The notes below the pieces were generated by a model, which had not been told where the DNA came from, searched no databases, and saw only the letters and a list, made by a program, of their open reading frames with translations. From contig CAVPLM010000003.1 in NCBI GenBank assembly GCA_963706025.1, positions 1-64,000 of the forward strand: a stretch of 64,000 bases of DNA, in the 5' to 3' direction. The DNA is from an uncultured Actinomycetes bacterium (GTDB taxonomy: Bacteria > Actinomycetota > Thermoleophilia > RBG-16-64-13). Shown here piece by piece: positions 1-64,000 of the stretch. Position 1 is the first letter of the stretch. The number at the start of each line of letters is the position of its first letter. The position numbers and the translations under genes were made by a program.

Positions 1-919
1 CTTCTGGCTCAACGTGCCCATCGGCCTCGCCCTACTGCCAATCGCCTGGCGGCGCCTGGAAGAAACCACCGGGCCCAATCGCGCCCTTGACATGCCTGGT
101 GTCGCGCTTGCCAGCGCCGGATTGTTCGGGATCGTTTGGGGACTGGTGCGGAGCGACAGCGAAGGGTGGACCAGTATCGGTGTCGCCGGTCCCATAGCGG
201 CCGGAGTCATACTGATTGGGCTGTTCGTGTGGTGGGAAGCGCGTTCGCGCACCCCCATGGTTCCTCTGCGTTTCTTCCGCCGGCGCGCGTTCTCCGCCGC
301 CAACGTGACCTCGATGTTGATGTCGTTCGGTATGTTCGGGTCGATCTTCCTACTTGCCCAGTTCTTCCAGATCGTGCAGCATTACTCCCCGCTTCAGGCC
401 GGTCTTCGCACCCTGCCCTGGACGGCTATGCCCATACTGGTTGCTCCTCTCGCCGGCCTGCTCTCCGATCGCATCGGGAGCCGGCCGCTTCTCGTTTCCG
501 GAATGGGCCTCATGGCCGGCGCTCTGGCCTGGATAGCTTCGATCGCGTCACCCAGCGTCCCTTATGTGGAGTTCGTCGCCCCCTTTGCCATGGGGGGCAT
601 CGGCATGTCGCTCTACTTTGCTCCCGTTGCCAATGTGGTGCTCTCAGCAGTGCGGCGTGATGAGGAAGGCAAGGCTTCCGGAGTGAACAATGCCGTCCGC
701 GAGGTAGGCGGCGTCTTTGGAGTGGCCGTGCTCGCCTCAGTCTTCGCCGCCATAGGCGGCTACGCGTCGCCCAGCACCTTTACCGATGGCCTTAATGCGG
801 CCCTTTGGGTAGGAGCAGCCATCGTTGGCCTGGGCACTGTCGCCGCCCTCGGAATCCCCGGTAGGAAGGCCGTCACATTGCAGACGAACGCCCTTCAGCT
901 GGCAGGCGCTCAGGAGTAG
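1..919 (+). CDS. DHA2 family (EmrB/QacA-like) MFS efflux transporter, 5'-partial
   Basis: The frame is open from the window edge (FWLNVPIG). Multiple TM helices, with motifs LDMPG, GLLSDRIGSR and GKASGVNNAVREVGG typical of 14-TM MFS proteins. Confidence 0.9.
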   Translation, partial: FWLNVPIGLALLPIAWRRLEETTGPNRALDMPGVALASAGLFGIVWGLVRSDSEGWTSIGVAGPIAAGVILIGLFVWWEARSRTPMVPLRFFRRRAFSAANVTSMLMSFGMFGSIFLLAQFFQIVQHYSPLQAGLRTLPWTAMPILVAPLAGLLSDRIGSRPLLVSGMGLMAGALAWIASIASPSVPYVEFVAPFAMGGIGMSLYFAPVANVVLSAVRRDEEGKASGVNNAVREVGGVFGVAVLASVFAAIGGYASPSTFTDGLNAALWVGAAIVGLGTVAALGIPGRKAVTLQTNALQLAGAQE

Positions 920-1284
920 GTTCAGGCTGAGGTTTCCGCGCCGGCGACATAGCGGGAACCATCCCCTAGGGCTAAGCACATCGAGGTCTCTCTCCTAGGT
1001 CCGGTGCCGGGTATCCAGCGTGCATGAGTACCGATCTGGGCACCGGGAATACCGTTCACGTAGTGACCTGTCCGCTCGGGCCAAGTTCAACCGTGGCGTG
1101 AAAGCATCCCGTCGAAGATCCCACGCAAAGCCCGCCCGCCCCCCCAATCGGCCAGCGAAAAGACCCGCCATGTAGCGGGCCATCATCCCCTTCATCCGCC
1201 CGTTTCTCTTGCTCCTGTCGCTCGGTAGGGTGGAAGGGCAGACCAAGACAAAGGGCACCCGCCCGCACCCGAACAGGAGGGCTC

Positions 1285-1932
1285 ATGGAAACACCAATGC
1301 TGCCTTATCCAACCGCGACCAGGTATCCCTTGACCTTCCGCGTCGACTACCCGGACAAGCCTCTGAGTAGGCTCACGACATTCTTCCGCTTCCTGTGGAT
1401 CATCCCTATCCTCGTCATCGCGACCCTCCTCACTTCGGGGAGCATCAGCATCGAGGGAACCGACTACTCCTGGTCCTGGGCGTCGATGGGCATACTGTTC
1501 CTGCCCCTTCTGCTCATGATCCTGTTCCGCAAGAAGTACCCGCGTTGGTGGTTCGACTGGAACCTTCAGCTCACCCGGTTCCTGGCGCGCGTCTGGGTCT
1601 ACGCCGCGCTACTTCGGGATGACTACCCCTCTACCGACGAGGAGCAAGCGGTCCATCTCGATTTCCCCTATCCCGACGCCCAGCAGCTCAGCCGCGGGCT
1701 TCCGCTGATCAAGTGGTTCCTGGCCATCCCCCACTACATCGTGCTCTTTTTCCTGTGGATAGGAGCCGTGGTCTCCATCATCATCGCCTGGTTCGCCATC
1801 CTTTTTACCGGCAAGTACCCACGGGCTCTCTTCGATTACGTGGTCGGCGTGCAGCGCTGGTCGCTGCGGGTCGAAGCGTATGCGATCCTTCTGGTCACCG
1901 ACCAGTACCCGCCGTTCACGCTGCAGCCTTGA
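1285..1932 (+). CDS. DUF4389 domain membrane protein
   Basis: Two repeats of the LSR..F..LxIP / KYPR..FD / DxYP pattern; AGGAGG RBS upstream. Confidence 0.85.
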   Translation: METPMLPYPTATRYPLTFRVDYPDKPLSRLTTFFRFLWIIPILVIATLLTSGSISIEGTDYSWSWASMGILFLPLLLMILFRKKYPRWWFDWNLQLTRFLARVWVYAALLRDDYPSTDEEQAVHLDFPYPDAQQLSRGLPLIKWFLAIPHYIVLFFLWIGAVVSIIIAWFAILFTGKYPRALFDYVVGVQRWSLRVEAYAILLVTDQYPPFTLQP

Positions 1933-2019
1933 ACGCCCGGAGGGCAGCATACGGCCGCGGTAACCGGCCCTGCCCTCCGCCTTGGCCCCAGCCCAAAGAA
2001 TCACCACACAACGGAGGCA

Positions 2020-2754
2020 GTGATGAGTGAATCGCAGCAAGTCGAACAGGAAAGAAGCGTCCTGAGGTGGGGCGGTCTTGGCGGCATGGTCGGAAGCATC
2101 GTCTTTGTCATCGTCTTTGTGATCGTGGCCGTCTTTGTGGGATCAGATCCAAATGAGCCGATGGGCTTCCCCGGGATTCGGGTCGCCCGCACGTTCGAAG
2201 ACGGTCTCTACCTTGCGGTCATGATCCTGTGGATCCCTCTCTTCCTGGCGCTGTATCGTGCCCTTCGACAAGAGCGTCTCGCGCCGGCGTTGTTCGGAAG
2301 CGTTCTGGGCATTGTCGGACTCGTCGTCCTTGCAGCCGGAGCGCTCCCGCATATCGCTACGCTTGCGGTCTCCGATCTCTTGCGTGCTCCAGGGACAACC
2401 ATCGACGACCAGGCTGCGCTGGAACTGTGGAAGGCGTCCTACGCGATATTCGACGCTCTGCTGATCGCGGGACTAGTTCTTGCCACGATCGGGGTGATCT
2501 GCCTCGGAGCGGCAATGATCAAGAATCCGAGGTTCGGCAAGGGGATCGGCTGGATTAGCGTGTTCCTTGGCGTGGTCGGCGTCGTAGCCGCGACGTTTGC
2601 ACTGTCGAACCCTGATTCCCCGCTGGCAGTGATCGCCATAGCCGGACTCATCGTCTTCTGTGCGGTCTCAGGCTGGAAGACGTATAGGCTGTCGAAGCCC
2701 CTTTCGTCGTCACGAGAGTCCTTGAGCGATCAGAGCGAAGGAGAGAAACGATGA
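2020..2754 (+). CDS. DUF4386-like multi-pass membrane protein
   Basis: 244-aa hydrophobic ORF with LFLALYRALR and LGAAM..PRFG patterns; GGAGG RBS; ATGA overlap with the next gene. Confidence 0.6.
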   Translation: MMSESQQVEQERSVLRWGGLGGMVGSIVFVIVFVIVAVFVGSDPNEPMGFPGIRVARTFEDGLYLAVMILWIPLFLALYRALRQERLAPALFGSVLGIVGLVVLAAGALPHIATLAVSDLLRAPGTTIDDQAALELWKASYAIFDALLIAGLVLATIGVICLGAAMIKNPRFGKGIGWISVFLGVVGVVAATFALSNPDSPLAVIAIAGLIVFCAVSGWKTYRLSKPLSSSRESLSDQSEGEKR

Positions 2755-3473
2755 CGTCGCCGTACAGAAGGACCGCCATAGCCGTGGGGATCCTGCTCAT
2801 CGCCTGCTCGGCCGCAAGCATACTGAGCATAGTGCCGTTGGGCTCGCTGCTGGACGCCCCGGTCGATCTGGCCAGGCTGGCGGCGAACGACAACCGCGTG
2901 GTACTCACGGCGCTCATAGAGTTCGTCTGGGCCGTCACCGGCGCGGGCATAGCGATCGGCCTGTATCCCGTCTTGAGAAAGCGCAACCGGGCTCTGGCTC
3001 TCGGATCTGTGGCCGGCAGGGTCGTCGAGGGCGTGTTCGTCCTCATCGGCACCCTCAGCTTATTGGCGCTGCTGACATTGAGCCAGAACTATGTGGCGGC
3101 CGGATCTCCCGATTCTTCGTCCTGGTCGGCTTCGGCAGACATGCTGCTTGCTGCACGTGAGTGGGTGTTCGGGTTCGTCGCCATGGTCCCGTTCCACCTG
3201 GGTGCTCTCATGTACTACTATCTGCTGTTCAGATCGCGGCTCGTCCCCCGATGGCTTTCGGGTTGGGGCCTCGTGGGAGCCGGGTTGGGTCTCGTGGCGA
3301 CCGTGTACGCCGGCTTCACCCAGGACTTCGGCTTCTCGACGGTCAATATCGTGCTCAACATCCCCATAGGTGTGCAGGAGATGGTCTTGGCCGTGTGGTT
3401 GATAGTCAAAGGGTTCAACACTCCAGCGGTGACTGCCGACCGGGCCGCGCACGTCGAGGGCTCTACTACATGA
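2751..3473 (+). CDS. DUF4386 domain membrane protein
   Basis: LYPVL, SRLVPRWLSGWG and EMVLAVWLIVKGF motifs typical of DUF4386. Confidence 0.85.
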   Translation: MTSPYRRTAIAVGILLIACSAASILSIVPLGSLLDAPVDLARLAANDNRVVLTALIEFVWAVTGAGIAIGLYPVLRKRNRALALGSVAGRVVEGVFVLIGTLSLLALLTLSQNYVAAGSPDSSSWSASADMLLAAREWVFGFVAMVPFHLGALMYYYLLFRSRLVPRWLSGWGLVGAGLGLVATVYAGFTQDFGFSTVNIVLNIPIGVQEMVLAVWLIVKGFNTPAVTADRAAHVEGSTT

Positions 3474-3577
3474 CCGGCTCCTCAGATCCAACTCGGAGCG
3501 GATTGGGGCCGGAGATGCGACTGCTCGATCCGGACTGCGTTATGTGCTGGTAGAGCGCGGCGGACAAGGAGGACACC

Positions 3578-4570
3578 ATGAAGGCTATCGTGCAGGAGGC
3601 GTACGGCCCGCCCACGGTGCTGAAGCTCAAGGACGTCGACAAGCCGGTGGTTGGCGACGACGACGTGCTCGTACGCGTTCACGCTGCTGCCGTCAACGCC
3701 GGTGACTATTTCATGATGAGAGGCAAGCCGTTCCCAGTGCGCGTGATGCTGGGGCTGCGCAAGCCGAGGTACAAGGTTCCGGGATGGGATCTGGCCGGCC
3801 GCGTCGAGGAGGTCGGCAAGAACGAGACTCGATTCCGACCAGGTGAAGAAGTATTCGGGGCATGCGAGACCGCCTCTGACGGCTCCTTCGCCGAGTATGC
3901 ATGCGTCCCAGCAGACCGGCTGGCGCCCAAGCCGGCCAACCTCACGTTCGAGCAAGCTGCGGCTGTCCCCGTGGCCGCCGTCACGGCCCTCCACGGTCTC
4001 CGCGACGCGGGGAAGCTGCGGCCGGGGCAGAAGGTCTTGATCAACAACGCGTCGGGAGGCGTGGGCACGTTCGCCGTGCAGATCGCGAAGGCTCTCGGAG
4101 CGGAAGTGACCGGCGTCTGTAGCACAAGGAACGTGGAGATGGTTCGATCGATCGGCGCAGACCATGTCTTCGACTACACCAAGGAGGACTTCACGCGAAG
4201 TGGGCTGCGCTACGATCTCATCCTCGACAACATAGGCACCCACTCGTTCTCAGCCTACCGGCGCGTTCTCACGCCCCAGGGGATCGTCATACCCAACACC
4301 GGCCATGCCGGCATGGGCTACCTCCTCAAGGCGTCCCTGCTATCGGCGCGCGGCCGTCAGGTCGGCAAGATGTTCTCGGGGACGCCGACCACCGAGGACC
4401 TGGTCTTTCTGAAGGGACTGCTTGAATCTGGGAAGATCACCCCGGTCATCGACAGGACGTACCCGCTGAGCGAGACCCCCGCGGCTATGGGCTACGCAGC
4501 CCAGGGGCACGTCCGCGGGAAGGTCGTCATCACCGTAGATCAGCACGACGCTCAAACGGAGGGATCATGA
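3578..4570 (+). CDS. NAD(P)-dependent medium-chain dehydrogenase/reductase (quinone oxidoreductase-like, no Zn ligands)
   Basis: MKAIVQEAYG, PGWDLAG, NASGGVGTFAVQIAK and GKVVI motifs. Confidence 0.92.
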   Translation: MKAIVQEAYGPPTVLKLKDVDKPVVGDDDVLVRVHAAAVNAGDYFMMRGKPFPVRVMLGLRKPRYKVPGWDLAGRVEEVGKNETRFRPGEEVFGACETASDGSFAEYACVPADRLAPKPANLTFEQAAAVPVAAVTALHGLRDAGKLRPGQKVLINNASGGVGTFAVQIAKALGAEVTGVCSTRNVEMVRSIGADHVFDYTKEDFTRSGLRYDLILDNIGTHSFSAYRRVLTPQGIVIPNTGHAGMGYLLKASLLSARGRQVGKMFSGTPTTEDLVFLKGLLESGKITPVIDRTYPLSETPAAMGYAAQGHVRGKVVITVDQHDAQTEGS

Positions 4571-5232
4571 CTTCAGCGGCCGCATCGGAGCCAAGAAGGA
4601 GCAAGGCGGAGAAGTTCTGGGACAGACTCGCCCGCACCTGGGGCAAACCGACCGAGGAGTCCGAGCAGACCGACACCAAGGTCCTTGCCAAGACCAGGCC
4701 GTATCTCAAAGCCACCGATACCGTCCTGGACTACGGGTGTGCGATGGGCAGCGTAGACCTGAAGCTCGCCGCTGCCGTCAAGGCGATCCACGGTATCGAT
4801 ATCTCGTCCAAGATGATCGCTGCTGCCCGAGAAGCGGCAGAGGCGCGCAAGGTCGCCAATGTGTCCTTCGCGAAAGCCACGATATTCGACGAAAGCCTCG
4901 AGCGTGAGTCATTCGATGTAGTCTTGGCCTTCGCCATATTCCACTTGTTGGAAGACGCACCAGAGGCTGTGCAGAGGATAGACGAACTCCTGAAACCGGG
5001 AGGTCTACTCATCTCCGTGACACCCTGCTTGGGGGAGAAGGGGACATTGCCGGTCAGAAGCCTGATGCTTCTCGTGCGTTTGGCCAGCAGGCTGCGAATG
5101 ATCCCTTACGTGTGGCGCTGTACGATCGGGGAGCTGCAGGAGTCCATGGACGCCGCGGGTTTGGTCACTATCGAGATCGAGGAGTTGGTCCACAGCACCT
5201 CGGAGTACTTCGTGGTGGCGAAGAAGACATAG
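4567..5232 (+). CDS. class I SAM-dependent methyltransferase
   Basis: VLDYGCAMG motif I, GIDIS, SFDVV, LKPGG. Confidence 0.9.
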   Translation: MTSAAASEPRRSKAEKFWDRLARTWGKPTEESEQTDTKVLAKTRPYLKATDTVLDYGCAMGSVDLKLAAAVKAIHGIDISSKMIAAAREAAEARKVANVSFAKATIFDESLERESFDVVLAFAIFHLLEDAPEAVQRIDELLKPGGLLISVTPCLGEKGTLPVRSLMLLVRLASRLRMIPYVWRCTIGELQESMDAAGLVTIEIEELVHSTSEYFVVAKKT

Positions 5233-5473
5233 TGAGCTATCCGAGGCGGCGGTCGATACTATCTGAGGAAATGCTGACCGGCATGTTCTCGTCCGTCTTC
5301 ACCCGTCTTCTGCCGCCGAGTTTGTCACCTACCTGCCCCCGAACTCGCCGCGAAAGACGTGAAAACCCTGCCTTATAGCCCGGGACCGTGATGTCACCGT
5401 TGCCAGGGTCGTTGTTCTTCGACTAAGCTAGGCGCGTGTCCATGTCAGTCCAGACCGGCACTGCGTAGGCCCT

Positions 5474-5848
5474 GTGGAACCTGCCGCTGCGAAGGGGGCG
5501 CTGCCGGCCCTGCGACGGATGGCCAGAGCTATGGCTTGGGCAGGGGTTCTGCTCGGAGTCTGTGCCGGGATAGTGCAGTTGACGTATGGTTCGTCCATTC
5601 CTGCGTGGACGGGTGACAAGAACGACACGGTTGCGCTAGGGTTGGCTACCATCGGGCTTAGCCTGGTCGCCGGTGTCGCCCTCTGGCGATTGCTGCGCGC
5701 GCCTCGGCTCTGGGAACAGATCATCTGCGCGGTGGTGGCCCTGGTCTGCGCCGTAGTCTGCTTCACCACCGTCGGTCGCCTCTGGTACCTGCCTGGTCCG
5801 CTCCTCATCGTAGCCACAGTCGCCGGCCTTCGGGGGGCTCGCGCTTAG
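5474..5848 (+). CDS. hypothetical four-TM membrane protein
   Basis: Hydrophobic 124-aa ORF; start codon uncertain. Confidence 0.5.
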   Translation: MEPAAAKGALPALRRMARAMAWAGVLLGVCAGIVQLTYGSSIPAWTGDKNDTVALGLATIGLSLVAGVALWRLLRAPRLWEQIICAVVALVCAVVCFTTVGRLWYLPGPLLIVATVAGLRGARA

Positions 5849-5874
5849 TCAGTGCCCCGTTCTCGGCTTTCCTA

Positions 5875-6015
5875 GGCGGAGAGGGGGGATTCGCGCGTCT
5901 TGCTGCGCAAGCTGCCGCCCTCGCGGGTTCAGAATCCCCCCAGACCTTGGTGGGAACCACTTCCTGGCTTCTTGCGGAAGGCTATACGGAGAGGGGGGGA
6001 TTCGAACCCCCGGTA
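5875..6015 (-). repeat. two 3'-end fragments of a tRNA (Ser-like), probable att-site remnants
   Basis: The reverse complement of 5987-6015 is TACCGGGGGTTCGAATCCCCCCCTCTCCG (T arm plus acceptor 3' strand). 5875-5893 gives CGAATCCCCCCTCTCCGCC. There is no D arm or anticodon arm. Confidence 0.7.
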
Positions 6016-6119
6016 GGCCAAATGCGCGACCCTCAAGTGCCGGCGAACCGGCCGAGGCGTCTTTGCTCGGCTGGTCGCTCTCCCGGCCGCCCTCTCTCAG
6101 ATAGCGGTGCGCTCCTGAT

Positions 6120-7658
6120 CTACGGCACCGACGTCACGAATCTGCGCCCGTCCTCGTGACAGATCAACTGGGTCACCTGACGACCTGTGATCACCCCCGA
6201 CGGGAGACCGCCACCGGGCGCCACCCACTGGCCGGCCAGGAAGAGGCCCTCGAGCCCGGGGAGCTTCTTCGGCATCTCGATCGTGAGGTTCGAGGGTGTC
6301 GGCTGCCAGCCCTCGAAGCTGCCCCGCCAATTGCCCGTATAGCGCTCGAACGTCGTGGGCGTCGACACATCGACCATCTCCACCTGCTCCGCAAGACCCG
6401 GGAAGCGTTGATCCAGCACCTTCAAGACGGCGGCGGCGATAGCCTCCTTCTCCGACTCGTACGCCGCGTGGTCCTTGCTGAGTTCCTTCCAGTAATCGTA
6501 GTCGACAGGCAGCATCGAGGTGATTACGGTCCTTCCGGCGGGGGCCATGGTCGGGTCGTAATTGCGGATGCGGAACTCGATCCGCTCGACCGTCTGCCCG
6601 CCCAAACGGAGGGGTTCGTCGAGGCCGAGGCTGATGCCGCTAGAGGAAAACGGGACCTCGGGGAACTCACGGGCGACGCCGACTCCGACGAAGACCAGGG
6701 GAGGGAAGGGGACGAAATCGCTGAACCAGCCCCTGACCCGGTCGTCGACGTACTTCCCGCCCAGCATGTCGAAGACTGTAGCGTGAAGATCGGCGGCGGA
6801 CACCACGTAGTCCGCGCGCTCCTCGCGCCCATCCGCCAATCGGATTCCCACCGCGCGGTCGTTCTACACGAGGATCTCGGCTACGCGAGCCCGGTATTCG
6901 ACGGCGCCGCCCAGACTCAGGAATCGCTTCTCGACCGCCCGGGCCAACGGAAGGGAACCGCCCACAGGGTACCCGGCCTGCCGTCCGTGGAACCAGGCGA
7001 GTGTCCCCGCGAGCACGAACGCCGACATCTCCGGCAGCCAGATCTGGAGGAGGGCCGTGCGGACGAAGCGGTTCTTCAGGCGGGCCGTGTACGACCTTAT
7101 GGTCATGCGGTTCCACTTCTTGAGCAGAGGCATGATGCGCAGCATGCGCGGCATCACGCGGAGCATGTCGCCGAGGCGCATGAGTTCCCGTGGGGGGAGG
7201 TCCGAGGGTAGCTCGTGGGCAGCCATGAAGCGAGCCGCACCTAGCAGCTCCTTTAGGACAACCTCGTCCTCAGGAGCGATTTCGAGGAGGTGCTTCTGCA
7301 GCCGGTCCAAGTCGGTATAGAGAATCACCGTCGGGCCGTCGGCGAACTCCACCCGGGCAAACTCGTCGTGATCGATCAGCTTCAGTCCTTGGATCAAGCC
7401 CACTTCCTGCCAGAGCTTGTAGAAACCACTGCCCGGACGCGACCGCGTCAACCAGTGGATACAACAGTCGATCGTGTAGCCGCCGCGCTGCCAGGAGGTG
7501 CAGAGACCTCCGGGCAGGGTGTGCATCTCATATAACCGCGCTTGGTAGCCGTTCATCTGTAAGTAGCAGCCGGTGGACAGACCGGCCATGCCCGCTCCGA
7601 TGACCGCTACTCGCTTCGCGCCGTCTGTGCTTCTCGCAGTCGTTGTCCCTGGTGCCAC
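6120..7658 (-). CDS. phytoene desaturase family FAD-dependent oxidoreductase, interrupted by an in-frame TAG at 6864-6866
   Basis: VIGAGMAGL dinucleotide motif, PGGLCTSWQR, TPTTFERYT and LAGQWVAPGGGLP. The two track ORFs share one frame (EILV*NDRAVGIRL). GTG start at 7658 after GGAGGAGG. Confidence 0.85.
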
Positions 7659-7853
7659 GATTTTCCTCCTCCGGACCGTCGTATGCGCCAGAGTACCATC
7701 CGCCGTTGTGGCGAAGGCCATACTCTGCAGAGAACTCGTAGCCGTCCACCTTCGCTCCAGCCGCGTGTCACGGCTCGGCGAGGTTCCTCTGAACATCGCC
7801 GTTGTCTAGTTCCTTTCCATTGCTTCCATGGTGAACGGTGGGATGCTGCCCTC

Positions 7854-7876
7854 TTGGCTGTCAGTTTGGCTGTCAA
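7854..7876 (+). repeat. tandem TTGGCTGTCA boxes (copy 1), probable integrase arm-type sites
   Basis: TTGGCTGTCA-GT-TTGGCTGTCAA; 21 of 23 bases identical to 11640-11662. Confidence 0.6.
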
Positions 7877-8039
7877 CCAGCGCGGCTCTCAGGTCACGCA
7901 GCCTTTCTTCTCCTCATGGCGCGGAGGGGATCCGGCCAACCCGAAAGGTAGGGACTTCGTCTTCCAGGTCGAAGCCTTGTGGGGGACGGCCAAGACTCGT
8001 TTCGCAGGCACTGCTACCGTTGCGAGAGGGGAGGACGTG

Positions 8040-8210
8040 ATGACACATGACAATGGGTCGAACGGGTCGGGGCAGGCGGCCGGTGGTTTTGTCGGTGCGG
8101 CCTGGTTCATCGGGTGGCTCTTCACCTGGGCGTTCGCCAAGCTTGTCTGGTGGGAGATCATTGTCGGAATCGTTATATGGCCCTACTTTCTGGGGGTGGC
8201 GGCCCGGTAG
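8040..8210 (+). CDS. small hypothetical membrane protein (56 aa)
   Basis: GGAGG RBS, then MTHDNG...WFIGWLFT...IVIWPYFLG, which is Trp-rich and hydrophobic. Confidence 0.65.
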   Translation: MTHDNGSNGSGQAAGGFVGAAWFIGWLFTWAFAKLVWWEIIVGIVIWPYFLGVAAR

Positions 8211-8377
8211 CCGGGAAAGATGCGTTGCCGGCGAGCCCCTCGGTCGTCGCTGCCACGACCGGCCTAGCCGCGCTCACCGGTTCCGGTGCCACTCGGGGCG
8301 CAGTGTCCTCGAGAAGTGTGAGCAGTCTGGTCCTCAGGTTCTCCCTGTGGTCGGCCCAGGTATGGGGTCCATAGCGA

Positions 8378-9058
8378 TCAATCACAAACATGATGATGGA
8401 CCTCTCCGCCTCTTCGCTCGCAGCGCCCCAGAAGTTCGAGCTGCACCTCCCTTTCATCGCGCTTGGGCGAGGCGATCTCAAGCGCCCGGGGGGTGCCATC
8501 AGCGGCAAAGATGGCGTGCAGCCGCACTCCCCAGAAGTAGCGAGTATGCGAGGCGCAGTAGCCGTAGTCACAGAAGTCGGCAAGAGCCGAGCGAAGAACC
8601 GTCTCCCGGCTTCGTGCGCACTCGATGGGGGTCGAGTCGATGAGCAAGAGGTCATCGTAGAACCCCGGGCTCTTGGCGGCAAAAATGCGAAGGAGCCAGC
8701 CAAGGACGGGAGCCAGCCGGCGGCGGCGTTTGAAGTATCCGGCCTGCTTGGGCAACTCGGGGAAGAGATGGGAGAGACGCCCCCGGGCAGCCCGCAGAAA
8801 CCGGCGATCGGAAGGGATACCCATGATGGCCTGGGCCACGCAGAGGGTGACGATCTCGGCATCGGTCGTCTGCCGACGAGCATTTCCCTTAGGCTCTGGC
8901 AAAAGATCATCGGCTGTGCAATAAACGACAGTGCAGAGGGTGTCCAGGTCGGCGTGCATCGTGGCCTCCAAGCAGACGATGTTCTTGACACCGTCGGCTT
9001 TGGCCCCTCTGCCTCGAATCCCTTCTTTGGCACCGTTTTCGTGGAATCAATCATCTAG
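8378..9058 (-). mobile_element. truncated IS982-family insertion sequence (transposase N-terminal two thirds, ATG at 8959)
   Basis: MHADLDTL..VY...DDLL, TDAEIVTL, IDSTPIEC and YGYCASHTRYFWG..LH motifs. Breaks off before the expected ADKGY motif. One probable terminus at 9041-9058; the other is missing. Confidence 0.85.
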
Positions 9059-9150
9059 CGGAGCCTTCCGTCGCGTCCCAGAGGCTTACAGCGAGTCCGA
9101 CAAGGGTAGTACCTGCCTAGAGCGGAGCGACGAGAGAAGGGTGGAGGGGC

Positions 9151-9876
9151 ATGGCTGAGAGCAAGAAGAAGCGCAAGTGGCTCTACATCACAGTCGGCGC
9201 GGTGGTGTCGCTGACGATTATCATTGCCGTCACCGCCTGCGGCGGCGAGGACTCCGGCGAGGCGACCACCACTATGCGCGGAGATGAGGTCACCACCACA
9301 CAAGGTTCCGCAGAAACCACCGAGGCGGCCGGAGGGACAACGACCACAGCAGCGGAGACAACGACCACAGCGGCACCGGAGACTACGACAACCGCTGCCG
9401 GGGCAGAGACGTTCCCCGACGGCCAGTACCTCGTCGGCACCGACATTCCCGCTGGCTTGTACAAGGGCACCACCACCGGGGCACTCGGCGGCTACTGGGG
9501 GATATCGACCGACGCGAACAGCACCGACATTGTCGCCAACGAGATTACGGTCGGTCCGTTCTACGTGGAGGTGACCAAGGGGCAGTACCTGCAACTAACC
9601 TCAGTCGAGATAGTTGATGCAAGCACCGTCAAGGTCGAGACTCCCGCGACGAAAGACATCTCCGACGGCGCGTATTTGGTGGGCACTGACATCGCCGCCG
9701 GGAAGTACAAAGGCATCACCACGGGGGCAGCGGGCGGCTACTGGGGGATATCGACCGACGCGAACAGTCAAGACATCGTTACGAACGCCCTTACCACCGG
9801 CGATTTCTACGTCGACGTGACCAAGGGGCAGTACCTCAGACTGAGCGGGGTCACGATAGGGCAGTTAGTTGACTAG
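9151..9876 (+). CDS. putative lipoprotein with Thr-rich linker and two 82-aa repeats
   Basis: Basic N-terminus, hydrophobic stretch and VTA-C lipobox. DGxYLVGTDIxAGxYKG..GGYWGISTDANS occurs twice, with an exact 35-bp DNA match at 9487 and 9733. Confidence 0.8.
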   Translation: MAESKKKRKWLYITVGAVVSLTIIIAVTACGGEDSGEATTTMRGDEVTTTQGSAETTEAAGGTTTTAAETTTTAAPETTTTAAGAETFPDGQYLVGTDIPAGLYKGTTTGALGGYWGISTDANSTDIVANEITVGPFYVEVTKGQYLQLTSVEIVDASTVKVETPATKDISDGAYLVGTDIAAGKYKGITTGAAGGYWGISTDANSQDIVTNALTTGDFYVDVTKGQYLRLSGVTIGQLVD

Positions 9877-9910
9877 TTGACCGGCAACTGACGACCGAGG
9901 GGAGAGTGAC

Positions 9911-10384
9911 ACGGGCCGTTTCTGCTGGGACTGTGGCGAGAACGTGGGCGAGAGCAAGTTCTGCCGGAAGTGCGGGGCTCCTGTCCGAACGGTAGTTCAC
10001 GCTGAGCCTGCGCCGATATCGTCCGATGGGCCAGCATCAATACCCATCATGAAAATCGTCGGAGAGTCCCACTACCAGGAGACGCTGGAATCAATCGCTG
10101 GCCCCAAGGACGCAGAACCCCACTGGAGGCCGGTAGAAATCCAACTCAAGAGGGAACCGACCAACCCCTACGACCCGAACGCGGTCCAATGTCTTATTGA
10201 CGGGAAGCTGGTCGGATATATCGACCGCGAAGATACCCTCCACCTCCAGGACCTTCTTCGCCGTTGTGAAGAGCAGGGGCAAAAGACCACGGTGCCCGGC
10301 TGCATAGTTGGAGGGTGGAAGCATGAGGATGGCGACGAGGGCAGCTTCGGCGTGAGTATGGGTTCCCCAGAAGGCCCCGGTTAG
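9911..10384 (+). CDS. zinc-ribbon plus HIRAN domain protein; start unresolved
   Basis: IVGESHYQ and REPTNPYDPNAV...GKLVGYI HIRAN motifs. The frame extends upstream of the track start to CWDC...CRKC. Confidence 0.75.
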   Translation, partial: TGRFCWDCGENVGESKFCRKCGAPVRTVVHAEPAPISSDGPASIPIMKIVGESHYQETLESIAGPKDAEPHWRPVEIQLKREPTNPYDPNAVQCLIDGKLVGYIDREDTLHLQDLLRRCEEQGQKTTVPGCIVGGWKHEDGDEGSFGVSMGSPEGPG

Positions 10385-10488
10385 GAGCGGGGGGAGACCA
10401 ACGTCCCCCACGGGAACGGCTCTCGGTAGTCCTCTAGCACCCCGGGCCAACCTGTCGCCGTGGGTCGGGCATCTCTGCTGCTTGCCCC

Positions 10489-11046
10489 CTAGATCGCCGT
10501 CATGGCCGCTACCACCACCGCGATCACCTCTACGGCGGCGACGACTGCCCCCACATGCCAGGCTTGCAGCCGTTGAGGGCGGCGGCGTGGAGTCTCGGGG
10601 TCGAATAGCCGCGCCACCAGCGAAGCGATGGACGCTCCGACCATGCCGACGAGGAAGATCGCGACGAAGGCGAACAGCACGGTCAAGATAAGCCAGCCCG
10701 CCCCACCGGGGTACTCAGGGTCGTGCGGGACCAAGACTCCAGTTGCGACGGCCAACGTCAGCGCCGGGACAACCGCGAACGCCAGACCATACGCCCAGTC
10801 CGGACGCGACAGGCTAAGTAGCTCAAAGACGAACGGGGGGACGACCATCGCGGCGATAACGGCGACGAACCAACCCGGCCAGTCGAACCCTGGCTCCACA
10901 AGCCACACGAGCAGCACGGGAGCGACAAAGGCGACGAGAGCCGCGTAGACGACGCGCTCCCTTTGGCTTAGGCGCGGGGCCGTCCGCTTGGCCGTGGCAC
11001 TCGCCGTCTGGTCACCCTCGCCATCGGCACACGTTGCGCTGTGCAT
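10489..11046 (-). CDS. hypothetical membrane protein
   Basis: About five hydrophobic segments; start uncertain. Confidence 0.55.
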   Translation of the reverse strand: MHSATCADGEGDQTASATAKRTAPRLSQRERVVYAALVAFVAPVLLVWLVEPGFDWPGWFVAVIAAMVVPPFVFELLSLSRPDWAYGLAFAVVPALTLAVATGVLVPHDPEYPGGAGWLILTVLFAFVAIFLVGMVGASIASLVARLFDPETPRRRPQRLQAWHVGAVVAAVEVIAVVVAAMTAI

Positions 11047-11189
11047 GACACCGTCCCCTGGGTCGAGCAGCCCACGCCCCCTATCATACCGCCCTTCCTC
11101 CAGCCTCTGATGGCTGGGGCTGTGCGCGACCATCATCAACGTGGTGCTGTCACAAGATCGAGGTCAGAGACTCCCTTAAACGGGTCCCC

Positions 11190-11630
11190 GGCAAGGGCCT
11201 CCTGCTTGTCGGTCTCAAGAATGAGCAGAGCGAGCGCGATCACGCTATGCCGCCCTTTCTGAAGAGGCTGCTGCAGGAGCGTGAGTCGTCGCAGAAGCAG
11301 GCCGCGATGTGGGCGGGAAGCAAGTGGCTGGACACGAGCTACGTGTTCACGACATCGACCGGAAGACCGCTTGACGCGAGCAGGGTGTGGCAGAGCTTCA
11401 AGGTGCTCCTGCGCAAGGCCGACCTTCCCGACATGCGGGTCCATGATCTGCGCGGGTCGTGCGGAACGTTGCTCCATGGCTACGGCCTTCCCATGGCAGC
11501 AGTCAAGGAGACGATGGGCCACAGTCAGATCAGCACCACCATGGACATCTACGTGGGAGCCACCGACGAGTCCAAGCGACAGGCAGCCGCGATGATGGAT
11601 GACCTGCTCGGGTACTCTGCACGGTCCTGA
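11190..11630 (+). pseudogene. tyrosine recombinase/integrase C-terminal remnant
   Basis: YVFTTSTG, HDLR, MGHSQISTTMDIY (H-x-x-R, H, Y catalytic residues). The N-terminal and first catalytic Arg regions are absent. It converges on the tRNA 3' end. Confidence 0.88.
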
Positions 11631-11639
11631 TTGGGGACT

Positions 11640-11662
11640 TTGGCTGTCAACTTGGCTGTCAA
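11640..11662 (+). repeat. tandem TTGGCTGTCA boxes (copy 2), probable integrase arm-type sites
   Basis: TTGGCTGTCA-AC-TTGGCTGTCAA, lying between the integrase stop and the tRNA 3' end. Confidence 0.65.
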
Positions 11663-11734
11663 ATGGCCACGCCGGGGTCAACAGCTGGAGCAGACGCCGG
11701 AAGGAACTGCGCCATATGCAGGCTAAAGGTCAAA

Positions 11735-11807
11735 TGCCCCCGGGGTGACTCGAACACCCGACACGAGGTTTAGGAAACCTCTGCTCTATCCCCTGAGCTA
11801 CGGGGGC
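11735..11807 (-). tRNA. tRNA-Arg (CCT)
   Basis: GCCCCCGTAGCTCAGGGGATAGAGCAGAGGTTTCCTAAACCTCGTGTCGGGTGTTCGAGTCACCCCGGGGGCA folds as a cloverleaf with anticodon loop TTCCTAA. CCA is not encoded. An extended -10 (TGTTACAAT) lies at 11894-11886. Confidence 0.97.
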
Positions 11808-12136
11808 ACGGATAGGATCGGCCGACCCGGGACGTCACAGTGGGAGATCGACGCCACCGACACAGGCGACCGATTCAGCCGGCAGATTGTAACACCACCA
11901 TTCCGGTCGCCTCGCCGAGCCGCCCTATGGGCCCCAGGGATGTACCGGGGGTGTCTCCCCGCCCGGCCACCCGCGCATCCCGTCGCAGAACGAGTCCGGC
12001 CGCCCCGCGGCCTAGTCCCGCCGCCGCAGCCGCGCCCCCATCGTCGCCCCAGGTCCTCCTCACCGCTTGCCATCACCCGTCCGCCTTGTATACTGGCGGA
12101 CGCCCCCTGTTTGCTCCGTCTTCTAAGCGAGGCTTC

Positions 12137-12739
12137 ATGGACTTCAAAGAGATCGTCAAGAACCGGCACTCGGTCCGTCAGTACCAGGCCAAGGCTGTTC
12201 CCGAAGAGACCATCGACGAACTGCTCGAGCTGATCAGCTACTCCGTCTCGGCGATAAACATGCAACCGTGGAAGATCAAGGTCGTCGCCGATCAGAAGAC
12301 CAAGGACGAGCTCTTCCCTGCCACTTTCGGCATGACCCAGGTCACAGCCTGCTCTCATCTGCTGGTCCTGTGCGCCGACACCGATTACCCGACGATCATC
12401 GCCAAGCTCGGCGATGCAATGGCCGCGGCCGGGGTCTCCGACGAGATGCGCGAGCGCATGATCGATCTCGCTACCAACGTCTCGAACAACATGACGCCCG
12501 AGCAGCGCCTCACCTGGTCGCAGAACCAGGTGCACATCGCCCTCGGTAACGCCCTCAACGGCGCCTACTCCTTGGGATTGGGCGCCTGCCCGATGACCGC
12601 CTTCCGGCCCGATGAGTTCGCGCGCATCCTGGAGCTTCCCGACACCGTCGTGCCCACCGTGCTGGTGTCGGTCGGCTACCCGGCCGAGGGTCAGCCGGCG
12701 CCCAAGCTCCGGTACCCGGTGAGCGACATCGTCGTTTAA
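12137..12739 (+). CDS. nitroreductase family protein
   Basis: RHSVRQY, SAINMQPW, GLGACPM and VSVGYP motifs; GAGG RBS; TATACT at 12089. Confidence 0.92.
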   Translation: MDFKEIVKNRHSVRQYQAKAVPEETIDELLELISYSVSAINMQPWKIKVVADQKTKDELFPATFGMTQVTACSHLLVLCADTDYPTIIAKLGDAMAAAGVSDEMRERMIDLATNVSNNMTPEQRLTWSQNQVHIALGNALNGAYSLGLGACPMTAFRPDEFARILELPDTVVPTVLVSVGYPAEGQPAPKLRYPVSDIVV

Positions 12740-12749
12740 CCTAGAAGCA

Positions 12750-13349
12750 ATGGACGTCGTCTTCTCCAGCATCTACGCGCGCGCCTGTATGGGTGCAGGC
12801 TTGGCAGTCCTCACCGGGGTACGGGCCTTCCTCCCCATCGCCTTCCTGGCCCTCTACTCGCGCCTGGAGTTCGCGAGCGCCCCTATCCTCGAAGGCACAC
12901 CGTTCGCCTTCCTGGAGAAGACCTGGGTCATCGCCCTCTTTTTCGCTCTCGCCATCATCGAACTGGCGGTCGACAAGATGCCCTCCCTCTATCCAACCCG
13001 CGATCAGATCATGCAGCCCATCAAGATCGTGCTGGGTGGGGTGGTGTTCGCAGCCGCAATGGCCCCCGACGGCTGGATCGCCATGACGGTCTCGGGCATC
13101 CTCGGGCTGGTGATCGCCGGTCTCGCCGACCGGGTCCGCCGTTCCATGCGTCCCTACGAGACCGCGGACGCCGGCCCCCTCGTCCTCATGAGTATCTACG
13201 AGGACGTCGCCGTTCTCATCGGCACCCTCCTCTTCGTGCTGGTGCCACTCATCGGCGCGCTCGTCGCCTTCTTCCTCTTCCTGCTCGTGTACCGTCTCCA
13301 GCGAAGGGGCAAGCGCAAACACAAAGGTTTGCGTATCCTTAAAGGGTAG
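12750..13349 (+). CDS. DUF4126 family membrane protein
   Basis: GLAVLTGVRAFLP, IELAVDKMP and SIYEDV patterns. Confidence 0.8.
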   Translation: MDVVFSSIYARACMGAGLAVLTGVRAFLPIAFLALYSRLEFASAPILEGTPFAFLEKTWVIALFFALAIIELAVDKMPSLYPTRDQIMQPIKIVLGGVVFAAAMAPDGWIAMTVSGILGLVIAGLADRVRRSMRPYETADAGPLVLMSIYEDVAVLIGTLLFVLVPLIGALVAFFLFLLVYRLQRRGKRKHKGLRILKG

Positions 13350-13445
13350 TCTTCAAAGGGGTGCTCCCAAGCTCTGGCCCGTTTCCCGGCGCGGGACGTG
13401 CCGGACCGCCGTTCCTGGAAGCGGCCTAGGTTGCGACAAAGGACC

Positions 13446-14252
13446 ATGGGCTCAGAACTCACCGAGACCGACTTCGTTCACCTCCGTCACCGCATGGTCG
13501 AGGACCAGCTGCGTGCCCGCGGCCTCGCGGACGAGCGGGTGCTGGCTGCCATGGAGAGCGTTCCCCGCCATCTGTTTGTCCCTGCCGCCCAGCGCCACGC
13601 GGCCTACGATGACGCCCCCTTGCCCATCGGGCTGGGCCAGACCATCTCGCAACCCTACATCGTGGCCTGCATGACCGAACTACTCCGCCTTACCGCTACC
13701 CACAGGGTGCTCGAGGTCGGCACAGGCTCCGGCTACCAGGCTGCGGTATTGGCTACACTCGCCGAGGAGGTCTGGACCATCGAACGCCACGCCGACCTGG
13801 CCGACCAGGCGGAGGAGCGTCTGGCCGCACTGGGCTACAAGAATGTCCGAGTGATCGCCGGTGACGGTACTCTCGGCTTCCTCGAGGCCGCCCCTTACGA
13901 CGCGATCATAGTCACGGCTGCCGCTCCGCACGTTCCCGATGCGCTGCGCGAGCAGTTGGCAGTCGGTGGTCGGATGGTAATACCAGTGGCGGCGGGCTAC
14001 GCGGAGGACCTGAAGCTCATCGAGCGCCTGCCGGACGCGCCTGCGACGTCGGGGGAGAGCGGGGTCCCGCCTGGGATGGCACCCGAGCGCGGCGCACAGC
14101 CTGCGGAGGGCACACAGCCCGCGGCCGTTACCGGCGCCGCGGGGCCCGACGAAGGTCCCCCGGCCGCACCGGCGGCGCCCCAGTATCGGGAGACCTCCAT
14201 CTTGGGATGTGTGTTCGTCCCCCTCATCGGCGAGCAGGGATACCCCAGGTGA
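13446..14252 (+). CDS. pcm: protein-L-isoaspartate O-methyltransferase
   Basis: VPRHLFV, GQTISQPYIV, VLEVGTGSGYQAA, APYDAIIVTAA and CVFVPLIG. Confidence 0.95.
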   Translation: MGSELTETDFVHLRHRMVEDQLRARGLADERVLAAMESVPRHLFVPAAQRHAAYDDAPLPIGLGQTISQPYIVACMTELLRLTATHRVLEVGTGSGYQAAVLATLAEEVWTIERHADLADQAEERLAALGYKNVRVIAGDGTLGFLEAAPYDAIIVTAAAPHVPDALREQLAVGGRMVIPVAAGYAEDLKLIERLPDAPATSGESGVPPGMAPERGAQPAEGTQPAAVTGAAGPDEGPPAAPAAPQYRETSILGCVFVPLIGEQGYPR

Positions 14253-14551
14253 CCGGACCAGACCCTTCCCCGGACGACTTCACGCCGGTCCGTCTGCGCT
14301 TGTGCGTCGATGGCCGGGTGCAGGGAGTCTGGTTCCGTCAGTCCACGTGGCAACAGGCCGACCGTCTGGGAGTGAGCGGCTGGGTGCGGAACCTACCCGA
14401 CGGCCGCGTGGAAGCGGTGTACGAGGGCCCGCGCGCTGCGGTCGAGGAGTTGCTGGAGTGGACGCGCCGCGGTCCCGATCGAGCCTTGGTCACAGCCGTC
14501 GAGATCTACGACGAGGAGCCAAAAGGGGAGCGGGGCTTCAGCGTCCGCTGA
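14249..14551 (+). CDS. acyP: acylphosphatase
   Basis: GRVQGVWFR and GWVRNLPDGRVE signatures; GTGA overlap with the pcm stop. Confidence 0.95.
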   Translation: MTGPDPSPDDFTPVRLRLCVDGRVQGVWFRQSTWQQADRLGVSGWVRNLPDGRVEAVYEGPRAAVEELLEWTRRGPDRALVTAVEIYDEEPKGERGFSVR

Positions 14552-14567
14552 CGCTGAAGCCCCGCTC
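14528..14567. terminator. perfect 18-bp hairpin between convergent acyP and htrA-like genes
   Basis: GAGCGGGGCTTCAGCGTC-CGCT-GACGCTGAAGCCCCGCTC; no U tract. Confidence 0.6.
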
Positions 14568-14608
14568 TGCGCCGTCCCGCGAACGACCCCGTCCGCGGGC
14601 TTTCCCGA

Positions 14609-15811
14609 CTATAGGCCGGCCGGCCGCTCCTCCAGAGTCACCGAGATGACCTGCGTGGTGCCGTTGCGGTCGACGGTCACCTCTACGGTGTCTCCCGGTT
14701 TCTTGTCCCTGACCGCGATCAGAACGTCGCTCGCCTCCACCATCTCCTCGCCGTCGATCTCGATGATGATGTCGCCCTGCTGGATGCCCGCGTTATCCGC
14801 CGGTCCCCCGGGGGTCACCTCCGCCACCAGGACCCCCGATGAACGCGATAGCCCGAACTGCTGCTGGAGCTCAGAGGTCACCGTCCGCGTGCCTACACCG
14901 ATGTAGGCGTGGGTGGCGCTGCCGGTCGCGATGATCTCGTCGGCGATCTTGGTGGCCGTTACCGATGGTATGGCGAAGCCGATGTTGACCGCCCCCGTCT
15001 GCCCCGGCGGCAGGTAGGCCACGTTGATACCGATCACCTCTCCACTCGCGTTGGCGAGCGCTCCTCCCGAGTTGCCCGGGCTGATGGGAGCGTCGGTCTG
15101 TATGAGGTTGGCCAGGGCCACACCTTCGGCGCCCGGGACTCCCTCGATGCTCCTGGCCAGACCAGAGACGATCCCCAAGGTAACCGAGTTCTCATACCCA
15201 AGAGGACTACCGATCGCTACGGCATACTCCCCCACCGCCGGCAGGTCGGTGTTGAAGATGGCGACCGGAAGCTGCATACCGGCGTCCACCTGGATCACGG
15301 CCAGGTCGGTCAAGGGGTCGCGGCCCAGGATGGTGGCCGGCAGCTTCTCCCCCGTGGTAAGGGTGACCTCTATATTGCCCACCGGATCGCCGATTTGGTC
15401 GGACACCACGTGGTTGTTGGTGATGATCTTCCCGTCGGCGGTGTAGATGACCCCCGAGCCTTCCCCGCCGTACTGCTGCCCCTGGGTCGTCCCGCTGATG
15501 GCGATGTTCACCACGCTCGGCCCCAGCTTGGCCGCCACCGACTCGGCGGGGCTCACTTGACCGTCGCCGCCGCTTTGCCCGGTGACGGTAGAGGGGGTGT
15601 TGCCCGTCTCAGCCGTGGTGTCGGTGGATTGGCCGGCTGTGGTTGCCGGTGAAGCTGGGGTTGTGGCGCCGCCACCGGTCTCGATGGTACAGCCGACAAA
15701 AGCGAAGGCGGTTCCGGCAACCAGGGCGACTGCCACCACGATCTCGATGACTGCCCACCGAACACGTTGCCGCCCCCGCCGGCGGTGAGTCCCCGCCTCG
15801 ATCAGTGCCAT
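14609..15811 (-). CDS. htrA: HtrA/DegP-like serine protease (trypsin plus one PDZ), probable lipoprotein
   Basis: TNNHVV, TDLAV and ISPGNSGG catalytic triad; C-terminal PDZ; FVG-C lipobox-like motif. Confidence 0.93.
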   Translation of the reverse strand: MALIEAGTHRRRGRQRVRWAVIEIVVAVALVAGTAFAFVGCTIETGGGATTPASPATTAGQSTDTTAETGNTPSTVTGQSGGDGQVSPAESVAAKLGPSVVNIAISGTTQGQQYGGEGSGVIYTADGKIITNNHVVSDQIGDPVGNIEVTLTTGEKLPATILGRDPLTDLAVIQVDAGMQLPVAIFNTDLPAVGEYAVAIGSPLGYENSVTLGIVSGLARSIEGVPGAEGVALANLIQTDAPISPGNSGGALANASGEVIGINVAYLPPGQTGAVNIGFAIPSVTATKIADEIIATGSATHAYIGVGTRTVTSELQQQFGLSRSSGVLVAEVTPGGPADNAGIQQGDIIIEIDGEEMVEASDVLIAVRDKKPGDTVEVTVDRNGTTQVISVTLEERPAGL

Positions 15812-15972
15812 AGTCAAACTCCTCCTGAAAGGATTCCCTCTCGTAGTTCGTCCTGTCTGAGGGCCGGGCAGGACAGGCCTATTCTACCCAGGCACCTCTC
15901 CGGTTAACCTCGGCGGCCCGGCTCTGACTAGGCGCGCTCCCACCGACGTTCGCCGCATCATACCCGCCCCGG

Positions 15973-16050
15973 CATAAGAGACGCGTAAAGCCGGAGTGAG
16001 CCACGGTGCACCCGTTGTCCCCGCCACGCGAGTCTTTACGGGCGCTTTAC
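15973..16050. promoter_or_regulatory. two oppositely oriented tandem (G/A)TAA(A/G) repeat pairs with 11-bp period, candidate response-regulator boxes
   Basis: Plus strand CATAAGAGACGCGTAAAG (15973-15990); minus strand GTAAAGCGCCCGTAAAG (16050-16034). Confidence 0.5.
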
Positions 16051-16165
16051 TCCTTCTTGTCTACACTCCGTCGAAGACGCCGCGGGGTATCATCGTATTT
16101 GTCATCGTATTGCCGTGGCTCGTATCCGCGTTAGCTGCCATACCCAGTGAAGAACGGGGAAGGGA

Positions 16166-16819
16166 ATGCGGCTCCTGCTAGTTGAAGACGAAGAGCGGCT
16201 GGCCAACACCATCGCCCGCGGCCTGCGCAACGAAGGCATGGCGGTAGATGTGGTGTTCGACGGCAGCTCAGCCCTTTCCAAAGCCGCTGTGAACAATTAC
16301 GACGTGGTCGTGCTCGATCGCAACCTGCCCGGTGTCCACGGCGACGACGTCTGCCGCGCTTTGGTGGCGCGCCAGTCCACGGCCCGCATCCTCATGCTCA
16401 CAGCGGCCGGCTCCATCCAGGACCGGGTGACCGGCCTCGATCTGGGTGCGGACGACTACCTGCCCAAGCCTTTCGCTCTCAAAGAGCTTGTCGCCCGCAT
16501 CCGCGCTCTGGGAAGACGCGCGGCGACTCCGGTACCTCCGGTACTCATCTCCGGCGACCTGTTGCTCGATCCGGCCCGGCATGTGGCCGAGCGGGCCGGG
16601 CGTGATCTGGGCCTTACCAAGAAGGAGTTCGGGGTTCTGCAAACGCTCCTGTCGGCAGAAGGCCGGGTCGTCAGCGCCGAAGAGCTCTTGGAAAAGGCGT
16701 GGGACGAGAACACCGATCCGTTCACCAACGTGGTGCGGGTGACCATAATGACGCTTCGCCGCAAGGTGGGCGATCCCCCGCTCATCGAGACCATCCCCGG
16801 CGTAGGCTACAGGATATGA
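16166..16819 (+). CDS. OmpR-family response regulator (CutR-like)
   Basis: LLLVEDE, VLDRNLP, ADDYLPKPF receiver motifs; winged helix ending IETIPGVGYRI. Confidence 0.95.
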   Translation: MRLLLVEDEERLANTIARGLRNEGMAVDVVFDGSSALSKAAVNNYDVVVLDRNLPGVHGDDVCRALVARQSTARILMLTAAGSIQDRVTGLDLGADDYLPKPFALKELVARIRALGRRAATPVPPVLISGDLLLDPARHVAERAGRDLGLTKKEFGVLQTLLSAEGRVVSAEELLEKAWDENTDPFTNVVRVTIMTLRRKVGDPPLIETIPGVGYRI

Positions 16820-18237
16820 GCTCCGAATCGGTCATCGACGGGCGCATGGGGCCCGGCGGGTCAGCGAGCCGGCTGCGAGCCCGGCGGGTCAGCGGGGCCC
16901 GTGGGCGACGTACTCGACCCCATCGCGGAGGGTGCCCCGGTTGACGAGTCTCGCCGCGGCTGCCGCCATGCCTGCAGAAGAGGTGACCACGACTGGGGGC
17001 TCCGGCGGACGGAGGGGCCTCACCATCCGCCTCAAGCTGACTCTCTGGTACGGCGGTCTCTTCCTGCTCGCCGGTGTCCTGCTGATCGCAGTCAACTATT
17101 TCCTGGTCCGCGACAGCCTCAGCATCGCGCCGGAGAAGGCCCGGGCGGCTGTGGCCGAGCGGTTCGACATCCCGCCCGAGGCGCTCGAGTTCTTCGGTCC
17201 GCCCGGCAGACCCGGTGAGGAGATGCAGCGATACGTGACGATCAACGGCATCCCCCTGCCCCGCCTGCTCGACGAGGCGCAGCGCGAATTGAAGGAAGAG
17301 GCTCTTCGTCAGCTCTGGCTCAGGTCGCTCCTTGCCCTGGCCATAATGGCGGTCATAACGTTCGGACTGGCCTGGCTGCTTGCCGGTCGGATGCTCCGGC
17401 CATTGCACGCGATCACCAGCACTGCCCGGCGGTTGTCGGAGTCGACACTCCACGAGCGCATCGCTCTCAAGGGACCCCACGATGAGCTGAAGGAGCTGGC
17501 CGACACCTTCGACGGCATGCTGGCCCGTCTCGACACCGCTTTCACCGCCCAGAAGAGAGTTCGTGGCCAATGCCTCCCATGAGTTGCGCACCCCCCTCAC
17601 CATCATCCGCACCGAGATCGACGTGGCTCTCAGCGACCCCGACCTCTCTCAGCAAGAACTGAGGGAAATGGGTGCGGCCGTCGGTGAGGCCGTGGATCGG
17701 AGCGAAAAGCTCATCGACGGTCTGCTGGTGCTGGCCCGAGCCGATAGCCCGCCCACCCAGGTCGACCTCGACCTGGCCGAACTCGCCGCCGGCCAGGTGG
17801 AGCAGTCCGCGGGCGAAGCCGACGCCCTGGGACTGCGTCTGGAGCTCGACCTGAAGCCTGCGCCGTTCAAGGGCGATCGAGCCCTGATGGAGCGAATGGT
17901 GGGAAACCTGGTGGAGAACGCCATCCGGCACAATCTGCCCGACGGCTGGTTCACGGTCAAGACTGGCGCGGAGGGCGATCGGGCGGTGTTGCAGGTGGCC
18001 AACAGCGGGCCGGTACTGCCTGCGGACGATATCGAGCGCTTGTTCGACCGCTTCTACCGGCCCGACAAATCGCGCAGCCGTAGGACCGGCGGATTCGGTT
18101 TGGGACTCTCCATCGTCAAAACGGTCGTCACGGCCCATGGGGGCTCGGTGGATCTATCGGCGCCGGCCGAGGGCGGTCTCACGGTGACCGTCAGTCTGGC
18201 GGCCACACCTCCGGCAGGTCCAGATAGCGGCTCATGA
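16816..18237 (+). CDS. HAMP sensor histidine kinase (CutS-like) with apparent frameshifts
   Basis: Two TMs and HAMP in ORF 16932-17582; FVANASHELRTP, NAIRHN and GGFGLGLSIV in ORF 17563-18237. Shift near 17555. The ATGA-coupled start at 16816 implies a second shift near 16900. Confidence 0.88.
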
Positions 18238-19620
18238 CCAGCGCCACATGGGCCCTTTGCGCCCCCGCCCAGGGATCGAACCTTCCGTCTGAGTAGCCCG
18301 ACATCAGACCGAGGTCGACCACCAGAGCGACGTCGGCCGCCGCGTATTCCGGAACATCGGCGAAGGCCGAAACCGCCGCTTCCGCTGGGGCTGACACCCC
18401 CTCCTGGACCGCTGCCCTCCTTGCTCAGCGGACGGCTCAGCCGGCGGAATCGCTTCTTGGACGGACGCCCCGGTCGGCGGCGCGACTCCATAGCCTTTCA
18501 GCTGGCGGGCCATCCGGGCAAGGATCTGAGCCAACTGCACCCGAGTGATGGCGGCGTTGGGCTTGAACACCGGCGTCCCCTCGGGGCCGGCCGAGCCTAC
18601 CACCAGCCCCGCGGCCGCCGCTTCCTCGACGAAGTCGAAGGGATAGGGGAGCGCGTTCCCGTTTGAGTCCCGGTACATGGGCACGTCCGAGAAGGTGGGC
18701 GACCCCGCGTTCTCGACCTCGTCGGTGTGCAGACGCCCCACCAGCGTCGCTACCTTGGCCACTTGGGCTCTGGTAATGGTGTCGCCGGGACCGAAGTAGT
18801 TGCCGTCGTAGCCGCCCATGAAGCCCAGGTCCACCATCCGGGCGATGGCCTGTCCCGTCTCGGTACCTGTGTCCACATCGAGGAACAGGCGATCCCCCTT
18901 CAGCATGGTGGAGACGGTGACGAGCTCATAGCCCTTGGCTCGAAGCCGGGAGGCGATGCCGGGGATGGCGGCCGCAGTGTGGGGCGCGGACAGGTGCATG
19001 ACCACGATGGCCCCATTGTGGGCGTGCGCGACCACGTGATCGGCGATGGCCGAGGCCGAGCCGCCGGCCCAGTCCCGCGGGTCGACGTCCCAGAGGACCA
19101 GATGGCGGAAACCCTCACTGCCTGCAACCTCCGCCACCCGCGCGTTGGTCGAGCCGTAGGGTGGACGGAAGAGAGGCACCGTTCGAGCCCCGGTGGCCTT
19201 GCGGAAAGCGTCGGTGCCGCCCCCGATCTGCGCGACCATGGCCCCACTGGACAATCTGACCAGCACAGGGTGAGACCAACTGTGATCGCCCACCTCGAAC
19301 CAGCCTGCCGCCATGCCCTTCACGATCTCCCGGTTGATCGCCGGATAGGCGTTCACCCCCGAACCGATGACAAACAACGTCGCCGGGACCTCGTTCTTCT
19401 GGAGAGCGCGCAGGGTGGCCAGCGCCCGATCGACCGAGGTGTTGTCGTCGAAGGTGAGCGCGATCTGCTTGCGCTCGGCCGAGCCCTTGAAGACCACCGA
19501 GGCGGAAGCGGCGGAGACCGCCCCGGTCCAGAGCAGAGTCATAGCCAGAGCCAGGCCCGAAACCGCCATCCCCAGCCTGAACGTGCGCCGCCCCGGCCGC
19601 ATGACCCGCTCCCACCGCAT
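18191..19620 (-). CDS. secreted polysaccharide deacetylase (NodB/CE4) with C-terminal SLH domains; frameshift near 18400
   Basis: Signal peptide, ALTFDD, HSWSH, FRPPYG and IVVMH. SLH motifs FGPGDTITRAQ, FKPNAAITRVQ and, in the next frame, GYSDGRFDP..AQRAH. Confidence 0.88.
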
Positions 19621-19707
19621 CGTCCCCTCACCTTTCACGCTGGTCCCCCTCACGCGGGTGTCCTCAGGCAGGTCATCCTCGCACCGCGCGTTCTCATGTA
19701 GGCCGTC

Positions 19708-20526
19708 CTATATCAAAGATAGAAAGATCACGAACAAGCCAAGCGCCATCGTGTAGATCGCGAACATCCGGAACCGGTGGTTCTTCAGATAGCGCATCAC
19801 AAAGTATATGGCGACGAACCCCGATATTCCTGCCGCTATTGCCCCAATCAAGTAGGCAAGTCCGTCGCCGCCGGTCATCGCTCCACCTATGTCCTTGACT
19901 TTGAACAAGAAGGCACCCAAGATCACTGGGATGCTCAGCAAGAACGAGAAGTGCGCTGCCGATGCCCGATCGAAACCCAGGAACACACCGGCCGACATGG
20001 TCGCGCCCGATCGGCTGAGACCGGGAGCGATCGCCAGGGCCTGAAAGCAGCCGACCACCAGGGCATCCGCCCCCCGGAGCTTGTCCATCCCTGCCGGCTC
20101 CCGGTTGACTCGTCCCAGGGCAAAGTCCGCGCCCCATAGCAGCATACTGGTCACTACCATGAACACGCCCACCGCGAGAGTGCTGGAGAACAATCCCTCG
20201 AAGAAATCGGCCAGCAGAAACCCGGCGAAAGCGGCCGGGACGGAGCCGATCACCAGCCAGAGGATCAAACGCCTCCAGTGTTTCACCTCCTGCCGGCTCA
20301 TGCGGGCGGGAGTCACCACCGAGGCCACCATCTTGGAGACGTCGCGGATGAAGTACCCGACGACCGCCACGAGGGTGGCCAGGTGCACGAGGACATCGAA
20401 GGCCACGGTGGGGGCGGGGATATTGAAGAACTCGGGTACAAGCACCAGGTGACCGGAGCTCGACACGGGTAGGAACTCCGTGAACCCCTGCACTACCCCG
20501 AGTATAAGAGCATCAAGGACGGTCAA
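19708..20526 (-). CDS. uppP: undecaprenyl-diphosphate phosphatase
   Basis: QGFTEFLPVSSSGH and PGLSRSGAT signatures. Confidence 0.96.
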   Translation of the reverse strand: MTVLDALILGVVQGFTEFLPVSSSGHLVLVPEFFNIPAPTVAFDVLVHLATLVAVVGYFIRDVSKMVASVVTPARMSRQEVKHWRRLILWLVIGSVPAAFAGFLLADFFEGLFSSTLAVGVFMVVTSMLLWGADFALGRVNREPAGMDKLRGADALVVGCFQALAIAPGLSRSGATMSAGVFLGFDRASAAHFSFLLSIPVILGAFLFKVKDIGGAMTGGDGLAYLIGAIAAGISGFVAIYFVMRYLKNHRFRMFAIYTMALGLFVIFLSLI

Positions 20527-20578
20527 ACCCTGGCCCGTTCCCTTTCCCCGCCGGACACACCGGCGAGCAGAATATCAT

Positions 20579-21220
20579 TTAGAAAGGTAGGAGCCTTCTG
20601 CGGGAGAGGTAGCCCGCCCCCAGACGCACGGCACCGACAGCCACCGCCGTCTTGAGTAGGTCACCGAGAAGGAAGGGGACGGCGCCCACCGCCGCGGCCC
20701 GGCTCAGACCACCCCCGGTGAACAAGGAGAGCCAGGGCACGCCGATGCAGTAGATCGCCGCACCGGCCAGCAACGCTCCCGCGGTCAGGACCGCGATGCC
20801 GCGGATAGATGTGGCCCTGCCGGCCGAGCTGCCGCGGCCGGAGAGGCCCGTCTTGACGCGCCGAGCAGCGAGGCCCATGAGCAAGGCCGCCGGCAAGAAG
20901 CCCACCAGATAACCACCAGTGGGTCCCAACAGTACGGCCAATCCTCCCAAGCCGTTGTGAAAGACGGGAGCACCCAGGGCGCCGGCAAGTAGGTACGCGG
21001 CGACAGTCGACACGCCCAGGGTGGGGCCAAGAAGCCCGCCCACCAGGAGCACAGCCAGGGTCTGCATGGTGAGGGGGACGGGGTAGAACGGCACCGACAG
21101 CCAGGCTCCGGCGGTCAGGGCCCCCACGCCGGCCATCAGGAGCCCGGCCGCGAGGAGGGCTCGGGGCGCGTCTGTCCGCACCGTACGCTCGTCCGCACTG
21201 ATCGTCAGGTTCGCTCTCAT
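20579..21220 (-). CDS. bioY: biotin ECF S-component BioY
   Basis: PVPLTMQT, GAPVF, GPTGGYLVGF and PFLLGDLLK. Confidence 0.95.
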   Translation of the reverse strand: MRANLTISADERTVRTDAPRALLAAGLLMAGVGALTAGAWLSVPFYPVPLTMQTLAVLLVGGLLGPTLGVSTVAAYLLAGALGAPVFHNGLGGLAVLLGPTGGYLVGFLPAALLMGLAARRVKTGLSGRGSSAGRATSIRGIAVLTAGALLAGAAIYCIGVPWLSLFTGGGLSRAAAVGAVPFLLGDLLKTAVAVGAVRLGAGYLSRRRLLPF

Positions 21221-21252
21221 ACTCGCCTCCTCTAGTCTGGGCCGGCCCCCGC

Positions 21253-21306
21253 AGTCTACCCAGTCGCGGCCCGGGCTGTCAACACTGCGCCAGTCATAGG
21301 TTTACA
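21253..21306 (-). promoter_or_regulatory. bioY promoter with overlapping BirA operator
   Basis: Minus strand TGTAAAC-N16-GTTGACA (21306-21277) matches the BirA operator palindrome. Its second arm contains the -35 TTGACA, 18 nt before the -10 TAGACT (21258-21253). Confidence 0.85.
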
Positions 21307-22621
21307 GGCCGGCGCGCGTCTCCGCGCTGGACCTCATATCACCCGCACTCCTGACGGTAACGTCGCCGGCGAAGACCTCGAGCACCTGCCCGGATGCCTG
21401 CCGCACCAGGAGTTGCCCCTCCGGCCCTATCCCCACGGCCTCGCCGACCACAGCCGGCTCCCGCGGACCTGTTGCCTTGACGACCTCCACGGGGCGTCCG
21501 GCCAAGGCGTCTCGTCTCCGCAGTTGGTCCAAAACCTCGGCCTGGCTCGGGCTCTGGCTTCCCAGGGCCGCCCAGCGCACGCCCAGCCGGTCGAGCAGAG
21601 CGGCCAGTAGGGGGGCACGGGGCACCTCGTGGCCCAGATGTTCCCGGAGCGACACCGGCTGGGGTTTGCCTCCCCAGTCTGCGGCCTGTTCAGGTGTCGC
21701 CGAGGTCATCAATGCCGAGGAAGCGCTGTTCACGTTCAGACCGATGCCCGCCACCGCCCACTGCAGACGATCGGCGTCCATCGACCCCTCGAGAAGGATC
21801 CCGCAGACCTTCCTCTCGCCGAGGAGCACGTCGTTGGGCCACTTGACCGCGACTCCCTCTTTCAGGCCCGGCATCGTCTCCAGGACTTCGGCCACAGCCA
21901 GCGCGGCGGTCAGTGACAGCAGATGCGCCTGCCCAGGCAAGAGAGAGGGACGCAGCAGTATGGAGAAGGTCAGATCCTTTCCCGGCCGGCTCGACCAAGT
22001 ACGGTTCAGACGGCCCCTGCCGCCGGTCTGCGCGTCGGTCACCACGACCGCCCCGGCGGGCGCCCAGGCTGACGACCTCCGGCTTCGGGCCGTCCGACCG
22101 GCCGCGAAGCCGGCCGCGTCGCCTCGCGACGTCATCGCCTCCCTGAGGACGAGATTGGTGGACTCGCACCGCTCCAGATAGAGGTAGGGGAGACCCGCGT
22201 AGGGGAGACCGGCTCTAAGGAGACCGTTCTGGGGCGGGCCGGCTTCGGACAGGTCGGCGACCGCGCTCTTTTCGCGCCGCGTCGACCCCAGCAGGAACGG
22301 CAACACCGCCTCGGCCGCCACCAGGTCGGTGAACGGAGACTCGAGGCGGTAGCCTTTGCCCGGAGCGGAGGTGACGGAAAAACCAAGCGCTTGTAGGTGC
22401 TGCATGTGCTTGTGCACCGCTGCTCGCGATAGCCCCATGATCCCAGCCAGCGCCTGGCCGGAGATGACGGCCGGACCAACAGCCTCGCCTTCCTGAGGCG
22501 ACGTCGCGGCCAGCCGGGCGGCCAAGCCGACCCGATGCGCCGTCCCGCTCGAAAGGAGGCCGCCGGCCACGGCTGTTTCTGAACGGCTGTCTAACCGTGT
22601 GAGATCGAGATCCAGGTTCAC
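21302..22621 (-). CDS. birA: bifunctional biotin--protein ligase/biotin repressor
   Basis: wHTH (ISGQALA..SRAAVHKH..GKGYRL), ESTN, QTGGRGR, KWPND and KVCGIL. Confidence 0.93.
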   Translation of the reverse strand: MNLDLDLTRLDSRSETAVAGGLLSSGTAHRVGLAARLAATSPQEGEAVGPAVISGQALAGIMGLSRAAVHKHMQHLQALGFSVTSAPGKGYRLESPFTDLVAAEAVLPFLLGSTRREKSAVADLSEAGPPQNGLLRAGLPYAGLPYLYLERCESTNLVLREAMTSRGDAAGFAAGRTARSRRSSAWAPAGAVVVTDAQTGGRGRLNRTWSSRPGKDLTFSILLRPSLLPGQAHLLSLTAALAVAEVLETMPGLKEGVAVKWPNDVLLGERKVCGILLEGSMDADRLQWAVAGIGLNVNSASSALMTSATPEQAADWGGKPQPVSLREHLGHEVPRAPLLAALLDRLGVRWAALGSQSPSQAEVLDQLRRRDALAGRPVEVVKATGPREPAVVGEAVGIGPEGQLLVRQASGQVLEVFAGDVTVRSAGDMRSSAETRAGL

Positions 22622-22787
22622 TCACTCTTGGATAGTGAAGATCATGGGTAGAGACTACCAGGATTCCGACATCCGCCGCAGAAAAGGTTTGCTCGGGGAA
22701 ACCGATGGGAATCACCCGGGAAACCTTTTGGAAGCCGGGTGCATCTGTTATCTTGTAGCACCCTCGAATTCAGGAGTCTGACCTTTC

Positions 22788-24650
22788 TTGGAAGAGCAAA
22801 GAGTCAACCGAAGAGTATCGCGCGGCCGCTGGCGACTGCCCGTTTTCATAACTGTCGGAGCTATCGTCGCCATCGTCGTGCTGGCCATCGTAATAGACGC
22901 CGCCCTCTACTACAACAAAGTGCACGCGGGTGTCAGCGTCTCCGGCGTCAGCCTGGGGGGCCTCACGCCTGACGAGGCCACGGCCGAACTGAACACGATG
23001 GTCGACAAAGCCCAGCAGAGCGGGATCGTTCTGACCAACGGCGATAAGACCTGGATGATCATGCCCACCGACGTCGGCACCGAGATGGATGTGGACGGTG
23101 CCGTTACCGCCGCCATGGACGTGTCCCGAGAGGGCAACTTCTTCACCGACCTGGGCCGGCACCTCAAGCTGTATTTCAACGATGTGGACCTGCCGCTCAA
23201 CGGCGCGGTCGACAGCGCGATGCTGAACGAGGCTATAGCCGACGTAGCTCGGGAGATCGACGTGGCTCCCGTCAACGCCGGCCTGGAGATTCAGGGCACC
23301 CAGATCAAGGTTATCGAGGACCAGACCGGCACCGCCGTCGACCAGGCCACCCTGGCACAGCGGCTGGCGGACGTCCTCGTGACCCTTCACTCTACCGAGA
23401 TGGAGATCCCCACGACTGTCGTGGAGCCGGCGGTCACGGCCGAGGATAACGCGGAAGCGCAGAAGCAGGCCGAGACGATGATCAGCGCTCCCATCGTGCT
23501 CAAGGACGGCGATCAGACCTGGAGCCTGGCGTCCGCGCAGATAGCCTCCTACATGGACTTCAAGTCGGAGATGCAGAGCGGCGTTTCCACTCTGGTCCCG
23601 TACCTGTCGGCCGAAGCGATGAACGCCTTCTTCGACCAGATCCAGGACAAAGTCGCGAAAGAGCCGGTCAGCGCTACTTTCAAGTCCGATGGGGCGAAAG
23701 CCTGGGTGGTCCCCGGTGTCTTGGGCCAAGCGCTCAATCGCGAGAAGACGGCGGAGGCGATCAGCGCAGCCTCCCTGCAGAGTAGCGGCCGGACGGCCGA
23801 GGTCGGCGTGGACACCACCGAGCCCGAGCTCACCACCGAAGAAGCCGAGGCTAGGGGAATCAAGGACCTGCTCGCTAGCTACGCCACCCCGCCTTACTCT
23901 GGGTCTGGTAACCGCCAGGTGAACGTGCGCATCACTACCGAGTATGCCAGCAACGTCATGCTCGCCCCGGGCGAGGTGTACAACTTCGACAAGCAGATCG
24001 GTCCGCGCACCGCCGCCCGGGGATACAAGCTGGCGCCCGGCATCGTCGGCCCCGGCAAGCTCGAAGACGTGTTCGGAGGGGGCATATGCCAGGTTTCGAC
24101 CACGCTTTTCAACGCGGTGTTCTTCGCCGGGCTGGATGTGGTCGAGCGGCACAACCACTCCATCTACATCGACCACTATCCGAAGGGCAGGGACGCTACC
24201 GTGACCGGCGGTGGCAAGAACCTCCGCTTCAAGAACGATACCGCTCACTGGATCTGGATCCGGGGCACCTCTGACGGCGTAACCACGACCTTCAACATCT
24301 ACGGCACCAGCGAGGGCCGCAAAGTCTCGTACAGCGTCAGTGACTTCTACAATGTGACAGGACGCTCCACGGTGACCGTCAACAATCCGGCGCTTCCAAC
24401 GGGTGTCACCAACGTACTCACCGGCGGCCAATCGGGCAAGCAGCTCACGACTGTCCGCGTAGTCAAGCTGCCCGACGGCACCGTGCTGCACAAGGACAAG
24501 TTCATCAGCTACTTCCCCATGGTCCCGCGCCAGGTCGAGGTGGGTACCGGCACGACCACCACGTCCACGACGGTGCCGACGTCGACCACCACCACGACCG
24601 GTCCGCCGAGCTCGACCACCACCACCGGGCCACCTACGACCGAGTTCTAG
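22788..24650 (+). CDS. VanW family protein with peptidoglycan-binding repeats and G5-like tail
   Basis: N-terminal TM anchor, GGGICQVSTTLFNA, ERHNHS, GRDATV, LRFKN; Thr-rich C-terminus. Confidence 0.9.
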   Translation: MEEQRVNRRVSRGRWRLPVFITVGAIVAIVVLAIVIDAALYYNKVHAGVSVSGVSLGGLTPDEATAELNTMVDKAQQSGIVLTNGDKTWMIMPTDVGTEMDVDGAVTAAMDVSREGNFFTDLGRHLKLYFNDVDLPLNGAVDSAMLNEAIADVAREIDVAPVNAGLEIQGTQIKVIEDQTGTAVDQATLAQRLADVLVTLHSTEMEIPTTVVEPAVTAEDNAEAQKQAETMISAPIVLKDGDQTWSLASAQIASYMDFKSEMQSGVSTLVPYLSAEAMNAFFDQIQDKVAKEPVSATFKSDGAKAWVVPGVLGQALNREKTAEAISAASLQSSGRTAEVGVDTTEPELTTEEAEARGIKDLLASYATPPYSGSGNRQVNVRITTEYASNVMLAPGEVYNFDKQIGPRTAARGYKLAPGIVGPGKLEDVFGGGICQVSTTLFNAVFFAGLDVVERHNHSIYIDHYPKGRDATVTGGGKNLRFKNDTAHWIWIRGTSDGVTTTFNIYGTSEGRKVSYSVSDFYNVTGRSTVTVNNPALPTGVTNVLTGGQSGKQLTTVRVVKLPDGTVLHKDKFISYFPMVPRQVEVGTGTTTTSTTVPTSTTTTTGPPSSTTTTGPPTTEF

Positions 24651-24673
24651 ACCGGTTCGGATCTGACGACGAT

Positions 24674-24706
24674 GGGGCGGCGGCCGTCAGGCCGCCGCCC
24701 CGTTTT
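24674..24706 (+). terminator. rho-independent terminator
   Basis: GGGGCGGCGGCC-GTCA-GGCCGCCGCCCC followed by GTTTT. Confidence 0.75.
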
Positions 24707-24745
24707 CCTCAAGCCCGGTGCGCCGCGGGCCGATACTCCCCGTAT

Positions 24746-25342
24746 ATGGCGTACGCAACCACACAGGCGCTTGAAGCGCGGCCGGCCCCCGATGAGGTGA
24801 GGCGCTTGGCCCGGCAGGCCTCCCTGCTGGACACGGCCGCTTTCGGCGATCTCTACCGGCTGTTCTTTCCCCAGGTGCATCAGTACGTGCTGGCGCGCGT
24901 CTCCGGACGCGAAGAGGCCGAGGACCTGACCAACACCGTCTTCGAAAAAGCCCTTGCTGCCATGGGCCGTTACGAGCCGTCACCCGCGCAATTCTCCACC
25001 TGGTTGTACACCATCGCCAGGAACGCGGTGATCGACCATTATCGTAGGCGGCGACTGCCGGTACAGGAGGGGGCGGAAGACGATCTGCACCGCTCTCCCG
25101 ACCCGGCCGGCGATCCTGAAGCCCTCCTGCTGGCGGATGAGCGGCGCCGCCGGCTTCACGAAGCTATCCTGGAACTCACCGACGAGCAGCGACAGGTCGT
25201 CGGCTGCCGCTTCTACTTCAATCTGTCAATCCATGAGGTTGCCCAGGCTACGGGCAAGACCGAGGGCGCCGTCAAAGCCCTCCAATTCCGGGCGCTGCAG
25301 AGACTCCACCGGCGTCTGGCTCCCGACTGGAGCCTTAGCTAG
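24746..25342 (+). CDS. ECF sigma-70 factor
   Basis: AEDL..VF and WLYTIARN..IDHYRR (region 2); GKTEGAVKALQFRA (region 4). Confidence 0.93.
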   Translation: MAYATTQALEARPAPDEVRRLARQASLLDTAAFGDLYRLFFPQVHQYVLARVSGREEAEDLTNTVFEKALAAMGRYEPSPAQFSTWLYTIARNAVIDHYRRRRLPVQEGAEDDLHRSPDPAGDPEALLLADERRRRLHEAILELTDEQRQVVGCRFYFNLSIHEVAQATGKTEGAVKALQFRALQRLHRRLAPDWSLS

Positions 25343-25887
25343 ACCGACGTGTAGTAGGCCCCCCCGGCGCAGGCGCGACACAGAATCTCGCCGTCCCGCG
25401 TCACCTCACGCCCATCCTGGACCTTCTCGCCGCAGCGCGCGCACTCGACGGTGCGGATCGGACGTCCGGGCAGGTCTTCGGCCGGTATGGTGACCCCCAC
25501 GGGCGTGCACGTGAAAAGCTGCTCATCGCTCCAGCCGTTCCAATAGACAAGGGGTTCTTGGTCCCGCCCAGCATGCGGCACCTCGGGGCGAGGGGCCAGC
25601 CTAAGCGCTCGGCCGGTGGCTAGATCCACGAAGGTGGCAGCCATCTTGCCGTAGTCCACCCACTTGAGGCGTCGCCGCCCAAGGGTGACGCCGGCCACCA
25701 CGCCCACCGCATCGCTGGCGCAGCGATCCATCTCCACATAGACCACAAGATCTCTATACGAATGAGGATCGTCTATGCCCAGAGCCCGGCAGCCATATCG
25801 GGCCATGCGCACGCCCATGACCATGCCGTGGCAGAGGTGCCCGTGATAGGCCCGAGCGGCTGCGAGGTCTTCTTCGAGCGATCTCAT
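25339..25887 (-). CDS. FmdE family protein with C-terminal zinc finger
   Basis: YHGHLCHGMVMG, EMDRCASDAV, DYGKMAATF, CARC..CRAC; GAGGAGG RBS. Confidence 0.9.
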   Translation of the reverse strand: MRSLEEDLAAARAYHGHLCHGMVMGVRMARYGCRALGIDDPHSYRDLVVYVEMDRCASDAVGVVAGVTLGRRRLKWVDYGKMAATFVDLATGRALRLAPRPEVPHAGRDQEPLVYWNGWSDEQLFTCTPVGVTIPAEDLPGRPIRTVECARCGEKVQDGREVTRDGEILCRACAGGAYYTSV

Positions 25888-26070
25888 GAACCGGGGACTC
25901 CGACGCCTCCTCTGATTCGGCCGTGATCCGAGGGGGAGTATAACGGCAGGCGAGTGCCCGTTCAAGTCCGGTCGCCGGGATCTCAGTGATATCTTTGAAC
26001 TCGAAAAACAGGGTGCATAAGAAGCAAGACGCCCTTTGGAGACAACGTATCTCGAGCGGGGGGTGGCACG

Positions 26071-27096
26071 GTGAAGAAGATCGACTTCGAGACCCATTTC
26101 GCAACTCAGGGTTGGGTGGACGCGCTGTACGCCAATCCGGGCTATCCCCGCTTCCAGCACGATCCCCAGACCAAGAACCGTCGTCTCTTCTACAGGCCGG
26201 AGGGAGGCGAGCCATACGGTGACGTCCTGCTGGAGAAGCTCCTCGAGCTGGGCAAGCCGCGCCTCAAGGCCATGGACGCCGCGGGCGTGGACATAGCTGT
26301 CATCTCTCTGACCTCCCCAGGCGTGGAACAGTTCGACACCCCTTTGAGCATCAGACTCGCCCGGGAGGCCAACGATGCCCTGGCCCACGCGGTGGCACAG
26401 TATCCGGACCGTTATCGGGGCTACGCCGCCTTACCGGTCCACGACGTGGATGAGGCTGTGGGTGAACTGGAGCGAGTTGTCAGAGAACTGGGGCTGATCG
26501 GCTGGAAGACGCATTCGAACTTCGGCGACTCCTACCTCGACGAGAAGCAGTACTGGCCGATCCTGGCCAAGGCTGAAGAACTGGACACGCCCATCTATCT
26601 CCATCCGGCCGTGCCCAAGATCGCGGAGCTGCGGACCTACGGCGTGGCTCTTTCCGGCCCGCCTTTCGGATTCTGCGTCGAGACGGCTCTAGCCATGGTG
26701 CGCCTGGTGCTGAGCGGCGCCTTCGACGCATTCCCGAAGCTGAAGCTGGTCGTGGGCCATTACGGCGAATTCCTGCCGTTCCTCATGCACCGGATAGACT
26801 GGGCGTACGTGACTCCGCACGTGGTGTCGGATGTAGGCGCCACCCCGCCGCTCAAGCGCAAACCGAGCGACTACCTGCGAGACAACATGTGGGTTTCGAC
26901 CAGCGGCAACTACCTTCCGGCAGCCTTCAAGTGCACGCGCGAAGCCCTCGGCATGGACCGGATCCTGCTCGGGACCGACCACCCTTATGACAGCATGACC
27001 GCCTGTCTGGGCTTCTTGGACGGCCTCGACCTGACCGACGAGGAAGAGGCCCTCCTCTACAACAAGAACGCGGCTGCGCTGGGAGTAACCGTCTGA
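26071..27096 (+). CDS. amidohydrolase_2 family protein (aromatic acid decarboxylase/ACMSD-like)
   Basis: IDFETH, IYLHP, GHYGEFLP, STSG and LGTDHPY. Confidence 0.88.
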   Translation: MKKIDFETHFATQGWVDALYANPGYPRFQHDPQTKNRRLFYRPEGGEPYGDVLLEKLLELGKPRLKAMDAAGVDIAVISLTSPGVEQFDTPLSIRLAREANDALAHAVAQYPDRYRGYAALPVHDVDEAVGELERVVRELGLIGWKTHSNFGDSYLDEKQYWPILAKAEELDTPIYLHPAVPKIAELRTYGVALSGPPFGFCVETALAMVRLVLSGAFDAFPKLKLVVGHYGEFLPFLMHRIDWAYVTPHVVSDVGATPPLKRKPSDYLRDNMWVSTSGNYLPAAFKCTREALGMDRILLGTDHPYDSMTACLGFLDGLDLTDEEEALLYNKNAAALGVTV

Positions 27097-27155
27097 TCCA
27101 GGATGCCGCGCCCGGGCTTCGGCAGGGCGGGCCGCCGCATACGGGTTCAGCCGGG

Positions 27156-27536
27156 TCAGGCCTCGGGGGGAGGCTCTGTCGGCAGTTCTCCCGGCTCAGG
27201 ATCCTCCCAGTCGGAGAAGTGCTGCTCGAAGACCCGCTGCAAAGCCTCGTCGGCCGCGACCGCCAGTGCCCGATACCGTCCCACCAGGTCCCGAGCCTCA
27301 GGCGTGAGATGAGAGCCGCCACCGAGACTGCCGCCCACGCTCCGGTCGAGCAGGGCGAATCCCAGCCGTTGCTCGGCTGCATGCAGGATGCGCCAGGCCT
27401 TGTTGTACGACATGCCCAATTCTGTGGCGGCTTTGCGCAGGGATCCCGTCCGCTCCACCCCGTCGAGCAGCCGGGCCGGGCCGTCTCCGAAGGCCCTGCC
27501 CCGATACTCAAGCCAGATCTTGTAAGCCAGACGCAT
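27156..27536 (-). CDS. modE: ModE-family winged-helix regulator (DNA-binding domain only)
   Basis: KIWLE..FGDG..LL..GSL..AA..GMSY.KAW..GG..GGGS.LT; no TOBE domains. Confidence 0.85.
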   Translation of the reverse strand: MRLAYKIWLEYRGRAFGDGPARLLDGVERTGSLRKAATELGMSYNKAWRILHAAEQRLGFALLDRSVGGSLGGGSHLTPEARDLVGRYRALAVAADEALQRVFEQHFSDWEDPEPGELPTEPPPEA

Positions 27537-27552
27537 GATGGAACCTGTCGCC

Positions 27553-28206
27553 TCAGGCCGGCGGGGGAGCGTCCGCTGGGGAGTTTTCCGGCCCCGTCTG
27601 CGCCGGGCTGCCTTCAGTCGGGGGGGATGCGCCCGTCGGCGGCGGGGCTGCCGGCGGGGGGGTGCTGATCGGCGGGGTATCGGGCCGCATCTCTGCCGCC
27701 GCCCCAGAAGGAGTCGCCGGCGACAGATAGGTCTCGGTGCCGCAATACGGGCAGCGTACCAGCCCCTTGCCGGCCAGTTGCAGTTGTCCTCCACAGTTCG
27801 GGCAAGTGCCGTCCTTGATCTGTGCCGCTTCGGCCGAGACCAGTTCACCCCGGTCCCAGTTCACGTAGCCCCGGAACAGGTCCTTGCCGATCAGGTCGTA
27901 GATGTAGTCCCGCACCTGATCGCGGTTCAGATCGCCCTCGATGGCCAGATCGGCCACGCTCACCCGTCCTCTGGTCATGACCGAGTTGAGGATGGCCCGT
28001 TCCTTGTCGGCCTTGCTCTCGGCTTTGATCTCGCCTCGCGAGGACATGAGCAGATAGATCCCCACGGCCAGGAACGGCAGCGAGAAGAGCACGAAACCCA
28101 ACGCCACCCCGGTGCCCCGTGAGCCGCTGGCCAGGCCGGCAGCCAGCCAGGCATCGATGCCCAGGCTGACGACGATCAGCACGATCCCGATAATCCTGGT
28201 CCGCAT
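27553..28206 (-). CDS. two-TM protein with winged-helix-like region and zinc ribbon
   Basis: Two N-terminal TMs, central helical domain, CPNC..CPYC, Pro-rich tail. Confidence 0.75.
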   Translation of the reverse strand: MRTRIIGIVLIVVSLGIDAWLAAGLASGSRGTGVALGFVLFSLPFLAVGIYLLMSSRGEIKAESKADKERAILNSVMTRGRVSVADLAIEGDLNRDQVRDYIYDLIGKDLFRGYVNWDRGELVSAEAAQIKDGTCPNCGGQLQLAGKGLVRCPYCGTETYLSPATPSGAAAEMRPDTPPISTPPPAAPPPTGASPPTEGSPAQTGPENSPADAPPPA

Positions 28207-28224
28207 CGCGTCCCTCCTGGTCGA

Positions 28225-30132
28225 CTACCCTGCGCTGAACCCTCCGCCGCCGCCTCCGCCGGAGAAGCCACCCCCGAAGCCGCCGCCGCCTCCGCCGAAC
28301 GCGCCCCGGCCCGAGCCGCTGCTCGAAGGAGCCGAGGTGAGCACGCTGGACATGTTGTTGAGGCTGCCGAACAGGCCGTCGGAGATGGTGTCAAGGCTGA
28401 AGCCGCCCCCGGGCATCGCCGGACCGCCGACTCCGCCGCCCCGGGCCAGTTCTCCGCCCAGGCCCCCGCCCAGACCACCGGTGTCACCGGGGCCGGAACC
28501 GATGGGTATCGGGATCCATACCGGGTGATACCAGACCGGCGGGGGAACGCTCAGACCCTCGAAGCGCCGCACCCAGTCCTTTTCCACCCCGAAAGCGATG
28601 GCATAGGGCAGGTACTTCTCGAAGCTCTCTTGGCCGCCTCCATGTCTTGGAACCGGGTGAGGTCCTGCAGGTAGTTGCGGAAGGCCTCCCACTTGCGCTG
28701 CTCCTGCGCTCCTTTGGCCGTGCGACGCGGCATGCGTGGGCCGAACGCCCATACGATGATCACCGAGACGATCGACCCGAACATGAACCAGCCCCAGCCG
28801 GGGACATCGGTGAGGGCCATGATCACGGTCAGGCCCCCGAGCACCACAGCCACCAGAAAACCGTAGCCCAGCCAGCGCGACCGCACCGTCTTCGGATTCT
28901 GGTGGAAGAGCCCGGCTTTGGTGGTTTCGTGTGTATACCTCCTCCACGATCGGTCCGACGTGGGTGTAGAAGTGGTTCTTGAGCTCAGTGGTCGTGACCT
29001 GGTCGGGATGGGCCGAGTCGAAGAGCGAGTGGGCCACCGTCTTCTCGAAGCCCTGGAGATCGTCCAGGGGCTTCCGCCGCGTGAAGATGGTGACCGGCTT
29101 GCTGAAGGCGCTGTCTTTCTCCGTGTCGGTGATCTCCAGGTAGCCCCGCCGGGCCAGATCGACGATGGTGGCGATGACCTCCTTGGTATCGACCTTCTCG
29201 TCGATCAGCGCCCCCACCAGTCCAGGCGAGAGATCGGACGGCGGTTCGCTCACGTACTTGGCGTAGGCGGCCGCCGGCTCGTCGCGGCCGCGGCGCCGCC
29301 ACAGAAGGAACATGGCCAGGAAGGCGACGATGGGCAGCAGGAAGCCGACCTTGGGGACGATGAAGGCGGCCACCCGGCGCGCCGTCCAGGTGAACTCGAC
29401 CACGCCTTTGGGGAAGCCGGTCACGATCCAGAAATTGGTGTAGGGAGGAAGGTCCGAGCCTTCGTACACCATGGTCGACGGACCCGGTGAGTAGACGTTG
29501 GTCTCCACCCCGAGGCCTGATTGGACGGCCTGGGTCATGTCTTCGGACGGCACTGAGCCCGGTAGCTTGACCGTGGCCCGCACCGCTTGAATGGGCACCG
29601 GCGTCTCGGCATCGAACACATACCAGCGCAGCTCGTCGCCTTGGTCGAAGAACATGATCACGGACTTGGCCCGATAGTGGAACGTCCAGGTGGCCGACGT
29701 GTCGGCGAGGGCGAAGTTGACGACGATGATCAACCGGCCGTTCTCGACGATGGTGTTCCAGGTCCCGGGACCCTCACCCTCCGGAAGGGGATTGCCGTTG
29801 CCGTCGTACACCGCGATATCAGTAAGTCCGTCCGTGTTCTGAGTGGGGATCATGCGGCCCACGTAGCTGAAACTGCCCTCGAAATTGAAGGTGACCGTTT
29901 CGTCGACGACGACGTCCCCGTTGTCCTGGACTTGGAGGACGACGTCCATGTTGTCGATGCGCCAGTCTTTCGCCTGGGCTTGCGCGGCCGGCCCGGCCAG
30001 CAGGACGACACTCGCGCACGCGAGCGCCACTGCGACGAGGAGCCACACGCGAGGGACGCCACGGGGGCGCGGCGCGCGCAGCCGCCGCCCCCTAGACTCA
30101 AGGGCCCCGAACAAGTGCCGGCCTGCTATCAC
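28225..30132 (-). CDS. DUF2207 family membrane protein (two compensating frameshifts near 28925 and 28630)
   Basis: Signal peptide, ATIVDLARRGYL, FEKYLPYAIAFGV and Gly-rich tail. The TM pair and KWEAFRNYL segment lie in alternate-frame ORF 28551-28886. Confidence 0.88.
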   Translation of the reverse strand: MIAGRHLFGALESRGRRLRAPRPRGVPRVWLLVAVALACASVVLLAGPAAQAQAKDWRIDNMDVVLQVQDNGDVVVDETVTFNFEGSFSYVGRMIPTQNTDGLTDIAVYDGNGNPLPEGEGPGTWNTIVENGRLIIVVNFALADTSATWTFHYRAKSVIMFFDQGDELRWYVFDAETPVPIQAVRATVKLPGSVPSEDMTQAVQSGLGVETNVYSPGPSTMVYEGSDLPPYTNFWIVTGFPKGVVEFTWTARRVAAFIVPKVGFLLPIVAFLAMFLLWRRRGRDEPAAAYAKYVSEPPSDLSPGLVGALIDEKVDTKEVIATIVDLARRGYLEITDTEKDSAFSKPVTIFTRRKPLDDLQGFEKTVAHSLFDSAHPDQVTTTELKNHFYTHVGPIVEEVYTRNHQSRALPPESEDGAVALAGLRFSGGCGARGPDRDHGPHRCPRLGLVHVRVDRLGDHRMGVRPTHAASHGQRSAGAAQVGGLPQLPAGPHPVPRHGGGQESFEKYLPYAIAFGVEKDWVRRFEGLSVPPPVWYHPVWIPIPIGSGPGDTGGLGGGLGGELARGGGVGGPAMPGGGFSLDTISDGLFGSLNNMSSVLTSAPSSSGSGRGAFGGGGGGFGGGFSGGGGGGGFSAG

Positions 30133-31268
30133 GTCTCTTCGCCTTCCTCGCTTTCCGTGCCCGCGGTCTCAGCCGGACCGTCGGGCGCTTCCTCCGCCGG
30201 CGCCGGCGCGGCGGCCGGCGCTCCCATCTGATGGCCGCAGCTGGGGCAGAACTTCGAGCCGGCCGGAAGCGTGGCGCTGCACTCGGGACAGGTCACCGTG
30301 GCCGAGAGGTTGGTCCCGCACTCGGGGCAGAACTTGCTGCCGAAGGGGATGTCACTGCGACAATTCGGGCAGCGCACCTTGGGTTGCGCCCCGCCGGCCA
30401 TGGCCTGCTGAAGCATACCCGGGATCATCATTCCCAGGCCGGCGCCGGTGCCCAGTCCCAGACCGGCCGCAGCGGCCGTGCCCACGGTACTGTCGCCTCC
30501 TCCACCGCCGCCACCCCCCTTGGCCAGGTCGCCGATGGCCTGCGCAGCCTTGTACTGGAAGTAGCGGTCCATGCCGCCCACGGCCTCCATGCCGGAGCGC
30601 TCGTCGATGCGTTTCTGCACCTCTTCGGGCGGCGAGATGGCGTTGATCAGGAAGTCCACCATCGCCAGGCCGTACTGGGCGAAGTCATCTTTGATCCGGG
30701 CCTTGAGGCCGGCACCTAGTTCGTCGAAGTAGCGGGGCAGGTCGAGCACCGAGTCCAAGCTCTCGCCCAGGATGTCCGCCAGCCGTCCTATGATCACGCC
30801 CCGGAGGAAGTCCTCGATCTGGAAGTTGGTGAAGATGCCCCGCGTGCCCACGATCTTCACCACGAACAGCTTCGGATCGGTGATCTGGAAGGTGTAGATG
30901 CCGTTGGAGCGCAGCCGGATCATCTTGAACTCGGAGTCGCGGAACAAGATGGGCTCGGTCGTGCCCCACTTGAGATCGGTGAACGTCCGCTGGCTGACGA
31001 AGAACACCTCACAGCGGAAAGGAGTGTCGCCGAACAGAGGTGTGGTGAGGACGGCGGTAAGGAGGGGGATGTTCTGCGTGGCCAGGGTGTGCCGACCCGC
31101 TCCGAAGACATCGTAGGCCTTGCCGTCGCGGAAGAACACCGCCCACTGGTTCTCCCGCACGATCAGCTGAGAGCCCACCTTGAACTCGCCCGAGCCCCGC
31201 TCGGGGATGCGGTGCACCATCTCGGCGCCTTGTTCGTCGACGAATTCGATAAGGTCCATGAGGGCCAT
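30129..31268 (-). CDS. SPFH (band 7) domain protein with double zinc ribbon (YdjI-like)
   Basis: GSQLIVRENQ.AVF..DG, GRHTL.T.NIP, KWGT; C-terminal CPNC/CPEC/CPEC/CPSC. Confidence 0.9.
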   Translation of the reverse strand: MALMDLIEFVDEQGAEMVHRIPERGSGEFKVGSQLIVRENQWAVFFRDGKAYDVFGAGRHTLATQNIPLLTAVLTTPLFGDTPFRCEVFFVSQRTFTDLKWGTTEPILFRDSEFKMIRLRSNGIYTFQITDPKLFVVKIVGTRGIFTNFQIEDFLRGVIIGRLADILGESLDSVLDLPRYFDELGAGLKARIKDDFAQYGLAMVDFLINAISPPEEVQKRIDERSGMEAVGGMDRYFQYKAAQAIGDLAKGGGGGGGGDSTVGTAAAAGLGLGTGAGLGMMIPGMLQQAMAGGAQPKVRCPNCRSDIPFGSKFCPECGTNLSATVTCPECSATLPAGSKFCPSCGHQMGAPAAAPAPAEEAPDGPAETAGTESEEGEET

Positions 31269-31271
31269 CGA

Positions 31272-31787
31272 TTACCTCCCTGCTCCGGTGATGAGATGTT
31301 CCCGCTCGGAGAAACGAGCGTCGAGAGCTTCGATCCGGTCGTCCAGCAACCCGATGTCGGCCCGAAGTGACGGGCTGTCGGCGGATAGTGCTTTGGCCAA
31401 CTCGTCAATCCCCCCCGCCTCGGTCTCGAGTTGCTTGTCGAATGCCTGGAGCTCCTCGAGTTTCGCCACGCCCACCTTGGTGGTGTCAAAAAGGCCGGCG
31501 TAACCGTAGTCGGCGAACTGCACCCGGTCCCGCACCTTCCGTAACTTGCGGATGGCCACGTCGATCACGCCCAGCATCTCCAGATTGCCCCGGTTCACGA
31601 GTTCGAGTTTGACATCGTCCAGTCTCGTTTGGCAGGAGTCCAGACGCTCGGCCACGTACAGCCGCTCGATCTTGTCGGCCTCCCGCTTCAACTCCTTCTC
31701 TTTGTAGCCTTTGTAGCCGGGGATATGCTCGGCCATCCGCTCGAACCAGTTCTTGCTCTCCTCGATCCTCTCATCGATCCCAGCCAT
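31272..31787 (-). CDS. conserved-looking alpha-helical hypothetical protein
   Basis: IPGYKGYKEKE..READK and ADYGYAGLFD; AAGGGGAG RBS; 3 nt from the SPFH start. Confidence 0.8.
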   Translation of the reverse strand: MAGIDERIEESKNWFERMAEHIPGYKGYKEKELKREADKIERLYVAERLDSCQTRLDDVKLELVNRGNLEMLGVIDVAIRKLRKVRDRVQFADYGYAGLFDTTKVGVAKLEELQAFDKQLETEAGGIDELAKALSADSPSLRADIGLLDDRIEALDARFSEREHLITGAGR

Positions 31788-31863
31788 GGTCTCCCCTTTG
31801 TCTCGTGACCGCGCCACGGCCGTCGACCCGGCGCCCGACGTTCGCCTCTAGACTCCTCGCTTC

Positions 31864-32580
31864 CTACGCTACCAGACCGTCGAACTCGCGCAGCAGCAAT
31901 CTCCAATTGGATTCATGGATATTGCGCGGATCCCACACGGCTGGAATGAACAGAAGTTCCTCGCCGAGGGTCTCGAGCTCGTAGTCCACGGACTGTAGGT
32001 CGTGGACCTCATGCGACTCCACGGCCAGATACACGAAATGCGCCAACAGCTGGGCATCTTTTCTCCCCACCACGACAGGCGAGAACGTGCCGAAGTCCGG
32101 TCCTCCCAGTGCGTCGAGGCCCTCTCCAACGTCAGGGCCCGCGTCGGCACCCGCGTCGGCACCTGCGCCGGCATCTACGAGCGCGGGCCGCGGGCCGGCG
32201 CCCGCCGCGAGCCCCGAAGACAACTCAAGAGAGGGTTGCGCTTCGGTCAGGCTCACCCCGAGCCGCTGCACGACAGGGCGTATGAGCGAGAAAGCAGGCA
32301 CATAGAGATAGACAGACTCGGGAGCACTCGCTCGTTGGATGCGCTCCCAAGCCGAGTCGACAGCGGTGGTGACAACGACCTGCAGACGCCAGACCGCCAG
32401 GTAGTGCACGGGACCGCCCACAGCCAACTCAGTGGTCACCGCTGCGGTCAAGGGAGCGAACGAATGCAATCCGTCTCCTCGAGGTTCGTGGACCCGCCCG
32501 CAGACCGGACAGATGAAAAGGGCTGCCTCGTCACCGCCCTCCAGTGCTGAGTCGCAATGGTCGCAGAGCAGAGGGACCAA
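31864..32580 (-). CDS. zinc-ribbon hypothetical protein
   Basis: N-terminal CDHC..CPVC; starts 1 nt after the upstream stop. Confidence 0.7.
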   Translation of the reverse strand: MVPLLCDHCDSALEGGDEAALFICPVCGRVHEPRGDGLHSFAPLTAAVTTELAVGGPVHYLAVWRLQVVVTTAVDSAWERIQRASAPESVYLYVPAFSLIRPVVQRLGVSLTEAQPSLELSSGLAAGAGPRPALVDAGAGADAGADAGPDVGEGLDALGGPDFGTFSPVVVGRKDAQLLAHFVYLAVESHEVHDLQSVDYELETLGEELLFIPAVWDPRNIHESNWRLLLREFDGLVA

Positions 32581-32581
32581 G

Positions 32582-33739
32582 TCAGCTGGAGAAAGGCTCG
32601 TGGTACTCCACCTCCCTCTGCAGTCGGAACCGCCACACCAGAAGTATCGCCAGCACAGACACTATCACGGCACCGACCATCGTTGGCGCCGGTGCAGCTT
32701 CCCCGGACGAACCAAGCCACAACAGGAGGGCGGCCAAGCTCGCCAGAACCAAGACCTGCATCACCAGGACCGTCACCCGTGCCCGATTGTCAACCGGGAC
32801 CTTGGCCGAATTGACAATCCCATCCCGACCGTTGATCACGATCCGGTAGGAACGGTTCCCATCCTGATACCGCAGTAACCATAGAGGGTAGTAGAGCAGC
32901 GCGGTCGACTCCCGGAGAGCGAACACGTGGCTGTCCGGAGACTCCGCTCCGGACATGGGGAGCAGCGCGGCTTTCCTCCCCGCCTCGGCCACCTGGTCGG
33001 CCGTGCCCTCCGCGTCCAAGACAGTGGCCGACGGATCGAGCTCCCCGGCTAGGAGGGGAAGCATCAGCTCCCGCCCGGTGATCCGCGGCCGAGTGGCTCC
33101 GAGCGCCGCCAGGTCGGTGGCTGCTTCGTACAATCGTCGCTCCTGCAGACACGGCGCTTCGACCCCTTCGCGCTCCAACTTCAGGTCCAGTCGCTCGCTC
33201 TTCTCGTCGCCCACCAACTCGTATCGGGTGCGAAGCCTGTGACCGAACTCCCAGCCCGCGATCAGAGCCTTGTGCTCCCAGATCGGAGCGTAGACCAGTC
33301 GAGCCTCGGCAAGAGACGACTCGCGAGCCCGCCTGGCTATCCCGGGATGCTCTTTGAGCCAAACGGCTGCCGCAGCCATAGCCTCGAGCCGATCCACCCG
33401 GGCTGGGAAGTACCAGCGGGAGAACCCGCCATTCTCTTTCACCGCCACCCGCACTCCGCAGTGACCGCAGACAAGTACCCGCCGACCTTCTCGTGCGCTG
33501 AGGGGACCGGCGCACTGCGGGCACCGGACGGAGCGCAGCACCTGCTCGTCCGCATCTGCCGGAGGAGCAGGGGCGGCCTGGAGGGCGCCCGGCGCCCTCC
33601 AGGCCCCCCCGGGTGTCTCCCGAGTCAGAGTCGACCCACAGGAGGCGCAGACCGCCATATCGGCGTAGGCCGGCAACCGCACGGGTGCGCCGCACTGGGG
33701 GCAACTGTACTCAGTACTGATGTTGGCCGTTGCATCCAT
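32582..33739 (-). CDS. double zinc-ribbon protein with two C-terminal TM helices
   Basis: CPQC/CASC and CPQC/CGHC, LLYYPLW...VINGRDG, two hydrophobic helices. Confidence 0.8.
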   Translation of the reverse strand: MDATANISTEYSCPQCGAPVRLPAYADMAVCASCGSTLTRETPGGAWRAPGALQAAPAPPADADEQVLRSVRCPQCAGPLSAREGRRVLVCGHCGVRVAVKENGGFSRWYFPARVDRLEAMAAAAVWLKEHPGIARRARESSLAEARLVYAPIWEHKALIAGWEFGHRLRTRYELVGDEKSERLDLKLEREGVEAPCLQERRLYEAATDLAALGATRPRITGRELMLPLLAGELDPSATVLDAEGTADQVAEAGRKAALLPMSGAESPDSHVFALRESTALLYYPLWLLRYQDGNRSYRIVINGRDGIVNSAKVPVDNRARVTVLVMQVLVLASLAALLLWLGSSGEAAPAPTMVGAVIVSVLAILLVWRFRLQREVEYHEPFSS

Positions 33740-33744
33740 CGTCC

Positions 33745-33754
33745 TGCTAATCTA
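33745..33754. promoter_or_regulatory. overlapping divergent -10 elements
   Basis: Plus strand TGC-TAATCT lies 6 nt before GTG 33760. Minus strand TAGATT lies 9 nt before ATG 33739. Confidence 0.55.
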
Positions 33755-33759
33755 TCGCC

Positions 33760-34633
33760 GTGCTTGCTCCCGACCTTGAATCCCGTCGCGCCGCCCCCCG
33801 GGTGATCGCCGCCGATCTCGACGGTACCCTGCTGCCGTTGCTGCTGGACGGCACCCAGGCGCTCACTCCCCTTACCGTCAGGACAGTGAGGGCGCTCGAC
33901 CGTGCCGGCATCGGCACCATCTTGGTGACCGGCCGGATGTTCCGCTCGGCGGCCCGCTATGCCCGGGATCTGGGTCTGGACGGCCCGGTGGCCGCGTATC
34001 AGGGCGCTCTCATCCGCGAGGTGGGCACGGGCCGTCTGCTGCACCACGATCCCCTGTCCGTGGAGCTTGCCCTGGAGGTCCTCAGTCTCCTCGAGCCTCT
34101 CGGACATCCCGTGAATCTCTATATCGAGGACGAACTGTACGTGGCCAGAAGGACCGAGGAGGTCGAACGTTACGAACGCCTTTCGGGCATGAAGCCGAAC
34201 GTGGTCGGAACACTGAGCAGCTTTCTGGACCGGCCCGCCACCAAGATCGGCGTGGGCGGTGACCCCGCCGTTATCGACGAACTGCTCGCCCGCCTGCAGG
34301 CCCATTTCGGAAGACGCCTCATCGTCGTCAAGACCTGGCCGTTCTTCCTCGAGATGACCAGCCCGACGGCCACGAAGGCCCGAGCGCTTCAGATCCTGGG
34401 CGAACGCCTGGGTTTCGCTGCGCGCGACGTGCTGGCCTTCGGTGACTCCTACAACGACGCCGATATGCTCGCCTGGGCGGGTACGGGTGTGGCCATGCGG
34501 GGAGCGCCCCCGGAAGTTGTCGCCGCGGCCGATTTCGTATGCGATCCGGTCGAAGAAGACGGGTTCGCCCACTATCTCATGAGCCAGCCCTGGTTCCCGG
34601 CCAGAGGAGCCCCCGGCGGAGGAAGCTATCTAG
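33760..34633 (+). CDS. Cof-type HAD-IIB hydrolase (3' end uncertain; track ORF runs to 34866)
   Basis: DLDGTLL, VTGR, KA.AL and AFGDSYNDADML motifs. The domain ends near 34600, where the convergent gene stops. Confidence 0.9.
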
Positions 34634-35775
34634 GCATACCTCAGCACCCCGGCCACGCCTCCCAACTCCTCGAGCACCGGGATGTTCTCGCCCACCTCCA
34701 CTTGGCCGTTCTGCAGGATCGCCAGCCGCACTATCTCGCCGACGGCGTCGGCGACAGGCACCGTGCCTCCACCGCACACCGGGCAGCGCTTGGCCTCGGT
34801 GAGACCCACCCAGGTGCATTCCAGGCAACTCCAGCCGGGCGCCCTGTAGTTGCGGTCGACGAGTAGGGTCTGCACCTGGTGACGTCCCAAGGCGCCCAGC
34901 ACGTCGTCGAAGCCGGAGACGCCCCTGCCTCCACCGCCTAAGCCCTCCTTGATGCGCGCCGCCAGGTCCACCATCTCCTCGTGCCGAGCCTTCTCCACCG
35001 CCTCTCGAGCGCTCACCAGCATCTGCCCGATGGTAGCGGCCGCATCGAAGGGGATCTCGGCCACGATCTTGGCCGATACCGCAGCCGGAAGCGTGCGCCG
35101 GAAAGCGCTCGCGATGTCGTGCTGCGCGCACAGCGCCACCCGGCTCACCCCGGAGCTCTCGAGTAGCTTGGCCAGCGCGCTCCCGACTTCTTTGTAGTGC
35201 AGATCGACCAACGCGCCCTGGCGGGCCGCCGCATAGTATTCCTTGATCGATACTTCACCGCTCTCGCGATCGCTGCTCCGCAACCAGGGACCGGTAAGGT
35301 CGTCCTCTTTGGCGACCCCCCATTCATCCATCAGATACAGGCTGGACTCGTCCCGGCTCACGCGGGCCACCACAAACGGTTCGAGCAGAGAAAGAGCATG
35401 GGCCACCGGCCGCACGTACGGCGACGGTTCGATCACCAGCCGGTTGACCAGACGGAAAGGGAGTTCGATCCGCTCGTAGTAGTGGGCTCCCCCATCGACG
35501 AACAACGCCAGGCCTTGGGTCGTGGAGGTCACGTCGTACTTGAGCACATCGAGCACGTACTCCAGATCGCTTTCAAGAAGGCGCTTCCCTTCTTTGGAAG
35601 TGGCGTGCTCTTTGGTGATGCGGTTGAACTCGCTGTTGAGAAAGGTCGGGGCGAACTGGCGCCAATCATCCAGGCGACTCGTGGAGAGGGTGACGGTGAG
35701 AAATACCTCTCGAGACGCCCGCGCCCCGGCCAACCTCTTCAACTTCTCCTTGGCCACTGACGCGCTTTCGATCAT
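34630..35775 (-). CDS. bacterial archaeo-eukaryotic release factor (baeRF, eRF1/pelota-like) family protein
   Basis: GLALF, PYVRP, VQTLLV, Zn insert CLEC..CPVC, terminal LGGVAGVLRY typical of eRF1 domain 3. Confidence 0.8.
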   Translation of the reverse strand: MIESASVAKEKLKRLAGARASREVFLTVTLSTSRLDDWRQFAPTFLNSEFNRITKEHATSKEGKRLLESDLEYVLDVLKYDVTSTTQGLALFVDGGAHYYERIELPFRLVNRLVIEPSPYVRPVAHALSLLEPFVVARVSRDESSLYLMDEWGVAKEDDLTGPWLRSSDRESGEVSIKEYYAAARQGALVDLHYKEVGSALAKLLESSGVSRVALCAQHDIASAFRRTLPAAVSAKIVAEIPFDAAATIGQMLVSAREAVEKARHEEMVDLAARIKEGLGGGGRGVSGFDDVLGALGRHQVQTLLVDRNYRAPGWSCLECTWVGLTEAKRCPVCGGGTVPVADAVGEIVRLAILQNGQVEVGENIPVLEELGGVAGVLRYA

Positions 35776-36068
35776 GAGGCACCGCCTTTGCCTCGGTCCT
35801 CTGGCTCCGCCGGCTCGGACTTGCCCTGCTCAGCCGTCTCTTGCTTGGCCCGCTCTGCCGCCTGCGCGGCCTGCTGGTCGTGGAGAGCCTGCTCTCTCCG
35901 CCACCGTTCCTCCCGCTCGCGGAACTTGTCCACCAGGGCGGACTTCCCCTTGTCTCGGGTGGGATCCGCCATATTCAACGTGCCTGGATCGGAAAGCGCC
36001 GCCTCCATCTTCTGGGTGGGAGTAAGTGGGCGCTCCCTGCCGGAGCGCTCGACCTTCTTATCGGCCAT
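35772..36068 (-). CDS. small charged hypothetical protein (98 aa)
   Basis: AAAGGGG RBS; Glu/Arg/Gln-rich helix; ATGA overlap with the baeRF gene. Confidence 0.6.
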   Translation of the reverse strand: MADKKVERSGRERPLTPTQKMEAALSDPGTLNMADPTRDKGKSALVDKFREREERWRREQALHDQQAAQAAERAKQETAEQGKSEPAEPEDRGKGGAS

Positions 36069-36213
36069 CGTGTCCCCTTTCCGTGCGTAGAAAGCGCGGC
36101 CTGTGGTCGCGGGGCTGTGGTTGGTTACTACCCATAGCCGAAAGAGACCTAAACGGCGGCAGGGGGAGCGCGTCCTCCCCGCGCGAGGCCTCTCCGTGGC
36201 GAATGAAGCGCCC

Positions 36214-36253
36214 GCGGAGGACAAGGCGCGTTGCGGAGGACAAGGCGCGTTGC
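36214..36253. repeat. 19-bp tandem duplication in a divergent intergenic region
   Basis: GCGGAGGACAAGGCGCGTT twice, exact. Confidence 0.85.
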
Positions 36254-36369
36254 CATTCAAGCCGCCCCGTCCCCCGCGACCGGCGTCCGTTGATCCTGTT
36301 TGTCTTGCTACCCCGGTTGGGGATATTGTGGAAACGACAAGCCCCGAGGCGAATGGAGGAACTCTCTCC

Positions 36370-38851
36370 ATGGAAGACTTTGAGAAGCTGGGCGCGTTCT
36401 ATCTTGGCCGCGAATACGACCTCTCCACGAAAGAGATGGGTGGCCTCCTCCTGTACGACTCGAAAGATCTGGTCACTCACGGTGTGTGCGTGGGCATGAC
36501 GGGGAGCGGCAAGACAGGCCTTTGCATCGGCCTGCTGGAAGAAGCCGCCATCGACGGAGTCCCCTCGATAGTCATCGACCCGAAGGGAGACCTGGCCGAC
36601 CTGATGCTCACCTTCCCCGAGCTCCGTCCCGAGGACTTCCGCCCCTGGGTCAGCCAAGAAGAGGCGGCCAAGAAGAGCCTCTCCATCGATGATTTCGCCA
36701 CGCAGCAGGCCGAGATGTGGAAGAAGGGGCTTGCCGACTGGGGGCAGGATCCAGGCAGGATCCAACGCCTGAAAGACGCTGCCGATTTCACCATCTACAC
36801 CCCCGGCTCCAACGCCGGGCTGCCGGTGAGCATCCTCAAGTCATTTGCCGCCCCCTCGCCGGCCGTTCGGGCCGATGACGAGGCGCTCCGGGACCGCATC
36901 AACACGGCGGTGACCAGCATCCTGGGTCTGGTGGGCGTGACGGCAGATCCTATCCAGAGCCGGGAGCACATCCTGCTCTCGAGCTTGTTCTATTCGGTCT
37001 GGTCGGCCGGCCAAGACCTGGACCTTGCCGGTCTGATCCAGCAGATCCAGAAACCACCTTTCACCCGGGTGGGCGTTCTCGACCTGGATTCTTTCTATCC
37101 GGCCAAGGAACGCTTCGAGCTGGCCATGCTGCTCAACAACCTGCTTGCGGCTCCGACCTTCCAGACCTGGCTGGAGGGAGACGCGCTCGACATCGGTCAG
37201 ATGCTGTTCACCAGCGAGGGAAGACCTCGGGTCTCTATCTTCTCGATCGCACACCTCTCCGACACGGAACGCATGTTCTTCGTGTCACTGCTCTTGAACG
37301 AGGTGCTGGGTTGGGTGCGGGCGCAGCAGGGCACGGGTAGCCTGCGGGCCATCATCTACATGGACGAGATCTTCGGCTTCTTCCCTCCGGTCGCCGAACC
37401 GCCTTCCAAACGTCCCCTCTTGACCCTGCTCAAGCAGGCCCGAGCCTTCGGGGTGGGGATCCTGCTGGCCACGCAGAACCCGGTGGATCTCGACTACAAG
37501 GGCCTCGCGAACGCCGGGACGTGGTTCATCGGCCGTCTGCAGACAGAACGCGACAAGGCCCGCCTGCTCGAGGGTCTGGAGGGCGTGGCCGCGGGTTCTG
37601 AGAGCAAGTTCGACCGCCAGAAGATGGAAGAGACCCTGGCCGGCCTCGGAAAGCGCGTCTTCCTCATGTACAACGTGCACGAGGACGCCCCGGTGGTGTT
37701 CCAGACCCGTTGGGCGCTGTCTTACCTGCCCGGCCCGCTGACGCGGGCCCAGATCAAGACCCTCATGGACCCGCGCCGGCCGGTGGCGGCCCCAGCCGGC
37801 TGCGCCCCAGCCAGCAGTTCCCCAGGCCGCGCCCGGACCGGCGACGGGAGCCGGGGTACCCCCGGCGGCCGCGGCGGCCGCGGGGCCGGCCGCGACGAAC
37901 GAACCGCCGGCACTGCCTCCCGAGATCCCGCAGTTCTACTTGCCGCTTCGCGGCGCCACCCCGCCCAGCCCCGACCTGGTCTACCGGGCCGGCGTCATTA
38001 CCGCTGCCACCGTCAACTTCGTGAGCACCGGGAGTGGGGCGAGCACCTCCACCAAGATCCGACGCATCGCCTCGGCCCCCGAGAGCGCTCTGGCGCTCGA
38101 CTGGGATGCCGCTGCGGTACTCGAATCGCCCCTAGAGGATCTCGACCGGCTGCCCTATCCCGGAGCCGCTTTTGCGGAACTGCCTCCCGCCATGACCAAG
38201 CTGACCTCCTACCGCTCCTGGGAATCGGATTTCAAGGCCTGGGCCTTCCGCACGCAGGCAGCGGAGGTGTTCAAGAGTCCCGGTCTCAAGATGACTTCCA
38301 ACCCTGGGGAGACCGAAGGGGAGTTCCGAACTCGGCTCCAGCTGGCCGCTCGGGAGACACGAGACGACCTCAGCGAGAAGCTACGCCAGAAGTATGCCGC
38401 CAAGACGGCGACCCTCAAGCAGCAGGAGCTGCGCGCAGAGCAGGCGGTCGACCGGGAGGCCGAACAGTCCAAGGGCCGCAAGATGCAAACGGCCATCTCG
38501 TTCGGATCCACCATCCTGGGAGCCTTCTTGGGACGTAAGGCCCTCAGCACGAGCACTTTGGGCCGGGCCACCACGACCATGCGTGACGTGGGTCGTAGCC
38601 TCGACGAGAGCGGCGATGTCAAACGGGCCGAGGAGACACTGGTTGCAGTCAAGCAGAAGCAGGCCGACCTCGAAGCTGAGTTCCAGGCGGAACTCGATGG
38701 CCTCGAAGCCCAGATCGACCCGATGGCGGAGCCCCTGGACAAGATACTGATGCGACCGCGCAAGAGCGACATCACTGTGGATTCCCTGGGGCTCGTCTGG
38801 ATGCCCTATTGGCGAGACGTAACCGGTTCACTGACGAGCGCCTGGGGATAG
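36370..38851 (+). CDS. HerA/FtsK-superfamily ATPase with C-terminal coiled coil; frameshift(s) near 37800-37900
   Basis: Walker [15 protein letters not shown], Walker B IYMDE, KQARAFG and ATQNP. The C-terminal part is in ORF 37940-38851. GGAGG RBS. Confidence 0.85.
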
Positions 38852-38888
38852 CGCGAAAAGAGGTCCACCAGACCGTTACCGAGGAGGA

Positions 38889-39344
38889 ATGAGTATGCTC
38901 AAGGAGTTCAGGGCGTTCATCGAGCGAGGCAACCTGCTGCAGTTGGCCGTCGCGTTCATCATGGGCGTCGCCTTCGCCGCGGTGATCGTCTCGTTGGTGA
39001 ACGACATCATCATGCCGGCCATAGGCTATGCACTGGGAGGAGTGGACTTCACCAGTCTGTTCGCGGTGATAAAGGAAGGCGACCCCGCCGGGCCGTACAA
39101 CACCGTCGCTCAGGCCAAGGAAGCCGGTGCCGTCACCATCAACTACGGTATCTTCATCAACACGATCATCGTGTTCATCATCGTCGCCCTGGTCCTGTTC
39201 TTGATCGTCAAGGCCTACATGAAGACCCAGAAACCGGCCGAAGAGGCCAACAAAGACTGCCCCTTCTGCTTCACCTCCATCCCGATCGCGGCCGTGCGCT
39301 GCCCGAACTGCACCTCGGAGCTTCCTGCCGGCGTCAAGACGTGA
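38889..39344 (+). CDS. mscL: large-conductance mechanosensitive channel with C-terminal zinc ribbon
   Basis: LKEFRAFIERGNL..LAVAFIMG, SLVNDIIMP, NYG.FIN; CPFC..CPNC tail. Confidence 0.93.
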   Translation: MSMLKEFRAFIERGNLLQLAVAFIMGVAFAAVIVSLVNDIIMPAIGYALGGVDFTSLFAVIKEGDPAGPYNTVAQAKEAGAVTINYGIFINTIIVFIIVALVLFLIVKAYMKTQKPAEEANKDCPFCFTSIPIAAVRCPNCTSELPAGVKT

Positions 39345-39394
39345 CCCTGGAGACGTGACCGGCGCCGGTCGCCGGATCTGACAGCCACCACAGC

Positions 39395-39428
39395 CGGGGC
39401 GGGGCGCGGAGCGCCCCGCCCCGCTCTT
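39395..39428 (+). terminator. GC-rich hairpin after mscL
   Basis: CGGGGCGGGGCGC-GGA-GCGCCCCGCCCCG followed by CTCTT. Confidence 0.55.
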
Positions 39429-39486
39429 CCCCCGGGCCCCGGCCCGAGAGTCCGGTCGGCAGGCTGCGGCTATACTCTCCGCCACC

Positions 39487-41945
39487 ATGGCTCAGCACCC
39501 TCCCACTCAGGACCACGTCTTCTTCGCCACCTGCCCGCGAAACACGGAGGGGTTGCTGCTCGATGAACTGCGAGCGCTCGGAGCGATCAGCGCTGTGGAG
39601 ACACGGGCCGGGGTCATCGTTCACCGGGCCGCTCGCACTGGCCTATCGCGCCTGCCTATGGTCCCGGATCGCAAGCCGGGTGCTCATGCGGATGGTCTCC
39701 TTTCCCGCCTCCAGTGCGGACGACCTCTACGAAGGGATCTCGGTGGTCCCTTGGGAGGATCACCTCGACCCCCGAGGGACGCTGGCAGTCGAAGTCACCT
39801 CCACCATCCGGCAGGGACCGCTCGCCCAGCTCAACACCCACTTCGCCGAGCAGCGCGTCAAGGACGCCGTGGTCGACCGTTTCCGCGCAAAGACCGGGAC
39901 GCGACCGGGAGTGGACCTGGCTCGGCCTGACGTCCGCATCAATCTCCACCTGACCCCGGCTGAGACCATCGTCAGTCTCGACCTGTCAGGAGACGGACTC
40001 CATAGGCGCGGCTACCGCATGGGGACCGGTGAAGCCCCCCTCAAGGAGAACCTCGCTGCCGCCGTCCTGATGCGAGCCGGGTGGCCGCGCATCGCCGCCG
40101 GCGGCGGGTCGTTGCTCGACCCCCTGTGCGGCTCGGGCACGCTGCTCATCGAGGGGGCGCTGCTGGCCGGTGACGCGGCCCCCGGTCTGCGGCGTGACTA
40201 CTTCGGTTTCCTGGGATGGAAAGCATTCGATCCCCGGAGCTGGCGGGACCTCCTCGAGGAGGCTGAAGAGCGCCGGGAGCTGGGCCTCCAGCGCCTGCCG
40301 GCCTTCCTGGGTTTCGACCACGACACGAGGGCGATCGGCGCCGCCCGCGCGAACGCCCGTAGGGCCGGACTCGCCGGCCGTGTCATGTTCGAGCGTCGTG
40401 AACTCGCCGCGCTGACCGTCCCTCACCGAGAAGACACGTCGCCCACATCCCTGTCCTTGTCGCCGGCACCCCCGGGCCTGGTGATCGCCAACCCCCCCTA
40501 CGGCAAGCGACTCGGTGATGTGCCGGAACTCGTAGAGCTCTACGAGACGCTGGGGGAGAGGTTGAAGACCTCATTCTCCGGATGGGAGGCGGCCGTCTTC
40601 ACGGGGAACCCGGAGTTGGGTGCCCATCTCGGTCTTCGCGCTCACCGCACCAACGTCTTGTACAACGGCCCGCTCCCCTGCCGCGTGCTGCTGTTTCACA
40701 TCGATCCCGCGGGTTACCAGGTTCCCGTCCGCAGCCGACGCGGTTCACACGCCGCCACGGATCCCAGCGGACCCGAGACTCCTGCCGGAGGTGACACCGG
40801 GCACGGCCCCGCGACCGTCGCCGCGGAGGAGTCGCGAAGGCTTGTATCACGCAGCCGCAGCGGCGATACCTCCGGTGCCGTCATGTTCGCGAACCGCCTC
40901 CGCAAGAACCTGAAACACCTCAGACGCTGGGCGGTCCGAGAGAACATCCACTGCTATCGTCTCTACGACGCCGACCTGCCCGAGTATGCAGTCGCCATCG
41001 ACCTGTATCACGATCAGGCCCACGTGCAGGAGTACGCTCCCCCAGACACCGTCGATCCTGTCCGCGCTCGCCGCCGGCTCCGGGACATCATGGCCGTCGT
41101 TCCCGAAGTGCTGGAGATACCACCTGATCACGTGGTCCTCAAGACCCGCCGGCCCCAGCGGGGAGCCGATCAGTATCAGAAGCTGGGTGACGAAGGCAGC
41201 CTCCTAGAGGTAGAGGAGGGTGGCCTTCGCTTCCTGGTCAACCTCACCGATTACCTCGATACCGGCCTGTTTCTCGATCACCGGCTCACCCGGAAGCTGA
41301 TCCGCGACCTGGCTCCCGGCCGGCGCTTTCTCAATCTCTTCGCCTACACCGGTTCCGCCAGCGTCTACGCAGCCGCCGGTGGAGCAGCCTCCACTACCAC
41401 CGTCGATCTCTCGATCACCTACCTGGACTGGGCCCGCCGCAATCTGGATATCAACGGTTTCTCGGGACCCGAACACGGCTTCGTCCGGGCGGACTGCCTG
41501 GAGTGGCTGGCGCAGGCGGGCGCGGCCCGCCGGCCCGGCGCCGGCCCGCCCGGCGCCGGCCCCTACGACCTTATATTCCTCGACTCCCCCACCTTCTCGA
41601 ACTCCAAGAGCATGAACGCCACCTTAGACGTCCAGCGCGACCACCCCTGGCTCATCAGAAGCCGCCGCGGGCCTCCTCTCGCCGGACGGTATCCTGCTGT
41701 TCTCCACCAATTACCGCCACTTCAAGCTGGATCCAGGGGTGGCTGAAGAATATGAGGTGACCGACATCACCAAAAAGACGATCCCGCCTGATTTTGCCCG
41801 GAATCCCCGCATCCACGTCTGTCTCGACATCGCCCTGGCTACGTCTCGGCGCTCGGATCCGGCAGCCCGGACAGCGACCGGGTCCCGTACCGGGCCGGCC
41901 ACCGGGCAGACCATCAAGCCGGCCGGAGGTCGCGGTGCCGGCTGA
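39487..41945 (+). CDS. rlmKL: bifunctional 23S rRNA methyltransferase RlmKL; frameshifts near 39620 and 41665
   Basis: LWSRIASRV, LHRRGYR, APLKENLAAA, NPPYG, DYLDTGLFLDHR, FLNLFAYTG; tail TIPPDFARN in another frame. Confidence 0.93.
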
Positions 41946-43715
41946 CCCGGTCCGTTTCCCGTCCAACACCGAACTGGCTCACGTATTCCAGACTATCGCC
42001 GACTATCTGGCGTTGGATGGGCAGTCCACCTATCGCATCCTGGCCTATGAGAAAGCGGCGACCCTCTTTCGCGACCACCCCGTCCGGGTAGCAGAGATGG
42101 CCGTTCGGGGGGAGCTACGCGAGCTACCCGGCGTGGGCCAGGCGATCGAGGCCAAGGTGCTCGAATACACCGCCACCGGCGACATCGCGTTCTTGCAGGG
42201 ACTGAGGGAACGCTATCCGGAGGGCCTGCTGGAGGTCATGCGCCTGCCGGGCATGGGCCCCAAGAAGACCCGTCTCGTGTGGGAGCTCGCGGGTGTGGGA
42301 GACCTCAGGGACTTGGAGCGGGCCTGCCGCGAAGGACGGATCAGCGGCCTACCAGGCATGGGGGAGAAGACCGAGGCCAAGCTGCTGCGTGCCCTGGAGG
42401 TCTGGACCGCTCGGGCCGCGGGAGGGGCCGAGCCCCGCCGCCTGCGCGCCGTGGTAGAGCCGCAAGCAAGCCGCTTGGTTGACGCGCTGCGCATGTTGCC
42501 GGCCGTCGTCGCCGCCGACTACGCCGGCAGCCTTGCGCCGTCTCCGCGCCACCGTGCGCGACATCGACCTGGTGGTCGCCTCGACCCAACCCGCGGCAGT
42601 GATGGACCACTTCAGCTACTCTGGCCGAACTTGAACAGATCGACGAGCGCGGCGAGACCAAGTTGACCGCCAAGACCCACACCGGTTTGGGTGTCGATCT
42701 CCGGATCGTCCCTCCGGAGTCCTACGGCGATCTTCTGCAACACCTGACCGGCAGCGCCGAGCACAACGTCGCTCTCCGCGGCCACGCTCAGCGCCGAGGA
42801 TACAAGATCAGCGAGTACAACGTGGAGCACCTCGAGTCAGGCCGGCTCATCACCTGCGCCACCGAAGCCGAGGTCTACGGATTGGTGGGCTTGAGCTACA
42901 TCCAGCCCGAACTACGGGAGAACCAGGGGGAGATCGAAGCGGCCGAAAAGGGAGCGCTCCCGGACCTGATTGAGCTCCCGGACCTGCGGGGCGACCTGCA
43001 CGTCCACTCCGACTGGACCGACGGCCGCGCCAGCCTGGAGCAGATGGCTCTGGCCGCCAGGGCGAGGGGCTTGGACTACCTCTGCTTCTGCGACCACTCC
43101 CAGTCCTTGGCCATGACCGGAGGTCTGGGGCCGGAGCGTCTGCTGGCCCAGGGCGAGGTTATCCGAGCCCTCGACGCCCGTCTGGATGGGATCGTTCTCC
43201 TGACCGGCATCGAGGTAGACATCCTAGCCGACGGCCGCCTGGACCTGCCCGATGAGGCCCTGGCCCGGCTGGACTTCGTGACTGCCAGCATCCATTCCGG
43301 GTTCGGCCAGCCGCAGGCGCAGATCATGCAGCGGCTCTTGGGCGCCATGCACAACCCTCATGTGCACTCGATCGCCCACCCGAGCGGCCGCCTTCTGGGG
43401 CGTCGCGACCCCTACCAAGTGGACATAGAGACACTGGCTCGAGCGGCGGCCGAGACCGGCACGCTCCTTGAGATCAACGGTTCCCCCGACCGCCTGGACC
43501 TGACCGCCTTCGCGGCCCGCCGGGCGGCGGCTCTGGGCGCCAAGATGGTCATCTGCAGTGACGCCCACAGCACGAGTGATTTCGACAACCTGGAACGGGC
43601 GGTGGCGGAGGCGCGGCGCGGCTGGCTCACTGCCGCCGACGTGGTCAACACCCGGCTCTGGGATGACGTAAGGTCCTATCCGACCCGATCGACGGAGGGC
43701 CCACGCCGGCCGTGA
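41935..43715 (+). CDS. polX: DNA polymerase X / PHP; frameshifts near 42540 and 42620
   Basis: HhH motifs LPGVG and LPGMGPK, YAGSL(RR), RDID, VDLR, TGS.EHN, PELRE; PHP motifs DLHVHSDW and SDAH. Confidence 0.92.
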
Positions 43716-43754
43716 TCCGCGGCCTCTAGGCCCCGCGGCCGCTCATGGGACGAG

Positions 43755-44006
43755 TCAGCGCCGTCCCGAAGTGGCCCATCGCCCGCACTCGTCGTGGGAT
43801 TCCTCTCCGGCTACGATCGCTTCCAGGAGCCGTGCCAGCCCGCTTTCGGGCAAGGTGACCACCCAGCAGCCACAGAGCGCCTGCGCCAGTTGGTCGAGAC
43901 GCCTCTCATCGGGGCGGATAGCTGCCGCCATGCAATCGGCCGGCAGCGCGATCGACGCGCCGCAGCCGGGGCATTTCCAGGTCTCAGGAGCACCCGTGGC
44001 CGTCAA
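43755..44006 (-). CDS. small Cys-containing hypothetical protein (5' end probably frameshifted)
   Basis: WKCPGCG; fills the gap downstream of the beta-propeller gene. Confidence 0.35.
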   Translation of the reverse strand: MTATGAPETWKCPGCGASIALPADCMAAAIRPDERRLDQLAQALCGCWVVTLPESGLARLLEAIVAGEESHDECGRWATSGRR

Positions 44007-44134
44007 AGATCAGAACCCTTCCGCACTAGGGGGGAACAAGGAACCGCTACCACGAGTATCGGCGGGGAGCAGCCGTCTCATGAGCGGCTGGGGTGCACCG
44101 GCGCCCGCGACTGAGACGCCTGGCCGATCCAAGG

Positions 44135-45898
44135 CTAACTGCCGCCGAAACAGTAGAAATAGCCGTCCCGGCTACCCAAATAGATCTTGCCCTTCCACAC
44201 AGCGGGCGTGGACTCGAGGGCGCTGCCGGAGGGCACCTTGTACTCCCAGACCACCGGCGGATCGATGCGGGTGTCGCTCACATCCCACGCGTGGAGCACG
44301 CCGTAGGTATCGCCTACGATGAGGGTCTTGTCGACCACCACACAGCTGGCCCACGTGTGCTCGGCGATGGTCTTCCTCCAGACGATCTCGCCGGTCTGCC
44401 GGTCGATGCCTAGAAGCGCGCCACCATGGGTGGGGATGTAGAGCATGCCTTTGTAGATACAGGGTGTGGCCCAGATGCCGTACTCACCTCCCGACACCTT
44501 GGTGATCGCCTGCGACCACACCAGCGGGGTCTGGCCTTCCCCGGTCTTGCGAGGATCGAGCTTGAAGATCTGGCCCACCTGTTTGGAGCGCTCGGTGACC
44601 CCCCTCGAGCTGTCGGAATGCTGGGCGACATAAAGGAAGCCCTCTTCGTCCGCCACGATGGTGGCGTCGGTGTCGTCGCCGGTCCAGTATCTGAAGACCA
44701 CGGGATATGCGTCCTTGCCCTTGGCCGGTGCCTCGCCCTCCGCCAGTTCTTCGAGGGTGACGCTCACGTCGAGGCCGGTGACAAGACCGCCGGAATTCGA
44801 GAAATAGACCCGATCTCCCACCAGGCAGGGCGAGTTCTCCACCGACACATCCTTGCTACCGAGCTTGTCGAGCTCGCTCTGGGTCCAGCTGGGGAAGTCT
44901 AGAACGATCTCGGGATCGACGGTCACCTTGCCGGTGGAATCCTCACCGCGGTTCAGCTTGAGGATGTAGAAGTGGCTGTTCTCGCCGCCCACAAAAGCGT
45001 AATCGTTGCGGATGACTACGCTCGAGTCCCAATCGTCGTTCCAGACCCGGTTCGGCAATTCGTCGGCGTCGAGATTGAAGAGCTCTGTCGGTTTGTCGCG
45101 GTCGATGGCAATGATGCGCCACTTGTTGTCCCTACAGCCCATGTAGATAAGGGGATAGCCGTCAGGGTCGACCACCGCCGTCCCCTTGAAGATGTCGCCG
45201 CCTTTGAAGTCGGGCAGCAGCTTCTCTCCCGTCTCGGCGTCGAGGAAGTGGATCTTGTAGTCGTACGCGCCAAACACCACCCAGGTCGTACCGTCCCGCT
45301 CGAAGATGCAGGGTTGACCGGTCCAACCGGTACCGGTCCAGGTCTTCGTCACCCCCAGATTGGTGGAGGTACCGGACATGGGCCCGAACTTCCACAGGAT
45401 CTGCAGGTTCGACGGCACCGGTCCCTCGCCGTAGTAGGTGCGGGAGCCGTTGCCGCGGAACATGGTCAGTCCCTCGAACTTGGTCTGGATGGGACCATAG
45501 AAGCTACCGGGGACACGGGGGTCGCCCGGTTCGTTGGGGTCGCCCTTGCCGGGTGCGACTGTGGTATTGGGGCTGGCCTTACCGGTGGACACCGAGATGT
45601 CCACCGTACCGGACACGCCGGCCGTGCTGGACGTGGACCCGCTGCTCGAAGTGCCGGTGGTCGAGGTAGTCCCTGTATCGCCTGTGCTCGTGGACGTGCT
45701 CGTGTTGCCGCTCGTCGATGTCTCTGTGGTGGAGGTGATCCCGCCGGCGTCATCGCCACAGCCGCGGACGGCGACCACGACCAGAAGCACCACGACGACC
45801 ACAGAGGCAACGAGCGCGAGCAGGCGCAATATGGAGCGGCGGCGCCGCTGGCGGCGCCGCCGCTCGAGACTATCTCGGTTGGTCCTGCTCGCTTCCAC
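44135..45898 (-). CDS. membrane-anchored PQQ-like beta-propeller protein
   Basis: Arg-rich N-terminus, TM, Thr/Ser linker, MFRGN, repeated xTGExxW and ESTPAV..IYLGSRDG blades. Confidence 0.85.
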   Translation of the reverse strand: MEASRTNRDSLERRRRQRRRRSILRLLALVASVVVVVLLVVVAVRGCGDDAGGITSTTETSTSGNTSTSTSTGDTGTTSTTGTSSSGSTSSTAGVSGTVDISVSTGKASPNTTVAPGKGDPNEPGDPRVPGSFYGPIQTKFEGLTMFRGNGSRTYYGEGPVPSNLQILWKFGPMSGTSTNLGVTKTWTGTGWTGQPCIFERDGTTWVVFGAYDYKIHFLDAETGEKLLPDFKGGDIFKGTAVVDPDGYPLIYMGCRDNKWRIIAIDRDKPTELFNLDADELPNRVWNDDWDSSVVIRNDYAFVGGENSHFYILKLNRGEDSTGKVTVDPEIVLDFPSWTQSELDKLGSKDVSVENSPCLVGDRVYFSNSGGLVTGLDVSVTLEELAEGEAPAKGKDAYPVVFRYWTGDDTDATIVADEEGFLYVAQHSDSSRGVTERSKQVGQIFKLDPRKTGEGQTPLVWSQAITKVSGGEYGIWATPCIYKGMLYIPTHGGALLGIDRQTGEIVWRKTIAEHTWASCVVVDKTLIVGDTYGVLHAWDVSDTRIDPPVVWEYKVPSGSALESTPAVWKGKIYLGSRDGYFYCFGGS

Positions 45899-45902
45899 GA
45901 GC

Positions 45903-46412
45903 CTACTCTATCACCAGTTCCAGCAGCTCACGGCCGAACACCCCGGTGGTGTTGTCGGTGAACGCCGCCCGTCGCGGCTCCACTCGATACACGCCTATGC
46001 TCCGGGTCACCTCCGCCAGCCCCGGCCGGCGCAGCAGTTCACGCACGAAGGGAAAGCGTCTCAGGTATACCGCCAGGGCCGCGGCTTTGGCGGCCCCAGT
46101 CAGCAGCCGAGCCTCGCCCCACAGCTGAACTCCCTGGATCGCCTCCCAGTCTCGGTAGTCCTCGCTGACCGTCACTGCCACAGGCGCCGCCTTCCCGATG
46201 TGCGATCCGTGGAGGCTCGCCGGTTTGCTGAGAAACACCAGTCGGAACGAGTCGTCCATGGCATAGAAGACGCTGGCGGCGTGGGGCGCGTTCCCCGGTG
46301 TCCCCGGTGCCGCGGGGCCCACGGTGGCGATGGTCATGGTGTGATGCGCTTTCAGATAGCGCTGCACCCGGCCGCGCAGATCGTCCCCGCCGGCAGATCC
46401 GTCCCCCGGCAC
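45903..46412 (-). CDS. pyridoxamine 5'-phosphate oxidase-like split-barrel protein (YhbP/UPF0306-like)
   Basis: HHTMTIAT, PHAASVFYA, S.HG, IQGVQL.G and FTDN..FG. Confidence 0.8.
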   Translation of the reverse strand: MPGDGSAGGDDLRGRVQRYLKAHHTMTIATVGPAAPGTPGNAPHAASVFYAMDDSFRLVFLSKPASLHGSHIGKAAPVAVTVSEDYRDWEAIQGVQLWGEARLLTGAAKAAALAVYLRRFPFVRELLRRPGLAEVTRSIGVYRVEPRRAAFTDNTTGVFGRELLELVIE

Positions 46413-46415
46413 CGA

Positions 46416-47057
46416 TCACCCACTGGGCGGATCGTCTGTGCCCCGTCCCTCAGGCGGCGCGCCCGCCGGCCCACAGAACCTCCGGCCACTCGGCCAACGC
46501 TTGAACAGGTGGCACTCCACCCCGAACTGGTCGAGCATCTTGCCCACGGTCTGGTCGACGATGTCGGCGATGGTCTCCGGCTGATGATAGAAACTGGGTA
46601 CTGGGGGAAGGACCACGGCCCCGTTCTCGGTCACCGCGGCCATCAGGCGCAGATGGCCCAGATGTAGCGGGGTCTCCCGTACTACCAGCACCAGTTTGCG
46701 TCGCTCCTTCAGCACCACGTCGGCGGCACGCACCAGCAGAGTGTCGTTGTAACTGTTGCCGATGGCCGACAGGCTCTTGATGGAGCAGGGAGCCACGATC
46801 ATCCCAATCGTGAGGAAGGAGCCCGAAGAGATCGGAGCGTCGATCTCATCGTTCGCGTACACCGCGTCGGCAAGTGCTTCCACCTGCGCGCGGGTGAATC
46901 CGGTCTCGGACTCGGCCACCCGTTGGGCCGCCTCACTCATGACCAGATGGGTCTCGATGGGCGTATCCCGGAGCACTTCGAGCAGGCGGATCCCGTAGAT
47001 CGTCCCCGAGGCTCCGGAGATGCCCACGACCAGACGCCTATTCTCGCCGTTGCTCAC
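46416..47057 (-). CDS. ubiX: flavin prenyltransferase
   Basis: GISGASG, ISSGS, APCSIKSL, RAADV.LKERR, RETP and PSFY. Confidence 0.96.
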   Translation of the reverse strand: MSNGENRRLVVGISGASGTIYGIRLLEVLRDTPIETHLVMSEAAQRVAESETGFTRAQVEALADAVYANDEIDAPISSGSFLTIGMIVAPCSIKSLSAIGNSYNDTLLVRAADVVLKERRKLVLVVRETPLHLGHLRLMAAVTENGAVVLPPVPSFYHQPETIADIVDQTVGKMLDQFGVECHLFKRWPSGRRFCGPAGAPPEGRGTDDPPSG

Positions 47058-47059
47058 GA

Positions 47060-47335
47060 CTATCCTCCTGCGATGGGGGGAAGGAGCCGGATCTCGTCAC
47101 CGTCGGTCAACGGCGCAGCCAGTCCGCCGGCCTGGCGCGCATTGCGCCCGTTCACGAACACGCCCACCCACACGCTTCCGTCATCGCGGAAGATGCGGGT
47201 CTTAAGTCGAGGCAGCCGGGCGACGCAGTCGGCAAGAGCCTCGGCCACCGTCGTCCCTTCGCACTCCATCCGCGCAGGGCCATCGGCGCCGACGATTCCC
47301 ACCGGCAGTCTGATGAGCGCTTTGGCCACGACCAC
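47060..47335 (-). CDS. MoaD/ThiS family sulfur carrier
   Basis: Beta-grasp size, VFVNG, C-terminal PPIAGG. Confidence 0.9.
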   Translation of the reverse strand: MVVAKALIRLPVGIVGADGPARMECEGTTVAEALADCVARLPRLKTRIFRDDGSVWVGVFVNGRNARQAGGLAAPLTDGDEIRLLPPIAGG

Positions 47336-47338
47336 CTC

Positions 47339-47815
47339 TCACACCGGCGCCGGGAGTTTCTCGATCTTGCTCATGCGCACATCCACAGCCAAGACGTGCG
47401 GATTCTGGCAGAAAGCCACGCACTGGGGCGTTCCGTCACACAGGTCGCACTTGTAGGCGACGGCCCGGTCGGGGTGCTCGCGTATGACGTCGTAGGGGCA
47501 GGCCTCGTAGCACAAGCCGCAGTTGGTGCACTTCTCCTCGTTGACCTTCAGCACGTAGCCCACGGCCGGGTCGAGCCCGATGGCGTGCACTTCAATCGGA
47601 TGCCGCTCGATGGCATCTTCGGGACAGGCGTCGGCGCACTTTGCACAGGCGGTCTGCAGGCAGGTGTGCCCTTTGACGACGATGGTCGTCGGATTGACCT
47701 CGGCAAACAGCCGGGCGACCGAGGGACGATAGGCGCCTTCGTGCCAAGCCGAACAGGCCAACTCGCACATGTGGCAGCCGGTACACTTCTTGTTGCTGAT
47801 CATAACGTGTGGCAT
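47339..47815 (-). CDS. 4Fe-4S polyferredoxin subunit of the AOR
   Basis: CTGCHMCELAC, CLQTACAKCADACP, CTNCGLCYEACP and CDLC..CVAFC. Confidence 0.92.
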   Translation of the reverse strand: MPHVMISNKKCTGCHMCELACSAWHEGAYRPSVARLFAEVNPTTIVVKGHTCLQTACAKCADACPEDAIERHPIEVHAIGLDPAVGYVLKVNEEKCTNCGLCYEACPYDVIREHPDRAVAYKCDLCDGTPQCVAFCQNPHVLAVDVRMSKIEKLPAPV

Positions 47816-47843
47816 CGATGTCCCTTTCTGCGGCGCGCGCCGT

Positions 47844-49646
47844 CTACAGACGGACGTCCACTCCCACCTCGGCCAGCTTGGCCTCCGTGGGCACCCCGTT
47901 TTCGTCCCAGCCGCGAAGCTCATAGTACTCCTGGAGGGCGTCGACAAAAGCCTGCTCGCCGACAGCCTTGCCGGCCGACGGCCCCTCCGCGAACGCGAAC
48001 TCGGGCGCATAGAGCTTCCGGGGCAAGGTGTCGGCCTCCACGCCCTCGCGCAGATTGAACAGACGTCCCAAGTTCCAGATGCGCTCGCCCGTGAGCATGA
48101 TCTCGTCCTCGGTGAAGTCCCGTTTCCAGACATGCTTGAGCATCTGGCACAACTGGTCGGGATTGACCGCCCAGAAGTCGCACCATATGCCGCTGAACTT
48201 GATGGAGCTGAAGTTCTGCCCAATGAAGCCGTTGTCCACATTGCCTTTGATTATCTGCTCGGCCTTGCCTTCGAGACTGTCCGGCGGGCGAGTGCCTTCG
48301 ACCACCTCGTCGGCGATGGGATAGGACCTCATGTGGCAGCCACCCCGGTCGGAAGTGGCATAGTTGACGCTCATGCCAAAGGCTCCCCTGGGGTCATAGC
48401 CGGGCAGTTCGAGATTCTTGACCTCCATGGCCATCTCGGGCACGCCGTATTTGGCGGCCAGAGCCCGGGCCCCCAGGGCAAGTTCGGCACCTGCGCCCTC
48501 GCGCTTCGCGATCAGGCCCGGCGCTACCAGGTAACCCTCCGCTTCCCCGAAGCGAAGACCAAAATCGGCGACGCCCTTCTCGGTCATGTCCATGGCCAGG
48601 CCCACGACGGACCCCGACGAGATGGTGTCGAGGCCCCACTCGTCACACTCGTGGTTGAAGCGCATCAGCGCCTCGATATCGCCCACACCGCAATTCGCCC
48701 CACAAAGGGCGATGGTCTCGTACTCCGGTCCCTCGGTCTTCAGCCCACCGGCCTCGTGCACCTGGCGGCAGCCGAGAGCGCATTGGTAGCAGGCCCGGTT
48801 GGCCACTTTGACCTTCAACATAGCCTCCGAATTGATGCCTTCCACGCCTTCGAAGGTCCCTTGAGACCAGTTGCGGGTGGGAAGCACTCCGGCGCCGTTC
48901 ATCGGATCCACCAGGATGGGGGTCCCTTCCTCGTTCGCCCAGAGGTTGAAATCGGTGAGGACGTGCTCCTTGTGGATGCGGGCGATGTCGGCCAGGAACG
49001 CCCGGGCGTCGCCCACCGCGACCGAGCCGGTGCCCCGGATGGCGACGGCCTTGAGGTTCTTGGAGCCGAAGAGGGCGCCGTGCCCGCCGCGGCCGGCCTT
49101 GTGATACTGGTCGGTGCTCAAGCACGCCCAAGGTATGAGGTTCTCTCCGGCCGGCCCGATGGAAAGCACCTTGGCGTCCTTGTCGAGATCGGCGCGCAGT
49201 GCCGCTTCGATCGCGGAGGTCTTCAGACCCCAATACTTCCGCTCGGCCGGGATCAACTTGATCTTGTCGTCCTTGATCCACAGCACGACAGGCTCCGGGG
49301 CCTTGCCGGTGATGATGATCAGATCGTAGCCGGCGAACTTCATCTCCGGAGCGAACGAACCCCCAACATAGCTGTCGTCCAGGATGCCGGTGATGGGGCT
49401 CTTGGCTCCCACCACCAGCCGCGACGCTGTGCTCACGTTGGTCCCGGCGAAGGGTCCGGTTACGAGAAAGACCGGGTTCTCCGGCGACCAGGGATCGACC
49501 TTGGGTGGCACGTATTCCCACATGTAGCGCAGCAAGAGGCCTTTCCCACCGACGTAGCGCTCGGCCCACTCCATGTTGAGAGGCTCGACCGCGCTCATTC
49601 CGGTGCCCAGATCGATCCGCAGCACCTTTCCTTGATAGAAGTCCAA
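47844..49646 (-). CDS. aor: tungsten-type aldehyde:ferredoxin oxidoreductase
   Basis: KSPITG, AGRGGHGA..GSKNLKA, CYQCALGC, GPEYET, DEWGLDTIS, DRGGCH and YYELRGWD. Confidence 0.94.
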   Translation of the reverse strand: MDFYQGKVLRIDLGTGMSAVEPLNMEWAERYVGGKGLLLRYMWEYVPPKVDPWSPENPVFLVTGPFAGTNVSTASRLVVGAKSPITGILDDSYVGGSFAPEMKFAGYDLIIITGKAPEPVVLWIKDDKIKLIPAERKYWGLKTSAIEAALRADLDKDAKVLSIGPAGENLIPWACLSTDQYHKAGRGGHGALFGSKNLKAVAIRGTGSVAVGDARAFLADIARIHKEHVLTDFNLWANEEGTPILVDPMNGAGVLPTRNWSQGTFEGVEGINSEAMLKVKVANRACYQCALGCRQVHEAGGLKTEGPEYETIALCGANCGVGDIEALMRFNHECDEWGLDTISSGSVVGLAMDMTEKGVADFGLRFGEAEGYLVAPGLIAKREGAGAELALGARALAAKYGVPEMAMEVKNLELPGYDPRGAFGMSVNYATSDRGGCHMRSYPIADEVVEGTRPPDSLEGKAEQIIKGNVDNGFIGQNFSSIKFSGIWCDFWAVNPDQLCQMLKHVWKRDFTEDEIMLTGERIWNLGRLFNLREGVEADTLPRKLYAPEFAFAEGPSAGKAVGEQAFVDALQEYYELRGWDENGVPTEAKLAEVGVDVRL

Positions 49647-49716
49647 AGCAGCCCCCTTGATGACGGGATAGACTCAGCGCGGCAGCCGCTCGCGGCTCGT
49701 CCCCGCACGCACCACC

Positions 49717-49745
49717 ATTGTAGACAAGGGCCGCAGACCCGACAA
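49717..49745 (-). promoter_or_regulatory. probable sigma-70 promoter of the AOR operon
   Basis: TTGTCG-N17-TACAAT on the minus strand. Confidence 0.55.
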
Positions 49746-49768
49746 CAGACGCTTCTTCACGGCGCGGG

Positions 49769-52238
49769 CTACCTTCCAGCCGCGTCGAGCGATTTGAGCA
49801 ACTGGCCCGTGCGGCCCGCGACCACACCGAGTCCCGTGTTGTTCAGATGCACTCGGTCGGGGCTGAAGAACCTCGGATCGAGTTCGCAACCCTGCAGCCC
49901 TATGAATCGGTCGGCGCCCACATCGACGATCGCGTCGGCGAACCCAGGCCATGTTGCCCGTATCAGTCTGTTGAGCGTCTGCCGGTCGGCTTCGAGATTC
50001 GGAGGATAGACTCCGTCTGATCGAGGGAGCGTGGTCAGCACCACCACCGTGTATCCGGCCGCTCTTCGCCCCAAACAGTATTCCCTCAGCCGCGAATAGA
50101 CCGTCCCTGGGGTGTGGGCCCAGTGCCGCATGTCGTTGGTCCCGCCCCACACGACGACCACGTTCTGCCCCAGATCGGACCGGTATAGCGGATCCACTTT
50201 GGATGGAGCGTTGGCGAGCATGTCCTGTAGCCTCTGCCCCCCGATGCCGAGATTCACCCACTTCACGCCGGGACGGAACCTGCGCATCAACTGACTGGGG
50301 TAGGGATCCGTGGCGGTGGAGCCCGCGGTCAGCGAATCCCCGTCGAAGACGATGTTGCCGATGGGTTCGATGGTCGGTACGTGCGGCACGGCCCCGCTGC
50401 TCGAGCCGCCCGCGGCTCCCGAGGGGCCGGTCGGGAAATCCGAATCGTAGAGGGGACCGCGAACACGTAGCAAGTTGGCCAGTAGCTGGGCTATCTCGCC
50501 ACGGGTCGCCGGCGCCAGGAGATCCCAGCCCGATAGGTCGATTCCGTCGAGGAGGCCATTGTATTCGGCCGTATGCGCGTTGGCTCCATGATCGGGATCG
50601 GAGAACCCGCTCGTTCCACCGGTCCAGTCGGCTGGGGGTGAGGCGAGAGCCCAGGGGAGATAGACTCCGGCGGCGCGGACCACCAGAGTGACGGCCTGCG
50701 CCCGGCTGATCGAGGCCCAAGGCCGGAACAACCCCTCGCGATAGCCCTGGACGAGCCCGTAGTGATACGCAGCCGACACGTACTCCCGAGGATAGAGAGG
50801 AGATACGTCCTGTCCCAGATCGAGGAATGGAGCCGGCAGTATTCCCGGGTAGACCGGCATGCCCAGTGTCCCATCCAACATTTTGGCCATCTGTGCCCGC
50901 CGGACCGGCTCACCCGGGCGGAAGGTGCCATCGGCGAACCCGCCGATGATCTGCTTCGTCCACAGACAGGCAACTGCTTCATAGTAGAGGTCGCCGCGCT
51001 CAAGGTCGGAGAACGGTGACCGGGTGGGGAAAGAGGCGTTCCAGCCGAAAGACGAGGCAAGCAGGGCCAGCTCCGGCCCGGCCCTGCCGCCCATATCGAC
51101 GACCCGAAAGATATCGCTTCGCCCCCCGCCCATCGGCACCAATTCGACATAGGGCACGTCCCCGCCATCCCCTCCGTAACACCAGCGATAATCGAAAGCC
51201 TCGTTGTTGGTCACGTCCAGAAGGTCCTCGATCGCACGGTCCGTCATTTTCACGAGGTGGACCGCGTCGCCACTCCCGTCCACCCTGGCTAGGAGGAAGC
51301 CTTGGCCGCCCGGCCCAGCTTGAGGCGCCCAGCCGTTCGGTATGGACACCTGGGATTCCCTGCCCGTATCGAGGGCGTAGACGTAGAAGCCTCGATTGGC
51401 GGGAAAGGACTCGGCATTCCTGTCGAATGCGATAGACAGACCGGTCACCGAGCTGAATACTCACCTCGGAGCCGGAGGCCGTTTCGGAGCCGGAGGCCGT
51501 TTCGGAGCCGGACCCGACCTCAGGGCTGTAGATCGGCTCAGAGCCGGCCGACGCGTTGAACTCGCTCGCGACCCAGCATCCGTTGCCGGCCCCTTTGATG
51601 GACAAGACCGGCTCACCCGCGGCGTCGACGACGTTGAGCGAGGCCGCGCCACTTCCCCGCGTTTCATAGAGAACGTAGCGCCCGTCGGGGGATACGGCCG
51701 GCGACGACGCGTCCTCGATCCTCCACGCGACCCGCTCCTCGCCCGCGCCTGCAGGTGGTCCGTCAAAGACCACCGTTGTGCGCTGGTCGCCGTCCACCAG
51801 CTCCCGCTCTTCCCACGCCAAGGCGCCACCATCGAGAGACCACGCCGGATGACCAAGGGCCTTGCCTTGGGCGGGCACGACCATCGCGACGCCCACTGAC
51901 TCCTCGTAGCGCCAGATGTCGCCGAGGTGGACGAAGTACAGGACGCGGGCCGGCGCGCCGCTGCCGGCCCGCGCCTGGGCGGCACCGGGCGCGTCTTCGG
52001 CGGCCGCGGGGGTGGCAGAAACCGCCCACAGGCCGGCCAGTACAAGCAGGAAGACCAGGAGCCGAAGCAGCGCCCAGCGTGCAGAGCATGGGCGCCCATT
52101 CGTTTCCGTGGACGACCCACGCAGGCGGCCCCGCCCTCGGGTCCTGCGCCGCTCCCGCGAGCTTGCACGGCTGCACGTGCCCCCGTCACGCGTGCTGCGC
52201 CGCTCCCGCGCCTCGGCGATCGACCCGACCACCTTCAT
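49769..52238 (-). CDS. secreted TolB-like / SLH / SGNH-hydrolase multidomain protein; frameshift near 51450, start uncertain
   Basis: Signal peptide ending AAA-E, PAWSLDG and PAVSPDG blades, three SLH motifs (GFADGTFRP..RAQ), SGNH blocks GDSLT, GTND and DRVH. Confidence 0.8.
51466..51512. repeat. 18-bp tandem repeat, about 2.6 copies (encodes SGSETA)
   Basis: TCGGAGCCGGAGGCCGTT repeated. Confidence 0.8.
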
Positions 52239-52352
52239 GCTTCTTCCAGCTTCCTCAAAGATCCACGCCCCCACGCGCCCGTCGTATCGCTACTTGTCCC
52301 TGGCCGACGATATCGTATGATGGCGAAAAAGACCGAGAGGTTTCAGGTGAAC

Positions 52353-53036
52353 ATGGCAAAAGGAACAGGGGCGACAGCGAAGGAGTCCGGAGCCGCTCAC
52401 GCCCGAGAGATCATCGCCCGCTTGAGAGAAGAGTATCCCGACGCCGGTATCGTGCTCGATTACGGCAGTGATTGGGAGTTGCTCGTGGCCGTCATCCTCT
52501 CCGCCCAGTGCACGGACAAGATGGTCAATCAGGTCACAGCCAAGCTCTTTCAGAAGTACCGCACCATCGAGGACTACGCCTCCGCCGAACCGGCTGAATT
52601 CGAGATCGACATCCGGCCCACGGGCTTCTTCCGCAACAAGACGAAGCACATCATCGCCGCGGCGCAGAAGGTCCTGAGCGACTTCCAGGGAGAGGTACCC
52701 GCCAGCATGGCCGAACTCCTGACTCTGCCGGGGGTCGCGCGAAAGACCGCCAACATCGTGCTGGGCAACGCCCACCCGGACGCCTATTCCACTGATCCCG
52801 ACGCGGGCATCGCCGTGGACACGCACGTGAACCGACTCAGCCAGAGGCTCGGCCTGGCGACATCTTCCGACTCCGACAAGATCGAGAGGGAGTTGATGGT
52901 TATCGTCCCCCGAGCCGATTGGTTCCGGCTGACCTACCTGCTGATCGAGCACGGTCGCGCCGTCTGTATGGCCAAGCGCCCCCGCTGCGGGGAGTGCCTG
53001 CTGCAGGACATCTGCCTTTCGGCGTTCAAGGTCTGA
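52353..53036 (+). CDS. nth: endonuclease III
   Basis: [23 protein letters not shown] and C-x6-C-x2-C-x5-C. Confidence 0.96.
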
Positions 53037-53048
53037 CCCGCCGGGCGG

Positions 53049-53077
53049 TTGACGCTTCCGGTCCTCGCCTATACCAT
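53049..53077 (+). promoter_or_regulatory. sigma-70 promoter upstream of paaK
   Basis: TTGACG-N17-TACCAT. Confidence 0.7.
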
Positions 53078-53161
53078 CGCACAGTCGATCTACGGCCCTA
53101 CGTACCGGCCCCAGGGTCGGACGGGGGACAGGTGAGCCGCGCTACGCAAGGGGAACAACGC

Positions 53162-54520
53162 ATGATCAGAGACCGGAAGCACGAGTGCATGAGCCGCAAG
53201 GAGCTCGGGCAGCTGCAGGGAGAGCGCCTGGGCGCCCAGGTCAGACGGGTCTACGAGCGGGTCCCCTTCTACAAGAACCTGTTCGACCGTGAGGAGATCG
53301 TCCCCGAACGCATCCACGGTCTCGACGACCTCCCCCGTCTCCCGTTCACCACGAAGCACGGCCTACGCGACAACTACCCCTTCGGTCTTCTGGCGGTACC
53401 GCCCAAGGAGGTGGTCCGTATCCATGCGTCGTCGGGCACCACCGGGAAGCCGACCACCTGTGGCTACACCCGTGGCGACATCGACATGTGGGCTGAAGTC
53501 ATGGCCCGCTCCCTTGTAGGCGCGAGCACCACCGACGAAGACGTGGTCCAGGTCGCCTACGGCTACGGTCTTTTCACCGGAGGACTGGGGGCTCACTACG
53601 GGGCGGAGTTGATCGGCGCCTCCGTCATCCCCATATCGGGCAGCAACACGCAACGCCAGCTCATGCTCATGCAGGACTACGGCTCCACGGTGATCTGCTG
53701 CACCCCCAGCTTCGTCCTGTATCTCTGGGACGTGGCCCAGCAGCTCGGGCTGGACGTCACCAGTTTCCCGCTCCGGGTGGGAGTGCTCGGAGCCGAACCC
53801 TGGTCGGAAGCCATGCGGCGCGATATCGAGCAGAAATGGAACATCAAGGCCTGCGACATCTACGGGCTCTCCGAGATCATCGGTCCCGGCGTGTCGTGTG
53901 AGTGCATCGAGGCCCAGTCGGGTCTCCACATCAACGACGATCACTTCTTGCCCGAGATCATCGATCCCGAGACCGGGGAGGTCCTACCCGAAGGAGAGTT
54001 GGGCGAACTGGTCTTCACCACTCTGACCAAGGAGGCCATGCCGCTCATCCGCTACCGCACCGGCGATATCACCCGGCTGGATTCCGAACCCTGCATCTGT
54101 GGGCGAACCAGCACGCGCATGCACCGTGTATCGGGGCGCTCGGACGACATGCTGATCATTCGAGGGGTCAACGTCTTTCCCAGCCAGGTGGAATCGGTGC
54201 TGCTGATGTCACCTCAGGTGGAGCCGCACTACCAGTTGGTGGTGAACCGCAAGGGCGCCATGGACACCATGGACGTGCTGGTGGAGATCTCCCCGGCCCT
54301 TTACAGGGAAGTCTCCGAAGCCATCCTCTCGTTGGACGACGTCACGATGTTCACCGAGCACGACGCTCTCCTCGATCTTAAGCAGCAGATCCAGAAGAAC
54401 GTTAAGGACATCATCGGCATCAGCGTGAATGTGGCTTTCAAGGAGCCGGGATCTATCGAGCGCAGTGAGGGCAAGGCTCAGCGGGTGCTCGACCTACGCA
54501 AGGACCAGGGCGACAAGTAG
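53162..54520 (+). CDS. paaK: phenylacetate--CoA ligase family protein
   Basis: [33 protein letters not shown] and [16 protein letters not shown]. Confidence 0.93.
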
Positions 54521-54721
54521 CACCGGGGCGGCTCGCAAGGACCGCGACCGATCGGTGTCTGGCAGTTCCCGCATCCCCGCCCGGCGACAGCGATGGATAG
54601 CCTGAGCCGGACCGGCCCTGGATATCGCGTATGCTATGCTTGGGTATAGCGAAATGGACACCTCGGACGATCCTCCAAGTACCCGACTCCCCACGGCGCC
54701 CTTCCGCCGGGTGACCTCCCT

Positions 54722-56047
54722 ATGAGCACGACCGCCATCGAGATAATCGGCGTCGTCCTTCTGGTGGTCGTCAACGCGTTCTTCGTGATATCCGAGTTCG
54801 CCATCGTCAAGGTGCGCGACACGAGGGTGGCCGAGTTGGCCGCCATGGGCAGCCGGCGGGCGCGGGTGGCCGATCACATCGTCAATCACCTCGACGCCTA
54901 CCTGTCGGCGACTCAGCTGGGAGTCACCGTCGCCAGCCTGGGGCTGGGTTGGCTGGGCGCATCGGCTTTCACAGATATCTTCGACGTGGCCTTGAGTCGT
55001 ACAGCCGCGGCGATCCTCGCCTTCGTCTTTGTGACCTTCGTCACCATCATCTTCGGCGAGTTGGTCCCCAAGTCACTGGCCATACGCAAGGCCGAGCGCT
55101 CCACACTCATCGTCGCCTTGCCCCTACGCTGGTTCTACCTCATCACCCGCCCTTTGACCTGGCTCATGTATATCTCCGCGGCCGGCATCCTCAGAGTCTT
55201 CCGCATCCAGCCCGCGTCGGAACGCGATCTGGCCCATTCCGAGGAAGAGCTACGGATGATCATCGAGGCCAGTCAGGAAGGGGGCCACATCGACGAGGTG
55301 GAGCAGACCCTCATGCGCCGCGCCCTCACTTTCGGTGACCGCGCGGTGGGCGACATCATGGTGCCTCGCACCGAGATGGCCGCCCTACCCACCTCGACCC
55401 TCGTCAGTCAGGCTATCGAGGAGATCGCGGAGACGAATCACACAAGGTACCCGGTCTATGAGGAGGACGTCGACAACATCGTGGGCTACGTCCACGTCAA
55501 GGACCTCTACCGGATGCCGCTCGACGCCACCTTGCGGCGCCTTCTGCGCCCCATCGGCTTCATCGCCGAGACATCGAACATAGAGCTTGCTCTGCAGCGC
55601 TTTCAGAGCACGCGCACGCCGCTCACCATCGTGGTCGACGAGCACGGCGGCACGGCGGGCATCGTCACCATCCAGGACGTGGTGGAGGAGCTGATCGGCG
55701 AGGTTCAGGACGAGTTCGACCTGGAGGCGCCGGAAGTCGAGGACCGCGGGGACGGCAGCTACTCCATCGACGGTGGGGCCCGGATCGACTATCTGGAGAG
55801 CCTTCTGGGACTGGACGTGCCCGAAGAGGGCTTTCCCACCTTGGGTGGCCGGGTCTTCGAGCAGCTGCAGCGACGCCCCCAGGTGGACGACGAGGCTCAG
55901 ATAGGCGAATTCCATGCCCAGGTCCTCGAGGTGGACGGGATGCGCATCTCCCGGGTGCTCCTCAGCCGGCGCGCTGCGGAGGAAGAGGAAGGCGAACTTG
56001 AAGACGCGGAGGGCGCCGAGCCCGGCGGCGAATACTCTGACGACTGA
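54722..56047 (+). CDS. hemolysin/CNNM family protein (DUF21-CBS-CorC)
   Basis: NAFFV.SEFA, QLGVT, GELVPK, MVPR, TRYPV and VDEHGG. Confidence 0.93.
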   Translation: MSTTAIEIIGVVLLVVVNAFFVISEFAIVKVRDTRVAELAAMGSRRARVADHIVNHLDAYLSATQLGVTVASLGLGWLGASAFTDIFDVALSRTAAAILAFVFVTFVTIIFGELVPKSLAIRKAERSTLIVALPLRWFYLITRPLTWLMYISAAGILRVFRIQPASERDLAHSEEELRMIIEASQEGGHIDEVEQTLMRRALTFGDRAVGDIMVPRTEMAALPTSTLVSQAIEEIAETNHTRYPVYEEDVDNIVGYVHVKDLYRMPLDATLRRLLRPIGFIAETSNIELALQRFQSTRTPLTIVVDEHGGTAGIVTIQDVVEELIGEVQDEFDLEAPEVEDRGDGSYSIDGGARIDYLESLLGLDVPEEGFPTLGGRVFEQLQRRPQVDDEAQIGEFHAQVLEVDGMRISRVLLSRRAAEEEEGELEDAEGAEPGGEYSDD

Positions 56048-56152
56048 CCCGTGACCGGCTCGCACCCTGAGTCCGTCGAGATGCCTACCTGATTTCGAGC
56101 CCGAGCTGCTGTTGTGCGCCCCCGATCGCCGCAGCAGGGTATCATTCGCCGC

Positions 56153-59100
56153 ATGAGACCGATCGAGGTACCGTTCGATTCTGACGCCCTTCGGGCGAAC
56201 CTTGCAGGCACCACTCAAGAGGTGGTCATTCCCGACCGCTATCTGCCACTGGTCCAGGCCGTCGACGGCTTGTACGGTGTACGCACGCCCCTGACCGAGA
56301 CCCTGGCCGAGTATTTCCACGCCTTTCGCAACGTCGACCTGCTCATCGACGGCTTTCAGACCATCCTTCTGCGCAATTGGACCTACTTCGAGCGTTCAGA
56401 AGACCGCGCTCGGTGCTTCGGGCTGCTCTCCGAACTGGTGCTCGACCTTCTCGATACCCCACTTACCGAGGGGCAGACGTCGTTGTTGCTGCGCCAGTTG
56501 CTCTCTTGGTGCACCACGGCTCTGCGCGGACCCTTCTCCGACGCTTACGACGACAGCCTGCAGGCCGTAGCCGAATGCCTCTCCCGATCGCTTTCCCGGC
56601 AACCGCTTGCTTTCTTGGAGCGGGACGCCCTGGTGCGTGGTGTTGTCGAGCGAGCCGCGAAACGGCCTGCCGTCGAACTGGTGTTCTCCGAGCTCTACCG
56701 GGACCTCCTGCTTCTGGGGTACCGGAGGCTGAGCGAGCGACTGCCCATACCCCAATGGGCCACTTCGACCGAGGCAGAGCTCGCCGACGCCGAAGCCGTC
56801 GCCGCCAACTTCTCGCTGTTGGCCCCAGAGCGGATCGCCGGACTCATGGCACGAGCGGAGAGTGCGTCGCTCCCCGACCTGCTGTCCCCTGAACTTCCGG
56901 TCTTCTCCGCCATCCTCGACCAGGCCATCGACCAGGTCTTCCGGATCGATGACCTCGAGGATCGCTTCGCAGTCTGCCTCTATTTCCTTAAAGACGACAC
57001 CCTGGGCTACCGTCAAAACGAGGTGATGGTCGACCTGCTGGGAGTGATCAGACAGCTCATGAAGCCCGAGCGGCACATGGACGTCGATCGTATCCTAAGC
57101 CGCCTCACCCGCTTCTTCCGGGCGCGCGACAACCAGTTCCTTCTCATGCGCTTCCAGTGCTACGAAGCCATCGGAGTGGCTATCGGCGAGGCAGGCAACG
57201 TGGCGGCGGCCGACCACGTCATCGAGGACGTGCTCTCCTGGCGGTTCCAGTACCCCGACATAAGGGGCGCCACGGACGACTGGGAGACGATGGTCAACCC
57301 GTTCCACCTGCCCAAGATCCGCTGCTGGATGCACATCGTCGAGTCCAATCCCTCCCTCTACGAACGATTGGCCGCCGCCCTCAACGTGCAGCTGCGCCTG
57401 GGCGGCGTATACATCGCCGACACCGACCTCTTCCAGCGTGATGTCACCCTCTTCCTGAACGCCGATATCCGGCCCATATACTTCGTGGCCAAGCAGTTGC
57501 TCCGAGCGTTCCCCGTGTACTTCAACGACGTGGGCGCCGAAGGCGAGTTGCGGTCCGTGTCTACCGAGATAGACGAGATCTGTGGGCGTCGGGACACGCT
57601 CATGCATTTCATCCGCAAGCAATCCCACGCTGAGTCGTCCAACCGCTTGGTGGCTTTCAGCAGGGCGGTGCTCTCCTATTGGATGACTCTGGACCCCTCC
57701 GGTCTGGAGCCCTACATTTCGGCCAATACCATGGCCGCCGTGCACCGGGAATCGGAATGGGCCGAGGAGCCCCACGCTGTTCTTCTCGGACTTTGGGCGG
57801 CTCTCGAGGATGGGAGACGCCCAGACGGGAACGCGGGGCCGAACCTGGAGTCGTTCCTCGATCGGTTGGTCAGTCTCCCGCCGTCCGCGCTGGAGGAACT
57901 GGTCGGCGGGCTGCCCGGGCCGGAAGACAGCGGCTCGACGGGCCCCCGCCGGGTCCTTCTCATGGTCCGCACCTATCAGCTACTCGCCCAGAAGTACTCG
58001 CTGTCGGCCGACAATATAGGTCCGGCCGTCGCTCACCATCTGCAACTCGACGCAAAGATTCGGCTCAAATTCGCGAGGGCCTTGCGCGCCTGGCAGGCCG
58101 AGCCCAAAGCCTCGGCCCGCGACCATCTGCTCGACGTGGCTCTGACCGTGCTCGAACAGTTGAAAGACATCATCTTGAATCCCTCGCCATCAGTGGCGGT
58201 GGAGAACATCTACCAGAAGCGGCATATCGCCGCCGGCATCCCCTCCATGTACGGCAACTACAGCGAGCCGAAGTTCGATGCTCTGGGCCTTTCCTTCCGG
58301 GTGGAGAACCTGGTGGCCCGCTTGCTTGAGGACCTGGTTACCGAGGGCACCGACGCGTATGTGACCCGCGACTCCCTGCGGCGAATGGCCGTCGCCATAA
58401 GACGGTTCGAACGCGCCTTGGCGGCGGGTGGCGTTGATTCCCGCAACCTGGCCGCCAACCTGCGCCTGCTCGAGTCCAGTTTCAGCAGCCACAATTTCAC
58501 CTTCCATCAGTATCGCAACGTGTTCCAGTTCATCGTCGGCTCGGTCACCGAGTTGTCGCGCACCTCGATACTCAGCCACGACCAAGTGCTGCGCGCGGTA
58601 CTCGAACACGACCCCCGGCAGTGCGAAGCCCGCTGCCTCTCGCTCGACGCGACGGCCGAGGTGGTCCTGCGGGAAGTGCTGGTCACAGCTCTGGGCATGC
58701 AGACCCTGGACCGCTACGTCTCCGCTGCTCTACACCAGATCTCCACCCTTGCCGGGCGCCTTAGCAATCAGGCCTTGACCCGGATGATGAACTACGACCC
58801 CGAACGCCTGGTCTCCCCAATACACGAGGCCAAGCCCAGCACGGACGACCAGATGACCCTGGGCTTCAAGGGACTGGGGCTCAAGCAGATGGCTTCGTAC
58901 AAGCATCGAGTCCCCGAGGGCTTCATCCTCAGCACCGAGCTGTTCGGCGCCTGGCCTGCCATGTCTCACCGGCCCCTTTACGACGACACTCTCGAGCGTA
59001 TCCGCAAAGCGCTGGGCCGTCTGGAGAGAGAGACGGGGCTCCGTCTGGGCGACCCCGCCCGCCTGCTCACGCTCTCGATCCGATCCGGCGCGGCCATTTC

Positions 59101-60340
59101 CCTGCCAGGGCTCATGACCACCTTCGTCGACGTTGGCCTGAACGACAGATTGGCGGAGGCTCTCTCGCGCCGGCCTGGATTCGATTGGGCAGCCTGGGAT
59201 TCGTACCGGCGGTTCCTTCAGTCGTGGGCCATGGCGTCGGGCGTCGACCGGGACTTCTTCGACGGGATCATGAACGAGTTCAAGCTGCGCTACGGCATCG
59301 AACGCAAGCTCGACTTTCTCCCCGAGCACATGCGCGAACTGGCCTTCACGTACAAGGCCCGCGGCCGGGAGCTGGGGGTCAAGTACACCGACGATCCTTT
59401 CCGCCAGGTCGTCGGCTGTATGCGGAAGGTCCTGGCATCCTGGGATTCGCCCGAGGCCAAGCTCTACCGCCGTTACCTCGGGGTGGCCGAGGAGTGGGGC
59501 ACCGCCGTTGTGGTGCAGAGAATGGTCTTCGGGAATCTCAGCCGCGAATCGGGTTCTGGTGTCACGTTCACGCGCAACCCCTTGGAGCCGTATAGCAGCC
59601 AGGTTCGGCTTTTTGGCGACTTCACCGCCCGGAGCCAAGGCGAGGACCTAGTGGCCGGCCTTGTGTTCCCCCTGCCCATCTCCGAAGCGCAGCGCCTCGG
59701 CAGCCCCACCTACCGGGGCATAGAGCATTCTCTGGAGCGGGATTACCCGGAGGTCTACCTGGCACTGCTCGCAATCGCCCGGGACCTGGTGAACACGCGG
59801 GAGTTCGACCCCCAAGAGATCGAGTTCACCTTCGAGTCCGCGTCCGGACAGGATCTTTACGTCCTTCAGAAACGGGCGATGGTGCAACAACAGACGACGG
59901 AGATGCCCTATTTCGACACTTCCTCGCCGCACTTCGGCCCGCCCGCCGCCGTAGGCATGGGGGTGGCCGGTGGCGCCTACTCAGGAAGAGCGGCGATCAA
60001 CGCCCGGCAGATCTCCCGCCTCCTCGCCCACGCCCCTGACGACAACATCCTGCTGCTCAGGCCCGACACCGTGCCCGAGGACATCGCCATGATCGCCCAG
60101 GTCTCCGGCCTGCTCACCGCCAGGGGCGGAGCCACGTCACATGCGGCCGTCACCGCCAAGCGTCTGGGGAAGGTCGCCGTGGTCGATTGCCGAGAGTTGG
60201 ATGTGGTCGAGCACCGAGGGGTCGCGTACCTCGCCGGAACGAAGATCAAGGCCGGCGATTGGCTCTCCATAGACGGCCGTACCGGCAATATCTTCTGGGG
60301 ACGCATCCCTACTCTGGCGCGACCCATCATCTCCCTCTAG
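56153..60340 (+). CDS. PPDK-derived dikinase-like protein: unassigned N-terminal domain, nucleotide-binding domain and phospho-His domain, no pyruvate-binding domain
   Basis: LGFKG, SIRSGA, VQRMVFGN, SGSGVTFTRNP, QGEDLVAG, EIEFT, GGATSHAA. The protein ends 65 residues after the His. Confidence 0.85.
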   Translation: MRPIEVPFDSDALRANLAGTTQEVVIPDRYLPLVQAVDGLYGVRTPLTETLAEYFHAFRNVDLLIDGFQTILLRNWTYFERSEDRARCFGLLSELVLDLLDTPLTEGQTSLLLRQLLSWCTTALRGPFSDAYDDSLQAVAECLSRSLSRQPLAFLERDALVRGVVERAAKRPAVELVFSELYRDLLLLGYRRLSERLPIPQWATSTEAELADAEAVAANFSLLAPERIAGLMARAESASLPDLLSPELPVFSAILDQAIDQVFRIDDLEDRFAVCLYFLKDDTLGYRQNEVMVDLLGVIRQLMKPERHMDVDRILSRLTRFFRARDNQFLLMRFQCYEAIGVAIGEAGNVAAADHVIEDVLSWRFQYPDIRGATDDWETMVNPFHLPKIRCWMHIVESNPSLYERLAAALNVQLRLGGVYIADTDLFQRDVTLFLNADIRPIYFVAKQLLRAFPVYFNDVGAEGELRSVSTEIDEICGRRDTLMHFIRKQSHAESSNRLVAFSRAVLSYWMTLDPSGLEPYISANTMAAVHRESEWAEEPHAVLLGLWAALEDGRRPDGNAGPNLESFLDRLVSLPPSALEELVGGLPGPEDSGSTGPRRVLLMVRTYQLLAQKYSLSADNIGPAVAHHLQLDAKIRLKFARALRAWQAEPKASARDHLLDVALTVLEQLKDIILNPSPSVAVENIYQKRHIAAGIPSMYGNYSEPKFDALGLSFRVENLVARLLEDLVTEGTDAYVTRDSLRRMAVAIRRFERALAAGGVDSRNLAANLRLLESSFSSHNFTFHQYRNVFQFIVGSVTELSRTSILSHDQVLRAVLEHDPRQCEARCLSLDATAEVVLREVLVTALGMQTLDRYVSAALHQISTLAGRLSNQALTRMMNYDPERLVSPIHEAKPSTDDQMTLGFKGLGLKQMASYKHRVPEGFILSTELFGAWPAMSHRPLYDDTLERIRKALGRLERETGLRLGDPARLLTLSIRSGAAISLPGLMTTFVDVGLNDRLAEALSRRPGFDWAAWDSYRRFLQSWAMASGVDRDFFDGIMNEFKLRYGIERKLDFLPEHMRELAFTYKARGRELGVKYTDDPFRQVVGCMRKVLASWDSPEAKLYRRYLGVAEEWGTAVVVQRMVFGNLSRESGSGVTFTRNPLEPYSSQVRLFGDFTARSQGEDLVAGLVFPLPISEAQRLGSPTYRGIEHSLERDYPEVYLALLAIARDLVNTREFDPQEIEFTFESASGQDLYVLQKRAMVQQQTTEMPYFDTSSPHFGPPAAVGMGVAGGAYSGRAAINARQISRLLAHAPDDNILLLRPDTVPEDIAMIAQVSGLLTARGGATSHAAVTAKRLGKVAVVDCRELDVVEHRGVAYLAGTKIKAGDWLSIDGRTGNIFWGRIPTLARPIISL

Positions 60341-60527
60341 AGCCGCCCGCCTGGGCCGGCCATGAGGTCACCTAACGACGCGACCGTACTCCGATGTCCC
60401 TGCGCGCGCTGGAATCCGGGCGCTTCTGGAAGTACCCTGGAAAGAAGAGACACGCGTCCGCCGCCGAACCGCAACGGCACCGGCGCTCGGACGGTAATCG
60501 GAATCTAGGAGATGGGAGGCCTGGCCA

Positions 60528-61763
60528 ATGAGCGCGCCGCGCAAGCTGGGGATCAACGGGCTGGGACGGATCGGGAAGCTAACCCTGTGGTACCACCTGG
60601 GTCACGATGACTTCGACTGCTTCGTGATCAACGTGGGCCGCCAGGTGGGGACTTCGCTTCAGTCCGTCGTCGAGTACGTCAGCAAGGACAGCACTTACGG
60701 GCCGCTGCACCGTTATCTGTACGGTCATCAGGGCAAGAGGGACATCGAGGTGGTCGATGAGGCGGCAGGACTTGTCAGGGCGCACGGCAAGGAGATCATC
60801 CTCCTGCGAGAAGCCCGCAATCCCAAAGATATCCCCTGGCGTGACCACGGAGTGAGCCTGGTGGTGGAATGCACCGGCACATTCCGGGATCCCCACGCCG
60901 ACGCCGAGGACCCGAAAGGGGCGCTCCGGGGCCATCTGGCCGCCGGAGCGCGAACGGTCGTGCAGAGCTCCCCGTTCAAGAGCAAGACCAAGGGAGTGCC
61001 GCTGCCTGAAGACACCGCCATCCTGATCAACGGCATCAACCACTCCGAGTATGATCCGGGCAAGCACAAGATCGTCTCAGCCGCCTCCTGCACCACCACG
61101 GCTCTTGCTCACATGATGCGGCCTCTGCTGGCCCGGGACCTCACCCGGCATATGATCACCGCGGGGATGAGCACCGTCCACGCGGTCACCAACAGCCAGC
61201 CGGTGCTCGACGCGGTCCCGGGTTCGGGCGCTACCGACCTCCGCAAGACCCGCGCCGCCATGAACAACATCGTTCTGACGTCCACCAACGCCGCAAAGGC
61301 GCTCGAGCAGGTCATGCCCGAGGTAGCCCGCATCGGCTTCATGGCCGATTCGGTGCGCATCCCTACTGCCAGCGTGAGCCTGATCATCCTGAATGTCACC
61401 TTCCAGAGCGAGAGCCTGCCCGACGGGACGGTGACGGTGGACCGCGAAGCCATCAACGCCATCTACCGGGAAGCTTCCGAAGGCGAGGCCCGAGGTCTAC
61501 TCAAGTACAGCGAGGAGCAGAACGTCTCCGCGGACATGTTGGGTGAAGACGCGGCAGTGGTGATCGAAGCGGTGGAGACCCACACCCGCACCGGTTTCGT
61601 CGATCTAAGGATACCGGACTGCCAACCCGGGGGTGAGACCGCCTATCGCGATCACCGCATGCCGCTCACTCACGTGAAGGTCTTCGGCTGGTACGACAAC
61701 GAGATGGGCAGCTACACATATCGGCTGGGCGAGCTCACCAGCCACGTCGCGGGGAGTATGTAA
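60528..61763 (+). CDS. divergent glyceraldehyde-3-phosphate dehydrogenase family protein
   Basis: GINGLGRIG, VVECTG, SAASCTT, TVHA and WYDNE; 411 aa. Confidence 0.9.
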   Translation: MSAPRKLGINGLGRIGKLTLWYHLGHDDFDCFVINVGRQVGTSLQSVVEYVSKDSTYGPLHRYLYGHQGKRDIEVVDEAAGLVRAHGKEIILLREARNPKDIPWRDHGVSLVVECTGTFRDPHADAEDPKGALRGHLAAGARTVVQSSPFKSKTKGVPLPEDTAILINGINHSEYDPGKHKIVSAASCTTTALAHMMRPLLARDLTRHMITAGMSTVHAVTNSQPVLDAVPGSGATDLRKTRAAMNNIVLTSTNAAKALEQVMPEVARIGFMADSVRIPTASVSLIILNVTFQSESLPDGTVTVDREAINAIYREASEGEARGLLKYSEEQNVSADMLGEDAAVVIEAVETHTRTGFVDLRIPDCQPGGETAYRDHRMPLTHVKVFGWYDNEMGSYTYRLGELTSHVAGSM

Positions 61764-61792
61764 GGCAGTTCCCTCACGGTTATCCTTCGCGA

Positions 61793-62336
61793 CTACTCCC
61801 CCACGGTCAGGATCGTGGCTTCGATCCGGGGCCGGGCCCGCGGCCCGGCCCCGGACTCAGATCCCTGTGTTCGAAAGATCTCGAGCCGAGCCATGGTCCG
61901 GGGGCGGCCGAACCGCCGTGGCCCGGCCGAGCCGGGGTTGAGATACAGCACGTGGTCACGCTCCTCGACCGAGGCCAGATGGCTGTGTCCGAATATGACC
62001 GCCGCGAGGTCTCCGCCGGCCTTTGGCCCGCCTCCGCCTGGTTCGGTCCGCAGCCCCCGCGCAATGTGGCCGACCAGGATACGCGCACCCCCTATGGTCA
62101 CCTCGGCCCGCGCAGGGAGGCTTCCGGCCCAGGCAGAGCAGATCGCAGTTACCCCTCACCGCCGTGACCGGAGCCATCGCCTGCAGAGCAGCCAGCACCT
62201 GGGGAGAGCCCACATCACCCGCGTGGATGATATGGTCGACTCCCTGGAGCAGCTTTAGGACCTGGGGATACAGCTGCCCATGGGTGTCGGAAAGGACGCC
62301 CACCACGATCGAGCCCCTTGCCGTTGAATGGTCCAA
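61793..62336 (-). CDS. YfcE-like metallophosphoesterase; frameshift near 62130
   Basis: SDTH, HAGD and RGNCD in one frame; GHSH and NPGS in the next. Confidence 0.88.
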
Positions 62337-62389
62337 GCCTTGATTCCCCTCTGCGGTCGTTGGCGCGCAGGCTTTCAAAGGTCATCCTT

Positions 62390-63496
62390 CTAGAGGAGAT
62401 CCACGTACAGGTCCTCGGCCAGATCGTTCCCCGGTGGGAGGTGGCCCTGTTCGTGAGCATATCGGGCGAGCAACTCGCTCTCGCGCTGCGTGTAGAGGGG
62501 GTCGAGTTCCACTTTGAAGAAGGCGACCGTGACGCAGGCCGGCTCCGCTAACGCCTCAGCCAGACCCTGCCGCAGGTTCGCTACTCCTCCGATGCGGAGG
62601 ATCTGTCCTTCCGGGTCCATGAGTTGGAAGACGCCGGCCTCGCAGGGGACCGCCGTCATTATCGCAAGATCGACCGCCTGCCAAGCCTCGGGAGGTAGTA
62701 CGGGCGTACAAAGACCGCTCTTCGCGCGGCGATCGGCCAGCCAGCGCGCCCCGTCTTCCCCAGGCGCGGTGAGCGCACCCGCGGGGCAGACCATGACGCA
62801 GTGCCCGCAGAACGTGCAGCCCGAAACGCGCAGGGTGTCCCGCTTCGGACGCGCCACGAAGCCTGGCGGGGGATCCACCGACCGGGCGACCATCTCCAGC
62901 GCCCGACCGGCCTGCGGTGAAGTGTCGCACACCATCACGCACCGGCCGCAGCCGATGCACAATCCCGGTTCGCGCCGGATGCGCCCTTCCCGAACTGCAT
63001 CGCGCGGCACGGTAACCGAACCCCGAGCCAGGCTTCCTTCCGAGTCGAGATGGGCTACCATCTTGCCCAGTTCGCAGCGACCGAACTGGTCGCAACACCG
63101 TGCGTCCGCAGGATGGCCGTACGTGCACTGGTCCCGAGTGCAGCCGTCGCGGTCAGGGCAGGCAAGGCAGACGTGCGGATGCCGGGCCAGGATGCGCGCC
63201 AACCGCTCCAGCCGCGCCGCGGCCAGCCCCGGGTCTTGGGTGGTCACCTCCAGATCGGCGGCAGCCCTCGTGACGCAGGCGAGGGCCACGGACCCATCCT
63301 GAAGCCGCACAACACACAGCCCGCACTCGACTCCGCCCACCCCCGCCCGCGCGCAGCAAGCCAGGCCAGGATAGAAGCAGAGACGAGGAACATAGCGCCC
63401 GGCCGCGTCACAGGCTTCGAGGAGGGTCGTCCCGTCCGCGACGGTGACGGCCGCCCCGTCGACGCGCATCTGCATCTCTACGCTCGAGGCGTTCAC
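62390..63496 (-). CDS. BzdV-like iron-sulfur protein lacking the flavin/NADPH domain
   Basis: 2Fe-2S (PRLC..CGLC..AC), His/Cys cluster HPHVCLACP, CIGCGRC and CTFCGHC..CP, and a C-terminal GVFQL..YTQRESELL..PPGN domain. Confidence 0.75.
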   Translation of the reverse strand: MNASSVEMQMRVDGAAVTVADGTTLLEACDAAGRYVPRLCFYPGLACCARAGVGGVECGLCVVRLQDGSVALACVTRAAADLEVTTQDPGLAAARLERLARILARHPHVCLACPDRDGCTRDQCTYGHPADARCCDQFGRCELGKMVAHLDSEGSLARGSVTVPRDAVREGRIRREPGLCIGCGRCVMVCDTSPQAGRALEMVARSVDPPPGFVARPKRDTLRVSGCTFCGHCVMVCPAGALTAPGEDGARWLADRRAKSGLCTPVLPPEAWQAVDLAIMTAVPCEAGVFQLMDPEGQILRIGGVANLRQGLAEALAEPACVTVAFFKVELDPLYTQRESELLARYAHEQGHLPPGNDLAEDLYVDLL

Positions 63497-63519
63497 CAGC
63501 TGCTGCCAGGCTCCGGCCG

Positions 63520-63813
63520 CTACCAGCTGTGGCGCAGCGCCCCGGCCGGGCAGGCGTCGGTGCAGGGAAGCTTGTGCTCCGAACCGCCGCTGCCGTTCTG
63601 ACCCTTGCACATGGAGCAAACCTCGCGGAGACGCTTCCGAGTCTTCTCCACCACCACAGCCACCAGGTCGTCGTAGTCGTCCGGCTCGACCGCGTAGACG
63701 CTCTGAGGGCAGGCGGTGACACACGGGTGGTGGGCGCAACGGGCGCAGAGACCGCCGTCGATGGTGATGTAGTAGAAGCCGGAGCCGTCCTCATAACCGT
63801 AGTTGGCGATCAT
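63520..63813 (-). CDS. bzdM: BzdM-like ferredoxin
   Basis: MIANYGYEDGSG.YYITID start, CxxCxxxxCxxxCP, terminal ACP.GAL.HSW. Confidence 0.8.
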   Translation of the reverse strand: MIANYGYEDGSGFYYITIDGGLCARCAHHPCVTACPQSVYAVEPDDYDDLVAVVVEKTRKRLREVCSMCKGQNGSGGSEHKLPCTDACPAGALRHSW

Positions 63814-64000
63814 GCCGCGGCCGCCTTCTCCTTCTCCGCCTTCCTATGGAGAGAGTGAGCGAAGAGAGCCGCGCCCAGGGCGCCGGCGATCTGCGGGTCG
63901 AGCACCGAGTCCACCGGCAGCTTCACGGCCTCCACTCCGATCAGCCGCTCGATGCGCCGGGTCACCCCGATGTTCTTGCCGATGCCGCCCGTGATGAAGA
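63810..64000 (-). CDS. bzdQ: BzdQ-like ASKHA ATPase subunit of benzoyl-CoA reductase, C-terminal fragment (5'-partial)
   Basis: Manual translation FITGGIGKNIGVTRRIERLIG...DPQIAGALGAALFA; ATGA overlap with the bzdM-like gene. Confidence 0.75.
   Translation of the reverse strand, partial: FITGGIGKNIGVTRRIERLIGVEAVKLPVDSVLDPQIAGALGAALFAHSLHRKAEKEKAAAA

Follow-up and report, generated by a model that had tools for sequence, protein, structure and literature searches.

The closest described relatives of the protein analysed here are the His-swivel dikinases, which share an ATP-grasp domain, a phospho-His carrier and a separate acceptor-binding domain. Besides pyruvate, phosphate dikinase (PPDK; EC 2.7.9.1), the ATP-grasp/swivel-His module is combined with another acceptor part in rifampin phosphotransferase (RPH), glucan-water dikinase (GWD), PEP synthase (PEPS) and aryl dikinases made of two parts, such as phenylphosphate synthase and HpeI. 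GWD and phenylphosphate synthase are dikinases with acceptor-binding parts of their own, and in GWD and RPH the module phosphorylates hydroxyl groups. To our knowledge, PPDK, PEPS, GWD, RPH and phenylphosphate synthase all act on small molecules or glucans, PTS enzyme I being the exception. In lower glycolysis, phosphoglycerate kinase (PGK) works with ATP/ADP directly and without a phospho-enzyme, and GapB is an NADP-using, gluconeogenic form of the type I GAPDH.

In the stretch of DNA analysed here (the window, 64,000 nucleotides), a giant dikinase gene is followed by a gene for a long GAPDH paralogue (Table 1). The dikinase has all three features of the superfamily, and we infer that the third, a large N-terminal domain (N-domain), is the acceptor-binding part. 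Together, the two genes point to an undescribed step in lower sugar metabolism. Our best reading, with a probability of roughly 40%, is a 3-phosphoglycerate (3-PG)/1,3-bisphosphoglycerate (1,3-BPG) dikinase (ATP + Pi → AMP + PPi) that works beside PGK, without replacing it, and is coupled to a GAPDH of its own. A description of this barrel-less dikinase/long GAPDH family was not found in the literature outside subscription journals, and the passages covered from PMC2700814 and PMC8100219 do not mention it.

Table 1. Features of the dikinase/GAPDH gene pair, in window coordinates.
Feature	Position	Strand	Basis or remark
Giant dikinase gene, 1,395 aa	56153..60340	+	alternative GTG start at 56114 adds 13 aa
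N-domain, residues 25-330, helical repeats, weakly conserved across the family	56225..57142	+	AF2, VIA-align, conservation
N-domain conserved core, residues 340-900	57170..58852	+	conservation
N-domain beta-hairpin, residues 683-704, VENIYQKRHIAAGIPSMYGNYS	58199..58264	+	AF2, conservation
PPDK-type ATP-grasp nucleotide-binding domain, residues 897-1243	58841..59881	+	Pfam, NCBIfam, PPDK alignment, Foldseek
Phospho-His swivel domain, residues 1299-1378	60047..60286	+	T-S-H codons 60134-60142
Spacer between dikinase and GAPDH genes, 187 nt	60341..60527	+	no terminator-like sites seen
Long GAPDH paralogue, 411 aa	60528..61763	+	ORF and domain searches

A PPDK-type module without the pyruvate barrel

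The original prediction, made from the sequence, described a 1,395-aa protein with PPDK motifs from about residue 900, a T-S-H motif, a stop 65 residues past the His and some 900 N-terminal residues resembling no family, with a GAPDH homologue 187 nt downstream on the same strand. All of this was borne out. The 1,395-aa form, starting at ATG 56153, is the one used by the database copy P0003 and by homologues. The dikinase gene is real and conserved rather than a chance reading frame: the 150 loci retrieved contain 118 homologous ORFs that are intact and of full length. A Shine-Dalgarno sequence, GGGAGG, lies in the spacer 9 nt ahead of the GAPDH ATG. Scanning positions 55900-62500 for promoters and terminators yielded no terminator and one promoter-like site, at chance level, inside the GAPDH gene.

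In two sediment metatranscriptome runs we observed short contigs that match sections of the gene almost exactly, such as 56990-57260 (1 mismatch) and 58430-58605 (0 mismatches); stretches that such contigs leave uncovered are uninformative. One contig spans the dikinase stop and another, whose run is RNA by guess only, reaches into the GAPDH start. These contigs are compatible with expression, allow for DNA carry-over and cannot prove a single transcript.

Pfam recognized only PPDK_N (958-1186) and PEP-utilizers (1312-1391; P0001 numbering) in the dikinase; PEP-utilizers_C (PF02896), the PEP/pyruvate TIM barrel, was not found. The PPDK model TIGR01828 matched over positions 12-336 of 865 (320.5 bits, below the cut-off of 843.45), and residues 17-518 of solved PPDK chains aligned with P0001 910-1405. 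Within this region, at ~30% identity to PPDK (1kbl/1dik, 5jvn), the ATP-grasp and swivel domains keep the full set of motifs, and LGFKG, SIRSGA, LPGLMTT, WGTAVVVQRMVFGN, QGEDLVAG, QEIEFTFE, LYVLQKR and GGATSHAAV align with the enzymes of C. symbiosum and plants. T-S-H occupies residues 1328-1330, His1330 being 65 residues short of the C-terminus. Foldseek superposed the dikinase model on 1kbl with an rmsd of 2.7 Å over 545 columns; in the AF2 model the swivel domain sits on the ATP-grasp as in 1kbl and is not docked on the N-domain. Unlike PPDK, the giant dikinase ends at the equivalent of PPDK residue ~518, without the TIM barrel, and has an extra helical N-domain of 900 aa.

Other members of the superfamily gave weaker structural matches, namely RPH (5hv1-5hv6, 5fbs), PEPS (2ols) and HpeI (9goj). 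Their NCBIfam scores (RPH, 30 bits; PEPS, 46-53 bits) are far below the similarity to PPDK, and the acceptor domains of RPH, GWD, PEPS and the aryl dikinases are unrelated to the N-domain. The second-best NCBIfam match was NF004531 (255 bits, below its cut-off of 456), a 534-aa model of the PRK05878-type 'PPDK', a short, PPDK-like actinobacterial protein. The model also lacks most of the barrel; unlike the giant dikinase, the short protein has no 900-aa N-domain.

Databases label such proteins 'pyruvate, orthophosphate dikinase' or 'PEP/pyruvate-binding domain-containing protein', and the ATP-grasp is indeed nearest to that of PPDK. The protein could then be a PPDK after all, with a PEP/pyruvate site supplied in trans or concealed within the N-domain, which we regard as highly improbable. 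A hidden or permuted barrel was ruled out by profile comparison of the N-domain with the barrel, which revealed no likeness (hhalign probability 0.04%), and by the confident AF2 model, helical with a single hairpin. Supply in trans was ruled out for the source genome, whose sole PF02896 match belongs to its own complete, ordinary PPDK; a full PPDK is also present in 21/21 relatives. The predicted absence of pyruvate dikinase activity is therefore supported by a barrel missing in cis, the lack of a spare barrel in the genome and a helical N-domain, where structure prediction gave no circularly permuted PEP-binding fold.

The helical N-terminal domain

The high-confidence AF2 model of the N-domain contains about 45 helices and one conserved beta-hairpin, which holds the best-conserved motif and has a tip (residues 691-695) of low model confidence. 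Sixteen core residues are invariant among sequences 22-29% identical: H385, D423, R467, D474, R488, K489, H492, K614, Y615, K689, R690, H691, S698, G701, R840 and D853. Judged from conservation, this set of Arg, Lys, His and Asp suits a polyanionic substrate.

Residues 1-900 had no match in Pfam or NCBIfam. At E<=10, six N-domains gave only chance-level matches in Pfam, and the N-domain profile retrieved nothing from all PDB sequences. The best ESM Atlas match to residues 1-900 scored 0.75 (an unnamed 256-aa cluster), below lead level. Structural comparison with Foldseek (TM scores 0.10-0.17) and VIA-align returned only generic helical-repeat matches, with the core (418-737) barely covered; the best VIA-align result, residues 25-417 against HEAT/ARM/TOG-type repeats, reached Z 11.3 over 116 residues, and values under ~13 are common among unrelated helical repeats. 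By these sequence and fold searches, the N-domain has no real relative among solved structures.

The N-domain profile retrieves 541 cluster representatives. The family holds to a single architecture, with PPDK_N and PEP-utilizers behind the N-domain in 10/14 distant representatives scanned. An N-terminal hemerythrin domain was seen in 2/14 relatives scanned (P0187 and P0211).

The long GAPDH and its coupling to the dikinase

The downstream protein has both GAPDH domains and scores 305.5 bits against TIGR01534, below the cut-off of 367.2. Like the type I phosphorylating enzyme, it has the catalytic Cys and His and the residues of the phosphate sites, keeping Cys188, His218, Thr221 and Arg277. 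In B. stearothermophilus numbering, where we take Cys149/His176 to be catalytic and Thr179/Arg231 to form the C3-phosphate site, the Cys, His176, Thr179, Arg231, Ser148, Thr150 and Thr208 are kept in 92/92 long GAPDHs. It differs from type I in forming a separate clade (55 versus 23 sequences, SH-aLRT 100) and in carrying six conserved insertions, which lengthen it by ~80 residues. The N-D cofactor motif, found in 39/39 canonical GAPDHs, is replaced by N-x-G-R in 92/92 long ones (N35-x-G37-R38 in the window), the four commonest residues in the column of the NAD-specifying Asp being V (71), A (10), I (7) and S (4) (n=92). The Arg of the Pi site is Lys in 90/92 (K240 in the window).

Because the catalytic and phosphate-site residues are kept throughout, phosphorylated-triose and acyl-phosphate chemistry remain likely; the invariance of Thr179 and Arg231 indicates that the substrate is probably still a 3-phospho-triose. 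In Rossmann folds generally, loss of the second-strand Asp goes with NADP(H) use. The change from N-D to N-x-G-R suggests such use here as well and, with it, an anabolic direction, and the Lys in the Pi site means that the chemistry may depart from the textbook reaction.

Both the dikinase and the long GAPDH were found in 108 of the 301 genomes sampled in the class, the dikinase alone in 2, the GAPDH alone in 1 and neither in 190; the resulting co-occurrence in 108/111 carrier genomes overstates the support, because related genomes are not independent. In 65/76 Actinomycetota loci a long GAPDH lies within 1 kb of the dikinase, 32 times downstream in the same orientation and 33 times upstream in the divergent one; the count for metagenome loci is 48/74. 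In 3/76 and 10/74 loci, respectively, the flanks were adequate and no long GAPDH lay nearby; in 7 of these 10 metagenome loci a canonical-type gap is directly upstream of the dikinase. The two genes remain neighbours, in one of three orders, both within Actinomycetota and among relatives of only 25-36% identity. GAPDH is also the sole recurring neighbour family (57/74 loci; the next family, 10/74), with no recurrence of glycerol, dihydroxyacetone or glycerate genes in this count. The linkage to one GAPDH clade, which the original prediction had named as a test, holds strongly by adjacency, co-occurrence and the clade tree.

The pair often sits within gap-pgk(-tpi) operons. Two loci (L108 and L148) have the order gap-dikinase-long GAPDH-pgk; in two others (L028 and L069) uvrC, a CofD-family gene and whiA are followed by the long GAPDH on the opposite strand and by dikinase-gap-pgk. 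Genes for TIM, PGK, SecG and glycogen synthase also occur near dikinase loci. PAS/sigma-54 activators are found near the dikinase in 10/74 loci.

This genomic coupling would serve equally well a dikinase acting on a different small molecule, one that supplies the GAPDH step or draws from it: glyceraldehyde (giving GAP), glycerate (phosphoglycerate), dihydroxyacetone (DHAP) or a related acid, which a substrate-shifted GAPDH paralogue could reduce. The module's capacity to phosphorylate hydroxyls, as in GWD and RPH, speaks for such an acceptor, and the Lys-for-Arg exchange and altered cofactor loop mark the long GAPDH as no plain copy. Yet its C3-phosphate residues are invariant, genes for glycerol, dihydroxyacetone or glycerate do not recur nearby, and a labile shared intermediate, 1,3-BPG, better accounts for a dedicated GAPDH always accompanying the dikinase. 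We therefore consider another acceptor unlikely.

A regulator or scaffold is a somewhat stronger contender, although still an improbable one. The N-domain would bind a protein, be it the long GAPDH or some other, which the phospho-His module would phosphorylate; alternatively, that module would sense energy charge (ATP/AMP/PPi). Either way, flux at the GAPDH step would be controlled and no metabolite made. A 900-aa helical, partly solenoid-like domain, as modelled, is shaped more like a protein-binding scaffold than like a site for small molecules, a point against the 3-PG reading, and its sole structural look-alikes, weakly scored, are protein-binding repeats. The hemerythrin fusions and sigma-54 neighbours would also suit a sensor or regulator, and the clade-specific conserved insertions of the dedicated GAPDH could serve as docking surfaces. 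Against this, the N-core holds enzyme-like invariant His, Asp, Arg and Lys across distant sequences, the known superfamily acts on small molecules or glucans with the one exception given above, and the long GAPDH keeps every catalytic residue and so is itself an enzyme, not just a target. The two proteins might also form a physical complex, for or against which the prediction run with N-core residues 330-900 and the long GAPDH (both with alignments; score 0.00) says nothing.

A candidate PPi-linked reaction beside PGK

A 3-PG/1,3-BPG dikinase would suit this setting, given the place of the pair within gap-pgk operons and the intact phosphate sites of its GAPDH. In the proposed mechanism, the ATP-grasp would use ATP (with Pi, as in PPDK) to phosphorylate His1330, with AMP and PPi as products. 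From there the swivel domain would ferry the phosphoryl group to an acceptor site formed by the Arg/Lys/His/Asp cluster and beta-hairpin of the N-core. The likeliest acceptor would be the carboxylate of 3-PG, giving 1,3-BPG; transfer from phospho-His to a carboxylate has a chemical precedent in succinyl-CoA synthetase. The long GAPDH would reduce 1,3-BPG to glyceraldehyde-3-phosphate (GAP), probably with NADPH. The reverse may also be possible, with ATP made from AMP and PPi at the cost of 1,3-BPG. The enzyme would thus share the 3-PG/1,3-BPG pair with PGK, to which it has no sequence or fold kinship and from which it would differ in forming AMP and PPi via His~P.

Besides the giant dikinase, the source genome encodes the ordinary PPDK (a 935-aa frame), a canonical gap and pgk. 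As genes for PGK and the canonical GAPDH accompany the pair, in the genome and in operons alike, no metabolic gap calls for this route, which counts against the 3-PG reading. Further points against it are the swivel domain modelled on the ATP-grasp only, the Lys in the Pi site of the GAPDH and the loci where no long GAPDH lies near the dikinase. The co-residence also bears on the 'PGK alternative' of the original prediction: the pair would be a PPi-linked route parallel to PGK and the canonical GAPDH, not a replacement of PGK. In favour of such a route, a membrane H+-PPase is encoded as well as PPDK, and a family-I soluble PPase was not found in this genome (92% complete).

The lower part of glycolysis and gluconeogenesis counts as completely mapped. 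A widespread two-gene unit inside gap-pgk operons would add a new reaction or control point there. It would also give a function to a large domain family absent from Pfam and correct the systematic mis-annotation as 'pyruvate, phosphate dikinase', which distorts metabolic reconstructions of uncultured anaerobes. If the 3-PG reading is true, the pair would represent a new enzyme of central metabolism, built on a fold without known relative, and would open a new bypass of PGK, much as PPDK and PEP synthase circumvent pyruvate kinase. An AMP/PPi-linked reaction, if real, would show how energy-limited microbes tune 3-PG/GAP thermodynamics. Somewhat more tentatively than for the enzyme itself, we propose that many anaerobic or facultative bacteria may have a second, PPi-linked path between 3-PG and GAP (3-PG + ATP + Pi <-> 1,3-BPG + AMP + PPi, followed by an NADP(H)-type GAPDH).

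The carriers belong to three families of the class and to MAGs labelled Desulfobacterota and Myxococcota. A heme-copper oxidase was found in 20/55 genomes of family f1 and 35/55 of f3, versus 51/52 of f4, 23/23 of f5 and 26/26 of f7. A restriction of the dikinase to anaerobes is only a tendency, given the presence of this oxidase in 9/24 genomes of f6, which lacks the dikinase, and in 55/56 of f2.

Domain architecture of the giant dikinase

Translation of the giant dikinase frame confirmed the 1,395-aa length and the T-S-H motif of the original prediction, the motif lying at residues 1328–1330 with its His 65 residues from the C-terminal end. The prediction that only the C-terminal part is of PPDK type, with no PEP/pyruvate-binding barrel, was likewise borne out. 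The Pfam scan detected only PPDK_N and the PEP-utilizers mobile domain, both confined to the C-terminal 500 residues; a PEP-utilizers_C barrel (PF02896) was absent. The NCBIfam PPDK model was matched over positions 12–336 of 865 (320 bits, cut-off 843), and solved PPDKs were alignable over chain residues 17 to 518. By both the missing barrel and the curated score the protein falls outside PPDK, and true PPDK activity is very improbable; it does fit the wider group of His-swivel dikinases, with a new third domain.

Features of the window and, where prefixed G000, of the source genome
Feature	Coordinates	Strand	Remarks
746-aa ORF	47769–50009	+	
Endonuclease III	51927–53036	+	
PaaK-like phenylacetate-CoA ligase	52919–54520	+	
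Giant dikinase ORF	56114/56153–60340	+	open frame; ATG at 56153 gives 1,395 aa
Long GAPDH ORF	60528–61763	+	411-aa GAPDH homologue
Fe-S protein	62390–63739	−	449 aa
Second PGK locus	G000:C3:562425–563601		read in two frames
Membrane H+-PPase	G000:C11:24983–26973		read in three frames

Residue-by-residue alignment with the C. symbiosum and plant PPDKs showed that the Lys of LGGKG is kept (LGFKG), as are the WGTAVxVQxMVFGN, SGTGVxFTRNP and QGEDVVAG features. SVRSGA reads SIRSGA, the MPGMMDT loop LPGLMTT, the Mg/ATP motif DMEFT...LQTR QEIEFTFE...LYVLQKR, and GGMTSHAAV GGATSHAAV. The PPDK-derived half thus looks catalytically whole, and a competent ATP-grasp and His-swivel module is directly supported at the sequence level. 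An AlphaFold2 model of residues 196–1395, built from an 80-sequence alignment (mean pLDDT 89.6, pTM 0.79), superposed on 1kbl at 2.7 Å over 545 columns, with the swivel domain predicted to dock on the ATP-grasp as it does there; PEP synthase, rifampin phosphotransferase and HpeI were weaker matches. HpeI of Rhodococcus rhodochrous (PDB 9goj, released 2025), a structural relative of the ATP-grasp in model m46dbe4721893, adds another split member to the dikinase superfamily.

Residues 1–900, said in the original prediction to belong to no recognised family, indeed had no match in Pfam, NCBIfam, the ESM Atlas or a profile search against all PDB sequences. Their model (pLDDT 88.3, pTM 0.82) is made up of about 45 helices with one beta-hairpin (683–704), the site of the family's best-conserved motif, ENIYxKRHIAxGIPSMYGxYxExKF. 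In sequences sharing only 22–29% identity within the N-domain, H385, D423, R467, D474, R488, K489, H492, K614 and Y615 are invariant, as are K689, R690, H691, S698, G701, R840 and D853, an enzyme-like set that marks a conserved third domain. Foldseek against the PDB returned only long alpha-solenoids (Kap121p, FANCI and CTR9; TM 0.10–0.17). The best VIA-align score against 48,161 representative chains was Z 11.3 over 116 residues, inside the range that the program gives for unrelated helical proteins; the resemblances were to HEAT/TOG-like repeats (residues 25–417) and helix bundles (738–870), the core 418–737 being barely probed by fold searches. A permuted PEP-binding barrel, which the original prediction had named as the outcome that would count against it, was rejected: the model is helical with one hairpin and profile–profile comparison with the PPDK barrel gave a probability of 0.04%, so the prediction survives on this point. 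As modelled, the N-domain is new and not a barrel.

A word-indexed search recovered 641 relatives, the best 120 of which are all 1,088–1,478 aa long, at least 68% identical, labelled PPDK or 'PEP/pyruvate-binding domain protein', and derived from MAGs of Thermoleophilia or Actinobacteria. Searching with an N-domain-only profile gave 541 cluster representatives at E ≤ 1e-3, of which 247 passed E ≤ 1e-30; many are 1,335–1,540 aa long, and named members come from Desulfobacterium, Deltaproteobacteria/Thermodesulfobacteriota and Myxococcota MAGs. Among 14 distant representatives scanned, PPDK_N and the mobile domain followed the N-domain in 10 and an extra N-terminal hemerythrin domain was present in two, the remainder being fragments or unassigned; no other N-domain architecture was seen. 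The hemerythrin domain (PF01814) is fused ahead of the N-domain in the distant homologues P0187 and P0211, such members being 1,455–1,540 aa long, and may sense O2, iron or NO. We found no description of this family in the literature searched, which did not extend to subscription journals.

Partnership with a divergent GAPDH clade

The GAPDH homologue predicted 187 nt downstream on the same strand was confirmed. It has a good Shine–Dalgarno site before its start, no terminator-like site was found between the two genes in a promoter/terminator scan, and RNA evidence for the locus is weak. The protein scores under the type-I GAPDH cut-off, and a quick tree separated 55 long from 23 canonical GAPDHs by one branch (SH-aLRT 100).

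In a comparison of 92 long with 39 canonical GAPDHs, the catalytic Cys and His, Thr179, Arg231, Ser148, Thr150 and Thr208 (B. stearothermophilus numbering) were kept in all 92. Since these catalytic and phosphate-site residues are invariant, the long GAPDH most probably remains a thioester-forming dehydrogenase with a 3-phospho-triose as substrate. It differs by six conserved insertions (63–74, 120–127, 156–162, 232–235, 297–304 and 357–381) and by a Lys for the Pi-site Arg in 90/92. In place of the universal N-D cofactor motif stands V-V-N-x-G-R-x-V-G, where N35, G37, R38 and G41 never vary and the canonical Asp column has no Asp. Rossmann folds that lack this Asp and have an Arg close by usually bind NADP(H); the change would point to NADP(H) use and hence to the reductive, gluconeogenic direction.

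Homologues unlinked to this GAPDH clade were named in the original prediction as evidence against it; the linkage holds, the two genes lying within 1 kb in 65/76 genome and 48/74 metagenome loci. The genome loci (75 titled Actinomycetota, Thermoleophilia, Gaiellales or similar actinobacterial MAGs, one only 'bacterium') place the long GAPDH within 1 kb downstream on the same strand, as in the window, in 32 cases and within 1 kb upstream and divergent in 33. It is farther off in two (3.0 and 6.8 kb) and missing in three despite flanks of at least 1.5 kb on both sides; six have flanks too short for a call. Of the 33 divergent loci, 30 have canonical gap directly after the dikinase, and 28 of those 30 have pgk next. 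Two loci (L028 and L069) read uvrC, CofD-family gene, whiA, long GAPDH on the opposite strand, dikinase, gap, pgk, with iPGM further along in L069.

The metagenome loci, whose N-domains are just 25–36% identical to that of the window, have the long GAPDH within 1 kb downstream on the same strand in 39 and convergent in nine, at 1.2–1.4 kb in two, and missing with adequate flanks in 10, seven of these with a canonical-type gap directly upstream; 14 have flanks too short for a call. Spacers are usually 70–160 nt, and L108 and L148 read gap, dikinase, long GAPDH, pgk. The dikinase and this GAPDH clade are thus genomic partners inside triose-phosphate operons.

When all 712 neighbour ORFs were clustered, GAPDH (57/74 loci) was the sole family recurring across lineages, followed by a sigma-54 activator (10), CODH/ACS genes (5–9), TIM (5), PGK (4–5), RapZ (5) and glycogen synthase (4). 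A regulatory or scaffold role for the dikinase would accord with the sigma-54 activator neighbours, the hemerythrin fusions and the solenoid-like shape of the N-domain; we regard it as unlikely. In one lineage (loci such as L086, L094, L099 and L104) the pair adjoins Wood–Ljungdahl genes: CdhD (9 loci), a pterin-binding protein (7), ACS beta (6), DUF3786 (6) and prismane/CODH (5).

Among 301 sampled genomes of the class, with long GAPDH called at E ≤ 1e-80, the dikinase occurs in 110 and the long GAPDH in 109, both in 108, the dikinase only in two, the GAPDH only in one and neither in 190; the genomes are related, so these counts are not independent. Carriers belong to families f1 (48/55), f3 (50/55) and f2 (11/56, where both genes are distant versions), against 0/134 in the remaining nine. 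Evidently the two genes have stayed coupled despite deep divergence and across three different gene orders. The exceptions are G016 (98% complete), with a 57%-identical long GAPDH and no dikinase match, and G022 and G203 (96 and 90%), with the dikinase and no long GAPDH at that threshold. Some genomes have two copies of the pair (L004/L005 in one MAG, G094 C9 and C12, L046/L066, L025/L073); given their identical identity values, L004/L005 may reflect contig duplication and not true paralogy.

Genomic setting and proposed reaction

The source genome (30 contigs, 92% complete) also encodes an ordinary PPDK (935-aa frame) and a canonical 331-aa GAPDH adjoining a 396-aa PGK, besides a second PGK locus. 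PF02896 occurs only once, inside the true PPDK, leaving no barrel available in trans, and that explanation was rejected for this genome. A full PPDK was also present in 21/21 relatives searched. The giant dikinase is thus an extra gene, neither the organism's PPDK nor its PGK. The PGK alternative suggested in the original prediction would therefore be a parallel route and not a replacement, canonical GAPDH and PGK being in the same genome. The broken PGK and H+-PPase frames are frameshifts or assembly errors; the giant gene is intact.

Our tentative preference, at a probability of roughly 0.4, is a 3-PG/1,3-BPG dikinase coupled to its own GAPDH. His1330 would be phosphorylated from ATP and Pi with release of AMP and PPi, as in PPDK, and would carry the phosphoryl group to the N-core for transfer onto the 3-PG carboxylate; the 1,3-BPG formed would then be used by the partner GAPDH. 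Succinyl-CoA synthetase is a precedent for transfer from phospho-His to a carboxylate. Retention of a private GAPDH would be explained if the two enzymes shared a labile intermediate. The reaction could equally proceed towards ATP. The PPi is probably not wasted in the source organism, since its genome encodes H+-PPase and PPDK and yielded no family-I soluble PPase. That the enzyme acts on another small acceptor is doubtful, somewhat more so than a regulatory or scaffold role.

Elsewhere in the window, the Fe-S protein, a 2Fe-2S and 4Fe-4S dicluster protein with HoxU/NuoG/FeFe-hydrogenase-like N-terminal modules (every match under cut-off), recurs at 43–73% identity in most loci of the window type, located downstream in opposite orientation. 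The 746-aa ORF has no Pfam or NCBIfam match, and roughly a dozen related loci carry a 47–67%-identical counterpart a few genes upstream. Endonuclease III has about 155 surplus N-terminal residues if read from its first start codon, and the PaaK-like ligase (590 bits, just under the cut-off of 646) about 88. With these starts the two ORFs overlap, and the true ones are probably later.
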